Part shown: piece by piece, positions 1 through 64,000 of the stretch | How positions within the stretch are numbered: the stretch's first letter is position 1 | How the letters are laid out: every line of letters begins with the position of its first letter | Source: Candidatus Woesearchaeota archaeon | GTDB taxonomy: Archaea; Nanobdellota; Nanobdellia; Woesearchaeales; GW2011-AR9 | Length of the DNA stretch: 64,000 bases | NCBI GenBank assembly: GCA_018696595.1 | Contig: JABHQW010000008.1 | Location: forward strand, 268,522-332,521 | Reading direction: 5' to 3' | The notes under the pieces: generated by a model | Seen by the model: the letters and a program-made list of their open reading frames with translations, nothing else | Database searches by the model: none | What the model was told of the DNA's origin: nothing | Translations under genes and position numbers: made by a program

Positions 1-701
1 TTTAATAACATTCTGGCTGCTACTTCTAAATTGGCTTTTCCGCCACTAGATAATTTTTTAAACTTAAAGGCAATCTGTTCAAGAATCTCTTCTGGATCTT
101 CACTATTAATATTATAATGGGCAGTAATTTTTTCTGTCTCATCCTCAATTAATCTTAAGGCAGTAGTTTCTATATCTTTAATCTTACCATAACTTAATGC
201 ACCGGTTTTTGCGTGTTTAGCGGGATCCTTCTCTCTTTTTGGTAATACTCCAGGAGTGTCCAAGACCATGATCTTTGGATCCACCCTGATTTTCTGAAAC
301 CCTTTAGTAAATCCAGATTCAGATGATGTTTTGGCAGAACCTTTTCCTGACAAAGCATTAATTAAGGAACTTTTACCAACGTTTGGATAACCTAAGATAC
401 CTACAACGGTGGGATTTCCTTTAGATAGTTCCATGATTTTCTTTTTTAGAATAGTAGTTCCCAACTTATCTCTGCTAGAAATGAATACACTTGGTTTTAA
501 ACTATGTTTTATCGTTTTTAGCTTCTCTTTACTTGCTAAATCACATTTATTGAAAACGTAAAGCAAGATCTTTTCTTCCTTTTTAACTTTATCTTCTACT
601 TCAAAGTTTCTGGTTTCTTCAACCATTCTAGCATCAAGTACTTCGATAATAATATCTGCTTCCTTGATTACTTTGTTTACATGTTTCCAAAATGATGGCA
701 T
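1..701 (-). CDS. Circularly permuted GTPase (YlqF/RbgA/Nug1-like ribosome-biogenesis GTPase). The C-terminus runs off the window start.
   Basis: Reverse-strand translation starts MPSFWKHVNKVIKEADIII. G4 motif FNKCDL precedes G1 GYPNVGKSSLINAL and G3 DTPGVL, which is the circularly permuted order. Confidence 0.75.
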   Translation of the reverse strand, partial: MPSFWKHVNKVIKEADIIIEVLDARMVEETRNFEVEDKVKKEEKILLYVFNKCDLASKEKLKTIKHSLKPSVFISSRDKLGTTILKKKIMELSKGNPTVVGILGYPNVGKSSLINALSGKGSAKTSSESGFTKGFQKIRVDPKIMVLDTPGVLPKREKDPAKHAKTGALSYGKIKDIETTALRLIEDETEKITAHYNINSEDPEEILEQIAFKFKKLSSGGKANLEVAARMLL

Positions 702-763
702 AAAGACCTTTTCTTTTATTAGTATATAAAAGTTTATATTAGATAACGATTTATTTATTATTT

Positions 764-1879
764 ATGGCCCTTTTTAAGTGGATATTTCACAAGCATATCA
801 ACATTGATGAACTTAAAGGTGAAGTGAAAAAGTTATATTCATTTTTTCAAGAGTATATACTTCTCTTTAATCAAAAGGGAAAAACTTTTTCTGGGATTTT
901 CCACGGAGGTTTAAATACATTAAAATTACTTTTACCTCAAATAGAAAAATCAACTAGACGTTTACTTAATGTTTTGAAGAAAGAAAATCAACTAATTGCT
1001 TTGCTTAAAGATAGAAATGTTCTTACTAATAGAGAAACTGATGAAGTTTTAGAGATTAAAGAAAAAATTAATGCTCTTAAAGATATCCTTCAAGAACAAT
1101 TAGAAATTATGAGTGAAATAAAAGAGAAGATCAATAGAATAAAATGGACTTTTGAAGAACAGGTTAAAATTAGTCCTACCATAGATAAGCTAAAAAAATT
1201 ATTCGATCAAGAACATAAAATACTCTTTTCAGAAGAAGAATTTCTTGAGAGATTGGTTTCTGATATTGTTAAAGATAAAGAGTTCCCCTTCTTGAACCGA
1301 GTTTCTTCTCCTGCAACAGAAGCTGCAATTTTAGCAGACAAGTATTTCTCTTTAATGCTTATGCGGGGAATAAGCGGGGGATATGTGAAATCAATTCCAA
1401 AAGCAATTGCTGAGGAAAAGAAAGGAGTAGCATACTACCCTGGATCTTTTGATGACCCAATCATTATTTTTTGTTTCCCAAACATTAAGTACTATGTTTT
1501 ACAAGATCCTCACAGAAGTGGAAGACAACTAAAAACAAATCTGGAACTATTACAAAGGTTTAATATTCTTCACAATTTAAAAAGAAAAGGAAGAAATTCT
1601 TACACTTTTCTTTTCAATGGCAAACAGAAGCATTTAGTTGCTTATTATGGTGTGAAAGGTGATAGTTCTAAATTTATCCCTCCAGAAATAAGAAGAGGGG
1701 TTAAAGTTTTAATGGCAAAAGCATTTACTGTGGGGCTAGAAACAAAGAAAAGAGTTTTTGATAAAATCTCTCCTTATTTGTTACCTGGATCATTTATCCA
1801 TGAAAGGATTGTTAATGAAGATATTCTTAGGCAAAAAGGATTTAAAAAACTAACAGAAATGTGGTGGATAAAGGAATAA
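764..1879 (+). CDS. Hypothetical protein, 371 aa, with a coiled-coil N-terminal half
   Basis: Long ORF with non-low-complexity sequence. I recognise no family. Confidence 0.45.
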   Translation: MALFKWIFHKHINIDELKGEVKKLYSFFQEYILLFNQKGKTFSGIFHGGLNTLKLLLPQIEKSTRRLLNVLKKENQLIALLKDRNVLTNRETDEVLEIKEKINALKDILQEQLEIMSEIKEKINRIKWTFEEQVKISPTIDKLKKLFDQEHKILFSEEEFLERLVSDIVKDKEFPFLNRVSSPATEAAILADKYFSLMLMRGISGGYVKSIPKAIAEEKKGVAYYPGSFDDPIIIFCFPNIKYYVLQDPHRSGRQLKTNLELLQRFNILHNLKRKGRNSYTFLFNGKQKHLVAYYGVKGDSSKFIPPEIRRGVKVLMAKAFTVGLETKKRVFDKISPYLLPGSFIHERIVNEDILRQKGFKKLTEMWWIKE

Positions 1880-1922
1880 TAGTTACGAAATTATTTTATA
1901 CCAGTTAATTCATCGATTCATA

Positions 1923-2219
1923 ATGGCTTTCAGCAAAACATTTCCAAAAACTGTACCTGGGACTAATTATCCGATTTGGGAAGAAGTTTTTCTTACGGAA
2001 GAAGAAGAAAGGCAAGTTGAAGAAACTTGCAGGAAGAGTAACTTTCAGATAATGGATGTTAGTTTACAAGAAGCGAAGATTTTGGCAATCAAACATGGAA
2101 TGAATGAAGATCATAATCTTGTTCAGATTGCCAGGTCATTATTTGAGAAGAAAGCGTCCCATGTTATTTTCTGGAAAGAATCTAAAGCAAAAGAGAAGTT
2201 TGACCAAAAGAATAAATAA
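1923..2219 (+). CDS. Hypothetical small protein, 98 aa
   Basis: ORF only. Same strand as the upstream gene, 43 nt downstream of it. Confidence 0.35.
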   Translation: MAFSKTFPKTVPGTNYPIWEEVFLTEEEERQVEETCRKSNFQIMDVSLQEAKILAIKHGMNEDHNLVQIARSLFEKKASHVIFWKESKAKEKFDQKNK

Positions 2220-2244
2220 GAAATAAAAAATAAGAAAAAAAGAA

Positions 2245-2895
2245 TTACCGTTTTCTTTTCTTTACTGGCCTTTTCTTAGCAGTTTTCCTTCTTGCTATTT
2301 TCTTTTTAGCTGGTTTTCTTTTAACTGTCTTTTTTTTAGTTGCTTTCTTCTTAACCACTCTTTTTTTCACTGCTTTCTTTTTTACTGTCTTTTTCTTTAC
2401 GGTTTTTTTCTTAGCAACCTTTTTAACCTTAACTTTTACACTTTTGACTGTCTTTACTTTTCTTCCTAAATGTTTTAACAAAAAGTTTTCAAATCTTACA
2501 ATCTCTTGTTTAGTGTTAAAAAATAACGGATGTTTATCTCCCAAGTGAGTTAAGACATATCCACCTAAAAAGAACTTATCTAATTTATGATGTTTAATCT
2601 CATTAAGGGGGATTTTAACTTTTTTTATTTTGTTTTTAGTTGCCCGAGTAATCTCCAAATGTGTTGATGAAAGAGTATATTTCTCTTTTACTTGACGAGA
2701 TTTCTGGATCAGGGCTGAGATCAAAACATAAACTCCTAAAAACAGAACTGTAAAAATTACTGCTAAATACCATCTTTCATAACGTAAGAAAGTCATAAAG
2801 AACACTAATACTGCTAAGAACGCTATTAAAATAGTTTCTATCTTAAGCAAGAATACTTTTTTTACTGGAAAATTCCAAGTTAAATTATTTGTCAT
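2245..2895 (-). CDS. Membrane protein with two TM helices plus a bacterial-PH-like (YdbS/YdbT bPH_2-like) domain, followed by a histone-H1-like lysine-rich C-terminal tail
   Basis: N-terminal TM pair LLKIETILIAFLAVLVFF and WYLAVIFTVLFLGVYVLI, then an approximately 80-aa domain, then a (KKxVKKK)n tail. Confidence 0.45.
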   Translation of the reverse strand: MTNNLTWNFPVKKVFLLKIETILIAFLAVLVFFMTFLRYERWYLAVIFTVLFLGVYVLISALIQKSRQVKEKYTLSSTHLEITRATKNKIKKVKIPLNEIKHHKLDKFFLGGYVLTHLGDKHPLFFNTKQEIVRFENFLLKHLGRKVKTVKSVKVKVKKVAKKKTVKKKTVKKKAVKKRVVKKKATKKKTVKRKPAKKKIARRKTAKKRPVKKRKR

Positions 2896-2936
2896 TTTTA
2901 ATACCTCTTTTTTGATTTATAATTGTTTAATATTTA

Positions 2937-3158
2937 TTAATATTTCTCATTAATTTCTGGTGCTTTAGTCATACTAACAAGTGCTGCAATAAACATTAAT
3001 GCGAATATAAACATAAATGTAACTCCAAAATTGAATGTTTTTGGATAAACATAGTACGCTGAAATGAAAAATCCCAACATTGCACTAGCCATAAAACTAC
3101 CTTTTAACGGAACTGCGTGCCATTTCCTTGGAGCTCTTTTAGATTTTCTTTTAGCCAT
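2937..3158 (-). CDS. Small membrane protein with a basic N-terminus (MAKRKSKRAPRK)
   Basis: Internal ATG is preceded by the SD-like GAGGTGG. Hydrophobic C-terminal segments. Start chosen at MAKRK rather than the ORF-track start. Confidence 0.4.
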   Translation of the reverse strand: MAKRKSKRAPRKWHAVPLKGSFMASAMLGFFISAYYVYPKTFNFGVTFMFIFALMFIAALVSMTKAPEINEKY

Positions 3159-3196
3159 TACGACCACCTCTTTTTTATATTTAATAGTAAACAAAT

Positions 3197-4318
3197 TCAA
3201 TTTAAAAACTTATCTACTAACTTCTCTGCTTTTTTACGTTTCTGTTGATGTTCTTTTAGGAACTTAGTAAGCTTGTCAATCACAATTTGTTTTAGTTCTC
3301 CACTCAGTAATTTTCCAGACTTATAATCATCATAAATCTTTTTTAACTTTTTATCATTTGGTTCTAAGCCATACTTTAACATCTGAAATGGAATATCAAC
3401 CTCTGGGTTGCCTCCTTTCTTACGATGTTCTTCTAAAGTTGGTTGTCCACCAGAAAAGGCATACTTTTTAATTTTTCTTGCTGCTTCTTCAGGAGTATCA
3501 GTTAAAGCGATGTAAGATAATGGATCTGAGGAAGACATTTTACCACTTTTTAATCCTGGTAAGAATTTGTGATAAGTTGAACTTAATTGTTTAAACCTAA
3601 ATGCTTTTATTCTTTGAGAAACGTCTCTAGCTAACCTTAAATGCGGGTCTTGATCGGATCCAACGGGAACAATAATTGGAATTGGTTTACCTTCAAATTC
3701 TTTTAGTTGTGGGTGCAACATATCTGCTGCTTGTAATAATGAAGAGCTCATCTTCCCCGGACTGATTTCTCCATAAATCGCTTTGAACTCATTAAAGGTT
3801 GCATGTCTTGCTAACATATTAGCTAGGCTGTAATAAGCATTAGCTTGTTTTCCATTCTTTGATCTTGCTGATTGAAAATAGAAATCACAATTTTTTAATT
3901 TTAATCCCAGGGCAACATAATTTGTTAGATATTCTTTTATTGCAGTTTCTCGCAATTCTTTCATGTTGGGATTTCTAGAATTATATGCTTCAATATCAGC
4001 AACAGCAATGTAAACTTTTGCACCTAAAGATTGATAGAAAATAATTTGATCAGCAACTAATTTATGGCCAAAATGGAATTTGCCGGACGGCATAAGACCA
4101 GTCATCATTACAAAAGTTTTCTTTTTTTGCACTGCTTCTACTATCTGTTTAAAGTCTCGATGAGCAAAAATGATCTCTCTTCTAAATAAAACATTTTTCT
4201 GAAATGTTTCTGGAAGATGTTGTAACGGTTTTAAGCCGAACTGCTTAATTAATTTATCATAATCAATTTTTCCTTTAACTTCCCAGGGTGTTACTTTTTG
4301 TGTTATTTTTTCTGCCAT
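3197..4318 (-). CDS. trpS: Tryptophan--tRNA ligase (archaeal/eukaryotic-type class I aaRS)
   Basis: N-terminal VTPWEVKGKIDYDKLIKQFG. HIGH-type motif FHFGH. KMSSS motif present twice. Confidence 0.8.
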   Translation of the reverse strand: MAEKITQKVTPWEVKGKIDYDKLIKQFGLKPLQHLPETFQKNVLFRREIIFAHRDFKQIVEAVQKKKTFVMMTGLMPSGKFHFGHKLVADQIIFYQSLGAKVYIAVADIEAYNSRNPNMKELRETAIKEYLTNYVALGLKLKNCDFYFQSARSKNGKQANAYYSLANMLARHATFNEFKAIYGEISPGKMSSSLLQAADMLHPQLKEFEGKPIPIIVPVGSDQDPHLRLARDVSQRIKAFRFKQLSSTYHKFLPGLKSGKMSSSDPLSYIALTDTPEEAARKIKKYAFSGGQPTLEEHRKKGGNPEVDIPFQMLKYGLEPNDKKLKKIYDDYKSGKLLSGELKQIVIDKLTKFLKEHQQKRKKAEKLVDKFLN

Positions 4319-4391
4319 TTTGTTTGTTCTTTAGTTTGTTCTTTATTCATTATTGTTTTATTGTTTATAAGTTTTTAGTCATTCTTTTTCT

Positions 4392-4973
4392 TTATCTGCC
4401 AAAACTTGCTAAATAAGCCTCAAATTTAATAATTTTCTTTGTTGTAGATAATTTGCCCCAAATCAAAGCAAAAATAGTTGAAGAAACTATACTGGTCGAA
4501 AATGTTAATATCAATAAGTTGATTAGTTCTGATGAGAAAACTAATAATACTGTTTGTGATAATAACATTGCAGAAACTAAAAACATGCTTGTAAAACTTA
4601 TTGTTGTCCCAATAATAATATCTAAATGTAATGAAGACAATTCTATCTTAAATATCAAATGAATTACTTCAAAGATTATTATTGCAATCACATAGGTAAT
4701 CACTTTATTCCAATTAAATAATCCCAATTCCGCTAAATTGAAAGTAAACATAGCAACAAAGAACATGAATATTGTCGCAATACCGAAACGTTTCAACATA
4801 TCAACACAAATGTTCATCCCAGCAACTAAAAAAAATAAAGAAATAATAAGCAAAGGAGTGGGTGGCAAATAATAATCTGCTAAATAAAAAAATAATGAAG
4901 TAATAGCAGCTACAAATAGTGTAAAAAACAGTTGCTTTATTTTTATCCCTTGGATAAGTTCTATAGCAAACAT
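4392..4973 (-). CDS. Polytopic membrane protein, 193 aa, hypothetical
   Basis: Five or more hydrophobic helices. No recognisable motifs. Confidence 0.45.
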   Translation of the reverse strand: MFAIELIQGIKIKQLFFTLFVAAITSLFFYLADYYLPPTPLLIISLFFLVAGMNICVDMLKRFGIATIFMFFVAMFTFNLAELGLFNWNKVITYVIAIIIFEVIHLIFKIELSSLHLDIIIGTTISFTSMFLVSAMLLSQTVLLVFSSELINLLILTFSTSIVSSTIFALIWGKLSTTKKIIKFEAYLASFGR

Positions 4974-5033
4974 TCTATTTTCCTCTTACTTAATGTTTCT
5001 TTTAAAATCATTTCATTTCACTTTTATTCCATC

Positions 5034-5495
5034 TTATTTTTTAGATTTTTTTTGTTTCTTTCTAGCTTTATTCTTTTTATTTTTACTCCGTTTAGTATTA
5101 TTTTTGATTTTACTTTCCGTTTTAATTTTACTTTTATTGTCTCTCTTTTTACTTAGAATCTTTTTCTCATTGGGGGTAGTATTTTTTTTCTTGAACGGTT
5201 TTGTAATTAATCCCAAATAAGAAAAACTTTTTCTTTCTAATCTCGCTTTTATAATTGGTTGAGAATGTTTAATCTCTGCAATACGTTCTTCATATTTAAC
5301 AACCCGGTCATGATATGTATCAGTATTTATTTTATGTTGAACAAAACATTCTTTTTGTAAAGATTTGATAAGTTCAAGAGTCTTTTTTAGGTCTAATTTT
5401 AATCCTTCAAGTTTTTTCTTAAGATAAATTTTCCGAGACCATGAAAAGATTATTGGTAAGACTCCAGAACAATTATTTTCTAAAAAAGATGCCAC
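5034..5495 (-). CDS. Hypothetical protein with a lysine-rich C-terminal tail
   Basis: ORF. The N-terminal 80 aa are not low complexity. The K-rich tail mirrors F/L-rich ORFs on the opposite strand. Confidence 0.3.
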   Translation of the reverse strand: MASFLENNCSGVLPIIFSWSRKIYLKKKLEGLKLDLKKTLELIKSLQKECFVQHKINTDTYHDRVVKYEERIAEIKHSQPIIKARLERKSFSYLGLITKPFKKKNTTPNEKKILSKKRDNKSKIKTESKIKNNTKRSKNKKNKARKKQKKSKK

Positions 5496-5583
5496 CCTTA
5501 TTAAGAAAATTGATAATCTTTGTTTTAATGGGAAAACTGTCTCTGAGACTTATCTAACCACCATCGGCGGAAAAGAATGTTAT

Positions 5584-7260
5584 TTGCACACTTCTCAAAG
5601 TTCAATTTATGAAAACGGAAAGGTTAACGGGATTCTCGGTATTGTTCGTGACGTTACGGAAAGAAAGAAAGCAGAAGAAAAATTAAAAGAATCTGAAGAA
5701 AAGTATAGGAAATTGTTTGAATCTGCTCAAGATGGCATTTTAATCATTAATACTGAAACTGGAAGAATAACAGATGCAAACCCTTTCATTGAGAAACTTC
5801 TTGGATATAATAAAAATGAATTTGTTGGAAAACAAATATTTGAAATAAGTCCATTTAAAGATATTGTTCCTAATAAAAATAAGTTTAAAGAGTTACAAAG
5901 AAAGAAGTACGTTAGATATAGTCATTTACCTTTGGAAACAAAAAAAGGAAAAAAGATTTCTGTTGAATTTATCTCTAATGTCTACCCCATTGATCACTCC
6001 CTGGTTATTCAAGCAAATATTAGGGACATAACAGAACAAAAGAAAGCAGAAGAAAAGTTGAAACAATATCAAAATACTTTAGAAAATACTATCAAAAAGC
6101 GAACTCAAGAATTATCAAACAAATTAATTGAATTAAAAGTTAGCCAAAAGAAATATCAAACTTTGTTTATTTCTTCTCAAGATGCGTTGATGACTCTTGC
6201 TCCTCCAACTTGGAAATTTACTGCTGGAAATCCTGCTACTGTAAAGATGTTTAATTGTAAAGATGAAAAACAGTTTATTTCTCTTGGACCTTGGCAAGTT
6301 TCACCAAAGAAACAGCCAGACGGCCAGTTATCTTCTGTAAAAGCAAAGAAGATGATTGAAAAGGCAATGAAAGAAGGTTCAAACTTCTTTGAATGGACTC
6401 ATAAACGTTACAAAGGAGAAGATTTTCCAGTAACTGTACTTTTGAATCGAATTCTTATTAATGGAGACACTTTCTTGCAAGCTACAGTGAGAGATATCAC
6501 CGAACAAAAATTAAATGAATCTCAAATTCAAGAACAGATTGAAGAACTTAAAGAATTAGATCAATTAAAAACTCAATTCCTTTCGTTTGTTTCTCACGAA
6601 TTAAGAACTCCTTTAACTCCGATTCGTTCACAATTACAAAGGTTGTTAGGGAAAAAATGTAAACCTCAAGAGCAACAAGGATCTTTGCAAATGATTTTAA
6701 GAAATACCGTTCGTTTAGACAAATTGATTAATGATGTTTTAGAAATATCTCGATTAGAATCAAAACGAATGCAAATATTCAAAAGATCTGTTAATCTTAA
6801 AAATTTAATTAAAAACACTATCACTACTATGCAACCTTTAGCTGAAGATAAAAATGTAAAGATTTCTACTTTGTTCAAAAGAGTTCCTCCAACAATTTCC
6901 CTTGATGAAGATAGGATTAAACAGGTTTTAATCAATTTGATTGATAATGCTATTAAACATAGTAAAACAAAAGAAATAGCCATTTCTGCTAAAAGAACTA
7001 ATCATCATGTAACTATTTGTGTAGAAGATCAAGGTAAAGGCATTTCAGAAAAAGAAAGAAAACATCTTTTTGAATTGTTTTATGTAGGAAAAGAATCAAA
7101 GTATCTAACTAAAGGCGCTGGTTTAGGATTACCAATTTCTAAAGGGATTGTTAATTTACACGGCGGTAAAATTTGGATTAAAACTAAAATTAAGAAAGGA
7201 ACAACTTTTTGTTTTACATTACCTATTAAAAATAGTGGACAAACAAACAAACAAAAATAA
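5584..7260 (+). CDS. PAS/PAC sensor histidine kinase (3 PAS, HisKA, HATPase_c). Probably 5'-truncated: a TTG start inside a PAS domain, with an in-frame PAS remnant from 5461.
   Basis: Repeated DITEQKKAEEKL PAS junctions. H-box FVSHELRTPLTPI. N-box LIDNAIKHS. G-box GAGLGLPISKGIV. Confidence 0.8.
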   Translation: MHTSQSSIYENGKVNGILGIVRDVTERKKAEEKLKESEEKYRKLFESAQDGILIINTETGRITDANPFIEKLLGYNKNEFVGKQIFEISPFKDIVPNKNKFKELQRKKYVRYSHLPLETKKGKKISVEFISNVYPIDHSLVIQANIRDITEQKKAEEKLKQYQNTLENTIKKRTQELSNKLIELKVSQKKYQTLFISSQDALMTLAPPTWKFTAGNPATVKMFNCKDEKQFISLGPWQVSPKKQPDGQLSSVKAKKMIEKAMKEGSNFFEWTHKRYKGEDFPVTVLLNRILINGDTFLQATVRDITEQKLNESQIQEQIEELKELDQLKTQFLSFVSHELRTPLTPIRSQLQRLLGKKCKPQEQQGSLQMILRNTVRLDKLINDVLEISRLESKRMQIFKRSVNLKNLIKNTITTMQPLAEDKNVKISTLFKRVPPTISLDEDRIKQVLINLIDNAIKHSKTKEIAISAKRTNHHVTICVEDQGKGISEKERKHLFELFYVGKESKYLTKGAGLGLPISKGIVNLHGGKIWIKTKIKKGTTFCFTLPIKNSGQTNKQK

Positions 7261-7299
7261 TATAAATGGCGAAGTATTTACAAGCTAAAAGAGGTTAAA

Positions 7300-7674
7300 A
7301 TGAAAAAAGAATATTTAATCATGTCTGTAGATGATGAGAATGATATCAGAGATTCTATTAAATCCGTTCTTGAAGATGAAGGTTTTAAAGTTGAAACTGC
7401 TAAAGATGGCGCTAGTATGCTTAAAAAGCTAGAAAAAATTAAACCAGACTTAATTCTTTTAGACATTTTAATGCCTGGTTTAACAACTCGAGAAATCATT
7501 ACTGAAGTAAAAAAAAGAAAAATAAAAACTCCTGTTATCTTTTTAACAGTAGTTAGATTAGCAGAAGCTACTAAAAAGCATGTTATTAAGGGTAATATGG
7601 TTGATTACATTGAGAAACCATTTGATAATAAAGATTTGATTAAAAGAGTTAAAAGAGCTCTGAAAACAAAATGA
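7300..7674 (+). CDS. Single-domain response regulator (CheY-like receiver)
   Basis: MSVDDENDIRD with acidic pocket. Phospho-acceptor context LILLDILMPG. Conserved K in IEKPFD. Confidence 0.85.
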   Translation: MKKEYLIMSVDDENDIRDSIKSVLEDEGFKVETAKDGASMLKKLEKIKPDLILLDILMPGLTTREIITEVKKRKIKTPVIFLTVVRLAEATKKHVIKGNMVDYIEKPFDNKDLIKRVKRALKTK

Positions 7675-8201
7675 AGACTACTTTAAAGAAAGAATTAGCT
7701 AAGAATAGCATCATTTTATTGGTAGTGCCAAACAAAGATTATAATAAAATTATTCTGCGAGAAGTTAAGAAACTTAAAGGCAAGAATATTTGTTATGTAA
7801 CCACAAATAAAGGTCATAGTGCTTTAGTAAACGATTTTGAAAAAAATAAGATTGATACCAAGAAATTCTTTTTTATTGATTGTGTAACTTCCACAATTCT
7901 TAAACCAAAAATAACTCCTCCGAATTGTGCTTTAGTATCTTCTCCTCGAGCTTTAACAGAATTAAGTTTGGCTATCAATAAGTTTGTAGATATTCATTTC
8001 CCATTAATCTTTATTGATTCTTTGTCTACTCTTTTAGTTTATCATAGTCCAAAAGTGTTGACTAATTTTGTTCATAGTTTAAGTACTAAAGTTAGAGAAA
8101 CTGGTCATGTGGTTCTAGTGATGACTATTGCCGATAAAGATAAGAAAACAGAATTATATAAAAAGCTACAAGTTTTAGCTGATAAAGTTATCAAAGTATA
8201 A
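7671..8201 (+). CDS. KaiC/RecA-fold protein lacking Walker A (DUF835-like). Start overlaps the receiver gene by 4 nt.
   Basis: Strand/helix pattern IILLVVP...ICYVTT...FFFIDCVTS...LIFIDSLSTLL...HVVLVMT resembles the KaiC/RadA core. No GxxxxGK[ST]. ATGA overlap with the receiver gene. Confidence 0.45.
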   Translation: MKTTLKKELAKNSIILLVVPNKDYNKIILREVKKLKGKNICYVTTNKGHSALVNDFEKNKIDTKKFFFIDCVTSTILKPKITPPNCALVSSPRALTELSLAINKFVDIHFPLIFIDSLSTLLVYHSPKVLTNFVHSLSTKVRETGHVVLVMTIADKDKKTELYKKLQVLADKVIKV

Positions 8202-8328
8202 TTATTTATTTCTTATTTTTGAAGATAATCAGAATTACCTTATTCTCAATAAATTTAAGTTTTTAACCAAAAACTTTATATATCTAAGATGCACACCATA
8301 TGCACAGGGGGTACACCCGGAGGTCAAA

Positions 8329-8583
8329 ATGGTTTATGCAAGAATAACTTTGAATGATTATGCAAATAAAGTACTTAATGTAGTTAAAGCTAAATTTAGC
8401 CTTAATGATAAGTCTGAAGCAATTAATAAATTTGTTGAAATGTATGGTGAAGAAGTAGTGGAGAAAGAAGCTAATGATGAATATGTCAAGAAAGTAATTA
8501 AAATGACTGATGAGCATATCAAAAAATATGGTTACCGAAAAATGAATCTAAAAGAATTAGATAAAATTAGTGGTTTAAATTAA
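8329..8583 (+). CDS. Putative antitoxin of a type II toxin-antitoxin pair
   Basis: 84-aa ORF immediately upstream of a RelE/ParE-like toxin (14-nt gap). Preceded by GGAGGT. Confidence 0.45.
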   Translation: MVYARITLNDYANKVLNVVKAKFSLNDKSEAINKFVEMYGEEVVEKEANDEYVKKVIKMTDEHIKKYGYRKMNLKELDKISGLN

Positions 8584-8596
8584 AGGGGTTTTTTAT

Positions 8597-8869
8597 ATGT
8601 TTGATTTTGATTTGCATGATAAATTAAGTACGATTCTTAGTAAGTTATCTAAAAAGGACAAAAAGAAAGTTGAGATTATCAATAAGAAAATTAAAGAAAT
8701 TATTGCCAATGACCATAAAACAATTGACAGGTATAAAAATCTAAGAACTCCGTTACAACATTTAAAGCGTGTTCATATTGACAAACATTTTGTTTTAACT
8801 TTTAATGTCGATAAAGAAAAAAACTTTATTTTATTCGTGGATTTTGCTCATCATGACACTGTTTATTAA
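8597..8869 (+). CDS. RelE/ParE-family toxin
   Basis: 90 aa. C-terminal HFVLTFNVDKEKNFILFVDFAHHDTVY is typical of RelE/YoeB-fold toxins. Confidence 0.55.
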   Translation: MFDFDLHDKLSTILSKLSKKDKKKVEIINKKIKEIIANDHKTIDRYKNLRTPLQHLKRVHIDKHFVLTFNVDKEKNFILFVDFAHHDTVY

Positions 8870-8886
8870 AGAATTAATTATAATAT

Positions 8887-10095
8887 CTAAGGTCCTTGAA
8901 TCTCGCCGAATACTTCTTGTTCAGGATAAACTGTTACACCTTTCTCACCAATACTCATCGCTACAATCTTGTTCTGATGAGAAGTACCACGTAATTTAAG
9001 GATCTCAATCGCTCTTTCCCTGATGTTGCCACGTTTGATGTTATAGATAACAATAACCCCATCGGCAAGGAACTCTTCAACACCAGTAGTAGAGAAAATC
9101 TTAGGAACTTGTTCAGTTTCCGTAATTAAAAGAGCAGTAGCTTTAATATTTTCAAAGAATCTGAACAACTGTTCAATATAAATTCTGTATGATTCATCTT
9201 TAGCAGTAAAAGCAGAAGCAATCGCAGTTAAAGAGTCAACAACAATAAAGTCCGGTTTGAAACCTTTTGGTAAAATCAACGGATCAACTTCAATCATTAA
9301 CTCACCTTTAGCTTGCATTAGAAGAGCATCTACACTACGAGTAATTTCAAAAGGATTAAATCGTTTAACATAAAATTGTTTCTTCTTAATATACTTTCTA
9401 GGATTCCAACCAAACTGTTCCATGTGTCCAATAAGTTTTTCTTCAGATTCTTCAAAACTCATCATAATACATTTCTTTCCTTCAGCAAGATGATGAAATA
9501 AAGTTTGTAAACAGAAAATAGTTTTTCCTGAACCTGCACCACCAGCAACTAAGATTGAACCGTTTTTTGGAATGCCATTATCAAGTAAGTCATCAAATCC
9601 AGGAACCCCTGTATAAATAAACCCTTCTTTAGCTGCAGTAGCATGGCTTCTTTCAAATTGAGATTTAATTTCTGCTTTTAATGAGCCAAGATCAAATAGT
9701 TTATTTCCTGTCGGTTTAGCTGCTACTGTTTCTTCTGTTGGAATTGTTTCTTTACCTTTCGAATCAACATCTTTTACGGTTTCTTGATCTCCTTTTGGAG
9801 CAATAATCTTATCTTTAATTCCTTTAAGTTGATTTTTGATTTTGTCTTTAATCACTACTTTTGTTTTAACTTGAGAAACTTTTACAGTAGGGATTTTCTT
9901 TCCTTTCTTCAATTTAGGTGTTGCAGTCAATTCTTTGCCTAAATGTTTAACAATTTTCTTACGTTTCTTTCTAATTTCTTGGGTTATAACTTTCTTTCTA
10001 GCAGGACTTACTTGATGGATATACTGCTTTTTCTCTTTATCTACTTTGTGCAGCTTCTTATTTCGAGCAGATTCGGCTTTACTTAATAATCCCAT
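8887..10095 (-). CDS. KaiC-like RecA-superfamily ATPase with a 160-aa lysine-rich N-terminal extension
   Basis: GVPGFDDLLDNGIPKNGSILVAGGAGSGKT (Walker A). FIVVDSLTAI (Walker B region). Single KaiC/RadB-like domain. Confidence 0.8.
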   Translation of the reverse strand: MGLLSKAESARNKKLHKVDKEKKQYIHQVSPARKKVITQEIRKKRKKIVKHLGKELTATPKLKKGKKIPTVKVSQVKTKVVIKDKIKNQLKGIKDKIIAPKGDQETVKDVDSKGKETIPTEETVAAKPTGNKLFDLGSLKAEIKSQFERSHATAAKEGFIYTGVPGFDDLLDNGIPKNGSILVAGGAGSGKTIFCLQTLFHHLAEGKKCIMMSFEESEEKLIGHMEQFGWNPRKYIKKKQFYVKRFNPFEITRSVDALLMQAKGELMIEVDPLILPKGFKPDFIVVDSLTAIASAFTAKDESYRIYIEQLFRFFENIKATALLITETEQVPKIFSTTGVEEFLADGVIVIYNIKRGNIRERAIEILKLRGTSHQNKIVAMSIGEKGVTVYPEQEVFGEIQGP

Positions 10096-10100
10096 TTTAG

Positions 10101-11993
10101 CTATTTAACCCCATACTTATTCATAATCTTTTTATAAGTTTTGAAATCTTTTGATTTTGAAAATGCGTTAATTTCTTTTTTAGGCAATTTTCCAAGTAAA
10201 CCATCAATTTTTCTTAATGCCGGTTTAAGATCTTTATCCACATCAACATTAGATTTAACTTTAACCCTAATACGTTTAATCTCTTTAACAATTCTCGTTT
10301 TGATTTTAACAACTTGTACAATTTTTGTTTTTATTTTAATAATTGGTAATTTCTCATCAATAATTAAATGCAACTTGTGTAGTTCATCTCTTAACTTATT
10401 AGCATCATTAACTCTTTTAATTTTTTCTTTAACAACTTTATTTAAGTTTTTAAGTTGTTTATCCCTATCAGATAATTTTTCTGAAATGGCCTTATAATTA
10501 GCTTTAGTCTTCTCTTGTTTATCCTCTAGCTTTATTTCTTCCTCTCTTAATTTTCGAAGAATGTTCTCGTTATTAGCTGTTTTATTTGATATGTTAGATT
10601 TTCTTTTACGAAGAGTTTTAGCCTTTTCTAATAATTTCAATCTATTAGCAGATAACTCTTTCTTTTTAGTTTCCATTTCATTATCGATTTCAGATTTCCT
10701 TTTCTCTAATTGTTTGGAAGCGCTTCCTTTTTTACGATTAAGAACAACAATTTCTTTATCTAAATCAGCAATCTTTAATCCTGCCTGTTTGTTAGCCCGT
10801 GCTTGTTTAAGTTTAAGCCTTTTCTTTTCATTTTCAAGATTATTTTTTAATTGTACTTTTTTTCTCGTCAAATCGACACTAATTTTTTGTTGTTTAATTT
10901 TTTCTAAAGCAATTTCTTTTTCTACATTTTTGATTTTCTTCCAAGTGTTAGATTTAACTTCATCTTCTAATCGGGCAATATAATTATCTAAACGATCATA
11001 AACTGGTTTCTTTAAGAGTGATTGTTTAATTTTTCTTTCTAATTGGATTTTTTGGACTATTTTTCTTAATAACTGTTCTTCTTCAACTAGACTTTGATGT
11101 TTTCTTTTTTCAGAAGAAATTTGATTGTTAGTAGCAGTTAATGATTTCTTATTTTTATTTAACTTAGTCATAGCAAAGTTTTGTTTTTGGTTAAGAGCTT
11201 TAATTCTTTTACCCACTTCTTCTTTTTTCAAAGCTTGTTTTCGATAAGCTTCTTGTGTTCTCGTTAAATCTTTGGAAATATCTTCAATTTGTTTATTTAA
11301 ATCTAAATGTTTCTTAACAATTTTCTGTTGTTTTTCATTTTGAACTTTACTTTCCTTTCTTACTGATAATAATAATTGTCTTTTTACAGCTGCTAATGAA
11401 GTTTCAATATTATCAAGTAAAGTTTGGTGTTCTTTTTTCTCTTTTAAAACTTTAATTTGTAACTGCTCAATATTTCTCTTCTTAGCTAAAAATTCTTTTT
11501 GTGTAGAAAAAGAGTTATCTTGGAACGAACGTAATTGTCTTTTTTTAAGCAACATTTCTTTCTCTATGTTTTTAAGACTAGTTTTAGCTTTAGATTTTTC
11601 AGCTTTAAAACTATCAATCACTGCTGGCATATCTCCAGAAACCGCTTTAACCGCAGTTAACATCTTTTCAATTTTGTTTAATTTTATTTTTCCTGTTTTT
11701 AATTCATTCTCTTTTTCTTGAATGTCAAGCAAAATCATTTTCGTTTTTGCTTCATTAATACTTTTCCTTTGTAATAATTCTTTTTCCAAATCATTCATTT
11801 CTCTTTTAATTTGGTTTAAAGCTTGGCTATCTCTATTCAGTAAACTTAAAGAGGCTGTTCTTCTTCTTTCCCATGACTTTAATTTATTACTGAAGCTTTT
11901 CTTTTCTTTTTCTAAAACTTTAATTTTCCTTCCAGATTCAGAAAGAATTTTGTTAATCTCCTTCTCCAAATTGAGCAATAATTCTGGCATCAC
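10101..11993 (-). CDS. Long coiled-coil protein (630 aa, K/E/L/Q-rich) with no globular enzymatic domain recognised
   Basis: Continuous heptad-like composition. Ends 5 nt upstream of the KaiC-like gene start, so the two are operonic. Confidence 0.55.
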   Translation of the reverse strand: MMPELLLNLEKEINKILSESGRKIKVLEKEKKSFSNKLKSWERRRTASLSLLNRDSQALNQIKREMNDLEKELLQRKSINEAKTKMILLDIQEKENELKTGKIKLNKIEKMLTAVKAVSGDMPAVIDSFKAEKSKAKTSLKNIEKEMLLKKRQLRSFQDNSFSTQKEFLAKKRNIEQLQIKVLKEKKEHQTLLDNIETSLAAVKRQLLLSVRKESKVQNEKQQKIVKKHLDLNKQIEDISKDLTRTQEAYRKQALKKEEVGKRIKALNQKQNFAMTKLNKNKKSLTATNNQISSEKRKHQSLVEEEQLLRKIVQKIQLERKIKQSLLKKPVYDRLDNYIARLEDEVKSNTWKKIKNVEKEIALEKIKQQKISVDLTRKKVQLKNNLENEKKRLKLKQARANKQAGLKIADLDKEIVVLNRKKGSASKQLEKRKSEIDNEMETKKKELSANRLKLLEKAKTLRKRKSNISNKTANNENILRKLREEEIKLEDKQEKTKANYKAISEKLSDRDKQLKNLNKVVKEKIKRVNDANKLRDELHKLHLIIDEKLPIIKIKTKIVQVVKIKTRIVKEIKRIRVKVKSNVDVDKDLKPALRKIDGLLGKLPKKEINAFSKSKDFKTYKKIMNKYGVK

Positions 11994-12390
11994 CGTAAGT
12001 TCTTAAAATTCTTTTGATTGCACTAGCATTACTTCCTGCTGCAGAAACGAACGTGCTAACTCCTAATTTTGCAAATAATTCTTCATTTTTTGGTTTTCTT
12101 ACTAAAGGAACAACTTTTTGTACTTTCTCTGATTTTCCAATTTGTGAAATCATTAAGTTAGTAGTATCATCACCAGTTGCAACCACTAAAGCATCAACTT
12201 TATCAATTTCTGCTTCTTTTAAAATAGAAATATCTGTACCATCACCATGAATGACTAAAGCGTTAGTTTTTTGCGCTAACTCTTTAGCACGGATTTCATC
12301 TTTTTCAACAAGAGTAACTTCCATTTCCTTTTCAAATAGTTTTGCTAGAGTTAGGCCAGTTTCCCCGCCACCAACAATAATAATTTTCAT
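11953..12390 (-). CDS. TrkA-N (NAD-binding Rossmann, K+ transport regulator) domain protein
   Basis: MKIIIVGGGETGLTLAKLF Rossmann motif. 145 aa. Overlaps the 5' end of the downstream coiled-coil gene. Confidence 0.75.
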   Translation of the reverse strand: MKIIIVGGGETGLTLAKLFEKEMEVTLVEKDEIRAKELAQKTNALVIHGDGTDISILKEAEIDKVDALVVATGDDTTNLMISQIGKSEKVQKVVPLVRKPKNEELFAKLGVSTFVSAAGSNASAIKRILRTYGDARIIAQFGEGD

Positions 12391-12480
12391 TTTCTTAACC
12401 TCTTTTTTAATATGATTTTTTAATAATGTTATATAATCTAAATACTTACCTATATAAAAATCTTGCTTTTCTTTAACTAC

Positions 12481-13221
12481 TTAATGTCCCACATGTAAAT
12501 TTAATTTAAGACTCAATTTCTGATAAACAAACCCGGCAACACTTTTTAAATTCTCAATATCTTCACCATTATACTCCAATAACAAATCCAAATACTCTCG
12601 GTCGCCAGAAGCGTGGAACGCTTTCCATAAGTCAACAGGATTGCCATAAAGATGAGCTGGCCTCCCTAATCCCAGTCTCTTCTCAACTTCTTTCAACCCT
12701 CCAACTAATCCTAAATTAACACAAAGTTGTTTCAAGTCTAGATGAGCAACTTTAACAACAATACCCATTTCCTTTCTTAACTTCGGTAAATCAAACGCAC
12801 CACCATTAAACGTAACAATTAATTTGTACTTCGATAACTCTTTTTCAATTTCTCCTTTTGACAAATTAACTCCTTTGACAAAATAATTACTATTGTAATA
12901 ATCAGAAATGCCTACTACGATAACTTTCCCCACAGAATCAACTTCAATATCCAAGTAACCTGTTTCTTCTTTAAAATAGTCATACAATCTCCAAGTCTCA
13001 ACAGCAGCTAATTTTCCAATAAAATAATTACTCTCCTCATTAACTAAAGCTTCTTTAGCCTCTTTAATTTTCCGATTATAATATTCTTTGCTTCGCACAG
13101 AAATTCCTTTAATCTTATCAACACGAAGAAAATCATTCCAATCTTTAATTCCTGAGTTCCAAATATTTTTCTCCTTACCGGAACCAACTTTCTCCAAAAA
13201 AATAAACGATTTTCTGATCAT
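12481..13221 (-). CDS. RNase H-like 3'-5' exonuclease (YprB/COG3359 RNase_H_2-like)
   Basis: Acidic motifs YLDIEVD, TFNGGAFDLPKL and YNGEDIENL match the DnaQ-like Exo I-III arrangement. Confidence 0.55.
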   Translation of the reverse strand: MIRKSFIFLEKVGSGKEKNIWNSGIKDWNDFLRVDKIKGISVRSKEYYNRKIKEAKEALVNEESNYFIGKLAAVETWRLYDYFKEETGYLDIEVDSVGKVIVVGISDYYNSNYFVKGVNLSKGEIEKELSKYKLIVTFNGGAFDLPKLRKEMGIVVKVAHLDLKQLCVNLGLVGGLKEVEKRLGLGRPAHLYGNPVDLWKAFHASGDREYLDLLLEYNGEDIENLKSVAGFVYQKLSLKLNLHVGH

Positions 13222-13327
13222 AACTATTTCAAGAATAAACTAATTTAAATGTTTATGTTTTTCTACCTCGCAGGGACAGGAAATTTTTATAAACTCCTCG
13301 ACATTCTACTTATTTCCTACTGTTCAC

Positions 13328-13393
13328 GGGAGAATTGATTTCACTTGTTGATGTCTTCGGATTGATGCTTGTGTTTGATGCTTCGGACGTGTT
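13328..13393. repeat. Copy 1 of a tandem duplicated, relatively GC-rich, approximately 65-nt element
   Basis: CGGGAGAATTGATTTCACTTGTTGATGTCTTCGGATTGATGCTTGTGTTTGATGCTTCGGACGTG. Near-identical copy 90 nt downstream. Confidence 0.6.
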
Positions 13394-13417
13394 CAGTTAA
13401 ATCGTTTCAGTTGTTTG

Positions 13418-13482
13418 CGGGAGAATTGATTTCGCTTGTTGACGTCTTCGGATTGATACTTGTGTTTGAAACTTCGGACGTG
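13418..13482. repeat. Copy 2 of the tandem duplicated approximately 65-nt element
   Basis: CGGGAGAATTGATTTCGCTTGTTGACGTCTTCGGATTGATACTTGTGTTTGAAACTTCGGACGTG. Five substitutions relative to copy 1. Confidence 0.6.
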
Positions 13483-13573
13483 AACTGCTGAGAATTTCTT
13501 TTTTTCATTCAATGATAAGTTGAATAATAACAAATTTTATATACTTCTCCGTAACGTGATACTCTATTAATCC

Positions 13574-14356
13574 ATGGGGGTGGAAATTAAAATGGTAAAT
13601 TTATTATTGTTTGGGTTATTGAATCCAATTGTTATTGCCGTAATCTTAATCGTTCTGGCAAGTTTGAAAGTTGTTAAAGAATACGAACGGGGAGTTCGAT
13701 TTACATTAGGAAAATATACGGGGATGATGAAACCAGGATTAAGAATGGTTATTCCAGTAATTCAAAGTTGGGAAAGAGTTGATTTGAGAGTGAAAGCTGT
13801 TGACGTTCCTGATCAAGATTGTATTACTAAAGACAATGTTTCTGTAAGGGTTAATGCAGTTTTATACTTTAAAGTAGCCGAAGCAGAGAAAGCAATCATC
13901 GGAGTAGAAAATTACTTTTATGCAACATCTCAGTTATCACAAACTACTATGCGAGATATTGTGGGGGAAGTTACTTTGGATGAACTTTTAAGAGAAAGAG
14001 ATGAAATCTCAAAGAAGATAAAAATGATTGTTGACAAAGCAACTGATCCTTGGGGAATTAAAGTTGAGTCAGTAGATTTGAAACATGTAGAACTTCCAGA
14101 TAACATGAAAAGAACTATGGCTAAGGAAGCCGAATCTGAGCGAGAAAAGCGAGCAGTAATCATTAAAGCAGAGGGAGAAGTTATGGCTGCTAATAATATG
14201 TCTAAAGCCGCTACAATGCTTGCAAAGGCGCCTGGTGCTTTACATCTGAGAACTTTACAGAGTATTAACGACATGAGTTCAGATCAAAGTAACACGATTG
14301 TCTTTGCTGTACCTTTAGAAATCTTGAAATCATTCGAAGGGTTCGCTAAGAAATAA
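13574..14356 (+). CDS. SPFH/band-7 (stomatin/prohibitin-like) membrane protein
   Basis: N-terminal TM. Core RGVRFTLGKY...PDQDCITKDNVSVRVNAVLYFKV...ELLRERDEIS is typical of stomatin. Confidence 0.85.
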   Translation: MGVEIKMVNLLLFGLLNPIVIAVILIVLASLKVVKEYERGVRFTLGKYTGMMKPGLRMVIPVIQSWERVDLRVKAVDVPDQDCITKDNVSVRVNAVLYFKVAEAEKAIIGVENYFYATSQLSQTTMRDIVGEVTLDELLRERDEISKKIKMIVDKATDPWGIKVESVDLKHVELPDNMKRTMAKEAESEREKRAVIIKAEGEVMAANNMSKAATMLAKAPGALHLRTLQSINDMSSDQSNTIVFAVPLEILKSFEGFAKK

Positions 14357-14399
14357 TTTTTTTTATTTTATTTTTTCTTTTTTATTTTTTTAAGAAAGT

Positions 14400-15491
14400 T
14401 CAAAATTCTAGGAGTATTTTTTTATTCTTCAAATCAATCCCTTTGATCTTCTTAACTTTTTTCAACTCGCTTTCAATCTCTTTCCAATCTTTACCTTCTT
14501 TTCTTGCAGATTTAACAAAATCAATAATCTTTTGTAAGGGTTGGTAGTTCTCATAAACAGTCTCTCCCTTTTGGGTATTTAATACAATCTTATCTTCTTG
14601 TTTCTTAATCGATTTTTTCTGGTTAGAAATTATTCCTTTAGCCGAAATTATTCTTTGTTCATAGGGAGATATAATCTCAAACGGATTAAGAATATTGATT
14701 GCTTCATTATACGTTTCAGTTTTCTTTACTACTTTCTCCTCATTAGTTAATTCAAAAGGGGTTATCTGATTTTCATAAATAAATCCAGAAGGTTTCTCAA
14801 TAACTTTCAATAATGTTTTAATCCCTTTAATAATTTCTTTAATCTCTTTTTCAGTAACATCATTTTGTAATTTGTCTTTATCAACATCAGCTAATCTACA
14901 AATCTCTTCTGCATATAATCCACCAAATCCCACTTCTGTAGCAATTGAAGTAGCCAAATTCTTTTTATCACTCTTTTTCAAAACAGTAGTTAACTCTTTC
15001 TCATTCAACTTTTTCCAATCAATTCCTGGCGTAGGAAAAACATACTTCTCTTTCACTCTGATATTACGATCTTTCCATTTCTTTTGTTCAAGGGCAGCAA
15101 TAATCATATCTTTAGAGTCAGTCAAAATCAAATTTCCACGAGAGAACAATTCAATAATTAGATAATACTTCTCCTTTTTTTCAATTTCAAAAACAATAAT
15201 TCTTTCAGCGCCTTTTTGTTCAATCTTTCTAATAGAAGCGTTATCCAAATATTTCCTTAATTGCATACAGAATGAAGATGGTTTTAGGGGGGTATCTTTC
15301 CGCGAAGTCAAACAAAGAAATTTTCCAGGAACAATTTTCAATAATTGTTTGCCTTCGCCTTTAGCATGTAACTGAAATAATAGCTCCATCTTTTCCTGGT
15401 GGTAAACTTGCGATATTCTTCCATCTACTAAGAACTGTAATTCGTTAATAATCGCTGCTAGTTCAAGTGAAGCTAATCCTTTTTTGTTCAT
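14400..15491 (-). CDS. NFACT-N domain protein (short Rqc2/NEMF/FbpA-like)
   Basis: LASLELAAIINELQFLVDGRISQVYHQ...LFQLHAKG matches the NFACT-N start. At 363 aa it is far shorter than full-length archaeal homologs. Confidence 0.5.
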   Translation of the reverse strand: MNKKGLASLELAAIINELQFLVDGRISQVYHQEKMELLFQLHAKGEGKQLLKIVPGKFLCLTSRKDTPLKPSSFCMQLRKYLDNASIRKIEQKGAERIIVFEIEKKEKYYLIIELFSRGNLILTDSKDMIIAALEQKKWKDRNIRVKEKYVFPTPGIDWKKLNEKELTTVLKKSDKKNLATSIATEVGFGGLYAEEICRLADVDKDKLQNDVTEKEIKEIIKGIKTLLKVIEKPSGFIYENQITPFELTNEEKVVKKTETYNEAINILNPFEIISPYEQRIISAKGIISNQKKSIKKQEDKIVLNTQKGETVYENYQPLQKIIDFVKSARKEGKDWKEIESELKKVKKIKGIDLKNKKILLEF

Positions 15492-15560
15492 AGTGTTAAG
15501 AAATCGTCTGTTTATATAAAAATATTCTTTTCTATAGCTTCATCCAGAATAATAACATTT

Positions 15561-15688
15561 TGTATACTGCCTGCAATAGGCGCATTTTTGGAGTAGGGCA
15601 CGGCACCTTAGATTTTACTCATAAAATTCGTAAAATGTGCCTCCATTGGCGCCACTCCAAAAATCCACGCGCCGGCACGCAGTATACA
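15561..15688. ncRNA. Candidate structured element A. Large GC-rich imperfect hairpin that shares its core motif with element B at 24125-24208.
   Basis: Outer stem TGTATACTGC/GCAGTATACA. Inner stem TTTTTGGAGT/ACTCCAAAAA. Core GCACGGCAC-N25-AAAATGTGCCTCCATTGGC. Confidence 0.3.
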
Positions 15689-15722
15689 AATTCATTTTAT
15701 TCTAGATGAAGTTCTTTTCTAT

Positions 15723-18344
15723 CTATTCAATCTCAAATCGAAGTATAGCAGCAATGCCGCCTAAATCTCTAAGTTGTGCCCCTTCTCTAGTTTCTGTAGA
15801 AATAATCCTAACTTCTGCACCACCTGCTTGTGCCTTCTCTTCCAAATCAAAAATCTTATTTTCAGGAATACTCTCTGAAATTAGTAAAATGTCAACTGCG
15901 GCCATTTCTAAAGCTTTCAATGTTTCTTTCTCCCCATAAGTTGCTTTTTTGGGCGTATCTCTAAGAGTGCCTAAGAATTGTTGCATAATTTTTTTCTCGT
16001 GAGCAATTTCTTCTTCTGATAAAAGGTCTTCAGATTTTTCTAATAATTCTTGCAATCCAAAATCTCCGGTATACGATAAATCTTTAGTACCAATAATTTT
16101 TTTCTTTACATCTCCAGTAATATAATCTTTATTCATAAAATCGTTAATCGTAACACCGGGGCCACCAATAATAATGCCTTTCAAATCTTTTCCAAGAGGT
16201 AAGAATTGATCTTTCATATATTCTGCAATTTTTTTAAAATGATCTTTAGCAGCACCTTCTCTTAGACGAGCGAATCTTTGAGCAGAATTATGAACTATTA
16301 ATCCATTTGCTATGAAGTTTTGATTGCCAACAGAAATGTCAATCATTTCAGTTTCTTCATTTCTTTTTTCAATATTAGCAATCTTAACCGGCAAAATGGG
16401 GCTATTATAAACTTCTTCTAATTGTGTATATAATTTCTTATCTTTAACACAAGACAAGATAGAACTCTTAAATGTTTGTTTACTCATCATTCTCTCATTT
16501 CTAAAGAAGTTTGTTACTTTTGGAAATTGGTTTGTGTTGTAACCAGCGTTTTCAATTATCTTTCTGATTTTCGAACCAGAAGCAATAATTTGTCTGACAT
16601 TACTCTTATTTGATCTTAAATCAATACTCTTTTCTAATTTTTGTGATTTTTTATTACAAGTAAATCCAATTTGTTCTTTAAATAATTCTAAAGATTTCTT
16701 TTCTGTAATGTCAATTGTAAAGCGAGGATTATCACTTAGTGGATTTCTTCTATTGTCATATTCATGTAAAGAAGAAATGATTCCAAATCTTAACAAAGCC
16801 ATTTGTATTTGTTGTGCCAATATTTTGTTATTTATTCCAAATGCAGCCTGTTTTCTTTGAGAAACATAACCTTCTGCATCAAAAAATCCTTTCACAAAAC
16901 TTGCAAGAATTTTATTTGGAGAATTTAATATTTTTTCGGGAATTAAAGAATCTCTTGCTTTTTTTATTTCTGGAAATTCTGTTTGAATTAATCTAACTAA
17001 TGGTCTACTTGTAAATCTTAACTGGTGGTAATTCTTACTTTCTCTAAATTTATAACTACAATTCAGATCAAAGTGTTGATCAAACAATTCTTTATAATGT
17101 AAAGCAAGATCTTTACTTTGTTCAAAGAAAGTAATTCTATCTTTTTCTATACAACCATCACCCATTAGATAACCTAAAAATTGAGCGAGATTTGCTTCAA
17201 GAAGAACCGGCAATTTGATGTTTTTGTATAGTTCAGGAGTAGTATAGTTATTTAGGAAATCATAAAAATCAATTTCTAAGGCCGCACAAAGCTTTTGCAA
17301 AGGAATTCTTCCAATATTTCTTTTTCCTTTTTCGTAAGTTGATATTGCTGTTTGGGTAAGCCCAGTAAGTTTTGCAACATCTCTCTGAAATAAACTTTTT
17401 TCTTCTCGTTTTCTCTTGATTTGGTTTTGTCCTTCTTTATTTATTTTGAAAGAATTATAATATTGAACTGCTTTGATGGTTTGAAGTTTACCTTCTACTT
17501 CTATTTTTTCAGGCATAATTAGAAAATCTCCTTCTTGAAGTTCTTCAGCGGCTTTTTCTTTGATTCCATTCTCAGTTTTCACAAAGAAAATATGGTCTTT
17601 AGAAGATTCTACTTGTAGTCTTGGATATTTTGTTGTGATCTTGTAAACTTCATGTTTTTTGGCATTCCATTTATCTGTAATTGGTGAATCTTTAATTGAG
17701 TGACTTTCCATAACCATACTCTTGAGCACAATTGGGTTATGGGAATTTTCAATTTTTAAGATGTCTCCCTGAGTGGATTGAATTAATGTTCCTTTCATAC
17801 AACATTGTCCACCTGCTTTAGTTTTTCCAGGAACTTCCGAATGTGTTTTTTGCATTGGGACAATAGATTTTCCTTTCAACAGAGCAATGGTTGCATCCCT
17901 TCTATCCATAACAACAAGACCATAAACTTCTTTGTTAACCATCATTTCTTCTAATAAATCAGTTACAAAGTTTTTATCACAACGATAAATACGTGTGTTT
18001 AATTGGATTGGTGGTTCAATACTCCAAACTCGAACATCTTGTTTACCTTCTCCTGCGGCAACGTTTCCAGAAAAAACCGCAAAACCATTTTCTGGTGTGT
18101 TACCAATAGTTCTTAAATGTTGAATCATTTTTTCCAAAGCATTCTGGACATTCTTTCTAGTAGCAGCAGATTTAATGTTTGAAGCGGTTCCTTGCTCTTC
18201 TGCTAGATGTTGAATAATTTTTGTCATATCATAACCAGAAGGGATGTAAACTGTAACAAACTCTGTATGTGGAGCCTTATGGCTACGTAACTCACTTACT
18301 ATTTTTTTCAGTTTCAGTTTCTCTTGTGCGGTTATCGCTGCCAT
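15723..18344 (-). CDS. prf1: Peptide chain release factor aRF1 (eRF1 homolog) interrupted by an intein
   Basis: Exteins together are about 367 aa, with NIKS-like region and KTKAGGQ|SAQRFARLRE. The C-terminus GGIAAILRFEIE is eRF1-like. Confidence 0.9.
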   Translation of the reverse strand: MAAITAQEKLKLKKIVSELRSHKAPHTEFVTVYIPSGYDMTKIIQHLAEEQGTASNIKSAATRKNVQNALEKMIQHLRTIGNTPENGFAVFSGNVAAGEGKQDVRVWSIEPPIQLNTRIYRCDKNFVTDLLEEMMVNKEVYGLVVMDRRDATIALLKGKSIVPMQKTHSEVPGKTKAGGQCCMKGTLIQSTQGDILKIENSHNPIVLKSMVMESHSIKDSPITDKWNAKKHEVYKITTKYPRLQVESSKDHIFFVKTENGIKEKAAEELQEGDFLIMPEKIEVEGKLQTIKAVQYYNSFKINKEGQNQIKRKREEKSLFQRDVAKLTGLTQTAISTYEKGKRNIGRIPLQKLCAALEIDFYDFLNNYTTPELYKNIKLPVLLEANLAQFLGYLMGDGCIEKDRITFFEQSKDLALHYKELFDQHFDLNCSYKFRESKNYHQLRFTSRPLVRLIQTEFPEIKKARDSLIPEKILNSPNKILASFVKGFFDAEGYVSQRKQAAFGINNKILAQQIQMALLRFGIISSLHEYDNRRNPLSDNPRFTIDITEKKSLELFKEQIGFTCNKKSQKLEKSIDLRSNKSNVRQIIASGSKIRKIIENAGYNTNQFPKVTNFFRNERMMSKQTFKSSILSCVKDKKLYTQLEEVYNSPILPVKIANIEKRNEETEMIDISVGNQNFIANGLIVHNSAQRFARLREGAAKDHFKKIAEYMKDQFLPLGKDLKGIIIGGPGVTINDFMNKDYITGDVKKKIIGTKDLSYTGDFGLQELLEKSEDLLSEEEIAHEKKIMQQFLGTLRDTPKKATYGEKETLKALEMAAVDILLISESIPENKIFDLEEKAQAGGAEVRIISTETREGAQLRDLGGIAAILRFEIE
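16287..17804 (-). mobile_element. Intein (506 aa) inserted between GGQ and S of aRF1. Contains a LAGLIDADG homing endonuclease and an XRE-type HTH.
   Basis: Starts with Cys directly after GGQ. Ends ...NQNFIANGLIVHN followed by the Ser +1 residue. LAGLIDADG motifs LGYLMGDG and GFFDAEG. HTH LFQRDVAKLTGLTQTAISTYEKG. Confidence 0.85.
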
Positions 18345-18368
18345 GTTTATGTTAGAAATGGAGTGTGT

Positions 18369-18845
18369 TTATAAGAATTTTGCAATCTTTTTAATTAACT
18401 CTCCCTTGCCAAACCTTTTACCAGTATCAATCGTAATAATCTTGTGTTTTCTTTCTTTAGATTCATTTAAACAGATTTGAAAAATCTCTGCATCTAAGTT
18501 CTCACGAACCTTTTTCTTAGAATATTTTCTGTCTTGCAATCTTTTCTCAAGTTTTTTCAAATCAGAACAAGTTAAAACAATACATAAATCTACTTTCTTC
18601 AACAAATGAGAAATGTGAGAATCAACAATAAGATTCTCTCCTTTAGACTTCTCTTTAACTAACTTCTCCAACTTTTTCAAATCAATGTCATAACATTGTT
18701 TACTTCTATCGTAACCAGTAGAAATTTGTTTGTAATAATGGTGTAAGTCTAATCTAGCAAATTTTAACTTTTTCTCTAAGTATTTCGTAAGTGTGGATTT
18801 GCCAGTACCAGGCGTTCCAGTGATTGCAATAACTTTCATAGACAT
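18369..18845 (-). CDS. P-loop kinase, putative adenylate kinase of the Fap7/AK6-like type
   Basis: MKVIAITGTPGTGKSTLTKYL Walker A. Size of 158 aa is typical of archaeal AK6/Fap7. Confidence 0.5.
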   Translation of the reverse strand: MSMKVIAITGTPGTGKSTLTKYLEKKLKFARLDLHHYYKQISTGYDRSKQCYDIDLKKLEKLVKEKSKGENLIVDSHISHLLKKVDLCIVLTCSDLKKLEKRLQDRKYSKKKVRENLDAEIFQICLNESKERKHKIITIDTGKRFGKGELIKKIAKFL

Positions 18846-18879
18846 AATAAAACTAAAGAAGAATATAAATGTTTAGTTA

Positions 18880-20598
18880 TCAAGCATCTTTCTTATTCTT
18901 TTTATCTTTCTGTACATGAGCTCGATGATGGTGCCTCATAAAGCGGTTAACCAAATGCTTATGCAAGATTGATTCCACAATCATGATAACAATAAATAGA
19001 ACTAAAGCATATCCAATTAAGATTACTAAATCTAACCAAACATCTCCTAAAGAACCATGAAAGATAAATACTTCTCTAACTAATTTTTCACCAATTACAA
19101 ACGGATTAAAATAAGTTATTTGTCTTAACCAAGAAGCAATTCCTTCTAACGGAAAAATTGTTCCTGAGAAGAATAATAAAATACTTCCTAAAGAGATTGA
19201 TGCAAGCACAGCAGTTTCTTCAGAGTTAAAGATATAACCAATAACCATGCCTAAGAATGTAAACACAGATGCTACAATGAACAAGACTAATGCCACTGCT
19301 GGTAAGTCTGGCCAAGAATCTTTTAAGAAAATCATTGAAATGCCTAAAATAACGACTATTTGAACAAGAATCAAAACTAAGTTTGTTAAGTATGTTGAAA
19401 TCACAAAAGTTGCTTTCTTAATTGGTAAGAAAAAGTTACGTAAAAATGCTGGACTAGTTTTTTCCATCATTACTAATGTTGTTCCTAATAACAAAGAACT
19501 AAACATAAGTACTAAAATTAAGATTGAGGGGAATAAGTAACCTAAGAATGTGTTGTCTTCACTTACTTTTTCAATTTTAGTTGTTAAGGGATTAGTAATT
19601 GTATTTGCGTCAGTAATCTTCTGTCCTTCAATTGTGTTAATGACCTCATTTAATCCCGCTTGTACGCTATCAATTGTTGTTGCACTTTCACTTAATGCAC
19701 TTGTAACAGAAGCTAAATTAGAGTTTGTACTGTCTACTGCAGAGGCAGCAGCAGTTAATTTTTCTTTTGCAGCAGTTAAGTCTGCTTGCATAGCAGTAAC
19801 CATAGCACCAATTCCTACACTATCACTTACATTTGATCCAGACAATTCGTCCAAAGCATCTTGTAATGGTTTCTTGATTGCAGTTTTACTTGAAGTGATG
19901 TTAGCATTATCTACCGCAGTAATTGCTTTTTCAATTTTAGTGACTGCTGTACTAAGACTGGTACTAATTCCTGCAATTGCAGTTGTATCATACACTCCTA
20001 CCGGGGCATTTAAATCTAAACCAGACAAACTAGATTTTGCAGCTGCTGCTGTTGAAGATGCAGAAGATGTTTTTTCTTTCAAAGCATCAACTTCAGTTTT
20101 CTTAGCAGCAATTGTGTTTTTAGTACTTGTAATTCTTGTAAGAACATCTTGAGTAAGTTCTTGAGAGATTTCTTGTGCTTTAATGTTAAATTTACTTTTT
20201 ACTGTTTCCTGAATCATCCACACTAAATTAACTTTACTTGGATCAATATGGAACGTAACTTCTTTTTGTTCATTTCCAGTTGGCTGTAAGCTTTCAGGAA
20301 GAGAAATACATGTATGGAGTGTACCTTTTTTAACATCATCAATACAATTTTCTAATGAAGACTCATACTTACTAATGCTAAACTCTTCTTCTTGTAACAC
20401 TGCGATAAATGAATTTACATCTTCAGTATAAGAGGGGGCATAAATTCCAATGTTTAATCCATATTGTTCAGAAGTGTTGTAAGATAATCCTAATAATAAA
20501 ATAATAATCAGTGGAGCAAAAATAATAATCAGGGCTGACGCTTTAGATCGGACTAATAGTTTAATATTCTTTTTAGTCAATAACCATAACGATCTCAT
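18880..20598 (-). CDS. ABC-2 type transporter permease with a large extracytoplasmic domain (YhgE/Pip-like architecture)
   Basis: N-terminal TM, a 330-aa S/T/A-rich extracellular region, then 5 C-terminal TM helices. Adjacent to the ABC ATPase gene. Confidence 0.65.
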   Translation of the reverse strand: MRSLWLLTKKNIKLLVRSKASALIIIFAPLIIILLLGLSYNTSEQYGLNIGIYAPSYTEDVNSFIAVLQEEEFSISKYESSLENCIDDVKKGTLHTCISLPESLQPTGNEQKEVTFHIDPSKVNLVWMIQETVKSKFNIKAQEISQELTQDVLTRITSTKNTIAAKKTEVDALKEKTSSASSTAAAAKSSLSGLDLNAPVGVYDTTAIAGISTSLSTAVTKIEKAITAVDNANITSSKTAIKKPLQDALDELSGSNVSDSVGIGAMVTAMQADLTAAKEKLTAAASAVDSTNSNLASVTSALSESATTIDSVQAGLNEVINTIEGQKITDANTITNPLTTKIEKVSEDNTFLGYLFPSILILVLMFSSLLLGTTLVMMEKTSPAFLRNFFLPIKKATFVISTYLTNLVLILVQIVVILGISMIFLKDSWPDLPAVALVLFIVASVFTFLGMVIGYIFNSEETAVLASISLGSILLFFSGTIFPLEGIASWLRQITYFNPFVIGEKLVREVFIFHGSLGDVWLDLVILIGYALVLFIVIMIVESILHKHLVNRFMRHHHRAHVQKDKKNKKDA

Positions 20599-20638
20599 AG
20601 TGCCTACCTCTTTTTTTAAATGAAATTAATTGGGAATT

Positions 20639-21598
20639 TTATTCTCCAATTACATCTTCTTCTTGAGCAATTTTTTCAAATACTTCATGCAAAGATGGTT
20701 TACGTAAATCTAAATCATGTAAATTTAAATTGTCTTCTTTAATCACGCTCATTAAACTATCCATAGTTTTTCCTAAAGTTTCTGGATAAATTACTAAACT
20801 ATGTCCCTTATCAACAATTTTCTTGAAGTGAAGGTCTTTAATTTTTTCTAAAAGTTGTTCTTTTTCTTTTCCAGACTGAACGTTAATAGTAAGGTGATCT
20901 TTTAGATAAGGTTTTTTAACATCTTCAATCAGGCCGTGACTATGAACTTTTCCTTTGTGGACAATCGCGACTTTGTTACAAATTTTCTCAATGTTTCCTA
21001 AATTATGAGATGCAATAACAATTGTAACTCCTTGTCGGCTAACTTCATCAAGAAGACGAAGAATTTCTTTTTGTAAGATCGGATCTAAATCTGCAGTTGG
21101 CTCATCTAAAACTAACAATTTTGGTTTATGAACTAAACTACAAGAAATATCTAGTCGTTTTTGCATTCCTCCGGAAAGATGTTCTGCTAATTTCTTCTTG
21201 TGATGACTTAACTTAGTGAACTCTAATAAATTATTAATGTTATGTTCCAATGTTTTTTTATCAATTTTGTAAAGTTTCCCGAAATGGATTAAGTTTTCTT
21301 TAACTGTTAATTTTGGATAAAAAGAATTGTGTTGCGGTGTAAAACCAAAATGCCTTTTAATTCTATGCAAATTGTCATTCAGATCTTTTTCTTTTCCTTC
21401 CACTTTAGAAAAATAAACCACTTCACCTTTACTGGGTTCAATGAAACCAATAATAAGATTTAATAATGTTGTTTTTCCACTTCCGGATTGGCCAATAACT
21501 CCTAGAACATCTCCCGCTTCTAAAGTTAGATTTACATCTCTGAGAATATTTTTCTTCTTGTACTGCTTGGTCACCCCTTTTAATCTTATTAATTCCAC
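20639..21598 (-). CDS. ABC transporter ATP-binding protein
   Basis: Walker A GQSGSGKTT. Signature LSGGMQKRL. Walker B LLVLDEPT. H-loop. Confidence 0.9.
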   Translation of the reverse strand: MELIRLKGVTKQYKKKNILRDVNLTLEAGDVLGVIGQSGSGKTTLLNLIIGFIEPSKGEVVYFSKVEGKEKDLNDNLHRIKRHFGFTPQHNSFYPKLTVKENLIHFGKLYKIDKKTLEHNINNLLEFTKLSHHKKKLAEHLSGGMQKRLDISCSLVHKPKLLVLDEPTADLDPILQKEILRLLDEVSRQGVTIVIASHNLGNIEKICNKVAIVHKGKVHSHGLIEDVKKPYLKDHLTINVQSGKEKEQLLEKIKDLHFKKIVDKGHSLVIYPETLGKTMDSLMSVIKEDNLNLHDLDLRKPSLHEVFEKIAQEEDVIGE

Positions 21599-21663
21599 AG
21601 CATAAAAGAATAATTATTAGTATATAAATGTTTTCTTCAATTAAACTTACTTAATCGTATCCA

Positions 21664-21942
21664 CTAAACTTTATGTTCTTTTCTTAGTGCATGGATATAA
21701 GCAATCTGGTGCGCTTTTAATTTTATTAGAACTTTGTTATGTTTTTTCATTAAACTATGGATGTCTTCTGTGGTTTTAGTATGTTTCTTCTTATGTTTGG
21801 AACGAGCACCTTCTGTTTCTGCTTTAGTATGTTTATCAACATGTTTTTTTGCTTTCTTACTTAAACGTTTAATTCTTTTATTTAAAACAAGCAATTCTTT
21901 AGAATGAACATACAAATAACCCGCTTCATTAACTAAACCCAT
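21664..21942 (-). CDS. Small basic K/H-rich hypothetical protein
   Basis: ORF only. Confidence 0.3.
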   Translation of the reverse strand: MGLVNEAGYLYVHSKELLVLNKRIKRLSKKAKKHVDKHTKAETEGARSKHKKKHTKTTEDIHSLMKKHNKVLIKLKAHQIAYIHALRKEHKV

Positions 21943-22003
21943 ACAGAAAGAATTCTTTTAATGTTTATAAATTTAATTATAGTTACAATATTTTACCATT
22001 TAC

Positions 22004-22699
22004 TTACTTTTTAATAATGATCATACAGTGATCTTTCTCCAGCGGGTCAAGAGTTTTGTAATCAATAACCGTAAATATTTTGTCAAGCGCTGTTCGAATC
22101 TTAACAAAAATGTCTTCTGGTCTTCTTTTAACGTCAATACTTCTGGCTTTTACTGCTAACAAACCATAACCGCCTTTTTTCAAATACATGTTACAATTTC
22201 TTACAAAAATGTCCATTTGATTCTTCTGAGCAATATCTTGGTAAACAATATCTGCTTGACAAACTCTTTCAATATATTCTTCTGGGTGGTTTGCGTCTGC
22301 TAAAACTGGAATTAAGTTTTTTCTTTGTTCTGCCAAGAAAACAAAATCTCTCATTACTCTCGGAGCAGGATCAACTCCAAAGATTAATCCTTCTTCTCCA
22401 ACAATATCAGAAACAAAACTAGGTGTGTAACCATGGGAACTTCCTAAATATAAAACCACATCATTCTTTCTGATTCCAATGTTAGTGCAACCTTTCATAA
22501 TCATTGCTGCTAACTTACTTCTTTGTGGATCAAACTCTCTGTACTCATCTTTTCCATCTCTTGAAGTTCTTTCTTCGAAATGTGTTTTTCTAGGAAGAAT
22601 AGATTTAGTGAAGATTCTTTTACCTCGAGCTTCCTGATAAATTTCAAATAGTTTATGTTCTTTTATTCTTCTACTCATTTTTATTATAATGCTCCTCAA
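22004..22699 (-). CDS. flpA: Fibrillarin-like rRNA/tRNA 2'-O-methyltransferase
   Basis: KHKLFEIY, EYREFDPQRSKLAA, VLYLGSSHGYTPSFVSDIVGEEG, IPVLADANHP. These are classic fibrillarin blocks. Confidence 0.9.
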   Translation of the reverse strand: MRSIIIKMSRRIKEHKLFEIYQEARGKRIFTKSILPRKTHFEERTSRDGKDEYREFDPQRSKLAAMIMKGCTNIGIRKNDVVLYLGSSHGYTPSFVSDIVGEEGLIFGVDPAPRVMRDFVFLAEQRKNLIPVLADANHPEEYIERVCQADIVYQDIAQKNQMDIFVRNCNMYLKKGGYGLLAVKARSIDVKRRPEDIFVKIRTALDKIFTVIDYKTLDPLEKDHCMIIIKK

Positions 22700-23186
22700 C
22701 TTCTAAATAGCCCCAACCAATTGTTTGTTCCATTGTAAACCCAAGCTTTTCAACATATTCTTTAACTTCTTCTGCGGTTGGTGCTTCAATTTCTAAAAAG
22801 TGTGGGATCTTTTTCCAATTATCAATTTCAAACCGAACTTTTCCAATCGTATAAGATTCTCTGTGTTTTTTACCTTCATGAATTTTTTTCAATCCGCTTC
22901 TTTCTAATATTTCAATAGTATCTGCAAAATTGCTTGTATTAACTTCTATCTCTTCTCTCGACTTGAATACTGAACCTCTATTTGGGCCTTTAAAACAAAG
23001 TTCAACAGTTTCTCCTACCTTTCTTACTCGGATAAAACTGTCTTTCTGATATAATCTCATGTCTGGATGATCGAAAGCAAGTGCATGTATTTCTCCATCA
23101 AAAACTTTCTCTGCCCCTAAATCTAATAGTTTCTTTCTGATCTCTTCAAGATCAATGTCCAAGATTTTCACTTCAATTTCTTTCAT
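22671..23186 (-). CDS. CYTH-domain protein (class IV adenylyl cyclase/triphosphatase fold)
   Basis: N-terminal EIEVKILDID (ExExK motif). 171 aa. Acidic residues alternate on beta strands. Confidence 0.65.
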   Translation of the reverse strand: MKEIEVKILDIDLEEIRKKLLDLGAEKVFDGEIHALAFDHPDMRLYQKDSFIRVRKVGETVELCFKGPNRGSVFKSREEIEVNTSNFADTIEILERSGLKKIHEGKKHRESYTIGKVRFEIDNWKKIPHFLEIEAPTAEEVKEYVEKLGFTMEQTIGWGYLEVEEHYNKNE

Positions 23187-23188
23187 TT

Positions 23189-24073
23189 TTACAACTTAAC
23201 ATCTAACTTTTTTTCTAATTCTTTACGATATTCTTTAGCTTTAAACTCACCTTTAAAGAAGTCTAAGCGAGTACATAACGATAATTTGTCAGCAAGCATT
23301 CTAGCAGCTCTACCTTTTTTTCTTCGTTCAGATCTTTGAATTAATGGGTGGTTTATGATTACTCCATATTTGGGACTTCGAGAACCTGTTTTAATATGTC
23401 TGAATAAAGCTTTCTCTGCTCCCAATAATTGAATTGTGGATGAGGGTAAAAGAGCTAAACGTTTTAAACTTCGGCCAAGTTCAATCAATTTAGCGCCAAT
23501 AGTTGCGCCCGCTAATTCTAATAAGTTTGGACAAAACTTTTTCATTACTCCTTCCAAATAAGTTTCATGTTTCTTACGTAATCCTTGTAATTCACGAATC
23601 TGTTTAGCTAATATTAACATTTCATTAACATCTTCTTTTTTTAGGTCTGCACCCATAGTTTCTTTCAACTTTAATTCTTTCATCAAATCTTCCTTACTCT
23701 CACTAATAACCATCTCAACAAACTTTTCTTGGTTGTTCATAACATTTTCAAACTCTGGTAAATATAAAGAGAACCACTCACGAAGCCTTTTAATTAGTAT
23801 ATTATTTACTTTATCTAATTCGTTAACGTTAGCAATTGCTTGGATAATTAACATATCTTCTGATACAGAAGCTTTGATTCCTTTCTTAGTCAATGCTAAA
23901 TTTTTCTCATAAAACTGAGTATAGTTTTCTCTATCTTTGAATTTTGACAGGACTTCATTTACTTTATTTTTAGGCAATTGTTCAAGTTTCTCACTAGATT
24001 TAGCTTTTTCAATGCTCTTACTTTTAACATCGTAAACAAACTTCCCTAATATATTAGTAAAGGAATATCTCAT
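23189..24073 (-). CDS. nop5: Nop5 (Nop56/58) C/D box RNP protein, short form
   Basis: Nop domain GAKLIELGRSLKRLALLPSSTIQLLGAEKALFRHIKTGSRSPKYGVIINHP. At 294 aa it has a reduced N-terminus and coiled-coil. Confidence 0.8.
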   Translation of the reverse strand: MRYSFTNILGKFVYDVKSKSIEKAKSSEKLEQLPKNKVNEVLSKFKDRENYTQFYEKNLALTKKGIKASVSEDMLIIQAIANVNELDKVNNILIKRLREWFSLYLPEFENVMNNQEKFVEMVISESKEDLMKELKLKETMGADLKKEDVNEMLILAKQIRELQGLRKKHETYLEGVMKKFCPNLLELAGATIGAKLIELGRSLKRLALLPSSTIQLLGAEKALFRHIKTGSRSPKYGVIINHPLIQRSERRKKGRAARMLADKLSLCTRLDFFKGEFKAKEYRKELEKKLDVKL

Positions 24074-24124
24074 GGAAACTCTACAGAAACGTAAGCTATA
24101 TAAACTTTCGCTTAAAAAGTATGA

Positions 24125-24208
24125 GTTTAGTTAGCTTTGCCAATGGAGGCACATTTTTTTCCATTGTTTGAAAAAAATAATCGTGCCGTGCAAGCTTAAC
24201 TAAACACA
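24125..24208 (+). ncRNA. Candidate structured element B, a hairpin with an ACA trinucleotide immediately 3' of the lower stem (H/ACA-like geometry). It shares the core motif with element A in inverted orientation.
   Basis: Lower stem GTTTAGTTAGCTTTGC/GCAAGCTTAACTAAAC, followed by ACA. Core CCAATGGAGGCACATTTT...GTGCCGTGC. Confidence 0.3.
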
Positions 24209-24232
24209 TTCCTTAAAATCGAGGGTTTTATA

Positions 24233-24514
24233 ATGCATTTAGATAAAGTTGTTGATGGTCTGAAGAGAGGAGGCAAATTAGTTTGCCATCGTTGTAACGT
24301 TGAGTTAGATCAAGAAAAGTGGACTTCTGAATGGGATTCTAGTAATCCTAACCACCATTACAAATCTGCAATATGTGAATGTGGTAAAAAGAATTGGGTC
24401 CAAGTAGATTTTCATGGTTCTGGACATGATCGGCATTTACAAGACCCAGATAAAGTAATTGAATCTGCAATTAAGAAAGTCGCAGATGATCTGCCTAAGA
24501 CACTTGGGAAATGA
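24233..24514 (+). CDS. Small Cys-rich (zinc-ribbon-like) hypothetical protein
   Basis: CHRC...CECGKKNW pairs of cysteines. 93 aa. Confidence 0.4.
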   Translation: MHLDKVVDGLKRGGKLVCHRCNVELDQEKWTSEWDSSNPNHHYKSAICECGKKNWVQVDFHGSGHDRHLQDPDKVIESAIKKVADDLPKTLGK

Positions 24515-24533
24515 AGCTTCTAATGCCGAAACC

Positions 24534-24541
24534 TTTATAAA
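24534..24541 (+). promoter_or_regulatory. Putative TATA box (CTTTATAAAC) about 155 nt upstream of rpl3
   Basis: An identical 10-mer CTTTATAAAC is also found upstream of rpl34e at 41268. Confidence 0.4.
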
Positions 24542-24696
24542 CAAACTCGTTCCCAAGAGAGAAACACGATTATAATCAAACTACTTTCCTGAGAAAGTAA
24601 GTGATTATAGTTATGATTAGCCTGAAAAGGTGACCAACACCGAATACCGTTCTTTGTTGGAAACCAGTTAAAGGCAATTTAGGAAGTATAAACAAT

Positions 24697-25662
24697 ATGG
24701 GAAAACCACATAATCCAAGACGAGGAAGTATGCAATTTTGGCCTAGAAAAAGGTCTAGACACTCTTTAGCTAGAATTAGATCTTGGGCTGAAGAAGGCAA
24801 AACTAAACCTCTGGGTTTTATTGGTTATAAAGCAGGAATGACTCATTTGTTGGTTAATGACAACCGGCCGAAATCGTCCACAAAAGGAGAAAAGATTTCT
24901 ATGCCTGTAACTGTTATTGAATGCCCACCAATGATTATGATTGGAGTTTCTTTCTACAAAAAATCTTTATTTGGAGTTCAAAAATCAACTTCTGTTTTGG
25001 CTACAAAAATACCTAAAGAAGTTTCCAGAAAAATTCAATTACCTAAAAAAATCACTAAAAAATTCGACGAAATCAAAGAATTTGACGATTTACGATTATT
25101 ATTTGTATCCACTCCAAATTTAACTGGAACCGGAACGAAGAAACCCAAATTATTAGAAATTGCTTTAGGCGGTTCTAATGAAGACAAATTAGCTTTTGCT
25201 AAAGAGAATCTTGGTAAGGAAGTTAAAGTTGCAGATGTTTTTGACAGCGGTAAACAAGTAGATGTTCATGGAATTACTAAGGGAAAAGGTTTCCAAGGAA
25301 CTGTTAAAAGATTTGGTGTTCCTATTAGACAACACAAATCCGAGAAAACTAAACGAGGAATTGGTAACTTGGGAGCTTGGACACCTAAAAGAGTTGACTT
25401 TAGAGTGCCTCAACCAGGTAAAATGGGATTCCACCTAAGAACCGAATATAATAAACAAATCATTAAAGTTGATAATAATGCAGCGGAAGTTAATCCTACT
25501 GGTGGATTTCAACAATATGGCTTAATCAAAAATGACTATCTATTATTAAAGGGATCTGTATCAGGTCCTAGGAAAGGTGCAATTGTATTAACAGCATCAA
25601 TCCGTGCAAACAAAAAAATAACTAAAGAAGCACCAGGAGTTGCTTACATCCATAAAAAATGA
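24697..25662 (+). CDS. rpl3: Ribosomal protein uL3
   Basis: MGKPHNPRRGSMQFWPRKRS and conserved L3 core. Confidence 0.95.
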   Translation: MGKPHNPRRGSMQFWPRKRSRHSLARIRSWAEEGKTKPLGFIGYKAGMTHLLVNDNRPKSSTKGEKISMPVTVIECPPMIMIGVSFYKKSLFGVQKSTSVLATKIPKEVSRKIQLPKKITKKFDEIKEFDDLRLLFVSTPNLTGTGTKKPKLLEIALGGSNEDKLAFAKENLGKEVKVADVFDSGKQVDVHGITKGKGFQGTVKRFGVPIRQHKSEKTKRGIGNLGAWTPKRVDFRVPQPGKMGFHLRTEYNKQIIKVDNNAAEVNPTGGFQQYGLIKNDYLLLKGSVSGPRKGAIVLTASIRANKKITKEAPGVAYIHKK

Positions 25663-26465
25663 AAATACCAATCTTAAGTCTGGATCAGAAAAAAACAAGT
25701 GAGAAAGAATTACCTAATCAGTTCTCCGAATCTTATCGTCCAGATCTAATTAAAAGAGCAGTTCACGCTTTACAATCAGCGGCTAGACAAGCTTACGGAG
25801 CTAAACCTGACGCAGGTATGAGACATTCTTCTGATTTAAGTAAAAGAAGAAGAAAATATCGGGGCTGTTACGGATTTGGAATCAGTAGAGTTAATCGAAA
25901 GATCTTAAGCCGAAGAGGAACTCGAATGCATTGGGTTGGAACATTTTCCCCACAAACTGTTGGTGGAAGAAGATCTCACCCTCCTAAAGCTGATAAGATT
26001 TTTGAAAAAGATATTAATAAAAAAGAAAACAGAAAAGCAATTCGATCAGCAATCGCTGCTACAATTGATAAAGAGCTTGTTCAAGGACGAGGTCATAAAG
26101 TACCTGAAAGTTATCCATTCATTATTGATTCATCTCTAGAAAAAACAGACAAAACCAAAGATGTTCAAACAATCTTGTTAAATCTTGGTTTTAAAGATGA
26201 ATTATCTCGATCATTAATTAAAAAAGTAAGAGCAGGACTTGGAAAAGTTCGAGGAAGAAAATATCAAAGAAAGAAAGGAATCTTGATTGTTGTAGGGGAA
26301 GATTGTTCTTTACTAAAGGCTGCTAATAATATATCTGGAATAGATGTAGTTAAGGTTAATGCTTTGAATGCAGAATTATTAGCTCCTGGGGCAATGCCTG
26401 GAAGAGTAACTTTATGGACTGAAAACGCAATCAATATCTTAGAAAAAGATAAACTATTCAACTAA
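25659..26465 (+). CDS. rpl4: Ribosomal protein uL4
   Basis: Archaeal L4/L1e blocks. Position after L3. Confidence 0.9.
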   Translation: MKIPILSLDQKKTSEKELPNQFSESYRPDLIKRAVHALQSAARQAYGAKPDAGMRHSSDLSKRRRKYRGCYGFGISRVNRKILSRRGTRMHWVGTFSPQTVGGRRSHPPKADKIFEKDINKKENRKAIRSAIAATIDKELVQGRGHKVPESYPFIIDSSLEKTDKTKDVQTILLNLGFKDELSRSLIKKVRAGLGKVRGRKYQRKKGILIVVGEDCSLLKAANNISGIDVVKVNALNAELLAPGAMPGRVTLWTENAINILEKDKLFN

Positions 26466-26485
26466 TCAAATAAATTCAAACAAAA

Positions 26486-26818
26486 ATGGCAAAAAAAACC
26501 GAAATCAAAGGAACTGAAACTCAAGAAGTGAAGGAGAATGTTAAGGCAGTTAAAGACTTTAACCCTCATGAGATTATCAAATATCCTTTATCTACTGAAA
26601 GAAGTATTCGTCAAATTGAGTTTGAAAATAGATTATCTTTTGTTGTTCATTCAAGAGCAACTAAAGGAGATATTAAAAGAGCGGTTGAAGAATTGTTCAA
26701 AGTAAGAGTTGTTAAAATTAATGTTCAAAATTCATTCACTGGGGAAAAGAAAGCTTACGTTAAACTAGGGCCAGAAAGTGTGGCTGCTGATGTAAGTGCA
26801 GACTTAGGATTAATTTAG
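26486..26818 (+). CDS. rpl23: Ribosomal protein uL23
   Basis: KGDIKRAVEELFKVRVVKINV is L23-like. Operon position. Confidence 0.9.
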   Translation: MAKKTEIKGTETQEVKENVKAVKDFNPHEIIKYPLSTERSIRQIEFENRLSFVVHSRATKGDIKRAVEELFKVRVVKINVQNSFTGEKKAYVKLGPESVAADVSADLGLI

Positions 26819-26826
26819 GTATAAAA

Positions 26827-27528
26827 ATGGGTAAACGAATCATACAACAAAGGCGAGGAAGAGGAACTGGCGCATATCGTGCACCTAGTTTTAATTACCA
26901 AGGTAAAGTTGTCCATAATAATTTAGACACTTCCGGTACTGTTGTAGATATTATTCATTGTGCTGGTCATAGTGCTCCATTAATAGAAGTACAATATTTG
27001 ACTGGAAATAAAAGTTTAGCCTTTGCTCCTGAAAAAATTAAAGTTGGAGATTCAATTATTGTTGGTGGCGAAGAAATTAAGTCTGGAAACGTATTACGAT
27101 TAAAAAATGTTCCCGAAGGAACTTTAGTTCATAATTTAGAATTAAGACCTGGAGACGGTGGAAAATTAGTTCGAGCAAGTGGAAGTTTTGCTAAAGTTGT
27201 AGCAAAGACTGAAAAAGCTATCAGAGTTAAATTACCTTCAAATAAAGAAAAATTATTTTTACCTGAATGTCGAGCATCTATTGGAATTATTGCTGGTGGT
27301 GGAAGATTAGAAAAACCTTTAATGAAAGCAGGAAACAGATTCCATAAAATGAAGGCAAGAAACAAATTATATCCGAAAGTATGCGGAATCTCTATGAATG
27401 CGGTGGACCATCCATTTGGTGGATGTCACAGTACTCATAAAGGAAGACCTACTTTATCTCCAAGAAGCGCACCACCTGGAAGAAAGGTTGGTAAGATTGC
27501 TCCTAGAAGAACAGGTAGGAGAAAATAA
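26827..27528 (+). CDS. rpl2: Ribosomal protein uL2
   Basis: L2 core with SAPLIEVQY, GGGRLEKPLMKAGN and HKGRP. Confidence 0.95.
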   Translation: MGKRIIQQRRGRGTGAYRAPSFNYQGKVVHNNLDTSGTVVDIIHCAGHSAPLIEVQYLTGNKSLAFAPEKIKVGDSIIVGGEEIKSGNVLRLKNVPEGTLVHNLELRPGDGGKLVRASGSFAKVVAKTEKAIRVKLPSNKEKLFLPECRASIGIIAGGGRLEKPLMKAGNRFHKMKARNKLYPKVCGISMNAVDHPFGGCHSTHKGRPTLSPRSAPPGRKVGKIAPRRTGRRK

Positions 27529-27573
27529 AATAAAAATAAAATAATATTAAAATATAAACTAAAAAAATAAAAA

Positions 27574-27954
27574 ATGGCAAAAGAATTAACTTGGCACGGA
27601 AAAAGTGAACAGGAAGTAAAGGAAATGGACATTAAGGAGTTCATGAAAGTAATTCCTACTAGACAAAGAAGATCTTTGAAAAGAGGATTTACTGACGCAC
27701 AAAAAGCTTTAATGAAACTTATTGAAGCTGATAGTCAGAATATTAAAACCCATTGCCGAGATTTGGTAATTATGCCAATCATGTTAGGAAAAATGATTAA
27801 AGTGTATAATGGAAAAGACTTTTTCCCGGTTACAGTTACATTAGAAATGTTAGGACATTATTTGGGGGAATTTTCACAAACCCGAAAGAGTGTAACTCAT
27901 AGTTCGGCTGGAGTTGGAGCAACAAGATCAAGTAAAGCTGTTTCAGCAAGATAA
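27574..27954 (+). CDS. rps19: Ribosomal protein uS19
   Basis: GKMIKVYNGKDFFPVTVTLEMLGHYLGEFSQTRK is the S19 signature. Confidence 0.9.
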   Translation: MAKELTWHGKSEQEVKEMDIKEFMKVIPTRQRRSLKRGFTDAQKALMKLIEADSQNIKTHCRDLVIMPIMLGKMIKVYNGKDFFPVTVTLEMLGHYLGEFSQTRKSVTHSSAGVGATRSSKAVSAR

Positions 27955-27977
27955 ATATAAAAAATAAAGATACAAAA

Positions 27978-28640
27978 ATGACACAAAAAACAAAAGTAGA
28001 AAAAAGTGAACACGTTGCTCGGGCTAAAGTAATTAGTGCGTCAATCTCTACTAAGCATTGTGTTGAAATTTGTAAATTTTTACGATACAAAAATACTGAT
28101 TTTGCTAAAGATTACTTAGAAAGTGTAATTGATTTGAAAAAACCAATTCCTTTCAAGAAGTTCAATAAAGATACTGGACATAAAGCAGGAATGGCTGCGG
28201 GAAGATTCCCTCAGAAAGCTGCTAAAGAGTTTTTGAAATTAATTAAGTCTGCTGAAGCTAATGCTCAGTTTAAAGGATTAAATACATCTGGATTAAAAAT
28301 CACTAAAATTTTAGCTAATAAGGCATCAATTCCGGCTACTGGCGGTCGACATAGAAGAGGAACAAAAAGATCTCATGTAGAAATGGAAGTTGAAGAAGTT
28401 GCTGTTAAAAAGAAGGAAGTTAAAAAGAAATCTTCAAAACCTGTTGCGAAGGAAGTAAAAGAAGAGAAGCAACCAGAAACTAAAGTAGAAGAGAAAGTTG
28501 CGGAAGTTAAAACTGAAGAAGTAGCAAAAGTTGAAGAAAAAGTTGAACTACCTAAAGAAGAAATTAAAGAAACTAATAATCAAGAAAATCAAGAAGCAAC
28601 TAAAGAAGCTGAAAAAGAAGTTGAGGAACAAAAAAAATGA
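27978..28640 (+). CDS. rpl22: Ribosomal protein uL22 with a K/E-rich C-terminal extension
   Basis: L22 core AKVISASISTKHCVEICKFL. Approximately 80-aa KEE tail. Confidence 0.9.
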   Translation: MTQKTKVEKSEHVARAKVISASISTKHCVEICKFLRYKNTDFAKDYLESVIDLKKPIPFKKFNKDTGHKAGMAAGRFPQKAAKEFLKLIKSAEANAQFKGLNTSGLKITKILANKASIPATGGRHRRGTKRSHVEMEVEEVAVKKKEVKKKSSKPVAKEVKEEKQPETKVEEKVAEVKTEEVAKVEEKVELPKEEIKETNNQENQEATKEAEKEVEEQKK

Positions 28641-29575
28641 TTGAGAGAGAATTCATCGCCCAAAAGACGAAAGAGTACTACATCAAGAAGCATATTGAGT
28701 CTAAGTTAGACAAAGTTGGAATTTCCTCAATCAAATTAAAAAAGATTCCTTTGGGAGAAAAGATTATTATTGAAACTAGTAGGCCTAGTTTAATTGTTGG
28801 ATCTAAAGGTTCTAACATCAGAGAACTTACTAAAACATTAAAGAAACAATTCAAATTAGAAAATCCACAAATTGAAATTAATGAAGTAAAAGACATTTTC
28901 CTTGACCCTCATATTGTTGCAGAAAGAATCTCTTCATCTTTAGAAAGATTTGGAGCAGCAAGATTCAAAGGTGTTGGTCATAAAACTATGGAGAATGTAA
29001 TGAACGCTGGCGCATTAGGTGTTGAAATAATTATTTCCGGAAAAATTCCAAGTTCTAGGGCAAAGAATTGGAGATTTTATTTAGGTTACTTAAAAAAGTG
29101 CGGAGACATTGCTATTCACGGAGTAAAGAGGGCACAAACTGTTGCTTTATTGAAAAGTGGAATTATTGGAATTAAGGTTGCAATTATGCCTTCCGATTTA
29201 GTATTACCTGATCATATTGAAATCTTAGACGAACCTCAACAAATTGTTGAAGAAACAGAAGTTGAGAAAAAACCAGCTAAGAAGAAAGCTACAAAGAAAA
29301 AAACTGCTACTAAAAAGAAACCAGCTAAGAAAAAAGAAGCTAAGGTTGAAGAAGTTGCAAAAGTAGAAGAGAAAGTTGAAGAAAAAACTGAAGCGGTTGC
29401 AACTAAAGAAGTTAAAGAACCTGTTGTTGAAGAAACAGAAACAAAAACAAAAGAAGAAGTTACTGAAAAAACTCCTAATCAAGAAACCGTTCCTGAAGAA
29501 TCTGAGAAGAAAGAAACAGAACAAAAAGAAGAAACTAAAGAAGAAACTAAAGAAGAGGAACCTAAGCAAGAATGA
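28637..29575 (+). CDS. rps3: Ribosomal protein uS3 with a long K/E-rich C-terminal tail
   Basis: KH domain LIVGSKGSNIRELTK. S3 C-domain. Approximately 110-aa tail. Confidence 0.9.
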   Translation: MIEREFIAQKTKEYYIKKHIESKLDKVGISSIKLKKIPLGEKIIIETSRPSLIVGSKGSNIRELTKTLKKQFKLENPQIEINEVKDIFLDPHIVAERISSSLERFGAARFKGVGHKTMENVMNAGALGVEIIISGKIPSSRAKNWRFYLGYLKKCGDIAIHGVKRAQTVALLKSGIIGIKVAIMPSDLVLPDHIEILDEPQQIVEETEVEKKPAKKKATKKKTATKKKPAKKKEAKVEEVAKVEEKVEEKTEAVATKEVKEPVVEETETKTKEEVTEKTPNQETVPEESEKKETEQKEETKEETKEEEPKQE

Positions 29576-29775
29576 AAATCACTAAAGAATTAAGGGAATT
29601 ATCTCCTGAAGAACTGAACACAAGAATGGCTGAGTTTAGAACAGAATTACTTAAGTTAAGTGTTGAAGTTGCTAGTGGAGCAAACCCTTCCAGTCCTGGA
29701 AAGATCAAGCAAGTGAAAAAGAATGTTGCAAGAATATTAACCTTACTCAAAGAGAAAGAGAAGGGGGTTAACTAA
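29572..29775 (+). CDS. rpl29: Ribosomal protein uL29
   Basis: LRELSPEELNTRMAEFRTELLKL is an L29 motif. Confidence 0.9.
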   Translation: MKITKELRELSPEELNTRMAEFRTELLKLSVEVASGANPSSPGKIKQVKKNVARILTLLKEKEKGVN

Positions 29776-29781
29776 AAAAAT

Positions 29782-30087
29782 ATGGTAGGTGTATGTAATC
29801 AATGTGGGCTACCACAAGACCTTTGCGTTTGTGAAACAATCGCACGGGAACAACAAAAAATCAAAGTGTTTATCGAGAAAAGAAAATTTGGCAAGAAGTA
29901 TACCATCATCACTGGGGTTGGCAAGGAAGCTAACATTGATGAAATACTTAAAACCTTAAAAACCAAGTTTGCTTGTGGCGGGACTGCTAAAAACGGTCAA
30001 ATGGAACTACAAGGCAACCACAAGTTGAGAATCAAACAAACTTTAGTGGATCTGGGTTTTGCTGAAGAAACAATCGAGATTGCTTAA
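29782..30087 (+). CDS. Translation initiation factor SUI1 (aSUI1/eIF1)
   Basis: SUI1 fold motifs KRKFGKKYTIITGV...FACGGT. Expected position in the archaeal cluster. Confidence 0.85.
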   Translation: MVGVCNQCGLPQDLCVCETIAREQQKIKVFIEKRKFGKKYTIITGVGKEANIDEILKTLKTKFACGGTAKNGQMELQGNHKLRIKQTLVDLGFAEETIEIA

Positions 30088-30091
30088 TCAG

Positions 30092-30343
30092 ATGAAAAAA
30101 ACAATTTATCCTAACGAACTGGTTGGGGAAGAAATTGAAATCATTGAAGCAAAAAACACTTACAACTTATCAATCAAAGGCAAGGTTGTTGACGAAACAA
30201 AAACAACTTTGAAAGTTGAACAAAACGGTAAGTTTAAAACGTTATTGAAAAATAACATCACAATCAAGTTGATCAAGTCTGGAAAAATCATCTCCGGGCA
30301 AGAGATTGCTAAGCGACCAGAAGAACGGTTGAAAGGCAGATAA
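30092..30343 (+). CDS. rnp1: RNase P protein subunit Rpp29 (Pop4)
   Basis: ELVGEEIEIIEAKNTYNLSIKGKVVDETKTTL matches the Rpp29 Sm-like core. Start moved to the ATG after the SUI1 stop. Confidence 0.75.
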   Translation: MKKTIYPNELVGEEIEIIEAKNTYNLSIKGKVVDETKTTLKVEQNGKFKTLLKNNITIKLIKSGKIISGQEIAKRPEERLKGR

Positions 30344-30369
30344 AAACAATCAAAAAACTGAAACGAAAA

Positions 30370-30717
30370 ATGAAAAAAGAAATACTTGGTGCAAAAGCAC
30401 CTGGAAAGGAATGTACTGACCAAAAATGTCCATTTCATGGGCAGATTAATGTAAAGAATGAACTATTCAAAGGAACAGTTGTTAAGAAAGACATTAATCA
30501 CTCTGCTACAATTGAATGGAGTAGACAACATTATGTTCCTAAATTTGAAAGATATGAAGTTAGGCGTAGTAGAATGAGAGTTCATAACCCTGCTTGTATC
30601 GATGCAAATATTGGTCAAACCGTTTTAGTTGCCAAAACTCGACCAATCAGTAAGACAAAAAATCATGTTATTATCAAAATCATTGAAGCTGAAGAATCTA
30701 AGGGGACTAAGAAATAA
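30370..30717 (+). CDS. rps17: Ribosomal protein uS17
   Basis: S17 OB-fold motifs. Position. Confidence 0.9.
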   Translation: MKKEILGAKAPGKECTDQKCPFHGQINVKNELFKGTVVKKDINHSATIEWSRQHYVPKFERYEVRRSRMRVHNPACIDANIGQTVLVAKTRPISKTKNHVIIKIIEAEESKGTKK

Positions 30718-30719
30718 AA

Positions 30720-31121
30720 ATGAAAGCACTAAGCAGTAAAATAACAAAAGCACTACCTTCACAATGTCAATTAGGTACTTGTGATAACTCTGGTGCTAAG
30801 TTAATAAAAATAATTGCAGTAAAAGGACATAAGACTGTTAAAGGTAGAATTCCTGCTGCTGGTGTTGGCGATTTAGTTTTTGCTTCAGTTAAGAAAGGAA
30901 AATTAGAAATGAGAAAAACTGTTGTTCCTGCGGTAATTGTTAGACAAAAGAAAGAATACCGAAGAGCTGACGGAACTCGAATTAAATTTGAAGATAATGC
31001 AGCAGTTGTGTTAAAAGATCTTAAAGGAAACCCAAAGGGAACAATCTTTAAAGGTCCAATTGCTAAAGAAGCGGCAGAAAGATGGCCAGCAGTAGCTAAA
31101 GTGGCTAAAATAATTGTTTAA
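30720..31121 (+). CDS. rpl14: Ribosomal protein uL14
   Basis: CDNSGAKLIKII...GVGDLV is L14-like. Confidence 0.9.
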   Translation: MKALSSKITKALPSQCQLGTCDNSGAKLIKIIAVKGHKTVKGRIPAAGVGDLVFASVKKGKLEMRKTVVPAVIVRQKKEYRRADGTRIKFEDNAAVVLKDLKGNPKGTIFKGPIAKEAAERWPAVAKVAKIIV

Positions 31122-31130
31122 GGTTAAAAA

Positions 31131-31586
31131 ATGGTAAAAACAAGTTTTGCAAAAACATGGAATAAAAGTACTCAACCTAGAAAGCAACGTAAGTATAGGT
31201 ATAATGCTCCATTACATGTTAAACAAAAAATGGTACATGTTCATTTATCTACAGAATTAAGAAAGAAGTACAGTTTCAGAAATGTACAACTTAAAGCTGG
31301 AGATAAAATTAAAGTTTTACGTGGTAAGTTTGCTAAGAAAGAAGGTAAAGTGGACAAAATCAGTTTAAAAAATGAAAAAGTTTACGTGGCTGGTATTGAA
31401 ACTATCAAGAAGGAAGGAACAAAATTACCTATTGCATTAAATGCAACCAACTTAATGATTATTGAATTAGACTTGAGTGATAAAAAAAGAAAACAGAAAT
31501 TAGAAAGCAAAGGTAAGACTGAACCTAAAGCTGAAGTTAAATCTGAATCAAAAAAAGTAGAATCAAAAGTAGAGGAAAAGAAATAA
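31131..31586 (+). CDS. rpl24: Ribosomal protein uL24 (KOW) with a K-rich tail
   Basis: KOW GDKIKVLRGKFAKKEGKV. Confidence 0.9.
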   Translation: MVKTSFAKTWNKSTQPRKQRKYRYNAPLHVKQKMVHVHLSTELRKKYSFRNVQLKAGDKIKVLRGKFAKKEGKVDKISLKNEKVYVAGIETIKKEGTKLPIALNATNLMIIELDLSDKKRKQKLESKGKTEPKAEVKSESKKVESKVEEKK

Positions 31587-31587
31587 A

Positions 31588-32274
31588 ATGAAAAATCACT
31601 TGAAAAGAATCGCATCCCCTCATACCTGGGTTATTGATCGGAAAAGTTCCGTTTTTATTACTAGGCCTAAACCTGGAGCTCATAAAATGGGTAGTGGTTT
31701 ACCACTTGGTGTTATTTTAAGAGACTTTTTAGGATTATCTACTACTATGAATGAATCAAAGAAAGTGCTTAACAATAATGATATCTTAGTTGATGGAAAA
31801 AGAAGAAAAGATTATCGTTACATTGTTGGTTTATTTGATGTGATTACTATTCCAATTCAAAAGAAATCTTTCAGATTAATGTTTAATAAGAAAAAACAAA
31901 TTGTTATCAACGAAATTAGTGATACAGAAAGTTTAATTAAACCTTGTAAAGTTGTAGGTAAGACCATCTTAACAAAAGGAAAGATACAATTAAACTTACA
32001 TGATGGTAAGAATATCATTAGTGATACTAAAGTTAAAGTTGGGGATACCTTATTATTATCATTACCAAAATTAGAAGTTAAAGAAGTGTTACCTCTTGAA
32101 AAAGAAAGTACAGTTTACTTAATTGATGGAAAACATTGCGGTGATGTTGGATTATTCAAAGAAATTAGAAAAGAAGAAGCAATTTATACTAAAGATAAAA
32201 AAGATATCGAAACTGCAAAAGAATATTTATTTGTAGTGGGCAAAAAAAAATCAATGATTGAAATTAAAAATTAA
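31588..32274 (+). CDS. rps4e: Ribosomal protein eS4
   Basis: MKNHLKRIASPHTWVIDRKSSVFITRPKPGAH is S4e-like. Confidence 0.9.
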   Translation: MKNHLKRIASPHTWVIDRKSSVFITRPKPGAHKMGSGLPLGVILRDFLGLSTTMNESKKVLNNNDILVDGKRRKDYRYIVGLFDVITIPIQKKSFRLMFNKKKQIVINEISDTESLIKPCKVVGKTILTKGKIQLNLHDGKNIISDTKVKVGDTLLLSLPKLEVKEVLPLEKESTVYLIDGKHCGDVGLFKEIRKEEAIYTKDKKDIETAKEYLFVVGKKKSMIEIKN

Positions 32275-32282
32275 CTGAAAAA

Positions 32283-32798
32283 ATGGAAAAAAACAATAAC
32301 CCAATGATGGAAATTAGAATTAGCAAAGTTACCTTAAATATTGGTGCAGGTAAGAACGAAGATTTGCTAAAGAAAGGTATTGTTTTACTGAAAAAGTTAT
32401 CACCTTTAACTCCTGTTAAAACTTTTACTCAGAAAAGAATTCCTGGTTGGGGATTAAGACCTGGCTTAGCAATTGGTTGTAAAGTAACTGTTCGTAAAAA
32501 CACTGAAGAATTACTTAAAAGATTGTTAGTGGCTAAAGAAAATATATTAAAAGAAAAATGTTTTGATAATAATGGAAACTTTTCTTTTGGAGTTCCCGAA
32601 TATATTGATATTGAAGGATTAGAATACGACCCAGATTTAAAGATTCTGGGCTTAGAAGCAGCAGTAACTTTGGAAAGACCAGGATTTAGAATTAAGAAAA
32701 GAAAAATTTCCAATAAAGCAGTTGGTAAAGATCATTTAATCACTAAAGAAGAAGCAATCGAGTTTGTGAAGAGCAAACTTGGTGTGGAGGTTGAGTAA
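32283..32798 (+). CDS. rpl5: Ribosomal protein uL5
   Basis: L5 blocks. Position. Confidence 0.9.
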
Positions 32799-32803
32799 AC
32801 AAA

Positions 32804-33034
32804 ATGACTACTAGTGACTATAAAAAAGCATTCAAACAACTGAACGCTAAACCAATTAAAAAATTAAAGTATATCAAGTTTAATCAACCTAAAGAGCGAT
32901 CTTGTGGAAGAGCTTTGAGAAAATGTCGGAACTGTGGCCGGAATGGTGGCCATATTAACAAATATGGTTTACATTTGTGTCGACAATGTTTCCGAGAAAT
33001 GGCTTTAGGATTAGGTTTCAAAAAATACAGTTAA
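32804..33034 (+). CDS. rps14: Ribosomal protein uS14 (zinc-binding type)
   Basis: [25 protein letters not shown]. Confidence 0.85.
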
Positions 33035-33057
33035 GAATAAGAGGATAAATTAAGAAA

Positions 33058-33447
33058 ATGTTAAACGACCCATTGGCAGCAACGTTAGCGAAAATAATGA
33101 ACGCAGAGAAAGTAGGAAAGAAGAATGTAGTTGTTAAACCGGCCTCTAAGATAATTAAAAAGATCTTGGCAATGATGAACGAGAATAATTACACTGGCGA
33201 AGCTACAGAAATTACTTCAGAGCGAGGTGGAGAACTGAATGTTAACCTATTAGGCAACCTTAATGGTTGTGGTGTAATCAAACCAAGATTTTCAACTAAA
33301 CAAAATGGATTTGAGAAATGGGAGAAACGTTACTTACCAGCTAATAACTTTGGATTACTTTTTGTTTCAACCCCAAAAGGAATCATGACTCAAGATCAAG
33401 CTAAAGAGAAAAAGATGGGCGGAAAACTATTAGCCTATTGTTATTAA
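33058..33447 (+). CDS. rps8: Ribosomal protein uS8
   Basis: MLNDPLAATLAKIMNAEKVGKK is S8-like. Confidence 0.9.
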   Translation: MLNDPLAATLAKIMNAEKVGKKNVVVKPASKIIKKILAMMNENNYTGEATEITSERGGELNVNLLGNLNGCGVIKPRFSTKQNGFEKWEKRYLPANNFGLLFVSTPKGIMTQDQAKEKKMGGKLLAYCY

Positions 33448-33469
33448 TCATACTAAACAGAAAACAAAA

Positions 33470-34015
33470 ATGAAAGCAGACTTAAAAAAAGAAATTGAAC
33501 TTCCTGACGGAGTGACTGTACAGTTGAATGGGGCAGTTTTAACTATAAAAGGAGCTAAAGGAGAAGTTAATAGGGATTTTATTCATCCTAAAGCAAATAT
33601 TTTAGTTGAACAAAATAAAATTGTTTTGTCTGCTTTGAAAGCAACTAAAAGAGAAAAAACATTATTAGGAACAATGGTCTCTCATATTAAGAATATGATT
33701 ACTGGTGTACAAGAACCTTTTACTTACAAAGTTAAAATTTGTTCTGGTCACTTTCCAATGAATGTAAGTGTTTCAGGTAAAGATTTAGTTGTTAAAAACT
33801 TTTTGGGAGAAAGTGTCCCTAGAAAAGTTGAATTAATTGAAGGAACAAATGTTAAAGTTAACGGTGATGAGATTGTTATTGTTGGCGTAGATAAAGAAAA
33901 AGCTGGACAAATGGCAGCAAGAATTGAAAACCTATGTCGAATTACTAATCGTGATACTAGAATATTCCAAGATGGATGTTATATCACCCATAAAGCTGGA
34001 AAAGATTTAAACTAA
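33470..34015 (+). CDS. rpl6: Ribosomal protein uL6
   Basis: Two-domain L6 pattern. Position. Confidence 0.9.
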   Translation: MKADLKKEIELPDGVTVQLNGAVLTIKGAKGEVNRDFIHPKANILVEQNKIVLSALKATKREKTLLGTMVSHIKNMITGVQEPFTYKVKICSGHFPMNVSVSGKDLVVKNFLGESVPRKVELIEGTNVKVNGDEIVIVGVDKEKAGQMAARIENLCRITNRDTRIFQDGCYITHKAGKDLN

Positions 34016-34045
34016 ACATAATAAAGATATAATAAAGGCAATAAG

Positions 34046-34666
34046 ATGGAAACTAAAAAAATGTTAGAAGTACGGGAAAAAATTCGGAAAACTAGACCTA
34101 AATTCGTAGTTAAGGAATCTAAGTTTTCAGCGCGAGTAAAGAGTAGATGGCGTTTCCCTAGGGGTAAACATTCAAAAGTTAGACAAATGCATAAAGGAAG
34201 ACCATTATTAGTTAATGTTGGAAGTAGATCTCCTCGACTTGTAAGAGGATTAAACAAAGTGGGATTAGAAATTGTTGCTGTTAGTAATAAAAATGAATTG
34301 TTAAGTTTGAATAAAGAAAAACAATCTGCTTTGTTAACAAACATTGGTAATAAAAAAAGATTAGAATTATTAGAATTAGCTAAAGAAAACAAGATCCATT
34401 TATCTAATGTTAAAGATATTGAAAAAACTGTTGAGAAAATCAAATCTAGCTTCGATGCAAGAAAAAAGTTGAAATCAGACAAATCTCAGGCGAAGAATAA
34501 AAAAGAAACAGAAAAGAAGAAGAACGCTGAAGAGAAAAAGAAAAAGGAAGAAGAAGAGAAAATAAAAGCTGAAAAGAAATCTATCGAAGAAACTGTTGAA
34601 GATAAAAAGGAAAAGATTAAAGAAGAGAAGAAAGAGTCGGAAAAGACCATCATTAAAAAACAATAA
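34046..34666 (+). CDS. rpl32e: Ribosomal protein eL32 with a K/E-rich tail
   Basis: RPKFVVKESKFSARVKSRWRFPRGKHSKVR is L32e-like. Approximately 70-aa tail. Confidence 0.9.
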   Translation: METKKMLEVREKIRKTRPKFVVKESKFSARVKSRWRFPRGKHSKVRQMHKGRPLLVNVGSRSPRLVRGLNKVGLEIVAVSNKNELLSLNKEKQSALLTNIGNKKRLELLELAKENKIHLSNVKDIEKTVEKIKSSFDARKKLKSDKSQAKNKKETEKKKNAEEKKKKEEEEKIKAEKKSIEETVEDKKEKIKEEKKESEKTIIKKQ

Positions 34667-34699
34667 TCAAAAATATAATAACTAAACATAACGATAAAA

Positions 34700-35149
34700 A
34701 TGAAAAGCAAAAAAAGACTGGCTGGAGAAATCCTGAAAGTATCACCAAAGAAGATTAGTTTTGTAGCTGATGCTTTAGAAGATATTAAGAAAGCAATTAC
34801 TCGGTCAGATTTAAGAGGATTAATTGCTATTAAGAAGATTGTTAAAAGTAGAAAAAATCAACAATCTCGTGCAAGAGCAAGAAAAATAGCAACTCAGAAA
34901 AGAAAAGGTCGACAAAAGGGTCAAGGTAGCAAAAAAGGAGCTAAACATGCAACCGTAACCAAGAAAGAAAAATGGATGGCTAAAGTAAGAATTCAAAGAA
35001 GACTGTTAAAAGAATTAAGAGATAAGAAATTAATTTCAACCGGTAATTACCGATTACTTTATCGTAAAGTTAAAGGTGGTTTTTTTAGAAATAAGAGACA
35101 CATTAAACTTTATTTAACTGAATATCATTTGATTGAGGAAAAAAAATAA
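34700..35149 (+). CDS. rpl19e: Ribosomal protein eL19
   Basis: MKSKKRLAGEILKVSPKKISF...RKGRQKGQG is L19e-like. Confidence 0.9.
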   Translation: MKSKKRLAGEILKVSPKKISFVADALEDIKKAITRSDLRGLIAIKKIVKSRKNQQSRARARKIATQKRKGRQKGQGSKKGAKHATVTKKEKWMAKVRIQRRLLKELRDKKLISTGNYRLLYRKVKGGFFRNKRHIKLYLTEYHLIEEKK

Positions 35150-35156
35150 TTAAACA

Positions 35157-35663
35157 ATGGCAACTAAAAAACCAAAAACAATTCCTTATAGAAGGAAAAG
35201 AGAAGGAAAAACTAACTATACCAAAAGGTTAAAGTTATTACTTTCAAAGAAACCAAGATTGGTTGTAAGATTAACAAATACTCAGGTTATTGCTCAGTTA
35301 ATAGAATTCTCTAGTGAAGGAGACAAAGTTTTAGTTAGTGTTGATTCTTCTACATTAAAGAACATGGGTTGGAATCATTCTTTTAAGAATCGATCTGCTG
35401 CTTATTTGGCTGGTCTTTTATTAGGAAAGAAAGCTGTAGAAAAGAAATTGGAAGGAGCAGTTTTAGACACAGGATTCAAATTATTAATGAAGAAAGGCAA
35501 GTTAACTGCTTTCCTTAAGGGAGTAATTGATTCAGGATTTACTGTTCCTTACGGAAGTGAAGAAATCTTCCCTGATGAAGAAACTATTGCAGGTAAACAT
35601 ATTATTAATCAAGAAAAGATTACTGAAGAATTTAATCAAGTTAAAGCAAAGATAATGGGATAA
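35157..35663 (+). CDS. rpl18: Ribosomal protein uL18
   Basis: PYRRKREGKTNYTKRLKLL...RLVVRLTNTQVIAQL is L18/L5e-like. Confidence 0.9.
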   Translation: MATKKPKTIPYRRKREGKTNYTKRLKLLLSKKPRLVVRLTNTQVIAQLIEFSSEGDKVLVSVDSSTLKNMGWNHSFKNRSAAYLAGLLLGKKAVEKKLEGAVLDTGFKLLMKKGKLTAFLKGVIDSGFTVPYGSEEIFPDEETIAGKHIINQEKITEEFNQVKAKIMG

Positions 35664-35671
35664 TACTAAAA

Positions 35672-36718
35672 ATGGCTGAAGAAAAAACAAAATCTGCTGG
35701 AAATGCAAGAAATACAGGGAATGCAAGAAATGCTGGAAATGCAAGAAACGCAAGAAATCCTAGGAATTCAAGAAATACAAAGAATGCACGGTATTCTAGA
35801 CCCAGAGAAGAACCTCGGCCACTTTCAGAAACTTGGACACCTAAGACTCAATTAGGAATCGAAGTAAAGAAGGGCGAAGTTACAGATATTGAACAGATTT
35901 TTGCTCAAGGAAAAATGATTCTGGAAGCAGAGATTGTTGATATGCTTTTACCAAACCTGGAAGACGAGTTATTATTAGTTGGACAAGCTAAAGGTAAATT
36001 TGGCGGTGGTCAAAGAAGAATTTTTAGACAAACCCAAAAGAAAACTAAAGAAGGAAATAAAATTCACTTTTTAACTTATGCAGCTGTTGGAAACAAAAAT
36101 GGCTATGTTGGCGTTGGAACAGGAAAAAGTAAAGAAACAGTTCCCGCAAGAGACAAATCAAAACGTAAAGCTAAATTAAATTTAATGAGAGTTAGAAGAG
36201 GATGTGGAAGTTGGGAATGTAATTGTAAACAACCGCATTCAGTTCCATTTGCTAGCAGTGGTAAGTGTGGTTCCGTTGAAGTTACTTTAATGCCCGCTCC
36301 GAAAGGAAAAGGACTTTGTGTAGAAAAAGAATGTGCAAAGATTTTAGAGTTAGCTGGGATCAAAGATGTTTGGAGTAGAACATCTGGACAAACTAAAGTT
36401 AAAGTTAATCTAATTGCGGCATTAATGGATGCTATTAAGAATTTATCTCAAGTTAAACTTAAACCAGGTGATATTGAAAAGTTAGGAATTGTTGAAGGTA
36501 AAATGAAATCTGACGACGAAGAACTCCCTACTGTTGCTGTTGAAGCGGACTCAGAAACCGAAGTGGCTGAAGAGAAAACTGAAGAAGTTGCTGTTGAAGA
36601 AGCAAAAGAAGAAGAGAAGGTAGAAGTTAAAGAAGAAAAGACTCCTGATCAAGCTGAACTAACTGAAGCGGAAGCAGATTCAGAAGCAAGTGAAGAAGAG
36701 AAAGAGGAATCAAGTTAA
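35672..36718 (+). CDS. rps5: Ribosomal protein uS5 with an N-terminal GNARN tandem repeat and an acidic C-terminal tail
   Basis: S5 dsRBD and C-domain, with GKFGGGQRR and VGVGTGKSKETVPA. Cys cluster GCGSWECNCKQPH. Confidence 0.9.
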   Translation: MAEEKTKSAGNARNTGNARNAGNARNARNPRNSRNTKNARYSRPREEPRPLSETWTPKTQLGIEVKKGEVTDIEQIFAQGKMILEAEIVDMLLPNLEDELLLVGQAKGKFGGGQRRIFRQTQKKTKEGNKIHFLTYAAVGNKNGYVGVGTGKSKETVPARDKSKRKAKLNLMRVRRGCGSWECNCKQPHSVPFASSGKCGSVEVTLMPAPKGKGLCVEKECAKILELAGIKDVWSRTSGQTKVKVNLIAALMDAIKNLSQVKLKPGDIEKLGIVEGKMKSDDEELPTVAVEADSETEVAEEKTEEVAVEEAKEEEKVEVKEEKTPDQAELTEAEADSEASEEEKEESS

Positions 36719-36719
36719 A

Positions 36720-37244
36720 ATGACTCAAGAAGAAAAAGTTCAAACAACTGAACCTAAGACTGAAGTTAAAACTGAAGTTAAGAAAGAAGCTAGTGTTAAG
36801 GAGACTCCTAAAAATACTAGTGGAAAGATAGCAATAGTTTTAGTTCGTGGAATTGTTGGATTACCTCAACCAGTTAAAGACACATTATTTTTACTTAATA
36901 TAAACAGAAAAAATCATTGCGTTGTTGTTAAAAACAGTCCCGTTAATTTGGGTATGATCAAGAAAGTAAAAGATTATGTTACTTGGGGAGAAATCTCTGA
37001 TGATGTATATAATCAGTTAGTTGAGAAACGTGGAGAAGAATACGAAGGAAGATTATCTGATAGCAAAAAGAAGTATAATTATAAAACGTTAGACATCAAT
37101 GGTAAAAAATATAAAAGATATTTCAGATTAAATCCGCCAAGAAAAGGTTTCGGCCGAAAAGGTATAAAGATTGCTTTCAAAGTTGGTGGAGGATTAGGAG
37201 ATAGAAAGGAAAAGATGAATGATCTGATCCTAAGAATGTTATAA
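36720..37244 (+). CDS. rpl30: Ribosomal protein uL30
   Basis: IAIVLVRGIVGLPQPVKDTLFLLNINRKNHCVVV is L30/L7e-like. Start placed at the ATG after the rps5 stop. Confidence 0.85.
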   Translation: MTQEEKVQTTEPKTEVKTEVKKEASVKETPKNTSGKIAIVLVRGIVGLPQPVKDTLFLLNINRKNHCVVVKNSPVNLGMIKKVKDYVTWGEISDDVYNQLVEKRGEEYEGRLSDSKKKYNYKTLDINGKKYKRYFRLNPPRKGFGRKGIKIAFKVGGGLGDRKEKMNDLILRML

Positions 37245-37264
37245 TTATTTAAGGAAATAAAAAA

Positions 37265-37750
37265 ATGGTAACTAATAAAGCAAAAAAAGTAACTAAGTAC
37301 AGAAGTCATACTACTCATGGCGGCGGTCATCGTAAGAAAAGACGTGGCGCTGGTTCCCGAGGAGGAAGAGGAAATGCAGGTACTGGTAAAAGAGCAGGAC
37401 AGAAGAAAGCAGGTATCTCTCGAAAGTTAGGGAAACATGGATTTACTAGTAAAAGTAGAACTAGAGTAAGATCTATTAATGTTAACTATTTTACTGAAAA
37501 AGTTATGGAAAAGTTGGTTGCTAATAACAAAGTTAAAAAAGAGGGAGAACTTTACATTATTAATCTGGCCGATTTAGGTTATCAGAAACTACTTGGAACG
37601 GGTCAAACTAAATTTAAACTTAAGTTATCTGTTGCTAAGTTCACCGCAAAGGCAGAAGAAAAAATCAAATCTGCAGGTGGAGAAATAGTTTTTGGTACCG
37701 TTGAAGAAACTAAAAAAGCAATTAAAGAAGAAAACAAAACTCAATCTTAA
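37265..37750 (+). CDS. rpl15: Ribosomal protein uL15
   Basis: HTTHGGGHRKKRRGAGSRGGRGNAGTGKR is L15-like. Confidence 0.9.
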   Translation: MVTNKAKKVTKYRSHTTHGGGHRKKRRGAGSRGGRGNAGTGKRAGQKKAGISRKLGKHGFTSKSRTRVRSINVNYFTEKVMEKLVANNKVKKEGELYIINLADLGYQKLLGTGQTKFKLKLSVAKFTAKAEEKIKSAGGEIVFGTVEETKKAIKEENKTQS

Positions 37751-37752
37751 AA

Positions 37753-39177
37753 ATGTCTATCTTAGATACAATTAGTAGGTACTTACCAGAGGTAAGAGGA
37801 CCGAAACAAAAAAGATTACCATTTAAAGAGAAACTAAAATGGACTTTGGTTGTTCTGGTTATTTTTTATGTGATGGGAATGATTCCATTATTTGGGTTAG
37901 GTAAAAACGCTTTATCTCAATTTGAATTTTTATCAATTATTTTAGGTGCATCTTTTGGAAGTATTATTTCTTTAGGAATTGGTCCGATTGTTACTGCATC
38001 TATTGTATTACAATTATTGTCGGGAACGGGAATATTAAACATGGACATGACTACTACTGAAGGTAGGCAAAGGTTCCAAGGGTTACAAAAGATTTTGGCA
38101 ATCTTCTTTATTGTTTTTGAAGCAATAATTTATGTCGCTATGGGTGGTTTAGCTCCTAGTGATGCTTTCATGGGGACACCAATATTTTTTCAGTTAGAAA
38201 TGTTGTTAATGTTCCAGTTAATTCTAGGTGGAATTGTAATTATGTTTTTGGACGAAGTTATTAGTAAATGGGGTTTTGGTTCTGGTATTTCGTTATTTAT
38301 TGCGGGTGGAGTAGCTCAGCAAATTTTAATTAGGTTACTTAGTCCTTTCACTGCTAGTGGAATTCAAGGAGGAGCAGTTGGATTGGGATACCCTTTTGGG
38401 ATAGAACCAGCTTCTGGAAAGATCTGGGAAATATTTTATGCTTTAAGTCAGAATGATTTACAATTGTTTGGATTGGCATTCGCTTCTATATTAGCTACGG
38501 TGATTGTATTCTTAATTTGCGTTTATGGGCAAGCAATGAAAGTTGAGATCCCGTTATCTTTTGGAAAAGTACGTGGTTACGGAATGAGATGGCCATTAAA
38601 TTTCTTTTATACATCTAACATTCCGGTTATTTTAGTTGCTGCACTGATGGCAAACATACAATTAGTAGCTAGTTTACTGGAGAAGTGGGGTCATCCTTGG
38701 TTTGGAACTTTTTCTGGAAACACGCCAGTTAGTGGTTTAGTTTATTGGGTACATTCTCCTGACATTTTACAGAATGTTATTAAAGGAAGTTTTGTTTGGA
38801 GTATGTTGGGACAAGCAGCAATTTATATTATCATTTTTATTTTAGGTTCAGTGTTGTTTTCTGTATTTTGGATGCAGACTGCTAACATGGATGCTAAGAG
38901 TCAAGCTAAACAGATATTATCTTCTGGTTTACAGATCCCTGGTTTTAGAAGGGATGAACGGGTTTTGGAAAGGATTCTGAAAAGGTACATTTGGCCATTA
39001 ACTATTGTCGGTGGAGCAGCTATTGGATTATTAGCAGCACTTGCTGATTTGACTGGTGCATTATCGCGAGGAACTGGTATTTTATTAGCTGTTATGATTG
39101 TCTATAAGTTGTATGAAGAAATTGCTAAGCAACATATGATGGACATGCATCCTGCTATGAGAAAGTTCATGGAGTGA
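37753..39177 (+). CDS. secY: Preprotein translocase SecY
   Basis: 10-TM topology. SecY motifs. Position after rpl15. Confidence 0.95.
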   Translation: MSILDTISRYLPEVRGPKQKRLPFKEKLKWTLVVLVIFYVMGMIPLFGLGKNALSQFEFLSIILGASFGSIISLGIGPIVTASIVLQLLSGTGILNMDMTTTEGRQRFQGLQKILAIFFIVFEAIIYVAMGGLAPSDAFMGTPIFFQLEMLLMFQLILGGIVIMFLDEVISKWGFGSGISLFIAGGVAQQILIRLLSPFTASGIQGGAVGLGYPFGIEPASGKIWEIFYALSQNDLQLFGLAFASILATVIVFLICVYGQAMKVEIPLSFGKVRGYGMRWPLNFFYTSNIPVILVAALMANIQLVASLLEKWGHPWFGTFSGNTPVSGLVYWVHSPDILQNVIKGSFVWSMLGQAAIYIIIFILGSVLFSVFWMQTANMDAKSQAKQILSSGLQIPGFRRDERVLERILKRYIWPLTIVGGAAIGLLAALADLTGALSRGTGILLAVMIVYKLYEEIAKQHMMDMHPAMRKFME

Positions 39178-39246
39178 GGTTTAATTCTATTAGAAACGCA
39201 GCAAATCCATAACCTTTATATATAATCCTTTAATAAAAACTATAAA

Positions 39247-40047
39247 ATGGCTTTTGAAAATGTATTAGATCCGGTGTTTAATCCGATACTACAACCTTTA
39301 CTAAATAAGAGTCCGTTCTTGGCAATCTTAATCTTGGCTGTAGTAATTTCTGTAGTAATTGTTATTGTTTACAAATTAATGACCGATCAAGTCAAAATGA
39401 AAGAAATGAAAGATCAGCAGAAAGAATCTCAAAAGAAGATGAAAGAACTTAAAGATAATCCTGCTGAGATGATGAAAGTTCAGAAAGAAGCAATGAAAAT
39501 GAACATGGAATATATGAAAAAGTCTTTCAAACCAACATTAGTTACTATGATCCCTATCTTATTAATCTTTGGCTGGATGGCTGGTCACTTTAGTTATGAT
39601 CCTATTCTTCCTGGTGAAACTTTTAATATTACCGCAGATTTCTTGGAAGGTATCAAGGGAGAAGCCGAACTTATCCCGGATGCTGGGATGGAACTGATTA
39701 GTGAAGCCAAACAAGAAGTATCTGGGGCTAAAGTGAATTGGAAACTGAAAAGCACGGCCGGAGAGCATGCCATTAAAGTTAAAGTCGGTGATTCGATCGA
39801 AGAAAAAGAAATTTTAATTACAACAGAAGTTAAGGTTGCTCCCATATCTAAAGCGTATGAACATTCAGACATTAAATCTATTACAATTAATTACGATCAG
39901 TTAAAACCATTAAATCATTTATTTAGTGATGGTGAAAAACAAGCTAGTTTGTCTATCTTTGGCTGGCAACCTGGTTGGTTAGCTCTTTACATCATATTTT
40001 CATTGATCTTTAGTATGGGATTAAGAAAATTATTAAAGATTTACTGA
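39247..40047 (+). CDS. Archaeal Oxa1/YidC-superfamily insertase (DUF106/EMC3-like) with a C-terminal extension
   Basis: TM, K-rich coiled coil, then TM PTLVTMIPILLIFGWM. It occupies the conserved position downstream of secY. Confidence 0.65.
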   Translation: MAFENVLDPVFNPILQPLLNKSPFLAILILAVVISVVIVIVYKLMTDQVKMKEMKDQQKESQKKMKELKDNPAEMMKVQKEAMKMNMEYMKKSFKPTLVTMIPILLIFGWMAGHFSYDPILPGETFNITADFLEGIKGEAELIPDAGMELISEAKQEVSGAKVNWKLKSTAGEHAIKVKVGDSIEEKEILITTEVKVAPISKAYEHSDIKSITINYDQLKPLNHLFSDGEKQASLSIFGWQPGWLALYIIFSLIFSMGLRKLLKIY

Positions 40048-40097
40048 TTTATTTTTTTAAATATTTAATTTAATATTTAACTTAAGGGAGGGGAAAA

Positions 40098-41234
40098 ATG
40101 ACACATTTTGAGAAGAAAGAAGAAAGTGATTCAACAAGTCACGAAAATAAAAATCATCATGAACACAGTAAACACCATGAACATCATGAACCTAAAACGG
40201 AAGTTTATCACGATCATAAACACAAATCCGAGGTTCATAAACCACATGGCGAGAAAAAGAAAAAAAGTATGAAAGTTAATTTATGGAAAGTTTTTACGGG
40301 AGTATTAGCAATATTATTATTAGTTTCGTTATACTTTAATTTTAGTGGAACTGCTTTTTCTTCAGAAGAAACAGTTGCAACTGAAACTCTTGGATTTGTT
40401 AATAGTGTACTATTACAAGGACAATCAGCAGCAAAGTTGCTAACTATTGAAGAAAAGTCCGGTTTGTATAACATGAAATTAAGCCTTTCTGGACAAGAGA
40501 TTGACAGTTACGTTACTAAAGATGGAGAAATATTCTTCCCACAAGGTTTAATGACTAATGAGGAAGTTGAAACTTCTGATGCTTCTGCTCAGGCAGCCGC
40601 AACTGTTGATGTTCCTAAAACTGATAAGCCAGTAGTCGATTTATTTGTAATGTCACATTGTCCTTACGGAACTCAAGCAGAGAAAGGAATCTTACCAATC
40701 GTAAATTTATTGGGAGATAAAGTTGACTTTGAGTTGAAGTTTGTTAATTATGCAATGCATGGTAAGAAAGAACTTGACGAACAGCTTAACCAATATTGTA
40801 TCCAGAAAGAACAAAATGATAAGTTTAATGCTTATTTGGAATGTTTCTTAGGTGCTGGAGATGGTGAAAGTTGTTTAACTTCTACTGAAGTTGATGTGGC
40901 TAAAATGAAATCTTGCGTTGATAAGGCTGATAAAGAATTTAAGATCTCTGAACTTTTTGCTGATCAAACATCTTGGCAAGGGGGAAAGTTTCCTCAGTTT
41001 AACACCCACGATCAAGAAAATGAGTTGTATGGCGTTCAAGGAAGTCCAACTTTGATTATTAATGGTGTTAAGGTTTCTTCCGCTAGGAGTCCAGCTGCTT
41101 ATTTAGACACCGTTTGTGGTGCTTTCTCAGAGCAGCCTGTTGAGTGTACTGAATCAACTGGGGTAAGCACAGAAACTTACCAACCTGGATTTGGTTACGA
41201 AGCAGGAACAGCTACAGCAGCAAGTTGTGGTTAG
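40098..41234 (+). CDS. Membrane-anchored thioredoxin-fold (DsbA-like) protein with a His-rich N-terminus
   Basis: N-terminal HHEHSKHHEHHE. One TM. CxxC-like SHCPYG. GSPTLIINGVKV is thioredoxin-like. Confidence 0.5.
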   Translation: MTHFEKKEESDSTSHENKNHHEHSKHHEHHEPKTEVYHDHKHKSEVHKPHGEKKKKSMKVNLWKVFTGVLAILLLVSLYFNFSGTAFSSEETVATETLGFVNSVLLQGQSAAKLLTIEEKSGLYNMKLSLSGQEIDSYVTKDGEIFFPQGLMTNEEVETSDASAQAAATVDVPKTDKPVVDLFVMSHCPYGTQAEKGILPIVNLLGDKVDFELKFVNYAMHGKKELDEQLNQYCIQKEQNDKFNAYLECFLGAGDGESCLTSTEVDVAKMKSCVDKADKEFKISELFADQTSWQGGKFPQFNTHDQENELYGVQGSPTLIINGVKVSSARSPAAYLDTVCGAFSEQPVECTESTGVSTETYQPGFGYEAGTATAASCG

Positions 41235-41268
41235 TTTTTTATTTTTTCTTTCTTTTTTCTTAGTAAAC

Positions 41269-41276
41269 TTTATAAA
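41269..41276 (+). promoter_or_regulatory. Putative TATA box (CTTTATAAAC) about 110 nt upstream of rpl34e
   Basis: Same 10-mer as the rpl3 promoter. Followed by a leader carrying the GC-rich palindrome GACTCGAGTC (41325-41334). Confidence 0.4.
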
Positions 41277-41384
41277 CCACATTCTTTCTGGGTATAATAA
41301 GTCCCAAGTGGACGATTCGGAGGCGACTCGAGTCATATATTGATTCTAATTAGCTTCTTAAAATAACATAAAGGTGAAATAAAC

Positions 41385-41660
41385 ATGCCAAGAGGAATGC
41401 ATAAATCGAGAACATTAAGACAAGTATTCGTTAAAACTCCCGGTGGAAAGACTGTAAAACATTTCAGAAGAAGAAAACCATCTAAGACAATTTGCGGATC
41501 TTGTAAAAAAGAATTAAAGGGAGTACCTAAAGATATCCCTTCAAAAGTGAGAGCAATACCAAAATCTGCAAGACGACCAGAGCGACCTTATGGTGGCGTA
41601 TTTTGTTCAGCTTGTACTAGAAAGTTATTACAACAAAAGGCTAGGGAGGGAGAAAAATGA
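41385..41660 (+). CDS. rpl34e: Ribosomal protein eL34
   Basis: MPRGMHKSRTLRQVFVKTPGGK...CGSC is L34e-like. Confidence 0.9.
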   Translation: MPRGMHKSRTLRQVFVKTPGGKTVKHFRRRKPSKTICGSCKKELKGVPKDIPSKVRAIPKSARRPERPYGGVFCSACTRKLLQQKAREGEK

Positions 41661-42088
41661 GTTTATTCCAAGTAGGACGATTAGCAGTGAAAATCGCAGG
41701 CCGTGACGCAGGAAGAAAGTGCGTAATTGTTGAACTAATTGATCAGAATTTTGCAGTTATTGATGGTGATGTAAGAAGGAAAAAAGTTAACCTTAGACAT
41801 TTAGAACCGTTAACACAAACTGTTGATCTTAAAGACAAAGCTTCTCATGATGAAGTTAAGAAAGCTTTTGAAAAGTTGGAATTACCGGTTTGGGAAAAGA
41901 AAAGTAAAACTCCAGCCCCAAGAGTAAAGAAGACTAAAAAAGTTAAGGCAAAACCCGCTACAGAGAAAAAGGTTAAGAAAGAAACTAAGAAAGAAGAGAA
42001 AACTGTAGAAAAGAAGGAAGTGCCTAAGACCGAAGAGAAGCCTGTTGAGAAGCCAGTAGAAGAAAAAGCTGCAGAGAAGAAAGAGTAA
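41657..42088 (+). CDS. rpl14e: Ribosomal protein eL14 (KOW) with a K/E-rich tail
   Basis: VGRLAVKIAGRDAGRKCVIVELID is L14e-like. Confidence 0.85.
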   Translation: MSLFQVGRLAVKIAGRDAGRKCVIVELIDQNFAVIDGDVRRKKVNLRHLEPLTQTVDLKDKASHDEVKKAFEKLELPVWEKKSKTPAPRVKKTKKVKAKPATEKKVKKETKKEEKTVEKKEVPKTEEKPVEKPVEEKAAEKKE

Positions 42089-42106
42089 TTTCTTTTATTT
42101 ATTTTT

Positions 42107-43762
42107 TTATTTTTTATTTTCTTTTAAAACTTCAAACAATTTCTCAAGATCCAATTCCATTCCAACAACTGGAACAACTAATTCCCAATTGTTAAGAACT
42201 TTTGGAGACAATTCTCCGATAAAGCCAACAATAATATCTTTAATAATAATTTCACCAACCCTACCCAATATAAAACTAGGATGCGAAGTTTCTTTTACAG
42301 AAAATTCTAATCCTAAAGAACCCATTAAAGCAGCTAAGATTTGCCTAACCTCAGTAAAGTCAGTTTTCTCATGACAAATAGTAATCCCTAAGTGCTCAGT
42401 TTCAACAACTTTCGTTTCAGTATCTCCTGAAACAAAAGTTCTTCCAATCTCAAAAATGTTTTGTGGATATTCGTGATGCTGATTATCTTTTAAATTTAAT
42501 AATAAGCTTGGTAAAATCCAATTTCTGAGATGGTTATGTTCACCTAATGCATTCTTTAAAGGAATAATCTCATTTTCTAAAAGCATTTTCTCATTAAGGT
42601 TTTCTTTAGTAATCAAATGATAATTCTTAACTTCTAATAATTTTAATCCTACTAAGATCTCTCTAATTTTTTTAGAAAACTTTTCCAAAGGATCTTCTTC
42701 TGCTACAGTTGCAACGTTGGGAATTGTTTCTTCAAAGTTTTCATAACCATAAGCAATAGCAATATCTTCAGCTAGGTCTACTTGGTGTAAAATGTCTGAA
42801 CGATAAGCTGGAATCATCACAATTCCATTTTCATAACCGTAACCCATTTTTTCAAGTTGGGTTTTAGCTTCTTCCTCAGAAAGATTCAACCCTAACCACT
42901 TGTTGATATATCTTAAATCTAATTTCATCTTTTCTGGAGTTAAATCTGGACTTGTTTTTTTACTGTCTGGGTAATCTAATTCTAATGAATAAATTTCACC
43001 ACCCATCTCTGCAAAAGCAGTAACGACCATATTCAAACATTTACTTAACACTTCATAATCAAATCCAGAACATTCAATAAAAACTTCTTTAGTTTCTTCA
43101 GTAATCTTTCCTAGATTATCTGAATTAATAATTGGGGGCATACTTAGAACCTGATTATTATTATCTACAAAAATTGGGAACTTATCTTGTCCTTCTAACA
43201 AATGGCCAAATTCTCTTCCAGTTTTATGTTGAGATAATATTTGCAAACCAGTCATTTCTTTATTTGCTTCTAAAGGTTGAAACTTAATCTTATTTGGGTC
43301 TTCTGCTTTGTAGGTTATTGGGAAACCAATCTTTTCCATTGGATACACACCAAGGGCCATCTTCTTTCTATTTCTGCCATAAGTGATATGTAACTTTTCT
43401 TGGATCTGAATTATTTCTTTTATTTTCTCATCATCAAAATTAATATTCTTTATAATTGCACAAGCAGTATAGGGACGAACTACTTTGACAGATTCCTCAA
43501 CAATTACTTTTTGTCCTGAGCTTTTAATGTCATAATATTTTAATCCGACTTTTTCTCCAATGAAACTAGAGAATGCTCTAGCGAACCCTTGAACTGATAA
43601 TAGGTCCGGCCGGTTAGGAAATATTTCTACAGTAATTTCATTACCTTCAATAGATTCTAAATCCGTTCCTAACATACTAATTCTATCTTTAAGTTCTTCT
43701 AGTGGGAGTTCTTTTCCTACTAGTTGTTCAAATACTTTCTTGTTTAGTGTTATAGTTGGCAT
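42107..43762 (-). CDS. pheT: Phenylalanine--tRNA ligase beta subunit (archaeal type)
   Basis: MPTITLNKKVFEQLVGK...FPNRPDLLSVQGFARA is the archaeal PheT N-terminus. B3/4 and B5 regions. Confidence 0.9.
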   Translation of the reverse strand: MPTITLNKKVFEQLVGKELPLEELKDRISMLGTDLESIEGNEITVEIFPNRPDLLSVQGFARAFSSFIGEKVGLKYYDIKSSGQKVIVEESVKVVRPYTACAIIKNINFDDEKIKEIIQIQEKLHITYGRNRKKMALGVYPMEKIGFPITYKAEDPNKIKFQPLEANKEMTGLQILSQHKTGREFGHLLEGQDKFPIFVDNNNQVLSMPPIINSDNLGKITEETKEVFIECSGFDYEVLSKCLNMVVTAFAEMGGEIYSLELDYPDSKKTSPDLTPEKMKLDLRYINKWLGLNLSEEEAKTQLEKMGYGYENGIVMIPAYRSDILHQVDLAEDIAIAYGYENFEETIPNVATVAEEDPLEKFSKKIREILVGLKLLEVKNYHLITKENLNEKMLLENEIIPLKNALGEHNHLRNWILPSLLLNLKDNQHHEYPQNIFEIGRTFVSGDTETKVVETEHLGITICHEKTDFTEVRQILAALMGSLGLEFSVKETSHPSFILGRVGEIIIKDIIVGFIGELSPKVLNNWELVVPVVGMELDLEKLFEVLKENKK

Positions 43763-43791
43763 TTTGTTTTTCTCTGTTCTTGGTGATTATT

Positions 43792-44538
43792 TTAAACTAA
43801 TGTTGGTACATCGATAAATTCTACTTCAACATTAAACTTTTCTTTTAACAAAGGCATTAAAGCTTTAACTCCAAACACTTCTGTTTCATAATGTCCACCA
43901 AAGATTACATTAATTTTATTTTCTTTAGCTAAGTGATGTAAATATTGTGAAGATTCTCCAGTAATATAAAGATCTACACCTTTTTGAATTGCTTCAAATG
44001 TATTTTCTGCTGCTCCTCCAGAAATGATGGCAACAGTTTTTATTTCTTTTTTTCCAAAATCTAGACTTCTTGTTTTCATTCCATTTTCTTCTAATGCTTT
44101 TTTAACATCTTCTAATGTTCCAGAAAATTCTCCTTGATATCCAATTGTTTGGTTGTGATGTTCTCCAAATGGTTTAATTTTTTTTAACTTTAGAATATTT
44201 ACAATTTGAATGTTGTTGCCATGGATTGGATGTGCATCTAATGGTAAATGTGCACAATAAACAGCAATATTATTTTCAATTAAGAACTTAACTCTTTCAT
44301 AATGGTGTCCATTAATATGTGTTAATCCTTTATACATCATTCCGTGATGTGTGATTAACATTTGACAGCCAGCTTCTTTAGCTTTTTCAAATGTTTCTAG
44401 GCTTGCATCTACTGAAAAACCAATCTTTTTGATTTCTTCTGTATTTTCTACTTGTAAACCATTATTGGCATAATCCTCAAAGTCTTTGGTCTTCAATTCT
44501 TCGTTTAAAAATCCGCTTATTTCTTTTGCATTTACCAT
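43792..44538 (-). CDS. NIF3-family dinuclear metal centre protein
   Basis: QMLITHHG...HLPLDAHP...DLYITGE are NIF3 metal-binding blocks. Confidence 0.8.
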   Translation of the reverse strand: MVNAKEISGFLNEELKTKDFEDYANNGLQVENTEEIKKIGFSVDASLETFEKAKEAGCQMLITHHGMMYKGLTHINGHHYERVKFLIENNIAVYCAHLPLDAHPIHGNNIQIVNILKLKKIKPFGEHHNQTIGYQGEFSGTLEDVKKALEENGMKTRSLDFGKKEIKTVAIISGGAAENTFEAIQKGVDLYITGESSQYLHHLAKENKINVIFGGHYETEVFGVKALMPLLKEKFNVEVEFIDVPTLV

Positions 44539-44540
44539 TT

Positions 44541-44939
44541 TTATTCTATTACCAACTCCTTAAAATTTGTTTCTTCATCAAGTTTACGACAGAATCTTAA
44601 TGATTCCTCTTCGCCAATGATTAATTCTGCAGTTGTGTAAATTACGCATCCTTCTTTAAGATGTCCCCCAATAACATTTCCTTCTTTATCAGATAAAGAA
44701 ATATGTAGGTGTAAACCATCTTGTGATAAAGTCCCCACTAATGAAACAATTTCAAACTTTTCATTGTACTCTTTTATAACTTCTTCATCTGCTAATCTTA
44801 ACTTTGCTTTCTTTAAACTTCCAACACAGCTGACAATAAAACCCGCAGAAATGTTTTTTTCTTTAGTGAGTAGATTTAATTCTTTCTTTAGATCCATTTC
44901 TGGTTTTAATCTTAATGCATAACTTTTCATTTTAACCAT
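44541..44939 (-). CDS. PPC (DUF296) domain protein
   Basis: YALRLKPEMDLKKEL...GFIVSCVGSL...EIVSLVGTL...HLHISL...GGHL is the PPC pattern. Confidence 0.65.
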   Translation of the reverse strand: MVKMKSYALRLKPEMDLKKELNLLTKEKNISAGFIVSCVGSLKKAKLRLADEEVIKEYNEKFEIVSLVGTLSQDGLHLHISLSDKEGNVIGGHLKEGCVIYTTAELIIGEEESLRFCRKLDEETNFKELVIE

Positions 44940-46447
44940 ACCTTCATTTCTCTAATTTGTTTTAAATCGTTTTTATATAATTCTCTAATATCCATTATTT
45001 TCCAATATTCTGAAATGATTCTGCCCATTCCCTGTCCCCAAGCTAAAACAGGGCATTCAAATCCTAATAATGGTTTAACAACTTCTGGCCGGAAAATTCC
45101 TGCTCCACCTAATTCGACCCATTCTTTCTTTACAGGATGAAACACATCCACTTCTACACTTGGTTCTGTATAAGGAAAATGTGCTGGTCTCATTCTTACT
45201 TTTGAGAACCCCATCTTTTGATAAAACTCTTTTAAGTATCCTTTCAGATGTTTCAAATTAGCATTTGGATCAATTACAATCCCTTCAACTTGATAAAACT
45301 CAAATAAATGTTTCCAATCAAGAGCTTCGTTTCTAAAAACCTTATTCACAGAAAAGAATTTTGCAGGAAGGTCTTCTTTTTTAAGTCCAGCAATAGTTTG
45401 TGCAGATAAAACTGTGGTGTGTGTTCTCAACATAATTTTTTCTGCTTCTTCTTTTGAATATTTACTTTGCCATCCTTTACTATTAGTTTCTCCACCGGTT
45501 TCATGGACTTCTTTAATTTTCTCCCAGAATTCTGGCAGCTTAGCTTTTCCATTTAGATAAAACGTATCTTGCATTTCTCTTGCTGGATGATCTTGTGGAA
45601 CAAACAATGCGTCTAAATCCCAGAAAGCAGATTGAACATAATTTCCAGTCATTTCTTTAAAACCAAGGTCCATCCAAATTTGTTTAATATAATCAACTGC
45701 ATCATTAACAAAATGTTTTTTTCCCATTTGAACTTTAGGAACATTAATCTCAACATCATAGGCCCGGAATTGTTTATCTTTCCAACTACCTGTTTTTAAC
45801 ATTCCAGTTGTTAATCTGTTAACAAATTCTCCCGACAAATCCTCGTTTGCTAACTCTTTTCCTAATTCTGTTAGTTCAATAGTTAATTTCTTTTCATCTT
45901 CAACTTTAAGAAAACTTTTCCTTTTCTTTAACTCATCAAAAGCTAGTTTTTCAACATCTTTGACAGAAGACAAATCAAGCGGAAATTCTTTTTCCAAAAA
46001 CTTTTCTTCATAAGTTCCTTCTTTAAGAATTTTTTCTGCTTGTGATCCTAATTTAATCATTAATTCTTCTTCTTTTTTAACTTCAATTGCTAGTTTTCTT
46101 TTTAATAAACCAATACAGGCATTAAGTTCTTCTCGTTCTAATTTGGTTTTTTCAGCAACAACTGTTAATGATTGAAATTCTTCAGATAATGATTCTAAGA
46201 ACTTTCTTTCTGGGAATCCTTCCTCTTTATACTTTAAGCCATTTGAATCTAAAATCACAATCTTTTTCTCTTCCTTGTTAACTTTAACAACTTCTTTATT
46301 CTCTAACCATTGCAAAGCTCGCATGACTTCAATTTCTTGCAATTTAGAGGCTTTAACAATTGCAGATAATTCAGTATTCTCTTTTAAAACAGGTAATACT
46401 TTTCTCTCTAAATCGTGCAATTTTGAGATTATTGGTTTTAAGTCCAT
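44927..46447 (-). CDS. pheS: Phenylalanine--tRNA ligase alpha subunit (archaeal type)
   Basis: Class II motifs FVPQDHPAREMQDTFY, FSVNKVFRNE and GAGIFRPEV. Confidence 0.9.
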   Translation of the reverse strand: MDLKPIISKLHDLERKVLPVLKENTELSAIVKASKLQEIEVMRALQWLENKEVVKVNKEEKKIVILDSNGLKYKEEGFPERKFLESLSEEFQSLTVVAEKTKLEREELNACIGLLKRKLAIEVKKEEELMIKLGSQAEKILKEGTYEEKFLEKEFPLDLSSVKDVEKLAFDELKKRKSFLKVEDEKKLTIELTELGKELANEDLSGEFVNRLTTGMLKTGSWKDKQFRAYDVEINVPKVQMGKKHFVNDAVDYIKQIWMDLGFKEMTGNYVQSAFWDLDALFVPQDHPAREMQDTFYLNGKAKLPEFWEKIKEVHETGGETNSKGWQSKYSKEEAEKIMLRTHTTVLSAQTIAGLKKEDLPAKFFSVNKVFRNEALDWKHLFEFYQVEGIVIDPNANLKHLKGYLKEFYQKMGFSKVRMRPAHFPYTEPSVEVDVFHPVKKEWVELGGAGIFRPEVVKPLLGFECPVLAWGQGMGRIISEYWKIMDIRELYKNDLKQIREMKVWLK

Positions 46448-46539
46448 ATTAGAAAATGTGAAGGGCTATTTATTTATAAAATCTTCTTTAAAATAGACTA
46501 GATATTAAAATAAAAGAGAAAAAAGAAAAAGGTAAAAAT

Positions 46540-47334
46540 TTACTTCTTGTTCCAAGAGTCAGTAAACATTTGATCCATTGCAGTTGCGAAGTAAGGTGTT
46601 TTAACCCAAACGCCCAAATCATAAGAAGGATGTACTTCTTGATCATTTAGCATCATGAAAACTAAGTCTTTACTATCTACTGTAACAAATCTGGATTTAA
46701 CTTTGTCGTTATGTTTAACTTCTGCTAATCCTTTTAGACTATCTGCAAATACTTTATTTTCTTTGTTTAGTGGTGCAGCAATTCTAACCTTTACTCCTCT
46801 TTTCTTAGCAACTTCTAAATTTGCCCGCAATCCTTCAACCTTTCTAATAAATCCTTTGTCAGAAGTCATGATATTAACACTTTTCTTAGCATCCTTAATT
46901 AACAAGTCTAGGTGGTTATAAATATTATTTCTGCCTCTTAAGCATCCACTTAATTCAGATGGGTCTACCAAACTAATACCATTAGTGTGCAAACTTTCTA
47001 ACTCTACTAATAATGGTGATGTCTTAATGCCATCTAATCTTTTAACTTTTTCTTGCGCTTCGTTGTGCATATTCTTTTTAACTCTGTCAACAACTTCGCT
47101 TGGTGGAATCGCAATATATTTAATTGGCTTACCCAATTTCATAACAACAAAACCTTTCTTTTCCAAACTTTCTAAAACATCATAACTTCTAGATCTTGGA
47201 ACATCAGCAATATCTGATAATTCTCCTGCTGTTGAAACGCCTCGACTTAACAAAGCAGCCCATAACTTAACTTCATACAAATTCAGATCAAAGTAGCGTC
47301 TTAGCTTACTCAATAATTCTTCTTTTACAATCAT
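46540..47334 (-). CDS. TrmB-family transcriptional regulator
   Basis: N-terminal wHTH LYEVKLWAALLSRGVSTAGELSDIADVPRSRSYDVLESLEKKGFV. C-terminal TrmB sensor-like region. Confidence 0.8.
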   Translation of the reverse strand: MIVKEELLSKLRRYFDLNLYEVKLWAALLSRGVSTAGELSDIADVPRSRSYDVLESLEKKGFVVMKLGKPIKYIAIPPSEVVDRVKKNMHNEAQEKVKRLDGIKTSPLLVELESLHTNGISLVDPSELSGCLRGRNNIYNHLDLLIKDAKKSVNIMTSDKGFIRKVEGLRANLEVAKKRGVKVRIAAPLNKENKVFADSLKGLAEVKHNDKVKSRFVTVDSKDLVFMMLNDQEVHPSYDLGVWVKTPYFATAMDQMFTDSWNKK

Positions 47335-47533
47335 TTTTTCAAAACCCCTCCTTTTTCACGAAAATAAAAATCCCTCCATTATGATTCCAGGAATTTTTAA
47401 TCTTGCCTAACAAGCAAGAAATTAATTTTCATTACTTGGTTATCAGTAAAACAAACTACTATTAAAAGGTTGTGGTTTTCCAAAGTATAGCTTGACTTGT
47501 TTTAGTAGTAACAATATCTAGTTTGCGGTTTTA

Positions 47534-48589
47534 CTACCACTCTAATTTGTAACGTAGAATTGCGGCAATTCCCCCTAGGCCGTCTAACTTTTGCCCGGTT
47601 TCTTGTTTAGAAGAAAGAATGTTAATTTGTCCTTTTAGTACATCAATCTGTTTCATCAACTTGTCTAGTTCTATGTAATGGCCTTCTTCTCTCTTTTGTT
47701 GAATGAAATCATCTGTTAACAATAATTTACTAACCGCTCCTGCATCAATTGCTTTTTTTACTTCTCCCCAAGCATATACTGCCAGTCCATTTTTGTTGAT
47801 TTCGCTTAACAGTTCATCCATTAATATTTTTTCTGTTCTTGCCCTAGAAGATTGTAATGTTTTTTCTAATTCTTTACTTCCTAACACTTCGTCAATAGAT
47901 CTTTCACTAACATCAGAACAATTAACCAAAACTATTTTCTTTTTTACTTCTGGATCAGAAATTTTCTTTAACAAATTTTCTTTCCAAAAAGCAGGAGAGG
48001 CAAGAATTATTTTTTCTGGCAAATGCCTTTCATTGTAAGTATTAATTGTTTTAATAATTTCTTGTTGAAAATCTGTTTTGATTTCTACGGTCTTGGCTTT
48101 TTTAGGAACGTCACCTTTTATTTTTAGAATAACTTGGTAGCCAAACTTTTTAGTTAATGCAAACAATGATTCCTCCCGGTCAAAAATTATAATTAAGAAA
48201 TTATGTTTCTTTTGAGCAGATTCTTCCAACTTTTGTTTTTGAAATTCCATCCAGCCAACTTTTTCTAAAACAAATTCGCTACCTTCCTCTAAAGGAATTG
48301 CTTGATAACTATCTTTTGGAACTTCCTCTGGCCCTTCCTTAATTTTACCGTTAACTCTTAAAATGTCTCCCGACTGATCAAAATCTATGGTTTCTGCTTC
48401 GATTTTTAAGAAATAAGTTTTTTTAACAGTTTTAGCATTATCTCCATCACCAATTTTAATTTTTCTAGTAGTTTTCCCTTTAACAAAATCTCCCGGATCA
48501 ATCAAATGGCTTAGGTACCATAAGTCTTCAGGATCTGTTATTCTTAGTTTTACGTCTCCTTTCTTAAAATCTGCATGGATTATGTTCAT
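47534..48589 (-). CDS. pelA: Pelota (Dom34 homolog), mRNA surveillance factor
   Basis: Pelota N-domain. C-terminal eRF1-like domain ending GGIAAILRYKLEW. Confidence 0.85.
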   Translation of the reverse strand: MNIIHADFKKGDVKLRITDPEDLWYLSHLIDPGDFVKGKTTRKIKIGDGDNAKTVKKTYFLKIEAETIDFDQSGDILRVNGKIKEGPEEVPKDSYQAIPLEEGSEFVLEKVGWMEFQKQKLEESAQKKHNFLIIIFDREESLFALTKKFGYQVILKIKGDVPKKAKTVEIKTDFQQEIIKTINTYNERHLPEKIILASPAFWKENLLKKISDPEVKKKIVLVNCSDVSERSIDEVLGSKELEKTLQSSRARTEKILMDELLSEINKNGLAVYAWGEVKKAIDAGAVSKLLLTDDFIQQKREEGHYIELDKLMKQIDVLKGQINILSSKQETGQKLDGLGGIAAILRYKLEW

Positions 48590-48696
48590 GTTGGTAAGAA
48601 AAAGGTTAAGATATAATAAGTTTTGTGTTTGTGCTTAATCAACCCCTTTACAAAACAGAATACTTTATATATAAAAAGTATTTCTTTTATAGTAAA

Positions 48697-49908
48697 ATGG
48701 TTACACTAAATAAAAGAGGTCAAGCTGCTGGCGCAGCTGTTTTTCTGGCAGTAGTTGCCGGTTTACTAATTGGATTTATTATTTTAATTCCTCCCGCTGA
48801 GAGGGCAGAACTTTTAGGAGAAGATATTGATGTTATTGATAATAGTGATTCTAGCAGTTCTGATGACGAAATAGAAGAAGCAGTTCCAGAAGCTAATCTG
48901 TTAACTGTTTCTCCAGGAAGAATTGATTATCTTTCGCAGAAAGAGATAGAACATCCCTTGCCCGTTGTCAATATTTATACTAAAACTGAAAGTAAGATTC
49001 TAGCACAAAAAAATGTTGCTTATGCTAAAAATGGTGCATTTTCTAATGAACAAGGCGTGTTTAAGTTTAATGTTCCCGATTTAGACAATACTCAAGATTT
49101 CTTGCTAAATTTTAAAGTAAATGAGATTAAAGGAGACTTAACTGTTGATTTAAATGGTGAAAGTGTTTACAAATCTGCAGTTACTAGTGGTGAATCCTTA
49201 ACAGTAAGTTTTCCTGAAAACTTAATTCAAGAAGAAAATGAACTTATTTTTAGTGCTTCTTCAATCGGGGTTGCATTTTGGGCAACTAACGAAGTTAATT
49301 TAGAAGGACTTAAAGTTGTAGCTGATGTGACTAGTGTTGAAGCACAATCTTCAAAAAATATTTTCTTAGTTTCTGAAGTTGAGAAAAAGAATCTTGAAAA
49401 AGTTGTATTAAGATTTCAACCTGAATGTCAGTACACTGAAGTTGGTAAGTTAGAAATTCTGATTAACGGCAAAGAAATTTACTCTGCGGTTCCCGATTGT
49501 GAATTAGCAATGATTCCGATTGAGTTTTCTTCAGATATGGTTTTCCAAGGAGAGAACGAGATTATCTTTAGAACAAACAGCGGAACTTATATCTTATCGC
49601 ATGTAACAATTGAATCTGAATTGAAAGAATTAGAATATCCAACATATTATTTCGATGTTTCTTACGAACAGTATGAAGATGTAATGTCTGAAAAGAGAAG
49701 AATTCGATTAGAAATGGAATTTGTTGATGTTGTTGTAAGTAAATATGGTGAAGTTGTTTTCAATGGTCACACTAAACATTTTGATACTAAAGAAGTTGAT
49801 TATGTGATTGATCTGAGTGATGATTTAGTACAAGGAACAAATGCATTGAAAGTCAAACCAAAGAAGACGTTAGACATGAGAGAAATTAAGATTGATTTGG
49901 TAAAGTAA
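48697..49908 (+). CDS. Secreted/surface protein with an archaeal class III (type IV prepilin-like) signal peptide
   Basis: MVTLNKRGQAAGAAVFLAVVAGLLIGFIIL: a basic KRG, then Q+1, then a hydrophobic helix. Large beta-rich domain. Start chosen at an internal ATG behind an A/T-rich promoter. Confidence 0.55.
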   Translation: MVTLNKRGQAAGAAVFLAVVAGLLIGFIILIPPAERAELLGEDIDVIDNSDSSSSDDEIEEAVPEANLLTVSPGRIDYLSQKEIEHPLPVVNIYTKTESKILAQKNVAYAKNGAFSNEQGVFKFNVPDLDNTQDFLLNFKVNEIKGDLTVDLNGESVYKSAVTSGESLTVSFPENLIQEENELIFSASSIGVAFWATNEVNLEGLKVVADVTSVEAQSSKNIFLVSEVEKKNLEKVVLRFQPECQYTEVGKLEILINGKEIYSAVPDCELAMIPIEFSSDMVFQGENEIIFRTNSGTYILSHVTIESELKELEYPTYYFDVSYEQYEDVMSEKRRIRLEMEFVDVVVSKYGEVVFNGHTKHFDTKEVDYVIDLSDDLVQGTNALKVKPKKTLDMREIKIDLVK

Positions 49909-49956
49909 AATTTTTTATTTTATTTTTTTATTTATAATTTAACAAAAAAGAGGTTA

Positions 49957-51921
49957 ATGATGGGAAAAGCAGCGGCGATAGGTGGAGCATTAAAGAGCGC
50001 AGGGTCTAAAGTTACTCCTGGATTAACAGGTGCTGGTGCCGGTGCAACAGCTGTAGCAACACAAAGTGCAGCTAAGTCTTTCAGAAACAAAGGTTTCCCA
50101 TTGTTTTTAGCAGCAGTAATTATTTTTATCATTTCACAGGTTCTTGGTCTTTCCGACTTTTATGGTTATGCTTCAGTATTGTTTATGGTCTATTGTGCAT
50201 ATGCTGTTTTTGAAGGACGGGGCGCGTACATCGTAACTATTTTTTGTGTTTGGTATTTCTTATTAGGGAGAGCTAGCTTAGAAAGTGTTTTATACTATGT
50301 TGTGCCAATTGCTTTAATTGGTTCAATAATTCACGGGTTATTGGGAAAATTTAAAAGCAAAGATACTTTTGCTCATGGTTTTACTGAAGAGATTCTTTAC
50401 GGTCTTGGCGCAATATTAATTTTCTTTCTGGATATTGGTCTGGTTGAAATGGTCTCTCAAGGAGTCGTAAATTTACCTTACATTCTTACTGAAATCTTAA
50501 GGTTAATTCCTTTGTGGGGGTATGTGGGTTTGTTTGTGATGATTCAAGACGAAGAGAAAGGAGAAAAAAGTTTCTTTATTACAGTCGCAAAGTGGCTTGG
50601 GATTGCATACCTCGTTTCTATTATTATCTTCGCTTCTAGTATTGCTTCAGGGGCTGAAGGGGAAGAATTACTTCCAGGTATAGAACAATTTATTGAGGCA
50701 AAGGAAACTGCTCAAGGTAAATTTGCGAAGACAGAGAACCCTGCTTATTCTAACCTTAAATGTGTGGTCCAAGGAAGATTTAACGATCTGCCGGTTTGTA
50801 TAAAAGATCGTCAAGATGATTCTAAAAGAAAAGTGGCTTGTGAAGCAGAAGGTTTCCCAGAAGGAACTACTAGTTTTAATGAATGTACTGCCGAGTTAAA
50901 AGAACTTGATAATAAGAATATCAATGTTGTTGGTTTTAACGATAAAACAATTAAAGAACCAATTACTGCAGAATTAATTCCTAAAGAGGCAAAGAAGTAC
51001 GATTTACTTCACGAGAAAGGACAAGCAATTAAAATTCCAATAGATTTGGAAATAAAGAATCCTCGTTTAGATCCATTTGAAGTTTATGTTTCATGTAACA
51101 TTACCACCCAGAGAAGGAAAACTTCTATTGGCGAAGCAGAAATTGTGGGCTTTGAAAATAAGGGGGAAAATAATGAGAAAGGAAGCAAATGGAAACATTT
51201 TACCATTTATAAAACAGAATCATCTATTCCTTTAATTTGTCAACCTACTAAGTTAGATTACGAATTAAATGAAGAAACGAGAATATTTAATGGTTCTTAT
51301 AATGTTGTTTTTTATGTTGAATTTAAAGGAGTAAACACAACTTCTAGATTAGAAAGAAGTTTTTTCAATGACTTAAAGATTTACGATGAAATTAATAAAA
51401 TTAAAGACTTAACATCTGAACAAGAACAAGAATTAAGGGGAAAAGCCAGAAAAGATTTTGAAGAAGAGATGAAAGAATTCCTTAACCTTAAATATTCTTC
51501 AATAGAAAGTCGTCATTCTACTGGTCCTGAAGATTTCGCTAGAATCGATTTTTCTTTTGGTCCTTCAGAAGGAGAACCGATTATTGAAACTTCAGATTCC
51601 ATTTCTTTTGAAGCAGATGTGGATAATTTAGGTAATGGAAAAATAACAAACATCAATAGTTATAATTTTATTGGTTTTAATGGGGTGACTTTTTCTGGTT
51701 CTGGTTGTAGTCTAAGTGGATCTTTAAATGTCCCTCAGAAATTTATGAAATCTTCAGGAATCCCCATACATCTCTGTTGGGTTGACAATCTTCCTGAAGA
51801 AATGGCTAACCCTGCTTTGGGAGACGAAACAGTTGAATTCCGAGCAGAATTGGAGTACGATTACTTAATTGAAAGAGAAGTGGGAATAACTGCGGGAGTG
51901 ATTGATGATAAAAGCAAATAA
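49957..51921 (+). CDS. Large membrane protein with about 7 N-terminal TM helices and a 450-aa Cys-containing extracellular domain
   Basis: Hydropathy profile. No known motifs. Co-oriented with, and 49 nt downstream of, the pilin-like gene. Confidence 0.55.
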   Translation: MMGKAAAIGGALKSAGSKVTPGLTGAGAGATAVATQSAAKSFRNKGFPLFLAAVIIFIISQVLGLSDFYGYASVLFMVYCAYAVFEGRGAYIVTIFCVWYFLLGRASLESVLYYVVPIALIGSIIHGLLGKFKSKDTFAHGFTEEILYGLGAILIFFLDIGLVEMVSQGVVNLPYILTEILRLIPLWGYVGLFVMIQDEEKGEKSFFITVAKWLGIAYLVSIIIFASSIASGAEGEELLPGIEQFIEAKETAQGKFAKTENPAYSNLKCVVQGRFNDLPVCIKDRQDDSKRKVACEAEGFPEGTTSFNECTAELKELDNKNINVVGFNDKTIKEPITAELIPKEAKKYDLLHEKGQAIKIPIDLEIKNPRLDPFEVYVSCNITTQRRKTSIGEAEIVGFENKGENNEKGSKWKHFTIYKTESSIPLICQPTKLDYELNEETRIFNGSYNVVFYVEFKGVNTTSRLERSFFNDLKIYDEINKIKDLTSEQEQELRGKARKDFEEEMKEFLNLKYSSIESRHSTGPEDFARIDFSFGPSEGEPIIETSDSISFEADVDNLGNGKITNINSYNFIGFNGVTFSGSGCSLSGSLNVPQKFMKSSGIPIHLCWVDNLPEEMANPALGDETVEFRAELEYDYLIEREVGITAGVIDDKSK

Positions 51922-52774
51922 AATTATTGGGATTGTACTTCTTTCCTTATTTCTATTAGGTTGTGGTTCTGGTGGTGGAACAAAACAAATAGATTATAAT
52001 TTTAAGCAAGGCACTTCTGGATTACAAGTAAGTTTTATGGATAATGCTCCTCCAAAAAAGATTTACGAAAACTCTAATTTTAATGTTATTCTTAAAATGG
52101 AGAATAAAGCTGCTTATGATTTGGTTAATGGCCAAATAACTTTATCTGGGATTAATCCTCAATATTTTGTTTTTGAAAAAAAGACTGAAACCTTTTCTAT
52201 TTTAGAAGGACGGAACTTATATCTTCCAGATGGAGGGGTCTCTTATATTGAATTTCCTGCAAAATCCGAGAAATTATTTTTAAATGCAGAAAGTTATCAA
52301 GGAAAGTATTTTCTAAACATTGATTTTGATTCAACAATGGAATTTGTTGATACTATTTGCATTAATCCCAACTTATATTCAGTATACGATGCAGGGTGTC
52401 AAATTGAAGATCGAAAATCTTATTCTGGTCAAGGTGCTCCTCTTGCAGTTGTTGAAGTTGAAGAAATAATTCATCCTGAAACTGTTGGTGGGCAAGTCGA
52501 GTTTAGATTTTTGTTAAGAAATAGAGGCCAAGGAGAAGTTGAATATATTGAACTAACTAAGGCTATGCTCGGTAGCAGTGAATTTGATGAATGTAAGTTT
52601 AAAGAAGGATACTTTGATAGTAAAAAAGTATTACTGACAAAACAGAACCAAGAAGCATTATTAGTTTGTAAAACACATTTAAAAGAACAGGGTTCTTATA
52701 CTACAACTGTATTGCTTGATTTTAATTATCATTATGAAATGCAAGAAGTTCATAATCTAATGCTTTATGAATAA
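51905..52774 (+). CDS. Putative lipoprotein/secreted protein (LLGC lipobox-like signal)
   Basis: MIKANKIIGIVLLSLFLLGCGSGGG. Overlaps the upstream gene end by 17 nt. Confidence 0.5.
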   Translation: MIKANKIIGIVLLSLFLLGCGSGGGTKQIDYNFKQGTSGLQVSFMDNAPPKKIYENSNFNVILKMENKAAYDLVNGQITLSGINPQYFVFEKKTETFSILEGRNLYLPDGGVSYIEFPAKSEKLFLNAESYQGKYFLNIDFDSTMEFVDTICINPNLYSVYDAGCQIEDRKSYSGQGAPLAVVEVEEIIHPETVGGQVEFRFLLRNRGQGEVEYIELTKAMLGSSEFDECKFKEGYFDSKKVLLTKQNQEALLVCKTHLKEQGSYTTTVLLDFNYHYEMQEVHNLMLYE

Positions 52775-52829
52775 TTTTTAGTTCTCTAGAATCAGAAAGA
52801 ATTTAAATGATTACTTTTTCTGAGATGGG

Positions 52830-53336
52830 ATGGTGATGGGGAAAACAACATTCTTAGTAGTTTTATTGTTATCATTCAGTTTTGTGCAAGCTGGATTTTA
52901 TGATGGTTTCTTTGATCGGTTTGATGATCCTACATTAAATGTTAAATTGGAACAGCAACTATTATTTTCTTCTCCATTTGATTCTCTTGATGTTCCTGTT
53001 GTTGCTGAGAAAGTCGTAGTTCCGGTTACTAAGAAAATTATTGTTCCAGTTACTAAAGTGAAAAAGGTAGAAATAACACTTCCCCCTATCATTAAAATAA
53101 CTGATTCTGGGTTTGAACCAAAAGAAGTTAAGATTCAGAAAGGTCAGACTGTTGTCTGGAAAAATGAAAGGAAGAGGGTTAATTCTTTGGTTTACGGTTT
53201 AAGAGAGATTGTTGACATGAAAAGCGAATTTATTCAACCAGGGGATGATTTCAGTTGGACTTTTGAAGAGAAAGGAGAGTTCACTTATATTGATGCAGTA
53301 GTTATCGGTAGGGTTGGCAAGGTTATTGTTGAATAG
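52830..53336 (+). CDS. Small secreted protein with a cupredoxin-like beta-sandwich signature but no Cu ligands
   Basis: Signal peptide MVMGKTTFLVVLLLSFSFVQA. KEVKIQKGQTVVWKNE and FSWTFEEKGEFTY resemble cupredoxin strands, but the His/Cys/Met ligands are absent. Confidence 0.45.
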   Translation: MVMGKTTFLVVLLLSFSFVQAGFYDGFFDRFDDPTLNVKLEQQLLFSSPFDSLDVPVVAEKVVVPVTKKIIVPVTKVKKVEITLPPIIKITDSGFEPKEVKIQKGQTVVWKNERKRVNSLVYGLREIVDMKSEFIQPGDDFSWTFEEKGEFTYIDAVVIGRVGKVIVE

Positions 53337-53376
53337 AATCACAATTATTTTAAACTCTAACTAATTCTTAACAAAC

Positions 53377-54321
53377 ATGAAAATCGCAATCTTAGGTGGG
53401 GGAAGTTGGGGTACAGCTTTAGCAGTACACTTAGCTAAAAATGATAATGGTATTAAAGTCTGGGAATTCTTTGAAGAACAGGCTAAAGAAATGCAAGAAG
53501 GAAGAGTTTGCAAATTACTCCCAGAAGCAAAGTTGCCAGAGAACATCTTTGTTTCTCATAAAATTGAAGAAGTGTTATCTGATTTTGAATTATTGTTATT
53601 AGTGGTTCCTTCAAATCATGTTGAGAAAACAATTGAACAAGCTAAAGAGTTTATTCAAGAACAAGCAGTAATTATTTGTTCAAAAGGATTTGGTTCAGAT
53701 TTAAAATTCTTAAGTGATGTTGTCAAAGAAAAAATTTCTGGAGAAGTTTATTGTTTATATGGTCCAACTCATGCGGAAGAAGTTTGTAAAGACATGTATT
53801 CTGGAATTGTGTTGGCTGGTGGAAAAGGTAAAGAAGGACTTCAGAAAGTTATTGCATCTGACAGTTTGAAAGTAGATTTAACTGATGATCTAATTGGCGT
53901 GCAAGTTGCTGCTGCTTTGAAAAATATTTTAGCAGTATTTGTTGGCGTACTTGACGGCATGGGTTTAGGAGATAACGCTAAGGCTTACATCATGACTCGT
54001 GGCTTGCAAGAGATTAAGGATGTTGGTGTTGCTCTAGGAGCGAAAGAAGAAACGTTCTACGGTCTTGCAGGCATTGGTGACATGATTGTAACATCTACAA
54101 GTCCACATTCTAGAAATAGGTCTGTGGGGGTAGAAGTTGGTAAAGGTCGTAAATTACAAGAAGTAATCGATGAAATGGCAATGGTTGCAGAAGGAGTAAC
54201 AACGTTGAAAGAAGCCATTGGTCTGAAAGAGAAGACGGGATTGGAATTACCTTTGATTTCTGGTTTGTATGAAATTTTGTTTGAAGGAAAAGATCCGCAG
54301 GAAATACTGAAAGGAATTTGA
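53377..54321 (+). CDS. gpsA: NAD(P)H-dependent glycerol-3-phosphate dehydrogenase (bacterial-type GpsA)
   Basis: MKIAILGGGSWGTALA Rossmann. GPTHAEEV. SPHSRNRSVG signature. Confidence 0.85.
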   Translation: MKIAILGGGSWGTALAVHLAKNDNGIKVWEFFEEQAKEMQEGRVCKLLPEAKLPENIFVSHKIEEVLSDFELLLLVVPSNHVEKTIEQAKEFIQEQAVIICSKGFGSDLKFLSDVVKEKISGEVYCLYGPTHAEEVCKDMYSGIVLAGGKGKEGLQKVIASDSLKVDLTDDLIGVQVAAALKNILAVFVGVLDGMGLGDNAKAYIMTRGLQEIKDVGVALGAKEETFYGLAGIGDMIVTSTSPHSRNRSVGVEVGKGRKLQEVIDEMAMVAEGVTTLKEAIGLKEKTGLELPLISGLYEILFEGKDPQEILKGI

Positions 54322-54323
54322 GT

Positions 54324-54608
54324 TTATTCCTCTTTCAAAGCTGCTTCTAATTTCTTTTCTTCAAAGCCAACAACTACATTTTCTTTAACCAATGTTTTTA
54401 TGATTTCTCCATCTTCTTCTTTCTCTTCAAAGAATTTGACAATAGTTACAGGTGTAGCCATTTGATGAGATTTTTCAATCATTTCATCTCTAGCAGAATC
54501 ACTTTCAGTAAGATCATGTTCGATAAAAGAAATCTTTTTCTTTTTCATCCATGTTTTTAATTTTTCGCACCAAGCGCACGTTGGTATTGAATAAACATTA
54601 ACTTCCAT
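54324..54608 (-). CDS. Glutaredoxin/NrdH-like thiol-disulfide protein
   Basis: MEVNVYSIPTCAWCEKLKTWM CxxC. TPV cis-Pro region ATPVTIV. Start at a leaderless ATG right after TTTATAAAA. Confidence 0.75.
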   Translation of the reverse strand: MEVNVYSIPTCAWCEKLKTWMKKKKISFIEHDLTESDSARDEMIEKSHQMATPVTIVKFFEEKEEDGEIIKTLVKENVVVGFEEKKLEAALKEE

Positions 54609-54683
54609 TTTTATAAACCTCAAATCGTTTTCTAACACTAAATAAAGATAACTTTTATATATAGTTTTTCTTTTATTTAGTTT

Positions 54684-55034
54684 ATGAATGATAAAATCTG
54701 GGCTACGATGAATGTTTCTCTAGTTTTGGTAGCATTGATTTTAACTTTAACTTTGTTTGAAGTAGAACTGCCTACGTTAGGGCAAGCGAAATATGCTTTA
54801 GACAAATCAGAACCTTTATGCATAGTTAATTGGCAAGATTCTTACAATGAATGGAATGATCTAGATTCTTGTTGTGTTGAAGCAAGGAAACAGTTAGATT
54901 GTTCTGAAGGAGAATGGTATTATCAAGACAAAACCGTAGAGTGGCAATGTAAAACCGGTTCTGGAAATGTATTAAAGTACTGGTTGAATGATAAAGCTTA
55001 CAATTATTGCAGACAATTGAATATTTGGAGATAA
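54684..55034 (+). CDS. Small TM-anchored Cys/Trp-rich extracellular protein, hypothetical
   Basis: TM VSLVLVALILTLTLF, then 8 Cys. Confidence 0.4.
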   Translation: MNDKIWATMNVSLVLVALILTLTLFEVELPTLGQAKYALDKSEPLCIVNWQDSYNEWNDLDSCCVEARKQLDCSEGEWYYQDKTVEWQCKTGSGNVLKYWLNDKAYNYCRQLNIWR

Positions 55035-56135
55035 ATGGCTAAGAAAAAACAAAAAAAGAGTAGGTGGAGTTTACAGCAGAAAGTTTTCCTAGTTCTAATT
55101 ATCATTGTTTTAACTTTAGGGAGTTTAAATGTTGCTAAAGCTAAAGGTTGGCTAATTCCTGAACAACCAGAAATCATAATTGTCGATAATACTATTTTAT
55201 TAGATTCATTAACTTTAGAACAAAAAATTGGTCAGATGGTTATTGTTCACGGAGGGTTATGGAATTTAAAACCATGGCAAGATATGCAACTTGGTGGCAT
55301 ACATCACTTCGCGATGCAAACTCCTGAATTATTTCAAGATATAACTGCAAAGTTTCAAGAAGATATGCAAATCCCATTCTTTGTTACTGCAGACTTAGAA
55401 GGTTGTTGGAGTCCTTTTTCTAATTTCAAACAGTTTGTTCCTGTTAATGAAATCAACACAACTGGTGAAGCTTTTGAGAAAGGTTCGATTGAAGGAAAAT
55501 ATTTGAAAGAACTTGGATTTAATTTTAATTTTGCTCCTGTTGTTGATTTAGATGACCAAATTTGGAACTGCCGTGCTTTCCTTGGCAATGAAACTCAAAT
55601 AACTCAATTAGCAGAAGCTTATGCTATTGGATTACAAAACGAAGGTATTATTGCTACTGCAAAACATTATCCTGGAAACACTTTAGTGGCGAATGATCCA
55701 CATAAAGGATTAGTTATAGCGGAGATTAGTTCAGAAGATCAATATCCTTACAATTACTTTTCGGAGAAAGGAAATATTCAAGCAGTTATGGTGACCCACA
55801 TAATCGCTTTTGGTGAAGTAGATTCTAAGGGGGTCCCTTCTGTGGTTTCTGAAGAAGCTGTTGGACAACTTAAGGATGAATATTCTGGGTTAATCGTTAC
55901 TGATGATACAATGATGTTGGGGTTAAGAAATTTTTTCCCTTCCACCGAGGATATGTATGTTGCTGTGTTTAAGGCTGGGAATGATTTAATTATTAACTTT
56001 GATGAAGATCCCAATGAAATTAAACACATGATTGAAGTTGTTCAGGGGGCGGTTCTTGCTGGAGAAATTCCTCAAGAACAAATTGATGATTCTGTAAAAA
56101 GAATTTTGGAAGCGAAAGGCTTTATTGTTGGGTAA
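55035..56135 (+). CDS. Glycoside hydrolase family 3 N-terminal domain protein (NagZ-like beta-hexosaminidase), membrane-anchored
   Basis: KHYPGNTL...DPHKG and GLIVTDDTMMLG match the GH3 catalytic blocks. N-terminal TM. Confidence 0.6.
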   Translation: MAKKKQKKSRWSLQQKVFLVLIIIVLTLGSLNVAKAKGWLIPEQPEIIIVDNTILLDSLTLEQKIGQMVIVHGGLWNLKPWQDMQLGGIHHFAMQTPELFQDITAKFQEDMQIPFFVTADLEGCWSPFSNFKQFVPVNEINTTGEAFEKGSIEGKYLKELGFNFNFAPVVDLDDQIWNCRAFLGNETQITQLAEAYAIGLQNEGIIATAKHYPGNTLVANDPHKGLVIAEISSEDQYPYNYFSEKGNIQAVMVTHIIAFGEVDSKGVPSVVSEEAVGQLKDEYSGLIVTDDTMMLGLRNFFPSTEDMYVAVFKAGNDLIINFDEDPNEIKHMIEVVQGAVLAGEIPQEQIDDSVKRILEAKGFIVG

Positions 56136-56190
56136 AAATAGATGGTGTTTTTATATTATTTAGATTTGGTCTCTTTGGGTACCCTCATAT

Positions 56191-56913
56191 TCATTTCTTA
56201 TTAGTTTTTAAGTGTAATGTTTTATTATCTATCTCTATTATTTCTTCTTGTTTTATTTTCTGCCATTCTATGTTTGGTAATTGCGGCAATTCTTCTGAAC
56301 TCACAATCAAAAAATCTTTTTTCTTTCCCATTTTCATTTGGTAATACTTTGGTTGGTTATTCTTTTTAATGAACACATAAGATTTATTTCTATTAGCTAG
56401 GATAAAATTTATTCCAGTGTAATTTTGATATTTGTTAAGATTATTTCTAATGGCTTCTATTATATTTTTTTCTTTTTTATTCTCTGTTAGAATCGAACCA
56501 AACAAATGTTCGGAATCTGTGTCTCCTTTAACCGTAAATTTAGAATCATAATAAATTTTATCTCTAACAGTGCCATTATGGCAGAAAATAAATTCATTAA
56601 GTTGGAATGGGTGTGTATTTTCCATCGAAATTTTCCCAATTGTCACTTTTCTAGCATGTAATATCACTAAATTTGTTTTTACGTTTCTGAATTTATTAAC
56701 TTTGGGATCTTTGAAAATAGGTTTTGTTGATTTTTCTACTATCCACCTATTATTCTCTAAATAAGCAATCCCCCAACCTCCGTCATGTTTCCAGTTGCCA
56801 TTCTTGTTTTGATTTCTTTCGTGTTTTTCATTTTCGTCATTGGCCATAGTGACCAAACCATCTAGAAGTAGATTAACATTTACATTTCCAACCGCAATTA
56901 ACATCCGACACAT
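56191..56913 (-). CDS. Class II (Ntn) glutamine amidotransferase-like protein (YafJ/EgtC-type)
   Basis: N-terminal MCRMLIAVG (Cys2 nucleophile). LHARKVTIGKISMENTHPF. FCHNGTV. Confidence 0.7.
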   Translation of the reverse strand: MCRMLIAVGNVNVNLLLDGLVTMANDENEKHERNQNKNGNWKHDGGWGIAYLENNRWIVEKSTKPIFKDPKVNKFRNVKTNLVILHARKVTIGKISMENTHPFQLNEFIFCHNGTVRDKIYYDSKFTVKGDTDSEHLFGSILTENKKEKNIIEAIRNNLNKYQNYTGINFILANRNKSYVFIKKNNQPKYYQMKMGKKKDFLIVSSEELPQLPNIEWQKIKQEEIIEIDNKTLHLKTNKK

Positions 56914-58124
56914 TGTTCAAGGTAACTTTGTTGTTTGTGGGGTTGGTAATCTAAACTTTTTAAATATTCCTGTCTCATAAACAATTGGCCCTGGGCTGCG
57001 GCTTTCTCTGGGTTGGGGTACGGTCCTTTTTCTTTTAAATGTTCCATGATTTTATTTGATGGGTTCATTCTTGTTTGGATCATACCAAAAATTGGTGTTA
57101 AGTACGGAAGATCTTCTTCTGGCAAACCTTCGGATGAGAATTTTAATGTGTCTGATAAATATTGAGCAACATTATTTGACATTAACCCATATTTGATAGC
57201 TTCTGTTTCAAGGGCTTTAAGCGTTGTATAATTTGGTAACACTACTTCTTTATTATCAAATGAATAAACCCCATCTGTTCCTGATATTCTAACTGGGATG
57301 TCTTCTTTTGTTATTCTGTCATTACATCCTTTATACAATGCAATCATGCCTAAAGAGATATCCAAAGGGGTTGTATCAAAACTTCTAATTTCCCACGTGC
57401 CGGTTTCTCCAATTGAATCTCTTTTTCTAATTGGGTGATATCCTGTGCTTTCTGGTTTGAAAAGTTCTTTGAATGCCTCCCTGTCTGTACCTGGTGCGTT
57501 CAACCATTGGTTGAATCTAATGTTATCTCTTATATTAATTTCTTCAATTGATTGAACATAAGGCTGAAGTTGAGCATGTAATGGATAATCCATAAACATT
57601 TGATTTCGTGTCGCATTGATCCTGTGGCAATTAACTCCTTCATTAATTCCATTTAACATTGGTGAGGTTGATGTAGTAGCATAAGATAATGGGTCTAATG
57701 CTGTGAATAACCACATTTGTTCTAAAAGATGATTTGGTGATTGTGAGAAATGGCCATGTATTCCTGATATTCTTCTTTTTAAATCGTTGGCTTCCTGGCC
57801 AATTATTGGGATATAAAGACTCCACTTTTCTTTGTCGTGTCTTTGTTGACTTTCCCCTCCTCCTAATTCACTAACTGTACTAACAGAAATATCATGTTTA
57901 TCACAAATCTCTTCTAATAAATTGAGTTTTGGAAGAATTCCCCTATGTAATTCTTTAACTGTGTTTGCTGGATCTGAGTTCACTTCTACTCTGGCATGGT
58001 TGGATTCATCTACAATTGATCCATCATTTAAAGGATCTTCAATTATTTCTTTTGCCCTATTGGCTAAATAACCTTGCTCATCAATTAAAGCAAATTCATA
58101 TTCTATCCCTGTTGTTGAACTCAT
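56898..58124 (-). CDS. Carboxylate-amine ligase, GCS2 (glutamate-cysteine ligase family 2, YbdK-like)
   Basis: N-terminal TTGIEYEFALID is the GCS2 hallmark. About 400 aa. Overlaps the downstream amidotransferase gene by 16 nt. Confidence 0.6.
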   Translation of the reverse strand: MSSTTGIEYEFALIDEQGYLANRAKEIIEDPLNDGSIVDESNHARVEVNSDPANTVKELHRGILPKLNLLEEICDKHDISVSTVSELGGGESQQRHDKEKWSLYIPIIGQEANDLKRRISGIHGHFSQSPNHLLEQMWLFTALDPLSYATTSTSPMLNGINEGVNCHRINATRNQMFMDYPLHAQLQPYVQSIEEINIRDNIRFNQWLNAPGTDREAFKELFKPESTGYHPIRKRDSIGETGTWEIRSFDTTPLDISLGMIALYKGCNDRITKEDIPVRISGTDGVYSFDNKEVVLPNYTTLKALETEAIKYGLMSNNVAQYLSDTLKFSSEGLPEEDLPYLTPIFGMIQTRMNPSNKIMEHLKEKGPYPNPEKAAAQGQLFMRQEYLKSLDYQPHKQQSYLEQCVGC

Positions 58125-58346
58125 CTTATCATAATTTTTTTATTTTATACTTTTGATTTTTCTTATCTTTTAGTATAGGTAATAGTACACTAATATATAA
58201 ATATTTCTGCAATGGAGTGCTTAAATGGTCTCTTAATCTATTTATTGGTTAATAAAATGGCCAATCCTTAATTCTAAAGAATAATTATTATATGGATTGG
58301 ATTTAAAAGCTAAAAATTGCCTTTATTTGTATTTTGGCAGTCATAA

Positions 58347-58946
58347 TTAAGAGAATTCAATCATTCGGTGATCACGAAATTTTTTTGTTTCCAAAGTATA
58401 AAACGCTTCTTCCATCAATTTTTCGGGTACAGATATACCACCTAAAGCAGGGTCAAAAATATGATAATAATGATTGGAATGTCCAAAAACAACAATAAAA
58501 TTGGAGGTATTTCTTTTTTCATTTCTAATTGGTTTAGTATTTACTCTAAGAAGAAGAATCTTATTTTGATTTAATTTACTTTTAATGTTTACAAGATTGA
58601 TGGTTTTCTCCTCGATTTTAACACCTTGTCTTTCTGCTTCTTTAAGGTGTTGTTTGGAAGAAAACTTTGCTTCTTCAATCTCTTCTTTTTTATATCTATA
58701 AAAACGATAATCTGGGAAGTTATACTCTTTTTTTTCTACAATTACTTTTAGGTTTAATCCTTGTTCTTTTGCATAAGTGGCTAAAGCAAAAATAGAAGAA
58801 CCTCTTGTGGGTAAATTAACTGTTTTTCTCCAAATCTCAAACTCTTTTTCTTTAGTTGCTTTTATTCTTGAATCTAAAGTGGCAAGGATAGTAAGTAATG
58901 AAGAAGCTGCTGTTGTGAAGGGTGTTGTTTGATTGTGGGTTTGCAT
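58347..58946 (-). CDS. Peptidase C39-like/papain-fold domain protein with the catalytic Cys replaced (Q...TTAASS), His/Asp retained
   Basis: QTTPFTTAASSLLTILATL aligns to the C39 Q...CGxAAL block. VVFGHSNHYYHIFDPA aligns to the His/Asp block. Confidence 0.35.
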   Translation of the reverse strand: MQTHNQTTPFTTAASSLLTILATLDSRIKATKEKEFEIWRKTVNLPTRGSSIFALATYAKEQGLNLKVIVEKKEYNFPDYRFYRYKKEEIEEAKFSSKQHLKEAERQGVKIEEKTINLVNIKSKLNQNKILLLRVNTKPIRNEKRNTSNFIVVFGHSNHYYHIFDPALGGISVPEKLMEEAFYTLETKKFRDHRMIEFS

Positions 58947-59047
58947 TTAATATGAGAAAACATTACTATTATAAGAATTTTTGTGAAAACCTTTTTAAAT
59001 AACTGCAATAATAGATATAAAAATAGGGTATCTAAGGAGATTTAAAC

Positions 59048-59785
59048 ATGGCACAGAAAAGTAAAAAGAAAGTAAGTAAAATCAAAGTTAAAAAGAAAGT
59101 ATGGTACAAAGTTATTGCTCCTAAAATATTTGGAAACAAAGAAATCGGAGAATCTTATTTACAAGCTCCTGAGAATTCTATTGGTAGAAAGTTAACAGCT
59201 AACCTAAAAGATTTGACTGGAAATGTTAAAGATCAAAACGTTCATATTGGATTACAAATCAACAAAGTTGATGGAAGCACTCTAAGGACTTCAATTGTTA
59301 GTTACAAATTATCTTCTCAATATGTTAAAAGATGTGTGAGAAAGAACTGTAACAAATTAGATCATTATTTTACTTCAAAAACTAAAGGCGGTAAGAATGT
59401 GATTGTTAAATGTTTAATGGTTACTGTGGGTAAAACTCAAAGTTCTACAAGAACTTCTTTAAGACATGAATTACAGAAGAACTTAGAAGAAAGTATTACT
59501 AAATCTGACTTCGCAACATTTATTTCTGGACTAGTTAGTAGAAGAACTCAAATGGACTTGAAAAAGAAACTGAAAAAGATTTATCCAGTAAAAGAAGTTT
59601 CTGTAAGGATGCTTAAACTTAACGAGAAAGGAATTGCGACTGAAGAAACAACAGTGGAAGATAAAACTAAAAAACCTGAAGTTAAAGAAGCTCCAAAGGA
59701 AGTTCCAAAAGAAGTTACAAAAGAAGCTAAAGAAGAAGCTAAAGAGACTCTAAAGGAAACTCCTAAAGAAACAAAAGAAGAATAA
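59048..59785 (+). CDS. rps3ae: Ribosomal protein eS1 (S3Ae) with a K/E-rich tail
   Basis: KKKVWYKVIAPKIFGNKEIGESYLQAPENSIGRKL is S3Ae-like. Confidence 0.85.
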   Translation: MAQKSKKKVSKIKVKKKVWYKVIAPKIFGNKEIGESYLQAPENSIGRKLTANLKDLTGNVKDQNVHIGLQINKVDGSTLRTSIVSYKLSSQYVKRCVRKNCNKLDHYFTSKTKGGKNVIVKCLMVTVGKTQSSTRTSLRHELQKNLEESITKSDFATFISGLVSRRTQMDLKKKLKKIYPVKEVSVRMLKLNEKGIATEETTVEDKTKKPEVKEAPKEVPKEVTKEAKEEAKETLKETPKETKEE

Positions 59786-59817
59786 ACTCTTCTTTCTTTT
59801 TTTAATCTATACTAAAA

Positions 59818-60414
59818 ATGAAATTTTTAACATTCGTAGATTTACATGAAGATAAAAAATATCTGAAAGAACTAATTAAACGAGCTTCGCAAGATGATAT
59901 AGACTTTGTCGTTTGTGCTGGTGATATAACTCTATTTGGTAGGGGCTTACGTTATATTCTCAAACAATTAAATAATCTTAATAAGAAAATATATATTATT
60001 CCCGGAAATCATGAAAGTGATCGAATGTTTAAAGAAGTAATTTCTGATTATCCAAATTGTATCAACTTTAATCGTAAAGTCATTAAGAAAGATGGCTATG
60101 TTTTCTTAGGTTACGGGGGTGGCGGATTTTCTGCTCAAGACCCAGAATTCAGAAAAATATCTCGTGATTGGTACAGCAAGTATCAAGATGATAAAGTTGT
60201 TTTGGTAACTCACGGTCCGCCAGCAAACACAACACTAGATCTCTTAGAAAAAAGGCATGTTGGCAATATGGACTATCGTAAATTTGTGGAGAGAATGAAA
60301 CCTAAATTAATGATTTGTGGTCATTTACATGAGAATGTTGGTATGCAAGACAAGATTGGTAAAACCATTGTTATTCACCCTGGTTGGGAAGGAATGGTAA
60401 TAGAATTAAGTTAA
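59818..60414 (+). CDS. Calcineurin-like metallophosphoesterase
   Basis: DLHED, GDITLFG, GNHES, VTHGPP and GHLHEN metal-binding blocks. Confidence 0.8.
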   Translation: MKFLTFVDLHEDKKYLKELIKRASQDDIDFVVCAGDITLFGRGLRYILKQLNNLNKKIYIIPGNHESDRMFKEVISDYPNCINFNRKVIKKDGYVFLGYGGGGFSAQDPEFRKISRDWYSKYQDDKVVLVTHGPPANTTLDLLEKRHVGNMDYRKFVERMKPKLMICGHLHENVGMQDKIGKTIVIHPGWEGMVIELS

Positions 60415-62138
60415 GCTGCTTTTTGATAAGCAGTAGTTTTCATTGCTTCTTTATATGCTGCTCCCGCTTGGGCATTAGCTTTTTGTAACTGTTCTCCAAA
60501 CTTACTTGCTTCGCCCATATATTTTTTATCCATGCCTAACTTCTTGTGCATCATTGTTCCCATAGAATCGGCTAGATGTTTTGATTGTAATTTATGTAAT
60601 GTTTCGTTTTCATCAATCTTATCTTCTTCTTTTTCAATTAATTCATTCAGTCTTTTAAATGTAAACATTGTTTCTTGTTCAGTTCTTTGGTTTAATGCTG
60701 CAAGATATTTATCCATTCTTTTTTCATCTTCCAATACTCCAGAACTTGCTTGTATTGCTTCTGCTTGGTCTTTCAAAGTTCCTGCAACATCTTGAGTGTA
60801 CATTATAGCAACTAATTTCAGAACAGCAGCAACACCTGCATTTAATGCTTCTTCAGACTGATCTAATGCAGGTAATAACTTAACAAAAGCTTCCATTTTT
60901 CTTTGAGTCATTAAGTTTTGTTCAAGAATTTCTTTTAATTTTTCTTCAAAAGCAAGATCTCCTTTCAATGCTTTAATGTAGTAAGTAAAATATTCATTGA
61001 TACTAGAAGAAGCAGATAAAACCATTCCATGCAATTTTTCACTTCCAGAATTGTCTTCAATACTTTTTTCTAAGGCTCTCTGTTTTTTCTCAACTTTATC
61101 TAATCTATTACTTAATATTTTTTCTCTACTTTTTAATCCTTTACCATATTTACGCTGACTTTTTCCAATCTTAATTACATTTTGTAAGATAGCTCTTAAT
61201 TGTTTAATCTCTAATTCAATGATTTCATTTGCTTTAACAACCTGTTTATGAATTACTTCTAATTCTGCAGAATTTCTTTTTAACATAGAAATTTCCTTCT
61301 TTAATTGAGCAATTAATGCAGGGTCAGCATTATCTCCTTTAGCTTCTTCAGCAATTAACTTATTTCTTTTTTTCCTGATTGCTTTTTTTAATTTTGAAAA
61401 TTCTTTCTTAAAATCTTTTCTTTCTTTCCTTTCTTTTTTCTTAATTCCTTTTAATTCTTTTTTAGCGCGTCTAGCAATTGGAATAAAATCAGCAATTGCT
61501 TTCCTCAACTTTTTAACAAGTTCTTTTTGATGTTCAGAATTTTGTTCTTCATAACTTACTTGATCTTTTAAGTTCTTAGCCAACGCTTCTAATGATTCTT
61601 TAACAAATTCAGCAGTTTTACTATCAATTTGATCAAAATTTCTTAATCCGCGAATCTTATTTTCCAATACTTCTAACTTAGCAACTTCTATTTCTTGTAT
61701 TTTTTCCATCTTAGATTTTTGTTCAACTTCATCTAAGATTGCTCTTGTAGAGTTTTCTAAGTCTGCGGCCATTGCAGCAGTGGTTTGTTCTAACTCTGTG
61801 GTCTTTTCTTCTAACGCTTCAGTATCTCCAGCAACTTTAGCTGCACCTTTGCCTGCTTTCTCTGTTGCACTAGAAACATCATCACCTTTTGGTTTTTTTG
61901 TTACTAACTTTTGGTAAGCTTTTTGTTTTTTCTTATATCCAGCAAAACGCTTATACACTCTCCAAAATGTCGAACCTGCGGATTTTGCTTCTCTTCTTTC
62001 TTTACCGCCTTCTGTTTTACTACGAACAAAAAAAATTAAAATGATCATAACAATAATTACTCCACCTATGGGTAAAGCTTTTGTTCCAAGGTTTGAGAAT
62101 ATATCTCCCAAGTTTGAAAAAACATCTAATATTGCCAT
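60411..62138 (-). CDS. Membrane-anchored coiled-coil protein, 575 aa, hypothetical
   Basis: N-terminal TM GGVIIVMIILIFFV, then a long K/E-rich coiled coil. Confidence 0.5.
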   Translation of the reverse strand: MAILDVFSNLGDIFSNLGTKALPIGGVIIVMIILIFFVRSKTEGGKERREAKSAGSTFWRVYKRFAGYKKKQKAYQKLVTKKPKGDDVSSATEKAGKGAAKVAGDTEALEEKTTELEQTTAAMAADLENSTRAILDEVEQKSKMEKIQEIEVAKLEVLENKIRGLRNFDQIDSKTAEFVKESLEALAKNLKDQVSYEEQNSEHQKELVKKLRKAIADFIPIARRAKKELKGIKKKERKERKDFKKEFSKLKKAIRKKRNKLIAEEAKGDNADPALIAQLKKEISMLKRNSAELEVIHKQVVKANEIIELEIKQLRAILQNVIKIGKSQRKYGKGLKSREKILSNRLDKVEKKQRALEKSIEDNSGSEKLHGMVLSASSSINEYFTYYIKALKGDLAFEEKLKEILEQNLMTQRKMEAFVKLLPALDQSEEALNAGVAAVLKLVAIMYTQDVAGTLKDQAEAIQASSGVLEDEKRMDKYLAALNQRTEQETMFTFKRLNELIEKEEDKIDENETLHKLQSKHLADSMGTMMHKKLGMDKKYMGEASKFGEQLQKANAQAGAAYKEAMKTTAYQKAA

Positions 62139-62172
62139 ATCTCAATTAGAATTATTTGTGCTTATATAAAGT

Positions 62173-63111
62173 TTATTCAAAAGCTTCCATAAACACTTTC
62201 TTAACATCAACAGCTAAACCTTTATCTTTCATGTTTACTTCTACTGCTGACATTAAAGCTTCACCAATCGCAACAAGCTCACCTTTCAAAGTTACAATGG
62301 CAACAAATTCACCTTTCTTAAAATTTTCTAACTTACTAATCCCTGGAATCCCTAAATCTCTACCATGGGTTAAACTTTTAATTGTGGTGTCAAAGATCCA
62401 ACATTTAGCTAAATGCCTTAACGCATTCTCAATCGGTTGAATACAATGGCGTAAGAATTTGTCATTCTTTTCTTCTTTATAATAATGAATTGCGTCATTT
62501 AAATCGTTTAATGTTACTAAGTTATCTTCTTCTCCAAATGGTCCTGCTTGGGTTCTTCTTAGTTCAACCATATGTGCTCCAGTGTTTAATTCTTGTCCAA
62601 TATCGTGGCAAAGTTTTCTAATATAAGTTCCTGCTTGACATTTAACTCTGAAAAGAACATCCCTATCTTTAATTTCTAGAATTTCAAAATCATAAATTTC
62701 TCTGGTACGAACTTGCCTTTTTACTGCTGACTTAATTGGAGGGAGTTGTTGAATCTTCCCCACAAATTTTGTAATAGTTTCCCGAAATACTTTTTCTTCC
62801 ACATTCTTATGTAAATACATCAAACAAATGTACTCTTTTGGTGCTGTAAGAAAGAAATGCGTGATTCTTGTGGCTCTACCTATAGCAATCGGTTGTACTC
62901 CTGTAACGGCCGGATCAAGGGTTCCTGAATGACCTGCTTTCTTAACAGGAATAATTTTTTTCACATAATCTGCTGTTTGGTGTGAAGTTGGACCTTTTAG
63001 TTTATCAATATTAATAATTCCGTACTTCAGCAAAGTTTCTGTTGTTTTCTCTTCTGGACTGATTCCAAATTCTCCTTCTACTTTTTTCTTCACAAAGATC
63101 TGTTTTGTCAT
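62173..63111 (-). CDS. cbf5: tRNA/rRNA pseudouridine synthase Cbf5 (TruB family, H/ACA RNP) with PUA domain
   Basis: KGPTSHQTADYVKKI...GHSGTLDPAVTGV catalytic Asp block. C-terminal PUA. Confidence 0.9.
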   Translation of the reverse strand: MTKQIFVKKKVEGEFGISPEEKTTETLLKYGIINIDKLKGPTSHQTADYVKKIIPVKKAGHSGTLDPAVTGVQPIAIGRATRITHFFLTAPKEYICLMYLHKNVEEKVFRETITKFVGKIQQLPPIKSAVKRQVRTREIYDFEILEIKDRDVLFRVKCQAGTYIRKLCHDIGQELNTGAHMVELRRTQAGPFGEEDNLVTLNDLNDAIHYYKEEKNDKFLRHCIQPIENALRHLAKCWIFDTTIKSLTHGRDLGIPGISKLENFKKGEFVAIVTLKGELVAIGEALMSAVEVNMKDKGLAVDVKKVFMEAFE

Positions 63112-63231
63112 TATTATTGTTTTTCAACTTTGTTGAAATGCTTAAAAACTATTGTTTTTATTGTTTTTACTTGCTGTTTTTAAATAGTTTACTACAAAAC
63201 TTTATAAATGACTCCACGAATTAACATTTAA

Positions 63232-63549
63232 ATGGCATATACCCCACCCGAACAACCAATGATTAGAGTGCGTTTACCGCAAGGCAAAGAAGTTCTAGGA
63301 ATTGTTCAACAAAGAGTGGGTGGTAGCAGAATGAAAGTTCTTTGTTTAGATGGGAAAGAAAGAATGTGCAGAATCCCAGGAAGATTAAGAAGAGGGTTAT
63401 GGGTAAGAGAAAATGATGTTATTATTGTTGAACCTTGGGAACTTGGTGGAGACACTAAGGGTGATGTGATTTATAAATATCGAAGTAAAGCAGAAGTATC
63501 ATTCTTAAAGAAGAAAGGTTTATTGAAAAGTATTGAAGAAGAATTTTAA
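63232..63549 (+). CDS. eif1a: Translation initiation factor 1A (aIF1A/eIF1A)
   Basis: OB-fold IRVRLPQGKEVLGIVQQRVGGSRMKVLCLDGKERMCRIPGRLRR. Confidence 0.9.
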   Translation: MAYTPPEQPMIRVRLPQGKEVLGIVQQRVGGSRMKVLCLDGKERMCRIPGRLRRGLWVRENDVIIVEPWELGGDTKGDVIYKYRSKAEVSFLKKKGLLKSIEEEF

Positions 63550-63726
63550 ACATTATTTCTAATCATATTCAATCCACTATAGAAATACTTATAACTATTT
63601 TTACTCTAAATTAATGGATGGTAGAAGAAAAAAGTAAAGGAAAACTATTTATTTACGCAATCATCACTGTTTTATTGTTTTTTGGTTTGATAAGATTGTT
63701 TATTAATTCTAATGGGAATTTTTTCA

Positions 63727-64000
63727 TGTTAGAGTTAGTTGGGACATTATTTTTGTTGTTGTTAACACTTATTGGTTTTATTGGTTACAACAAATGTTGG
63801 GGAGAGAGGGTATTATTTTTTGTTTACTTGACGTATTTAGTAAACTTAGTTATGATTTGGTTTTACGATGGAAGATTGTCATTGATTTTGTTGTTCCTAA
63901 CTTTGTTAGCGTTCTTAATGGCAGTACCTAAGCGAGCATGTTGCGGTTCTAGTTGTCAAGCTACAGAAAAACCTTCTGAGGAACCACATAGTGAAGTGTT
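63727..64000 (+). CDS. Membrane protein, N-terminal fragment that runs off the window end
   Basis: Hydrophobic ORF MLELVGTLFLLLLTLIGF..., open to the end of the window. Confidence 0.3.

Follow-up and report, generated by a model that had tools for sequence, protein, structure and literature searches.

A receiver gene overlapping a gene for a P-loop-less KaiC-fold protein in a Woesearchaeota-like archaeon: a candidate link between two-component signalling and KaiC-type ATPases

Stand-alone receivers are the commonest response regulators of archaea, and most of them lack a known partner and a conserved gene neighbourhood (Galperin, Makarova, Wolf & Koonin 2018; PMC5847659). To which protein does such a receiver pass its signal? 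The question is raised by a 64,000-nucleotide stretch of DNA (the window) from a Candidatus Woesearchaeota archaeon, in which a gene at 7300-7674 is the sole REC gene and encodes a receiver without an output domain of its own. An earlier note on this DNA had described a three-gene module consisting of a PAS histidine kinase, a CheY-like receiver and a P-loop-less protein of the KaiC/RecA fold, and had suggested that the last is an output or adaptor. All three open reading frames are in place and the Pfam assignments agree with this description. We examined the module, its surroundings and related loci for the likely partners of the receiver.

The receiver gene (7300..7674, plus strand) encodes a stand-alone CheY-like protein of 124 amino acids. 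The Pfam domain Response_reg matched over the complete profile (positions 1-111 of 111; 92.6 bits, 2.2e-26), and the translation contains the features that define a two-component receiver, namely the acidic pair (D11/D12), the phospho-acceptor aspartate (D55, 7462-7464), the Thr/Ser position (T83) and the lysine (K106), together with Y103. A Shine-Dalgarno-like GAGG (7289-7292, plus strand) is located 8-11 nt 5' of the receiver ATG. All three open reading frames lie on one strand, with 39 nt between kinase and receiver, and the TGA of the receiver and the ATG of the third gene share the sequence ATGA (7671..7674, plus strand), just as the earlier note had claimed. Because of this 4-nt overlap and the short kinase-receiver gap, the three genes are probably co-transcribed, and receiver and third gene are likely to be translationally coupled. 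The identical overlap was also found at four related loci (L001, L012, L015 and L069). Directly after the stop codon of the third gene, a T-rich tract (ttatttatttcttattttt; 8202..8220, plus strand) is plausible as an archaeal oligo-T terminator at the end of the operon.

The kinase gene (5584..7260, plus strand) encodes a cytoplasmic sensor histidine kinase with the domain order PAS-PAS-HisKA-HATPase_c. Pfam matches were obtained for HATPase_c (101 bits, 5.4e-29), HisKA (62 bits, 5.3e-17) and two stretches of PAS_9 (5.8e-18). As expected of a two-component kinase, the histidine of the H-box (SHELRTP, 6592-6612) is situated in HisKA, and the N box (DNAIKH, 6943-6960), G1 box (DQGKGI, 7027-7044) and G2 box (GAGLGL, 7114-7131) are situated in HATPase_c, all on the plus strand. 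Thus, the designation as a PAS histidine kinase stands, but the TTG at 5584 from which the gene had been drawn is merely the first canonical start codon of a frame that is open from 5428. Translation of the in-frame stretch 5428..5583 (plus strand; IFRDHEKIIGKTPEQLF...GGKECY) resembles the C-terminal two thirds of another PAS fold. This remnant contains no ATG, GTG or TTG and follows a TAA stop codon at 5425-5427, and a search for a PAS-like reading frame further upstream of 5428 did not find one. Since the remnant has no start codon and nothing PAS-like precedes it, the kinase gene reads as 5'-truncated. Expression of the whole operon, including this truncated kinase gene without an ATG start, is hence a prediction. 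At one related locus, where the third protein is 99% identical, the contig begins inside the kinase gene (L073).

The third gene (7671..8201, plus strand) encodes a protein of 176 amino acids. It is a member of DUF7504 (PF24336; 30.3 bits, E 7.2e-7, gathering threshold 27), residues 43-175 aligning to positions 35-178 of the 179 in the profile. Most of its relatives carry precomputed PF24336 matches, and at E <= 1e-30 the family counts 830 or more clusters (50% identity). The earlier description as DUF835-like was accurate at the level of the superfamily; however, DUF835 (PF05763) scored only 19.0 bits against a cutoff of 33.1, over residues 90-152, and the best family is DUF7504. The KaiC domain (PF06745) likewise stayed below its gathering threshold (21.8 bits versus 26.6). 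A profile search of PDB sequences supported the proposed RecA/KaiC-fold similarity, as KaiC (E 4e-5) and FlaH (E 5e-5) were matched by alignments that span the DSLS Walker B region. An AF2 model of the protein was obtained with a pLDDT of 95.8 and a pTM of 0.91, and the RecA-like alpha/beta core with a central parallel sheet, characteristic of the RecA/KaiC superfamily, is present. A literature search found no paper on DUF7504, and only PMC5847659 on DUF835.

Which parts of the ATPase site have been retained? The strands IFIDSLS and HVVLVMT that the earlier note had pointed out are present in the translation, and Walker A is indeed missing: neither GxxxxGK[ST] nor any GK[ST] occurs in the 176-aa protein, and the P-loop position is occupied by a degenerate VVPNKDYN (7722-7745, plus strand). 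GK[ST] is likewise absent from 58 of 59 family members, the exception being a GKS at position 36, off the P-loop position, and none of the 59 relatives possesses the glycine-rich loop, the Lys/Thr pair or the catalytic Glu. Where KaiC has its catalytic Glu pair, the protein has N46-K47 (within 7794-7814, plus strand), of which N46 is kept in 58 and K47 in 46 of the 59 sequences. Alignment of the family with the neighbouring KaiC by hhalign set YVTTNKG opposite MMSFEES in a sensible register; its probability was only 1.8%, owing to the single-sequence template, and this register was used solely for motif mapping, the residue mapping leaning mainly on the fold match. Further motifs on the plus strand are FFFID (7866-7880) and SSPRALTE (7938-7961). 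The Walker-B-like IFIDSLS (residues 113-119; 8007-8027, plus strand) ends a hydrophobic strand with the aspartate expected of KaiC, and D116 and S117, both invariant in the 59 sequences, line up with IDSLS in KaiC and FlaH. Thus, the protein falls outside the KaiC family by score, Walker A and catalytic Glu pair while having its Walker B, and a KaiC-superfamily domain with disrupted ATPase motifs is what has been termed iKaiC (Galperin et al. 2018). With both the P-loop and the catalytic glutamates lost, canonical ATP hydrolysis by this pseudo-ATPase is predicted to be impossible.

A KaiC homologue with a P-loop is encoded nearby (8887..10095, minus strand). This single-domain KaiC-like ATPase of 402 amino acids matched PF06745 in one stretch (176 bits, 7.6e-52, residues 161-393), begins with a Lys-rich extension of about 150 residues, and displays Walker A (GGAGSGKT, 9520-9543), the catalytic Glu pair (SFEES, 9445-9459) and Walker B (VVDSLT, 9226-9243), all on the minus strand. 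The earlier note had placed a bona fide KaiC 700 nt downstream; identity and distance hold, the gene lying 686 nt beyond the stop codon of the third gene, but it is convergent, on the minus strand, and a two-gene YafQ/RelE-like toxin-antitoxin pair lies in between. Because of its opposite strand and its position behind this pair, the KaiC gene is outside the operon transcript. It is nevertheless a candidate for the downstream partner of the pseudo-ATPase. Immediately downstream of it on the same strand, a 630-aa coiled-coil protein with weak SMC-like similarity is encoded (10101..11993, minus strand), and a long gene occupies the matching position at L001 and L004. Anti-phage defence was considered as a role for this region and rejected: PADLOC gave null results for the kinase, the pseudo-ATPase, the toxin-antitoxin pair and the coiled-coil protein, and generic weak domain matches only for the receiver and KaiC.

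Conservation was analyzed over 69 non-redundant related loci, mostly from DPANN archaea, which were scanned with a profile built from a 16-sequence subset, the full 59-sequence alignment being too divergent. At 19 of the 69 loci the immediate neighbour on the same strand encodes a stand-alone receiver, with gaps from -4 to 151 nt, and these 19 span Woesearchaeota, Nanoarchaeota, Aenigmatarchaeota and Hadesarchaea. In the neighbor-joining clade that contains the 176-aa protein, all members (11/11) are receiver-adjacent. Given that receivers make up about 2-4.5% of genes, adjacency at this frequency corresponds to a P of about 1e-5 to 1e-10, and consequently the arrangement is far beyond chance. 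The only families that recur at the 19 loci are iKaiC, REC, HK/PAS (16/19) and P-loop KaiC (9/19). Over all 69 loci, a P-loop KaiC gene adjoins the family member at 15 and is found within 5 kb at 33; it was not seen in the available sequence of 10 of the 19 receiver-linked loci, three of which (L012, L050, L069) are contigs shorter than 4 kb. The order of the two genes varies, iKaiC preceding the receiver at L006, L023, L043 and L062, and the order of genes does not reveal whether iKaiC is output or input. Several relatives carry additional domains: a CheC-like domain is fused to iKaiC in P0120 and P0148, a CBS pair in P0097, and iKaiC occurs in tandem in P0075 and P0094. We count these fusions as support for the idea that the iKaiC domain may receive sensory input.

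These results show that the pairing of receiver and pseudo-KaiC is real and conserved, and that it is a split-gene version of known architectures. Fusions of the types REC-DUF835, iKaiC-REC and MEDS-REC have been catalogued in archaea (PMC5847659). Like the module described here, they join a CheY-type receiver to a KaiC-superfamily domain with a degenerate ATPase site, lack a DNA-binding output and are predicted to signal through protein-protein contacts. They differ in that receiver and KaiC-fold domain form one polypeptide, whereas here they are encoded by two genes overlapping by 4 nt; a scan of the 120 best relatives and of 20 longer members of the family revealed no REC-DUF7504 fusion. 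In addition, the KaiC-fold part is DUF7504 here and DUF835, MEDS or PF06745 in the fusions, and the fusions come from Methanomicrobia, Thermoplasmata or Thaumarchaeota, the module described here from DPANN archaea and Hadesarchaea. The statement of the earlier note that two-component output through KaiC-fold proteins is poorly characterised is thus true of experimental work, although the REC-iKaiC architectures themselves had already been catalogued (PMC5847659).

We consider it moderately probable that the locus as a whole is a two-component operon in which the pseudo-ATPase is the partner of the receiver and couples it to a KaiC-like ATPase. In this chromosomal operon of a DPANN (Woesearchaeota-like) archaeon, the PAS kinase would autophosphorylate at the H-box histidine and then transfer the phosphoryl group to D55 of the receiver, a step proposed because the motifs are intact and the chemistry of two-component systems is established. 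The partner of the receiver would be the DUF7504 'inactivated KaiC' from the overlapping gene, which has retained a RecA/KaiC core and the DSLS motif. The phosphorylated receiver may bind this pseudo-ATPase, which in turn may associate with the nearby P-loop KaiC-like ATPase, either by joining it as a non-catalytic subunit or by capping the KaiC ring, by analogy with the degenerate RecA folds of Elp4/5/6 or the Rad51 paralogues. Assembly, activity or autophosphorylation of the KaiC ATPase would be altered as an outcome, and bacterial-type two-component input would be plugged into an archaeal KaiC signalling hub. Coupling to the KaiC-like ATPase through the pseudo-ATPase is the most likely arrangement, in which the latter would serve as output or adaptor. 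Receiver and 176-aa protein folded as one concatenated chain in single-sequence mode gave a pLDDT of 40.5 and a pTM of 0.28, values too low to be informative. Extended to the family, we regard it as a tentative possibility that DUF7504 proteins are dedicated adaptors which, recruited by phosphorylated stand-alone receivers or, elsewhere in the family's lineages, by fused CBS or CheC-like inputs, insert into or cap the ring of a P-loop KaiC-like ATPase and switch it.

Known degenerate RecA-fold subunits that partner active paralogues include Elp4/5/6, XRCC2, RAD51D, Psy3-Csm2 and the N-terminal domain of BcsE. The likeness is in fold only, at 8-18% identity, and Elp4/5/6, the Rad51 paralogues, Psy3-Csm2 and BcsE are eukaryotic or bacterial proteins of tRNA modification, recombination or cellulose secretion, none with a two-component link. 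KaiC-like ATPases have been proposed as hubs of archaeal signal transduction (Makarova, Galperin & Koonin 2017, mBio 8:e01959-17, as reported in PMC5847659), and as in that account the single-domain KaiC homologue in the window is encoded beside signalling proteins. One screen in Haloferax volcanii, for a reduced response to the disk-forming signal, yielded mutations both in cirA, a KaiC-like gene, and in qarA, the gene of a receiver-domain regulator (PMC13464002). The P-loop is intact in CirA and in the hub proteins but missing from the 176-aa protein, which could at most be accessory to such an ATPase.

The pseudo-ATPase might instead act back on the two-component pair, as a modulator of the kinase or as a phosphatase, sink or scaffold of the phosphorylated receiver in the manner of CheC, CheX or CheZ, with KaiC unrelated or upstream. 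CheC-like domains act on phosphorylated CheY in other systems, and in cyanobacteria KaiC feeds the kinase SasA. There, output of KaiC runs through SasA-RpaA, and KaiA and CikA carry pseudo-receiver domains, so that histidine-kinase and receiver-fold proteins exchange signals with a protein of the KaiC fold; cyanobacterial KaiC is, however, a double-domain active ATPase and autokinase working with KaiA and KaiB, and the flow is from KaiC to kinase to regulator. The KaiC in the window has a single PF06745 stretch and is thus not of this double-domain type, and Pfam results for the open reading frames between 4392 and 11993 contained neither KaiA nor KaiB. Action on the pair would agree with the CheC-like domains joined to iKaiC, with the unfixed gene order and with the ten receiver-linked loci at which no KaiC was seen, but the matches to CheC cover short stretches and score weakly (20.7 and 24.7 bits, cutoff 22), and the 176-aa protein has no recognisable phosphatase motif. 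Moreover, members without two-component neighbours adjoin P-loop KaiC genes, and since they do (15 of the 69 loci having one adjacent), KaiC would be the common partner of the fold. We consider action on the pair unlikely. An output independent of KaiC, a self-assembled RecA-like ring or filament docking on some other machine, for example a type IV pilus or archaellum-type motor, is brought to mind by the KaiC-like ArlH, which docks on ArlI. In both sequence and structure comparisons FlaH/ArlH ranks with the best matches, several relatives have been given the name 'archaellum biogenesis ATPase FlaH' by public annotation pipelines, and at L009 a gene for a T2SSE-type ATPase lies about 3 kb from the module. 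Yet the NCBIfam cutoffs are missed widely (ArlH 17.0 bits versus 215, FlaH 26.3 versus 194), no archaellum or pilus gene recurs over the 19 receiver-linked loci, the neighbours in the window (toxin-antitoxin pair, KaiC and coiled-coil protein) include no archaellum gene, and FlaH binds ATP through its Walker A (ArlH/FlaH, PDB 4yds and 4wia), whereas the 176-aa protein has no P-loop. We regard such docking as quite improbable.

Retention of a ligand deserves consideration as well, in that the 176-aa protein could bind a nucleotide or another phospho-ligand in its relic site and act as an enzyme or as a sensor of small molecules instead of an inert adaptor. Its most conserved polar residues (N46, D70, S91, T96, D116 and S117) sit at the C-terminal ends of the central strands or just beyond them, which is the site of nucleotide binding in RecA folds, and purifying selection on the relic pocket suggests a retained ligand or a partner contact. 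We give this reading little weight: the clustering of these residues follows from topology alone, and the glycine-rich loop, Lys/Thr pair and catalytic Glu are missing from all 59 relatives. Finally, the adjacency might be functionless and the third gene an unrelated passenger, as the lack of an adjacent receiver at 50 of the 69 related loci could indicate; adjacency throughout the clade (11/11), its persistence over phyla and changes in gene order, the recurring 4-nt overlaps and the strong enrichment already disfavour this, and we find it hardly credible.

Coupling of the receiver through the pseudo-ATPase to KaiC thus remains the reading that we prefer. The concept of a receiver with an inactivated KaiC domain is already published, and the gain made here is incremental. 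It supplies a conserved neighbourhood of the kind stated to be missing for most REC-only regulators (PMC5847659), and functional context is attached to DUF7504, a Pfam domain of unknown function. The pair of receiver and pseudo-KaiC, frequently accompanied by a kinase and a true KaiC close by, is a concrete candidate pathway of four small soluble proteins that could reveal the route from two-component input to the KaiC-type signalling proteins widespread in archaea. If the adaptor reading is true, kinase, receiver, pseudo-KaiC and KaiC would form a minimal four-part pathway in genome-reduced DPANN archaea and the first defined point of physical contact between two-component signalling of the bacterial type and the KaiC hub proposed for archaea, and it would provide a partner for a class of REC-only regulators, which account for about 40% of the response regulators of archaea.

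The three plus-strand ORFs called in the window coincide with those described in the earlier note: a kinase of 558 aa with a TTG start (5584-7260), a receiver of 124 aa (7300-7674) and the P-loop-less pseudo-KaiC of 176 aa (7671-8201). At ~31% G+C the window is AT-rich, and among its genes are archaeal housekeeping ones (class I Trp/Tyr-tRNA synthetase, aRF1, SecY, PheRS beta); the nearest named relatives of the pseudo-KaiC come from Candidatus Woesearchaeota MAGs. Kinase and receiver genes are 39 nt apart, a GAGG motif lies 8-11 nt 5' of the receiver ATG, the reported ATGA overlap of receiver and pseudo-KaiC genes is visible in the sequence, and a T-rich tract (8202-8220) follows the pseudo-KaiC gene. 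In Pfam, the kinase matched HATPase_c (101 bits, cutoff 26.4), HisKA (62 bits, cutoff 26.9) and, in two stretches, PAS_9 (65.5 bits, cutoff 27), and the receiver matched Response_reg over its full length (92.6 bits, cutoff 30.2). Since the H, N, G1 and G2 boxes of the kinase and residues D11/D12, D55, T83, Y103 and K106 of the receiver are present, both proteins look catalytically competent. Ahead of the first canonical start, the kinase frame stays open back to 5428, and these 52 codons (5428-5583) encode the C-terminal portion of an additional PAS domain. The stretch lacks a start codon and the sequence farther upstream shows no resemblance to PAS, so the kinase appears to derive by 5' truncation from a longer multi-PAS kinase, its 5' end seemingly lost through rearrangement. 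A Lys-rich 153-aa minus-strand ORF (5034-5495) overlaps the PAS remnant.

The pseudo-KaiC passed the Pfam cutoff for DUF7504 (30.3 bits, cutoff 27); KaiC (21.8 bits, cutoff 26.6) and DUF835 (19.0 bits, cutoff 33.1) remained below theirs, so that DUF7504 is the better assignment and "DUF835-like" is only loosely correct. The family is well populated. Relatives numbered 62 in the first search; of the candidates scored in a profile search, 876 reached E <= 1e-5. When 1.84 billion cluster representatives were searched exhaustively with a profile, 3867 reached E <= 1e-3 and 830 of them E <= 1e-30, most being ~175 aa long. Publicly, relatives are annotated as "hypothetical", "FlaH" or "KaiC/GvpD/RAD55 family RecA-like ATPase". 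Among PDB sequences, a profile search matched KaiC (E 4.2e-5) and the FlaH of Sulfolobus (E 5e-5), with the DSLS Walker B region aligned, and an AlphaFold2 model built from the family alignment was very confident (pLDDT 95.8, pTM 0.91), with alternating beta-alpha elements. Profile matches and predicted structure together therefore establish the proposed RecA/KaiC fold. The lack of a Walker A motif was likewise borne out: the P-loop position is occupied by VVPNKDYN (family consensus P-[NS]-x-x-Y), and GK[ST] is absent anywhere in the sequence from 58 of 59 relatives. Where the neighbouring KaiC has its catalytic Glu pair, in SFEES, the pseudo-KaiC has T-N46-K47, and the sole ATPase motif kept is the Walker-B-like hhhhDS. 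Judged from these motifs, the ATPase machinery is gone, which fits the "iKaiC" concept of Galperin et al. 2018. D70, T96, D116, S117, F133 and D171 are invariant in the 59-sequence alignment, and Y42, N46, F68, S91, P92, L95, L118 and Y124 nearly so. By alignment and model topology, the conserved polar residues lie at the C-terminal ends of strands, where the relic nucleotide site is expected, a hint that the old active-site face may still serve for a ligand or partner.

A bona fide KaiC had been placed downstream and is indeed present (8887-10095; PF06745, 176 bits; Walker A GGAGSGKT), but on the minus strand, convergent with the module and beyond two small plus-strand genes. The second of these (8597-8869) encodes a 90-aa YafQ/RelE-type toxin (YafQ-family model TIGR00053, E 1.3e-14, below cutoff; weak YhaV and ParE matches), and the 84-aa product of the gene upstream (8329-8583) is presumably its antitoxin. 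The same cassette was found in L001 and in L073, a contig with a 99% identical third protein. The KaiC ATPase has an N-terminal Lys-rich extension of ~150 aa. A gene for a 630-aa coiled-coil protein without family match lies 5 nt downstream of the KaiC gene, the two together spanning 8887-11993 on the minus strand; a long protein also follows KaiC in L001 (at least 359 aa) and L004 (883 aa, weak TP_0179 match). Elsewhere in the window, an intein interrupts the aRF1 (eRF1) gene (15723-18344, minus strand), with Pfam matches to Intein_splicing, the homing-endonuclease family LAGLIDADG_3 and HTH_3 between eRF1 domains 1 and 2.

With one genome scanned per GTDB species, 62 loci were obtained from Woese-, Aenigmat-, Iain-, Alti-, Micr- and Nanoarchaeota and Hadesarchaea, with a few MAGs labelled Methanosarcinales or Thermoplasmata. 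The neighbours of the window module recur around increasingly distant relatives. Loci L001-L003 (68% identity) have kinase, receiver, pseudo-KaiC with the 4-nt overlap, the small-gene pair and a convergent KaiC of ~410 aa; L004 has kinase, receiver, pseudo-KaiC, an unrelated gene, convergent KaiC and a long protein. In L005 pseudo-KaiC follows the receiver with zero gap, in L006 (Hadarchaeaceae) KaiC is divergent from pseudo-KaiC, after which come the receiver and then PAS kinases, and L007 has two receivers, pseudo-KaiC and, farther along, a kinase. On one strand of L009 (Woesearchaeota, 1751-6737) lie kinase, receiver, pseudo-KaiC, V4R, a second pseudo-KaiC, HTH_11 and P-loop KaiC; this is the fullest version of the putative pathway and the sole one with a DNA-binding candidate (the HTH_11 protein).

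All locus ORFs were searched with iterative profiles from the window receiver, kinase core, KaiC and pseudo-KaiC, and counted over 69 non-redundant loci. A stand-alone receiver adjoins the pseudo-KaiC gene on the same strand in 19/69 (gap -4 to 151 nt; -4 in five loci); within ~5-kb flanks, 28/69 have a receiver and 21/69 a kinase. P-loop KaiC adjoins the pseudo-KaiC gene in 15/69 loci and lies within 5 kb in 33/69, and a second pseudo-KaiC adjoins the first in 10/69. An all-against-all comparison of the 19 receiver-linked loci, antisense shadow ORFs left out, returned only four recurrent families: pseudo-KaiC, receiver, kinase/PAS (16/19) and P-loop KaiC (9/19). No recurrent DNA-binding protein or other effector was found among these 19 loci.

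Other clades of the neighbour-joining tree are arranged differently. Stand-alone pseudo-KaiC genes occur in Aenigmatarchaeota, and KaiC-iKaiC-iKaiC triads in Altiarchaeota. In six loci of Altiarchaeota and relatives (L024, L026, L027, L033, L039, L068; ~4100-6200), the gene for a P-loop KaiC of ~240 aa and, immediately after it, those for two distinct pseudo-KaiC paralogues share a strand; two-component genes are absent from this arrangement, which suggests a heteromeric KaiC/iKaiC assembly. An Iainarchaeum clade has ~790-aa proteins embedding the domain beside a convergent KaiC of ~400 aa. Five loci of Iainarchaeum and GW2011_AR10 (L040, L058, L059, L060, L063; ~4050-6530) carry it in the middle of proteins of ~575-800 aa, with no further recognisable domain, each followed by a window-like convergent KaiC of ~400 aa. 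Among family members from the exhaustive search, a CheC-like N-terminal region is fused in P0120 and P0148 (20.7 and 24.7 bits, cutoff 22), a CBS pair in P0097 (119 bits), and P0075 and P0094 contain tandem copies. A class of ~285-300 aa has a C-terminal extension of ~115 aa of no assigned family.

The data directly support that the two-component motifs are intact, that the KaiC fold is inactivated and that the receiver/pseudo-KaiC/kinase/KaiC neighbourhood is conserved; the remaining mechanism we infer. With its Y103/T83 switch pair and no output domain, the receiver should, once phosphorylated, act through binding of a partner, for which the product of the overlapping gene is the obvious candidate. 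That the two genes adjoin by coincidence is disfavoured: receivers account for <2% of ORFs across archaeal genomes (PMC5847659) and, despite the enrichment, for ~4.5% of genes in these loci, the probability of the observed adjacency by chance is ~1e-5 to 1e-10 (a rough figure, the loci not being phylogenetically independent), and in the 11-member neighbour-joining clade of the window protein all 11 are receiver-adjacent.

The only recurrent neighbour of the pseudo-KaiC outside the two-component genes is a real KaiC ATPase, and degenerate RecA folds such as Elp4/5/6, Rad51 paralogues and the Shu complex are non-catalytic partners of active paralogues. We therefore favour a relay in which the kinase would phosphorylate the receiver, the receiver would engage the pseudo-KaiC, and the latter would alter assembly or activity of the KaiC ATPase. 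The kinase and receiver beside it could instead be its targets, the pseudo-KaiC modulating that pair, possibly in a phosphatase-like way; we consider this unlikely. Somewhat less likely still is an output role at a pilus- or archaellum-type machine, on which it would dock as ArlH does, and residual ligand binding at the relic site seems very improbable. Under the favoured relay, we infer that the pseudo-KaiC is the part receiving sensory input, with which the CheC-like, CBS and tandem fusions agree.

The module was rejected as a defence system (PADLOC gave only generic weak domain matches for receiver and KaiC), the pseudo-KaiC as ArlH (NCBIfam ArlH 17 vs 215 bits, FlaH 26 vs 194 bits), and a cyanobacterial-type clock because the neighbouring KaiC is single-domain. 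Among archaeal response-regulator architectures, Galperin et al. 2018 (PMC5847659) list REC-DUF835 (iKaiC), iKaiC-REC and MEDS (iKaiC)-REC, and connect them to the KaiC hub proposed by Makarova et al. 2017; by their account, too, DPANN genomes have few two-component systems and most REC-only regulators sit in no conserved neighbourhood. Unlike those fusions, the present module is a split-gene equivalent with a different iKaiC family, DUF7504, in different lineages; no mention of DUF7504 was found in the papers searched. Overall, the observation in the earlier note is confirmed and its interpretation supported, the fold call and the receiver link being solid. The concept of a receiver paired with an inactivated KaiC is already published at the comparative-genomic level, and the relay interaction is what we propose here; the neighbourhood census adds to that concept a concrete, testable four-protein pathway.

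What the first reader, a model, noticed from the sequence alone, without database searches (positions are those of the whole stretch)
8887..12390. Operon of TrkA-N protein, 630-aa coiled-coil protein and KaiC-like ATPase with a lysine-rich N-terminal extension
Three co-oriented, overlapping or abutting genes on the minus strand. The ATPase carries a 160-aa K-rich disordered N-terminus in front of a single KaiC/RadB domain. Its partner is an uninterrupted 630-aa coiled coil with no enzymatic domain. The combination of a giant coiled coil and a RecA-like ATPase is reminiscent of filament, segregation or signalling scaffolds, yet it is not a known SMC/Rad50 or archaeal cytoskeletal system. The TrkA-N protein suggests NAD(H) or ligand regulation.
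Basis: inference. Interest (0 to 1): 0.55.

Follow-up and report, generated by a model that had tools for sequence, protein, structure and literature searches.

The report
Scaffold protein docked to KaiC-like ATPase
In this marine Woesearchaeota genome a long, very basic helical protein and a KaiC-like ATPase form a conserved gene pair whose facing ends carry a matched tail domain and head tag that also recur with pilus ATPases in other archaea, which suggests, without any binding test, a reusable docking system; the TrkA-N gene is a lineage-specific add-on.

Summary
All three ORFs exist as described. Only two of them form a conserved unit.

- **Conserved pair.** The 630-aa helical protein and the KaiC-like ATPase sit next to each other in every locus of the head-tagged (MGLL-type) KaiC orthologues examined (49-81% identity).
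- **TrkA-N.** It occurs only in the window genome. It is missing even from the closest relative.
- **Matched ends.** The helical protein ends in a ~40-aa three-helix domain related to Pfam PF27359 ('TP_0179', function unknown). The KaiC begins with 'MGLLxKAE'.
- **Same pairing elsewhere.** 25 of 30 distinct tail-domain proteins are followed at once by a gene starting M(S)GL[LRK]x[KR]A. The downstream partner is a KaiC, a PilB-like pilus ATPase, a giant protein with an inactive KaiC-like domain, or a wHTH protein.
- **Supporting tests.** KaiC orthologues without the tag lack the partner (3 of 3). Two loci fetched blind through small tail-domain proteins both showed the predicted tag.
- **The ATPase.** It is a single CI-type KaiC domain with intact catalytic motifs. 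Its N-terminus is a confident helical hairpin followed by a lysine-rich disordered linker.
- **Neighbours.** Sensor kinase or PAS genes, a receiver and an inactive KaiC-like DUF7504 protein recur nearby.

Best reading: a scaffold-docked member of the archaeal KaiC-like signalling hubs. Physical binding is inferred, not shown.

The parts
10101..11993 (-). Scaffold gene. It encodes a 630-aa (629 from the ATG at 11990) lysine-rich, almost all-helical protein. The N-terminal ~190 aa are variable and the C-terminal ~440 aa are conserved.
   Evidence: ORF. No Pfam hit. AF2 helices 2-117, 122-322, 331-574. 21% Lys and net charge +82. Intact in independent assemblies. The C-terminal 438 aa are 66% identical without gaps to the L056 orthologue. 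Orthologues of 486-1109 aa lie directly upstream of MGLL-type KaiC genes.
10104..10232 (-). C-terminal docking domain of the scaffold (residues ~588-630, 'LKPALRKIDGLLGKLPKKEINAFSKSKDFKTYKKIMNKYGVK'). It is a three-helix mini-domain related to Pfam PF27359 'TP_0179'.
   Evidence: AF2 helices 588-599, 604-612, 616-625. The motif is conserved in alignment A1. phmmer hit to the PF27359 protein P0122 at E=1.9e-5 in 5.8 billion sequences. All 25 hits of the motif profile carry PF27359. The family name appears. The domain is at the extreme C-terminus in 160 of 166 family proteins.
10251..10343 (-). Basic segment of alternating hydrophobic and Lys/Arg residues just before the docking domain (residues ~551-581, 'IIKIKTKIVQVVKIKTRIVKEIKRIRVKVKS').
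   Evidence: Sequence. Segments of the same kind are present in the orthologues, alignment A1. AF2 confidence is low here (pLDDT 40-60). Function unknown.
8887..10095 (-). KaiC-like ATPase gene, 402 aa.
   Evidence: ORF. PF06745 E=7.6e-52. An identical protein (P0001) is listed in 46 blocks of the contig collection, of which 24 contigs were read.
9943..10095 (-). N-terminal tag 'MGLLSKAE' plus a conserved helical hairpin (residues 1-51).
   Evidence: AF2 helices 3-21 and 31-51, pLDDT 81-90. Conserved 'MGLLxKAExxRxKLLxKLTKEKKKYIxxV' in alignments A2 and A6. The tag follows the tail-domain gene in 25 of 30 cases. 26 of the 28 ORFs that start with the tag lie directly after such a gene.
9691..9942 (-). 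Lysine-rich, low-confidence linker (residues 52-135). Close relatives carry a hemerythrin domain inserted here.
   Evidence: pLDDT mostly below 50. The N-terminal extension is 24% Lys with net charge +25. The basic character is kept in orthologues (net +21 to +41). Hemerythrin-KaiC relatives such as P0002, with the same N-terminal tag.
8908..9618 (-). Single CI-type KaiC/RecA ATPase domain (residues 160-396). It carries Walker A GGAGSGKT (9520-9543), the catalytic pair E215/E216 and Walker B D287.
   Evidence: These residues are invariant across 40 homologues. PDB sequence hits to KaiC at E=1e-41 to 1e-50, with the CI half as best stretch. Foldseek top hits are the KaiC CI domain, TM ~0.8. The positions of KaiC S431/T432 are Glu-Phe here.
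11953..12390 (-). Stand-alone TrkA-N (Rossmann, GGGETG) gene. It is probably co-transcribed here but is not a conserved member of the module.
   Evidence: PF02254 E=3.8e-27. 38-41 nt overlap with the scaffold ORF, with a TATA-like TTTTTATATA and a GAGGT upstream of its own start. Absent from all other KaiC loci. No TrkA_C domain, and TrkA equivalog cut-offs are not reached.
5584..7260 (+). PAS sensor histidine kinase, a recurrent neighbour of the module.
   Evidence: PAS, HisKA and HATPase_c on the identical gene in L004. Kinase or PAS sensor genes lie near the pair in L007, L008, L010, L053, L054 and L056.
7300..7674 (+). Receiver-only response regulator. It overlaps the next gene by 4 nt.
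   Evidence: PF00072 E=2.2e-26. Orthologues are adjacent to DUF7504 genes in L008, L010 and L055.
7671..8201 (+). DUF7504 protein: a probable inactive KaiC/ArlH-like domain with no Walker A motif.
   Evidence: PF24336 at 30.3 bits (cut-off 27). Sub-threshold KaiC (E=1.3e-4) and FlaH/ArlH (E=4.8e-6) hits. 'PNKDYNK' stands where the P-loop would be, and a Walker-B-like 'LIFIDSLSTL' is present. The profile-profile alignment to KaiC is colinear but not significant (E=0.13). Found near the KaiC in 5 of 8 MGLL-type loci.

Best explanation
The core is a two-gene module. A long, strongly basic helical scaffold ends in a small three-helix TP_0179-type domain. A single-domain, CI-type KaiC-like ATPase, presumably hexameric, begins with an 'MGLLxKAE' helix.

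I propose that the scaffold's C-terminal domain binds the ATPase's N-terminal tag. The ATPase ring would then be tethered to the scaffold through ~85-residue basic flexible linkers.

The module is one branch of the archaeal 'KaiC-like ATPase signalling hub'. Input would come from three sources:
- the neighbouring PAS histidine kinase, receiver and inactive KaiC-like DUF7504 protein;
- sensor domains inserted into the linker in relatives (hemerythrin);
- in this genome only, possibly a co-transcribed NAD(H)-type TrkA-N protein.

The N-terminal module acts as an address label. Sister KaiC proteins carry a wHTH DNA-binding domain in the same position, and the same tail-domain and tag pair attaches adaptors to PilB-type pilus ATPases in other archaea.

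**Shown:** gene adjacency, the conservation pattern, co-occurrence and co-absence of the two termini, intact ATPase motifs, and the CI-type character.

**Inferred:** physical binding, hexamer formation, control by the two-component system, and the output, which remains unknown.
For: 1. **Pair conserved while scaffold length varies.** The scaffold is 486-1109 aa in L001, L007, L008, L010, L053, L054 and L056. Only its C-terminal part and tail domain are conserved.
2. **Tail followed by tag.** 25 of 30 distinct tail-domain proteins are followed within 130 nt by an ORF starting M(S)GL[LRK]x[KR]A. Of 499 distinct ORFs of at least 100 aa in all fetched DNA, 28 start that way. 26 of those 28 lie directly after a tail-domain gene.
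3. **The partner class changes but the termini do not.** Partners are KaiC, T2SSE/PilB3-like ATPases (L017, L021, L026, L036), DUF835-containing giant proteins (L033) and a wHTH protein (L047).
4. **Co-absence.** KaiC orthologues without the tag (L002, L003, L055) have no tail-domain gene upstream. In L055 the upstream gene is a dCache sensor.
5. **Blind prediction.** Two loci were fetched only through small TP_0179 proteins. Both downstream T2SSE ATPases start MGLLTK.
6. **Position of the tail domain.** It is at the extreme C-terminus in 160 of 166 family proteins.
7. **Covariation.** A 9-residue tail goes with Arg/Lys at tag position 4 (11 of 11). A tail of 10 or more residues goes with Leu (13 of 14). 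Fisher p = 2.7e-6, not corrected for phylogeny.
8. **Structure prediction.** AF2 gives confident helices for KaiC residues 1-51 and three short helices for the tail domain.
9. **Signalling context.** The window and L008, L010 and L055 have a kinase, a receiver and DUF7504. PAS sensors are near the pair elsewhere. Relatives carry hemerythrin or wHTH N-terminal variants.
10. **Literature.** REC-iKaiC fusions and the KaiC-hub idea are published (PMC5847659, which cites Makarova 2017). PMC4858521 notes that for most archaeal KaiC-like ATPases no interacting second component is evident.
Against: - No physical or structural test of binding was possible.
- The loci used for the pairing statistics were fetched by the tail motif itself. 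Many are related, so the counts are not independent events.
- The covariation is confounded with the class of partner protein.
- Pfam's own precomputed PF27359 hits are absent on the Woesearchaeota scaffold proteins. Membership rests on my profile and on one phmmer hit.
- The 'YGV' codons just before the stop supply a GGGG Shine-Dalgarno-like stretch for the KaiC start. Part of the tail conservation could therefore be at the nucleotide level.
- The kinase, receiver and DUF7504 genes are on the opposite strand and are missing from some loci (L001, L053).
- Nothing identifies an output.
Confidence: 0.5

Rival explanations
1. The pair is an accessory of a type IV pilus, an archaellum-like machine or a surface structure. 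The KaiC would act like ArlH, which regulates or docks onto a PilB/ArlI-type ATPase. The helical protein would act like the ArlX/ArlCDE scaffold. The module would control a pilus or giant adhesin encoded elsewhere.
For: - The same tail-domain and tag pair precedes PilB-like T2SSE ATPases that have T2SSF and pilin-like genes next to them.
- KaiC-family ATPases and coiled-coil proteins are known companions of archaeal type IV pilus loci (PMC4858521).
- Weak ArlH/FlaH matches (E=4e-12 and 1.2e-13).
- Giant Big_7/NPCBM_assoc surface proteins lie just downstream of the KaiC module in L002, L007, L054, L055 and L056.
Against: - There is no T2SSE, T2SSF or pilin gene in the 64-kb window.
- ArlH scores are far below the family cut-offs (46 bits against 215).
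- In KaiC-type loci the neighbours are sensor kinases, not pilus genes.
- In the pilus loci the tag sits on the PilB ATPase itself, not on a KaiC.
Confidence: 0.17
2. The two termini do not bind each other. The tail domain and the MGLL tag would each be recognised by a third factor or by the membrane. Alternatively, their adjacency reflects translational coupling or the ancient fission of one helical domain. The gene pair would then be co-expressed without forming a scaffold-ATPase complex.
For: - The stop and start are 5 nt apart, and a Shine-Dalgarno-like GGGG lies inside the last codons.
- The tag resembles N-terminal amphipathic membrane-targeting helices, and it is followed by a basic linker.
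- There are no binding data.
Against: - Conservation is at the amino-acid level across loci whose GC content ranges from 0.28 to at least 0.46.
- No protein was found with the tail domain and the tag fused in one chain.
- Tail length covaries with tag residue 4.
- L031 has proteins that carry both ends, arranged in a chain.
Confidence: 0.15
3. It is a DNA- or chromosome-associated machine. The very basic helical protein and the lysine-rich KaiC linker would bind nucleic acid. The RecA-superfamily ATPase would act in repair, segregation or nucleoid organisation, like RadB or SMC.
For: - Net charges of +82 and +25.
- RecA-superfamily fold.
- Sister KaiC proteins carry a wHTH DNA-binding N-terminus.
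- The basic character of the linker is kept in orthologues.
Against: - RadB scores 16 bits against a cut-off of 172, and SMC 15 bits against 567.
- There are no repair or segregation genes nearby.
- In the other partner classes the linker after the tag is acidic.
- Lysine richness is common in low-GC genomes (own knowledge).
Confidence: 0.1
4. One reading: a three-protein unit in which TrkA-N senses NAD(H) and regulates the coiled-coil protein and the ATPase.
For: - In this genome TrkA-N overlaps the scaffold ORF by 38-41 nt. It has its own TATA-like element and ribosome-binding site, so it probably heads the transcript.
- The GxGxxG motif is intact.
Against: - TrkA-N is absent from every other locus, including the closest relative.
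- In L010, which shares the flanking Band_7 and RNase_H_2 genes, that slot holds a DUF7504-like gene instead.
Confidence: 0.08

Closest known systems
Archaeal KaiC-like ATPase signalling hubs (Makarova, Galperin and Koonin 2017 mBio, as cited in PMC5847659; that paper itself was not readable here)
   Same: - Single-domain KaiC-family ATPase.
- Neighbourhood with a histidine kinase, a receiver and an inactivated KaiC-like domain. REC-iKaiC and REC-DUF835 fusions are listed in PMC5847659.
- Variable N-terminal input modules.
   Different: - The partner is a long helical scaffold with a TP_0179-type C-terminal domain.
- The ATPase carries a conserved N-terminal MGLL tag.
- I found no description of this pairing in the searchable literature.
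- PMC4858521 states that most archaeal KaiC-like ATPases have no evident second component.
Cyanobacterial KaiC with KaiA, KaiB, SasA and RpaA
   Same: - The ATPase domain is closest in sequence and fold to KaiC CI.
- It is linked with a histidine kinase and a receiver, as in the SasA-RpaA output pathway.
   Different: - One domain instead of CI plus CII.
- No Ser/Thr at the S431/T432 positions.
- No kaiA or kaiB gene found nearby.
- KaiC equivalog cut-offs are not met (139 bits against 408).
- Nothing suggests a clock.
FliH-FliI (SctL-SctN) and the peripheral stalks of rotary ATPases
   Same: Working analogy only. An elongated coiled-coil protein uses its C-terminal part to hold the extreme N-terminus of a hexameric RecA-like ATPase (own knowledge).
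   Different: No homology. The FliH Pfam match of the KaiC N-terminus is not significant (E=0.15). No secretion or rotary machinery is present.
Archaellum ArlX/ArlCDE-ArlH-ArlI complex
   Same: - A KaiC-like ATPase together with a coiled-coil scaffold.
- The same docking pair is used by PilB/ArlI-type ATPases in other archaea.
   Different: - ArlH cut-offs are not met.
- The window has no archaellum or pilus genes.
Pfam PF27359 'TP_0179' (named after Treponema pallidum TP0179, a hypothetical protein)
   Same: The scaffold's last ~40 residues share the motif LLxKLPxxEIxxFxKSxxFxxY with proteins that carry PF27359.
   Different: - No function is known for the family (PMC8789261 lists TP0179 only as hypothetical).
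- Pfam's precomputed scan did not flag the Woesearchaeota scaffold proteins.
- I found no statement of the link to a downstream MGLL-tagged partner in the literature I could search.

Membership tests
KaiC family (Pfam PF06745, RecA superfamily) | Significant match to the KaiC ATPase domain model | tested here: met
   176 bits against a cut-off of 26.6, E=7.6e-52, residues 161-393. PDB KaiC hits at E=1e-41 to 1e-50. Foldseek TM ~0.8 to the CI domain.
KaiC family (Pfam PF06745, RecA superfamily) | Walker A, Walker B and the catalytic glutamate pair are intact | tested here: met
   GGAGSGKT, E215/E216 and D287 are invariant in 40 homologues.
Bona fide circadian KaiC | Duplicated CI plus CII architecture | tested here: not met
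   Single domain. KaiC equivalog models score 139 bits (cut-off 408) and 110 bits (cut-off 546).
Bona fide circadian KaiC | Autophosphorylation sites equivalent to S431/T432 | tested here: not met
   In the alignment to CII these positions are Glu-Phe, as in CI.
Bona fide circadian KaiC | kaiB or kaiA partner gene adjacent | tested here: not met
   Of the genes scanned against Pfam, those between 7300 and 15491 gave no KaiA or KaiB match. The gene tables of L004 and the related loci, which extend further, list none either.
ArlH/FlaH (archaellum KaiC-like protein) | Score above the NCBIfam equivalog cut-off, and an archaellum operon context | tested here: not met
   NF052589 scores 46 bits against 215, and PRK06067 scores 51 against 194. 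No T2SSE or T2SSF homologue in the window.
RadB/RadA recombinases | Score above the family cut-off | tested here: not met
   radB scores 16 bits against 172, and sms scores 19 against 403.
SMC/Rad50 | ABC ATPase head domains flanking an antiparallel coiled coil with a hinge or zinc hook | tested here: not met
   SMC_prok_B scores 15 bits against 567, and the match covers coiled coil only. No Pfam domain.
TrkA (regulatory subunit of the Trk/Ktr potassium transporter) | TrkA_N plus TrkA_C (RCK) architecture, and a TrkH/KtrB partner gene | tested here: not met
   Only TrkA_N is present, in a 145-aa protein. The best TrkA equivalog scores 100 bits against 386. No transporter gene is adjacent.
Pfam PF27359 TP_0179 domain | Match to the family model at the C-terminus of the scaffold | tested here: inconclusive
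   The model is not in the local Pfam copy, and the precomputed tables show no hit on the scaffold proteins. On the other side, phmmer links the window C-terminus to the PF27359 protein P0122 (E=1.9e-5). A profile of window-like tails retrieves only PF27359 proteins (25 of 25).
DUF7504 / inactivated KaiC (iKaiC) | Family match, plus a KaiC-like fold without a P-loop | tested here: inconclusive
   PF24336 scores 30.3 bits against 27, so it is met. KaiC and ArlH hits are sub-threshold. There is no GKT motif. hhalign to KaiC is colinear but E=0.13. The structure was not predicted.

The most novel reading that the evidence does not exclude
The TP_0179-type C-terminal domain and the N-terminal 'MGL[LR]xKA' peptide form a general, portable docking code in archaea. 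Scaffolds and adaptors of several kinds would use it: coiled coils, zinc-ribbon proteins, membrane proteins, and small proteins with a ParB-like N-terminal peptide. Through it they would recruit P-loop ATPases of unrelated families (KaiC-like, PilB/T2SSE, inactive DUF835 giants) and even wHTH regulators. The window module would be one instance, in which a KaiC signalling ATPase is addressed to a giant basic scaffold.
Probability: 0.45. Interest if true: 0.75.

Novelty: new variant of a known kind. Interest (0 to 1): 0.6.

Why it matters
- **KaiC-like ATPases.** They are proposed to be the main native signalling hubs of archaea, yet for most of them no partner or output is known. A conserved, predictable partner with a defined ~40-residue domain and a ~10-residue tag gives a hypothesis that pull-down, a multimer model or tag deletion can test directly.
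- **The domain of unknown function.** If the same pair also recruits pilus ATPases, it would give a function to PF27359. A profile search found 2742 clusters at 50% identity for this domain. It would also explain how archaeal adaptors place hexameric ATPases.
- **Annotation.** The public name of the window KaiC, 'TadA', is not supported.

Tried and rejected
1. **Pseudo-complex prediction.** I fused tail domain, GS linker and tag from 23 natural pairs into one chain for AF2.
2. **Genome-collection scan with the KaiC.** It returned only 3 loci. Synteny had to be built from contig look-ups and one metagenome scan.
3. **Homology search with the scaffold's C-terminal 300 aa.** It returned only 2 proteins. 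The sequence composition probably suppresses hits.
4. **Pfam scans of the tail and of the KaiC N-terminus at E up to 10.** Nothing significant; FliH scored E=0.15.
5. **PDB profile search for the tail domain.** No significant match; best E=0.23.
6. **Whole-protein heptad Fourier test.** Not above shuffled controls. I do not claim a canonical continuous coiled coil.
7. **Profile-profile link of DUF7504 to KaiC.** Colinear but not significant.
8. **Makarova 2017 mBio.** It could not be read. Comparison with it rests on papers that cite it and on my memory of the abstract.
9. **Search for a protein with tail domain and tag fused in one chain.** None found.
10. **Rejected readings.**
    - SMC/Rad50, RadB and ArlH membership: scores far below cut-offs.
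    - A pilus locus in the window: none found.
    - The NCBI name 'TadA' for the KaiC: its T2SSE score is 18 bits against a cut-off of 24.9.

Full report
**1. The observation**

The window is a low-GC (about 0.32) archaeal sequence. The exact KaiC protein is on record from many marine metagenome contigs. NCBI labels it Candidatus Woesearchaeota.

Three co-oriented minus-strand ORFs lie at the stated coordinates:
- TrkA-N, 11953-12390, 145 aa, PF02254 E=3.8e-27.
- A 630-aa ORF, 10101-11993, with no Pfam hit.
- A 402-aa protein, 8887-10095, with a KaiC domain on residues 161-393, E=7.6e-52.

TrkA-N overlaps the long ORF by 38-41 nt. The stop of the long ORF is 5 nt from the KaiC start. The long ORF is intact in independently assembled contigs from different samples, so it is not an assembly artefact.

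**2. Anatomy of the two core proteins**

*The helical protein.* A single-sequence AF2 model makes it about 93% helix:
- The long helices are 2-117, 122-322 and 331-574.
- A low-confidence basic stretch follows.
- Three short helices at 588-625 end the protein.
- Mean pLDDT is 72.7.

It is 21% Lys with net charge +82. A crude periodicity test supports a heptad-like repeat only locally. I therefore call it a long basic helical scaffold, probably a coiled coil, rather than an uninterrupted coiled coil.

*The KaiC protein.* An AF2 model built with 40 homologues gives these regions:

| Residues | Prediction |
|---|---|
| 1-51 | two confident helices (pLDDT 81-90) |
| 52-135 | low-confidence lysine-rich linker |
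| 136-149 | helix |
| 160-396 | well-predicted ATPase domain |

Further properties of the ATPase domain:
- Walker A, the catalytic Glu pair and Walker B are invariant.
- The domain aligns better to the CI half of KaiC than to CII (99-113 bits against 40-61).
- It has Glu-Phe where CII has the phospho-acceptors S431/T432.
- Foldseek's top hits are KaiC CI.

It is a KaiC-like, CI-type ATPase and not a clock KaiC.

**3. Conservation**

I fetched the genomic context of KaiC orthologues at 49-81% identity and re-analysed the loci with the window proteins as queries.

- Every orthologue that starts 'MGLL...' has a large protein with no Pfam hit directly upstream: L001, L007, L008, L053, L054, L056 and L030. 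L010 has the same partner but carries a variant tag.
- That upstream protein is 486-1109 aa long. It aligns with the window scaffold over its C-terminal part and ends in the same motif.
- TrkA-N was found only in the window genome. The closest relative, L056 (81% identical KaiC, and a scaffold 66% identical over 438 aa), lacks it.
- L010 shares the flanking Band_7 and RNase_H_2 genes. It has a DUF7504-like gene in that slot.
- Recurrent neighbours are PAS, dCache and HisKA sensor proteins, a receiver-only response regulator, and a DUF7504 protein that looks like a KaiC/ArlH domain without a P-loop.
- In the window these neighbours are at 5584-8201 on the plus strand. The receiver and DUF7504 genes overlap by 4 nt.

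**4. The matched termini**

A metagenome scan seeded with the scaffold alignment returned 41 loci that hold the tail motif.

- *Adjacency.*
  - Among 30 distinct proteins that end in the motif, 25 are followed within 130 nt by an ORF starting M(S)GL[LRK]x[KR]A.
  - Of the five exceptions, two have almost no downstream DNA (L022, L024), two carry variant starts (L010, L035) and one (L048) was not examined further.
  - Of 499 distinct ORFs of at least 100 aa in all fetched DNA, 28 start that way, and 26 of those 28 sit right after a tail-domain gene.
- *Partner classes.* The downstream partner is a KaiC, a PilB3-like T2SSE ATPase with T2SSF and pilin-like genes, a 1000-1770-aa protein that in L033 carries an N-terminal DUF835 (inactive KaiC-like) domain, or a wHTH protein.
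- *Co-absence.* KaiC orthologues without the tag have no tail-domain gene upstream (L002, L003, L055).
- *Chains.* L031 has a protein with both ends, lying between a tail-domain gene and another tagged gene.
- *Identity of the tail.* A profile of the tail retrieved only proteins annotated with Pfam PF27359. Later gene tables name that family 'TP_0179'. TP0179 of Treponema pallidum is a hypothetical protein (PMC8789261).
- *Size of the family.* An exhaustive profile search found 2742 clusters at 50% identity. The domain is at the extreme C-terminus in 160 of 166 proteins examined.
- *Blind test.* I fetched two loci through small stand-alone TP_0179 proteins only. In both, the next gene is a T2SSE ATPase that starts MGLLTK.
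- *Covariation.* Tails that end 9 residues after the conserved Tyr go with Arg/Lys at tag position 4 (11 of 11). Tails one or two residues longer, usually ending in Lys, go with Leu (13 of 14). Fisher p = 2.7e-6. This suggests a contact with a charge swap, but it is confounded with partner class and phylogeny.
- *No fusion.* No protein carries both elements fused in one chain. No solved structure matches the tail domain.

**5. Mechanism proposed**

The scaffold's C-terminal TP_0179-type domain binds the N-terminal MGLL helix of the KaiC-like ATPase. A presumably hexameric ATPase would then hang on the scaffold by flexible basic linkers.

The N-terminal module works as an address. Among the 120 closest KaiC-domain homologues, 23-25 start with the MGLL tag. 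Many others start with a wHTH-like 'DKTKIKIEDLLKSHPDGLTI' segment. Several carry hemerythrin between the N-terminal module and the ATPase.

Input most likely comes from the neighbouring kinase, receiver and DUF7504 genes. These resemble a split version of the REC-iKaiC fusions already catalogued in archaea (PMC5847659).

In this genome a co-transcribed TrkA-N protein may add an NAD(H)-type input, but that is a lineage-specific guess.

Binding, the oligomeric state, regulation and output are all inferred.

**6. Rivals**

- *Pilus or archaellum accessory (ArlH/ArlX-like).* This remains possible. The same docking pair serves PilB ATPases, and giant surface proteins often follow the module. However, the window has no pilus genes and ArlH cut-offs are not met.
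- *A DNA-associated machine.* The extreme basic charge suggests it. Family scores and gene context do not support it.
- *The termini do not bind each other.* Possible causes would be a third factor, membrane targeting or translational coupling. Without an interaction test this cannot be excluded. The last codons also supply a Shine-Dalgarno-like GGGG.

**7. Comparison with what is known, and novelty**

KaiC-like ATPases as archaeal signalling hubs, with inactive KaiC domains and two-component partners, are a published idea (cited in PMC5847659). KaiC and coiled-coil proteins near type IV pilus loci are noted in PMC4858521. That paper also says that a second component is usually not evident.

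PF27359 exists as a domain of unknown function. I found no description of the scaffold-KaiC pair in Woesearchaeota, or of the pairing between tail domain and MGLL tag. The key 2017 paper could not be read.

I rate this a new variant of a known kind. It has a more novel general reading, a portable docking code, at about 45% probability.

Noticed in passing
L026:7022-10299; L057:4058-7372: Small stand-alone TP_0179 proteins (59-60 aa: P0125, P0127, P0128, P0135) begin with a ParB-like 'M(E)GKG[LVI]xA[LF]' peptide. In both loci examined (P0128 in L026, P0125 in L057) the small gene lies between a ParA/MinD-like ATPase gene and an MGL-tagged PilB-like ATPase gene. This suggests an adaptor that links a ParA-type positioning ATPase to a pilus ATPase.
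   Followed up: partly
L007:9284-15191; L054:11214-15257; L055:11209-15317; L056:9019-14580; L002:9091-16711: Giant (1800 to over 4600 aa) Big_7/NPCBM_assoc surface proteins lie just downstream of the KaiC module in 5 of 11 related loci. A 46-84-aa ORF often precedes them. The window has no such gene within 64 kb.
   Followed up: no
window 8329-8583 (+) and 8597-8869 (+): Two small genes (84 and 90 aa) sit between the KaiC gene and the DUF7504, receiver and kinase cluster. The second has a weak match to YhaV, a RelE-like toxin (E=0.0012), so they may be a toxin-antitoxin pair. In L008 the DUF7504 gene abuts the KaiC gene directly, so the pair looks like an insertion here.
   Followed up: no
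window 15723-18344 (-): An 873-aa release factor aRF1 is interrupted by an intein that carries LAGLIDADG and HTH_3 domains (Pfam list in the L004 gene table).
   Followed up: no
window 8887-10095 (-): The public NCBI name of this exact protein is 'Flp pilus assembly complex ATPase component TadA'. Its T2SSE match is only 18 bits against a cut-off of 24.9, whereas KaiC scores 176 bits. The name is a misannotation.
   Followed up: yes
L019, L033, L039, L043, L045, L046, L051 (around locus position 6600-13400): In loci whose proteins are rich in Asp, Glu and Arg, the tail-domain protein is a ~400-500-aa double zinc-ribbon plus coiled-coil protein. L019 matches Pfam DZR, and the others have CxxC pairs at the N-terminus. 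Its MGLR-tagged partner is a 1300-1770-aa protein. In L033 the partner has an N-terminal DUF835 domain followed by a long Glu/Arg-rich region. In L045 it matches an RNase_Y_N-like segment instead.
   Followed up: partly
L010:10054-10734 (-): One DUF7504 orthologue itself begins 'MGLLQKIKQGR', followed by a basic Ser/Lys-rich linker. The tag may therefore also occur on the inactive KaiC-like proteins.
   Followed up: no
P0160 (733 aa), P0159, P0189, P0122, P0150: Some TP_0179 proteins are membrane proteins with two copies of the domain. P0160 has an N-terminal tandem pair, a transmembrane segment and a large extracellular part with Asp-rich repeats. One member of its cluster is named a DNRLRE domain protein of Thermoplasmatota.
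   Followed up: no

Follow-up and report, generated by a model that had tools for sequence, protein, structure and literature searches.

A family of small palindromic DNA elements with a constant hairpin core in Woesearchaeota-type DPANN archaea

Two intergenic, self-complementary elements were identified in the window, by which is meant the whole 64,000-nt stretch of a Candidatus Woesearchaeota archaeon contig analysed here. The first (element A) lies between the genes of aRF1, which carries an intein, and NFACT (identified by its NFACT_N domain), as the first-pass annotation of this DNA had placed it. The second (element B) is flanked by nop5 and an ORF of 93 amino acids, and sits between a palindromic TATA box and the start of that ORF. 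In element A, GCACGGCAC is found at 15598–15606 and GTGCCTCCATTGGC at 15637–15650, and both blocks occur again on the minus strand at 24139–24191 in element B, the gap between GGCAC and GTGCC being 30 nt in each. The same motif with identical spacing, reversed in B, had been described in that annotation, and it was also correct that the stem enclosing B is a different sequence that is still self-complementary, so that the two elements have in common GCACGGCAC-N30-GTGCCTCCATTGGC within unrelated stems. A search of the window for GCACGGCAC-N20-40-GTGCC gave 2 matches, with 0.00 expected from 100 shuffles. The inverted repeats reported for A were confirmed (TGTATACTGC at 15561–15570 pairing with GCAGTATACA at 15679–15688, and TTTTTGGAGT pairing with ACTCCAAAAA as a second, nested repeat), but the full palindromes of both elements are longer than the coordinates first assigned to them (Table 1). 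The description of the elements as GC-rich applies to A (47.7%, against 31.9% for the window) but not to B (35.7%). Folding of both strands, one of the checks proposed with the annotation, showed A and B to fold far better than shuffled sequences on each strand, both as RNA (z = −6.4/−5.9 for A and −4.3/−3.8 for B) and, for the extended palindromes, as DNA (Table 1).

Table 1. Coordinates of elements A and B and of adjoining features in the window.
Feature	Coordinates	Strand	Remarks
Left direct repeat of A, TTCTTTTCTAT	15525–15535		11 nt; exact match to 15712–15722; candidate target-site duplication
Right direct repeat of A, TTCTTTTCTAT	15712–15722		Directly 3' of the aRF1 stop codon (15723–15725)
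Full palindrome of composite A, outer shell	15538–15711		Terminal inverted repeats CTTCATC.../...GATGAAG; DNA fold z −8.6/−9.5
Type II hairpin unit of A	15561–15688	−	Coordinates of the first-pass annotation; bare copy with the same layout in L009
Canonical type I unit of A	15590–15658	+	69 nt; in the apical loop of the type II unit; covariance-model match
5' core half CAC GGCAC	15599–15606	+	From motif scans
3' core half GUGCC UCCAUUGG	15637–15649	+	From motif scans
TATA-like box of leaderless NFACT	15511–15524	−	Adjoins the left repeat of A; context, outside the element
Element B, single type I unit	24129–24200	−	P1 of CUUG/CAAAG type, bulge GAUU, P3 AUUUUUUUC/GGAAAAAAAU
Extended imperfect palindrome around B	24102–24228		Inferred insertion, exact boundaries uncertain; DNA fold z −4.2/−5.1
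Candidate 7-nt direct repeat CTTAAAA around B	24111–24117 and 24212–24218		Seen in the sequence
Palindromic TATA box of leaderless nop5, TATATAAA/TTTATATA	24097–24104		Context, outside the element

The basic unit, referred to here as type I, measures approximately 65–75 bp and runs in the order P1, a closing G, CAC, GGCAC (P2), a bulge, P3, U, GUGCC, UCCAUUGG, C and P1'. Its lower stem P1 (9–13 bp) is variable in sequence and adjoins an asymmetric internal loop, in which CAC on the 5' side stands opposite UCCAUUGG on the 3' side; the C following UCCAUUGG is separated from P1' by an unpaired purine or a G·G mismatch. P2 is a conserved helix of 5 bp (GGCAC/GUGCC), which is followed on the 5' side by a bulge of 4–6 nt, reading GAUU in 16 of the 41 distinct copies collected (see below) and CNNRG-like in the others, and then by the variable hairpin P3, such that the stretch between the P2 strands is 22–45 nt in a type I unit. 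About 21 nt of core are constant in every recovered copy, a constancy that is partly by construction as the scans used for collection demanded the exact string. A looser search through ~500 kb flanking known copies gave few degenerate cores, and decayed copies were seen at L052:5933, L032 and L018.

While the core is invariant, the stems change in compensating pairs, and the conserved entity is therefore the folded form of the element, either as a single strand or as a cruciform. In an arm-swap control, cognate arms gave 11.1 against 3.9 for swapped arms in P1, and 6.9 against 3.3 in P3. In a model-guided alignment, which was fitted to the structure and so somewhat favours pairing, 96.6% of stem cells were paired compared with 72.7% in shuffles, and changes on both sides were found at 15 of 18 pairs (201 cells, against 65 in shuffles, with none of 500 shuffles reaching the observed value). 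Pairing dropped to 30–54% when partner columns were slid. Even P2 covaries in diverged members, as GGCGC/GCGCC and GGUGC/GCACC. The compensatory stem changes and selection on structure that had been proposed from A and B alone are thus borne out by the invariant core together with the arm-swap and covariation tests, and the idea of a structured DNA site, given in that proposal as an alternative, is compatible with these data. Across the family the P2 halves may be as close as 22 nt or over 130 nt apart, so variable a distance that a protein binding linear duplex could not join them; only a hairpin or cruciform brings the conserved parts together. A small conserved ORF (AUG GAG GCA on the reverse strand) was considered and rejected, as the loop lengths of the copies keep no reading frame and take every value modulo 3. 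A K-turn and an H/ACA or C/D sRNA were likewise rejected on reading the sequences, which have no GA pairs, no box sequences and no ACA box at a fixed place.

To collect further copies, CACGGCAC-N15-45-GTGCCTCCATTGG was scanned against one genome per species. This gave 29 loci, approximately 23 of them with paired stems, all of the latter being in Woesearchaeota/Nanoarchaeota-type MAGs with several copies per MAG; six bacterial matches had no stems and equalled in number the chance expectation. A metagenome scan added 35 loci, mostly on low-GC contigs from marine and groundwater samples. Both scans together yielded 58 exact copies (41 distinct), whose hosts are Woesearchaeota/Nanoarchaeota-type MAGs, with about 2–5 exact copies each, or metagenome contigs of GC 0.30–0.41 (one of 0.53). 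Homologues of Nop5 and agmatinase assign the window's organism to Woesearchaeota/Nanoarchaeia. Scanned viral contigs contained neither type I nor type II copies. A covariance-model search and an Rfam scan had also been proposed as checks. The model, trained on 12 copies other than A and B, matched exactly these two elements when run on the window (A at 15588–15661 with 52.3 bits, E = 4e-13; B with 61.6 bits, E = 7e-16); family members scored 37–83 bits and the chance bacterial matches 16–21 bits. No Rfam family reached its gathering score in the window, with only sub-threshold miRNA and snoRNA noise at A and B, and no tRNA was found by ARAGORN. A tRNA or intron-bearing tRNA was rejected on these two results, and also as the flanks are too tight for exons. 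Literature searches for palindromic or MITE elements of DPANN archaea returned nothing relevant, and a review of MITEs gives no DPANN example (PMC10969869). The family of small palindromic DNA elements in these Woesearchaeota-type DPANN archaea is previously undescribed.

Element A had been annotated as a single element. Read from its sequence, it is instead a composite nested in the manner of a Russian doll, in which an outer shell encloses a minus-strand type II unit, which in turn bears a plus-strand type I unit at its apex. The type II unit is composed of P1 UGUAUACUGC/GCAGUAUACA, GUGCC, P2 GGCGC/GCGCC, a bulge GUGGA, P3 U5/A5 and UAUUGCAG, and the type I unit of P1 GGAGUAGGG/CGCCACUCC, CAC, P2 GGCAC/GUGCC, a bulge CUUAG, P3 AUUUUAC/GUAAAAU and UCCAUUGG. 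A bare type II copy (L009:4387–4450, minus strand) ends in a simple top, UUUUUU-CUAG-AAAAAA, and comparison of the two sequences places the type I unit of A where the apical loop of the bare copy would be. The same three-layer composite was found in a relative beside a MiaB-like gene (L041), with its shell flanked by the 9-bp repeat TTTTCTTCA and with compensating changes relative to A in every stem, and a damaged version was found at L018. Orthology of A with these two was rejected, since the neighbouring genes differ; they represent the same composite at other loci.

Element B consists of one type I unit. Its insertion site, delimited by nop5 and the small ORF, spans 159 nt in the window and 57 nt in relatives whose Nop5 proteins are 87, 70 and 68% identical, from which we infer that B arrived as an insertion of approximately 100 nt. 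The region is identical on three aligned contigs of the window's own population (L001–L003), and among the contigs listed the spacer length was constant at 4 places for nop5 (of 24 contigs read) and at 5 for NFACT (of 23). Both A and B hence appear to be fixed within this population. A role of B as a 5' UTR element of nop5 was rejected, as B is situated upstream of the nop5 TATA box and hence outside the nop5 transcript.

Near-identical copies are also present at unrelated loci. L046 and L058 share a composite of 198 nt with 98.5% identity, set in unrelated flanks, and two of the three differences between them form a compensating pair in P1. A further element of ~170 nt is present in L037, L052 and L062, again in differing flanks. 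A comparison of L066 with L047 as a filled and an empty site was dropped owing to a poor alignment.

One copy is found inside a protein-coding gene. Two alleles of an agmatinase (P0121 and P0123) contain an in-frame, stop-free insert of 72 nt (L027) or 66 nt (L047/L067), located between a helix and the strand leading to the GGDHS motif, while homologues with 82–87% identity have no insert and are 21–23 residues shorter. The insertion has left no target duplication; an apparent 8-nt duplication was rejected, as it consists of lysine codons and removal of one copy breaks the frame. The two filled alleles differ from each other by a 3+3-nt change affecting both arms of P3, in which pairing and frame are both kept. 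They belong to separate clades, each with empty sister sequences, which implies that the one site was filled more than once, that the insert was precisely lost or that it was transferred by recombination. An AlphaFold model (pTM 0.78, from a shallow alignment) has a reasonable fold in which the insert, residues 88–107, is a low-confidence coil. Placed in the agmatinase reading frame, no more than 4 of 38 intergenic copies would stay open and keep the frame, and the insert is therefore most likely translated and not spliced out. A methyltransferase locus (L014), initially thought to be a second clean case within a gene, was downgraded to ambiguous, as its homologues begin only beyond the element and the start codon normally used is absent.

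The first-pass annotation had leaned towards a non-coding RNA. According to this explanation, the family would consist of small ncRNA genes or cis-regulatory RNA hairpins whose internal loop binds a protein or ligand and whose stems are under selection at the RNA level, and it can draw on the strong covariation and constant loops, the strong independent covariance-model matches, the position of A as a GC-rich island in an AT-rich genome, the nearly exclusive occurrence of copies in intergenic regions upstream of a gene and the TATA-like boxes that lie 10–22 nt from several hairpin feet. However, an RNA made from one strand should accumulate far more G·U than A·C mismatches in its stems, and the numbers observed are symmetric (18 G·T and 14 A·C in 1034 pairs). 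Folding energies of the two strands are also alike (15 against 10 copies, p = 0.41). Orientation relative to neighbouring genes is mixed, with 4 sense and 5 antisense copies among the tandem gene pairs of genome-scan loci, and is even opposite at the orthologous spacer upstream of one and the same gene in L024 and L025. Type I units are enclosed by type II units of the opposite strand, no consistent T-run was seen after the hairpin (4 against 6 copies), and no promoter was found at a constant place on one side of the copies. To this may be added the copy inserted in frame in agmatinase, the varying presence between close relatives and the lack of an Rfam match. The evidence points to an element of DNA and not to a one-strand RNA, and we regard the ncRNA explanation as unlikely.

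About as unlikely, in our estimation, is a structured DNA site that serves the host, such as a promoter-proximal cruciform to which a regulator or chromatin protein binds, and which perhaps was once mobile and is now kept by selection. Its appeal comes from gene context: approximately 14 copies lie between divergent genes, 15 or so between tandem genes and at most 1 between convergent genes, 29 of ~30 intergenic copies are upstream of at least one gene, and A and B both abut TATA boxes of leaderless genes. The constraint is symmetric on both strands, which suits a cruciform, and the core is exact in all recovered copies, to the extent that scans requiring exactness can reveal it. Against this, convergent spacers are very short in such compact genomes, and depletion there may reflect available space only. 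The neighbouring genes have no common function, relatives lack B at the same promoter with no visible replacement, and the agmatinase copy has no promoter context whatsoever. The upstream position of so many copies and the small number of decayed ones in a limited amount of sequence would nonetheless suit a promoter role; the scarcity of degenerate cores, if it holds genome-wide, could also mean that resident copies are under selection for a host function.

A MITE had been set aside in the first-pass annotation in favour of selection on structure, a dismissal at odds with the presence and absence of copies in relatives, the near-identical copies at unrelated loci and the in-frame insertion. 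Several copies, no coding capacity and presence/absence polymorphism, all expected of MITEs, are indeed seen here. It is improbable, though, that the elements are ordinary MITEs moved by a DDE transposase through terminal inverted repeats, with the hairpin core as incidental cargo. Shells with terminal inverted repeats and duplications do exist, namely AGCTTCATC with repeats of 9–11 bp and a second shell, unrelated to that of A, with ends TAGTTGCSGAC and flanking repeats of 3 bp (AAG, TAT, ATT). Direct repeats of 11, 10 and 9 bp occur at, or no more than 2 nt from, the palindrome ends in A, L031 and L041, respectively; flanking repeats of at least 8 nt were present in 3 of 24 copies compared with 2.9% of controls, and those of at least 10 nt in 2 of 24 compared with 0 of 552 control pairings of unrelated flanks. 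Nevertheless, the conserved part of the family is internal and asymmetric instead of terminal, the ends of simple units are unrelated and only some composite shells share theirs, and the agmatinase insertion came without duplication. The TAGTTGCSGAC shell carries a reversed type-II-like unit plus a type I unit in L046/L058 and a type I unit alone in L037/L052/L062. One core thus occurs bare as well as within two or more unrelated shells, for which reason it is preferable to regard the shells as hosts into which the hairpin unit has moved. The lengths of flanking repeats are inconsistent (0, 3, 7 and 9–11 bp), and no single known cut-and-paste chemistry yields all of them. There was no transposase or recombinase gene beside any copy in the flanks examined, nor among the 50 of the 74 window ORFs of at least 90 aa that were assessed, the other 24 belonging mostly to a ribosomal-protein operon at 26.5–39.2 kb.

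Very improbable is an intervening sequence that is cut from the RNA, as a hairpin mini-intron, or bypassed by the ribosome. It would suit a strongly conserved fold within the agmatinase coding sequence, but most copies are intergenic, both alleles keep the frame without a stop even through the paired change in P3 length, chance openness in that frame is as low as stated above, and an archaeal bulge-helix-bulge intron, which has two 3-nt bulges on opposite strands with a 4-bp helix between them, is not what is seen here, where P2 is 5 bp and both unpaired segments beside it are on the 5' strand.

We therefore favour the explanation that A and B are copies of a small, non-coding, palindromic and non-autonomous mobile DNA element of Woesearchaeota-type DPANN archaea, which we consider somewhat more likely than not. 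The low copy number per genome, the uneven lengths of the flanking repeats and the failure to find a transposase or recombinase gene in the flanks and window ORFs covered weigh against it. The fold of this element is conserved, copies are gained and lost between relatives, near-identical composites occupy unrelated loci, units nest in one another's apices, and a copy in frame within a gene is tolerated. How the element moves can be suggested from sequence comparison. A protein supplied in trans would recognise the unpaired core bases, P2 and the bulge on DNA folded as a single strand or extruded as a cruciform, and the same protein would cut and join at the foot of P1 by position or distance and not by sequence. 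Cutting by position would account for the unconserved ends and for the insertion into agmatinase without target duplication. Favoured, or best-tolerated, landing sites may be the single-stranded loops of palindromes and the AT-rich spacers just upstream of TATA boxes, and covariation would arise as only copies that still fold are propagated. Element A would then be a three-layer composite that landed directly after the aRF1 stop codon, and element B a single unit whose landing site was between the shared TATA box and the ORF of 93 amino acids. A host function need not be assumed for either. The family itself is real and well supported, and its mechanism of movement is offered as a proposal.

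A more specific version of this explanation is put forward tentatively. The units might be the substrate of an enzyme that reads a folded DNA hairpin by its asymmetric loop, 5-bp helix and bulge and cuts at a measured distance, an archaeal counterpart of the REPIN-RAYT or attC-IntI pairs with a preference for the loops of other palindromes. In a variant of it, the units would have been taken over by the host as cruciform landmarks beside promoters. If a structure-reading enzyme is indeed involved, DPANN archaea would have in this family a new class of mobile DNA addressed by structure; their genomes are among the smallest and most streamlined of any cell, and their mobile DNA is little known. 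An exact core within surroundings that change in pairs offers a handle for finding such an enzyme, and enzymes that read hairpins, such as HUH transposases and integron integrases, have served as tools. In the agmatinase insert, archaea provide a clean case of an enzyme that has gained a peptide loop from selfish DNA. The family also serves as a warning for ncRNA screens, since covariation, even when strong and within a GC-richer stretch of an AT-rich archaeal genome, does not suffice to identify an RNA gene.

Among known systems, the REPINs of bacteria, associated with RAYT tyrosine transposases, show many of the same features, being short, non-coding and mostly extragenic, and their covariation has been argued to arise because only folding copies propagate (PMC3116915). 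As in the present family, they form a long hairpin with two invariant blocks, a variable spacer and frequent compensating changes, they persist for long periods at modest copy number, and they are thought to be mobile as folded single-stranded DNA through an enzyme encoded elsewhere, as is proposed here. The family differs in being archaeal and in having no conserved head (GTAG in 5 of 41 arms and CGTC in 0 of 41). Its invariant blocks are not small palindromes themselves, its units nest in each other's loops, one is found in coding sequence, and no RAYT-like gene was seen in the flanks of copies or among the 50 of 74 window ORFs.

The Rickettsia palindromic elements (RPEs) are also palindromic repeats of a small AT-rich genome in a host-dependent organism (PMC10969869). 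They too are found both between genes and in frame within protein genes where the extra peptide is tolerated, as is the case in agmatinase, and for both the mobilising enzyme has still to be named. Comparing by description, RPE copies are alike over their full length, whereas here a core of ~21 nt is constant and stems may be wholly different; RPEs are also found in unrelated protein genes and the present family in one clear host gene.

The GC clusters of yeast and other fungal mitochondria are short palindromes, GC-richer than the AT-rich genome around them, which occasionally occur in coding sequences and whose mechanism is obscure. The family resembles them in those traits, but it belongs to a different domain of life, has a defined asymmetric core and includes B, which is not GC-rich. 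In integrons, IntI recognises the attC site as a folded single strand by conserved boxes, an unpaired spacer and extrahelical bases, the terminal structure being variable and possibly long. Here also the sites are poor in conserved sequence and rich in structure. However, the R''/R' boxes (RYYYAAC/GTTRRRY) are not visible in the sequences of the family, its copies are solitary, in both orientations and without a common neighbouring gene, and its conserved part is in the middle of the hairpin instead of at the foot as in attC. The ends of IS200/IS605 elements and their PATE-type derivatives are recognised as single-strand hairpins, with insertion without target duplication and precise excision, traits that would be in keeping with the insertion in agmatinase and with the scattered occurrence of its filled alleles. 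These elements, though, depend on a pair of separate subterminal hairpins and on a fixed target of four or five nucleotides, and in the present family no tnpA or tnpB was found near any copy and several composites have direct repeats of 3–11 bp.

The family has the defining features of none of these systems, be it REPIN, RPE, GC cluster, attC or IS200/IS605. As recognition would be by structure, it would work most like a REPIN or an attC site, and as it occurs between genes and in frame within one, its genomic behaviour is most like that of an RPE.

The hairpin element is carried by a number of MAGs titled 'uncultured Methanosarcinales archaeon' (L006, L008, L012, L015-L019, L024, L025, L027, L029, L032 and L071), and because these also hold Woesearchaeota-type genes, the titles look wrong. 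A well-formed hairpin unit was also found on L050 (contig Ga0209542_10011214), which has a GC content of 53% and whose genes share 63-73% identity with those of the low-GC MAG L012. This contig may be chimeric, or may derive from a higher-GC relative.

The related locus L033 lacks element B, the single hairpin unit of the nop5 region, and has one palindromic TATA box (TATATAAA/TTTATATA) between nop5 and a divergent small ORF, at 23-26 nt from each of the two start codons. This looks like a single bidirectional promoter common to two leaderless genes. In the window, element B lies between the TATA box and the 93-aa ORF; transcription of this ORF would then call for either a leader of ~130 nt or a new promoter. 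A CYTH-domain gene is flanked by nop5 and fibrillarin both in the window and in close relatives, and is missing in the more distant L033 and L034.

At locus L014, a methyltransferase ORF was found without the start codon used in its homologues; an ATG occurs 81 codons upstream, with the reading frame running through a hairpin unit. It is possible either that the element has made an N-terminal fusion or that the start was mis-called.

A contig from the window organism's own population (L078) terminates within element A, the composite palindrome between aRF1 and NFACT, 124 nt upstream of the latter, which suggests that the palindrome breaks assemblies. The NFACT ORF encodes just 363 aa, with NFACT_N as its sole domain, and this length is common to all population contigs. 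Archaeal NFACT proteins are generally considerably longer.

Coordinates of the genes and sites discussed
Sequence	Position	Strand	Feature
Window	14400-15491	-	NFACT ORF
Window	15723-18344	-	aRF1 gene with intein
Window	22671-23186	-	CYTH-domain gene
Window	24097-24104		TATA box
Window	47534-48589	-	Further eRF1-fold gene
L014	130-1005	-	Methyltransferase ORF
L033	9943-10001		Palindromic TATA box region
L078	1-124		Contig end within element A

No tRNA gene was detected by ARAGORN in the 64-kb window and 23 related loci (L004-L032, about 170 kb), and an Rfam scan of the window at gathering score was empty. For a genome of ~1 Mb with ~40 tRNAs, ~10 tRNA genes would be expected in ~230 kb as a rough, uncomputed estimate, and the count of zero falls below this. 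Unusual or intron-bearing tRNA genes may account for the shortfall.

The aRF1 gene encodes 873 aa, including an intein with LAGLIDADG endonuclease and HTH_3 domains, compared to 367 aa for the intein-free aRF1 of a relative. Another eRF1-fold protein of the window (351 aa), possessing eRF1 domains 1-3, is probably Pelota.
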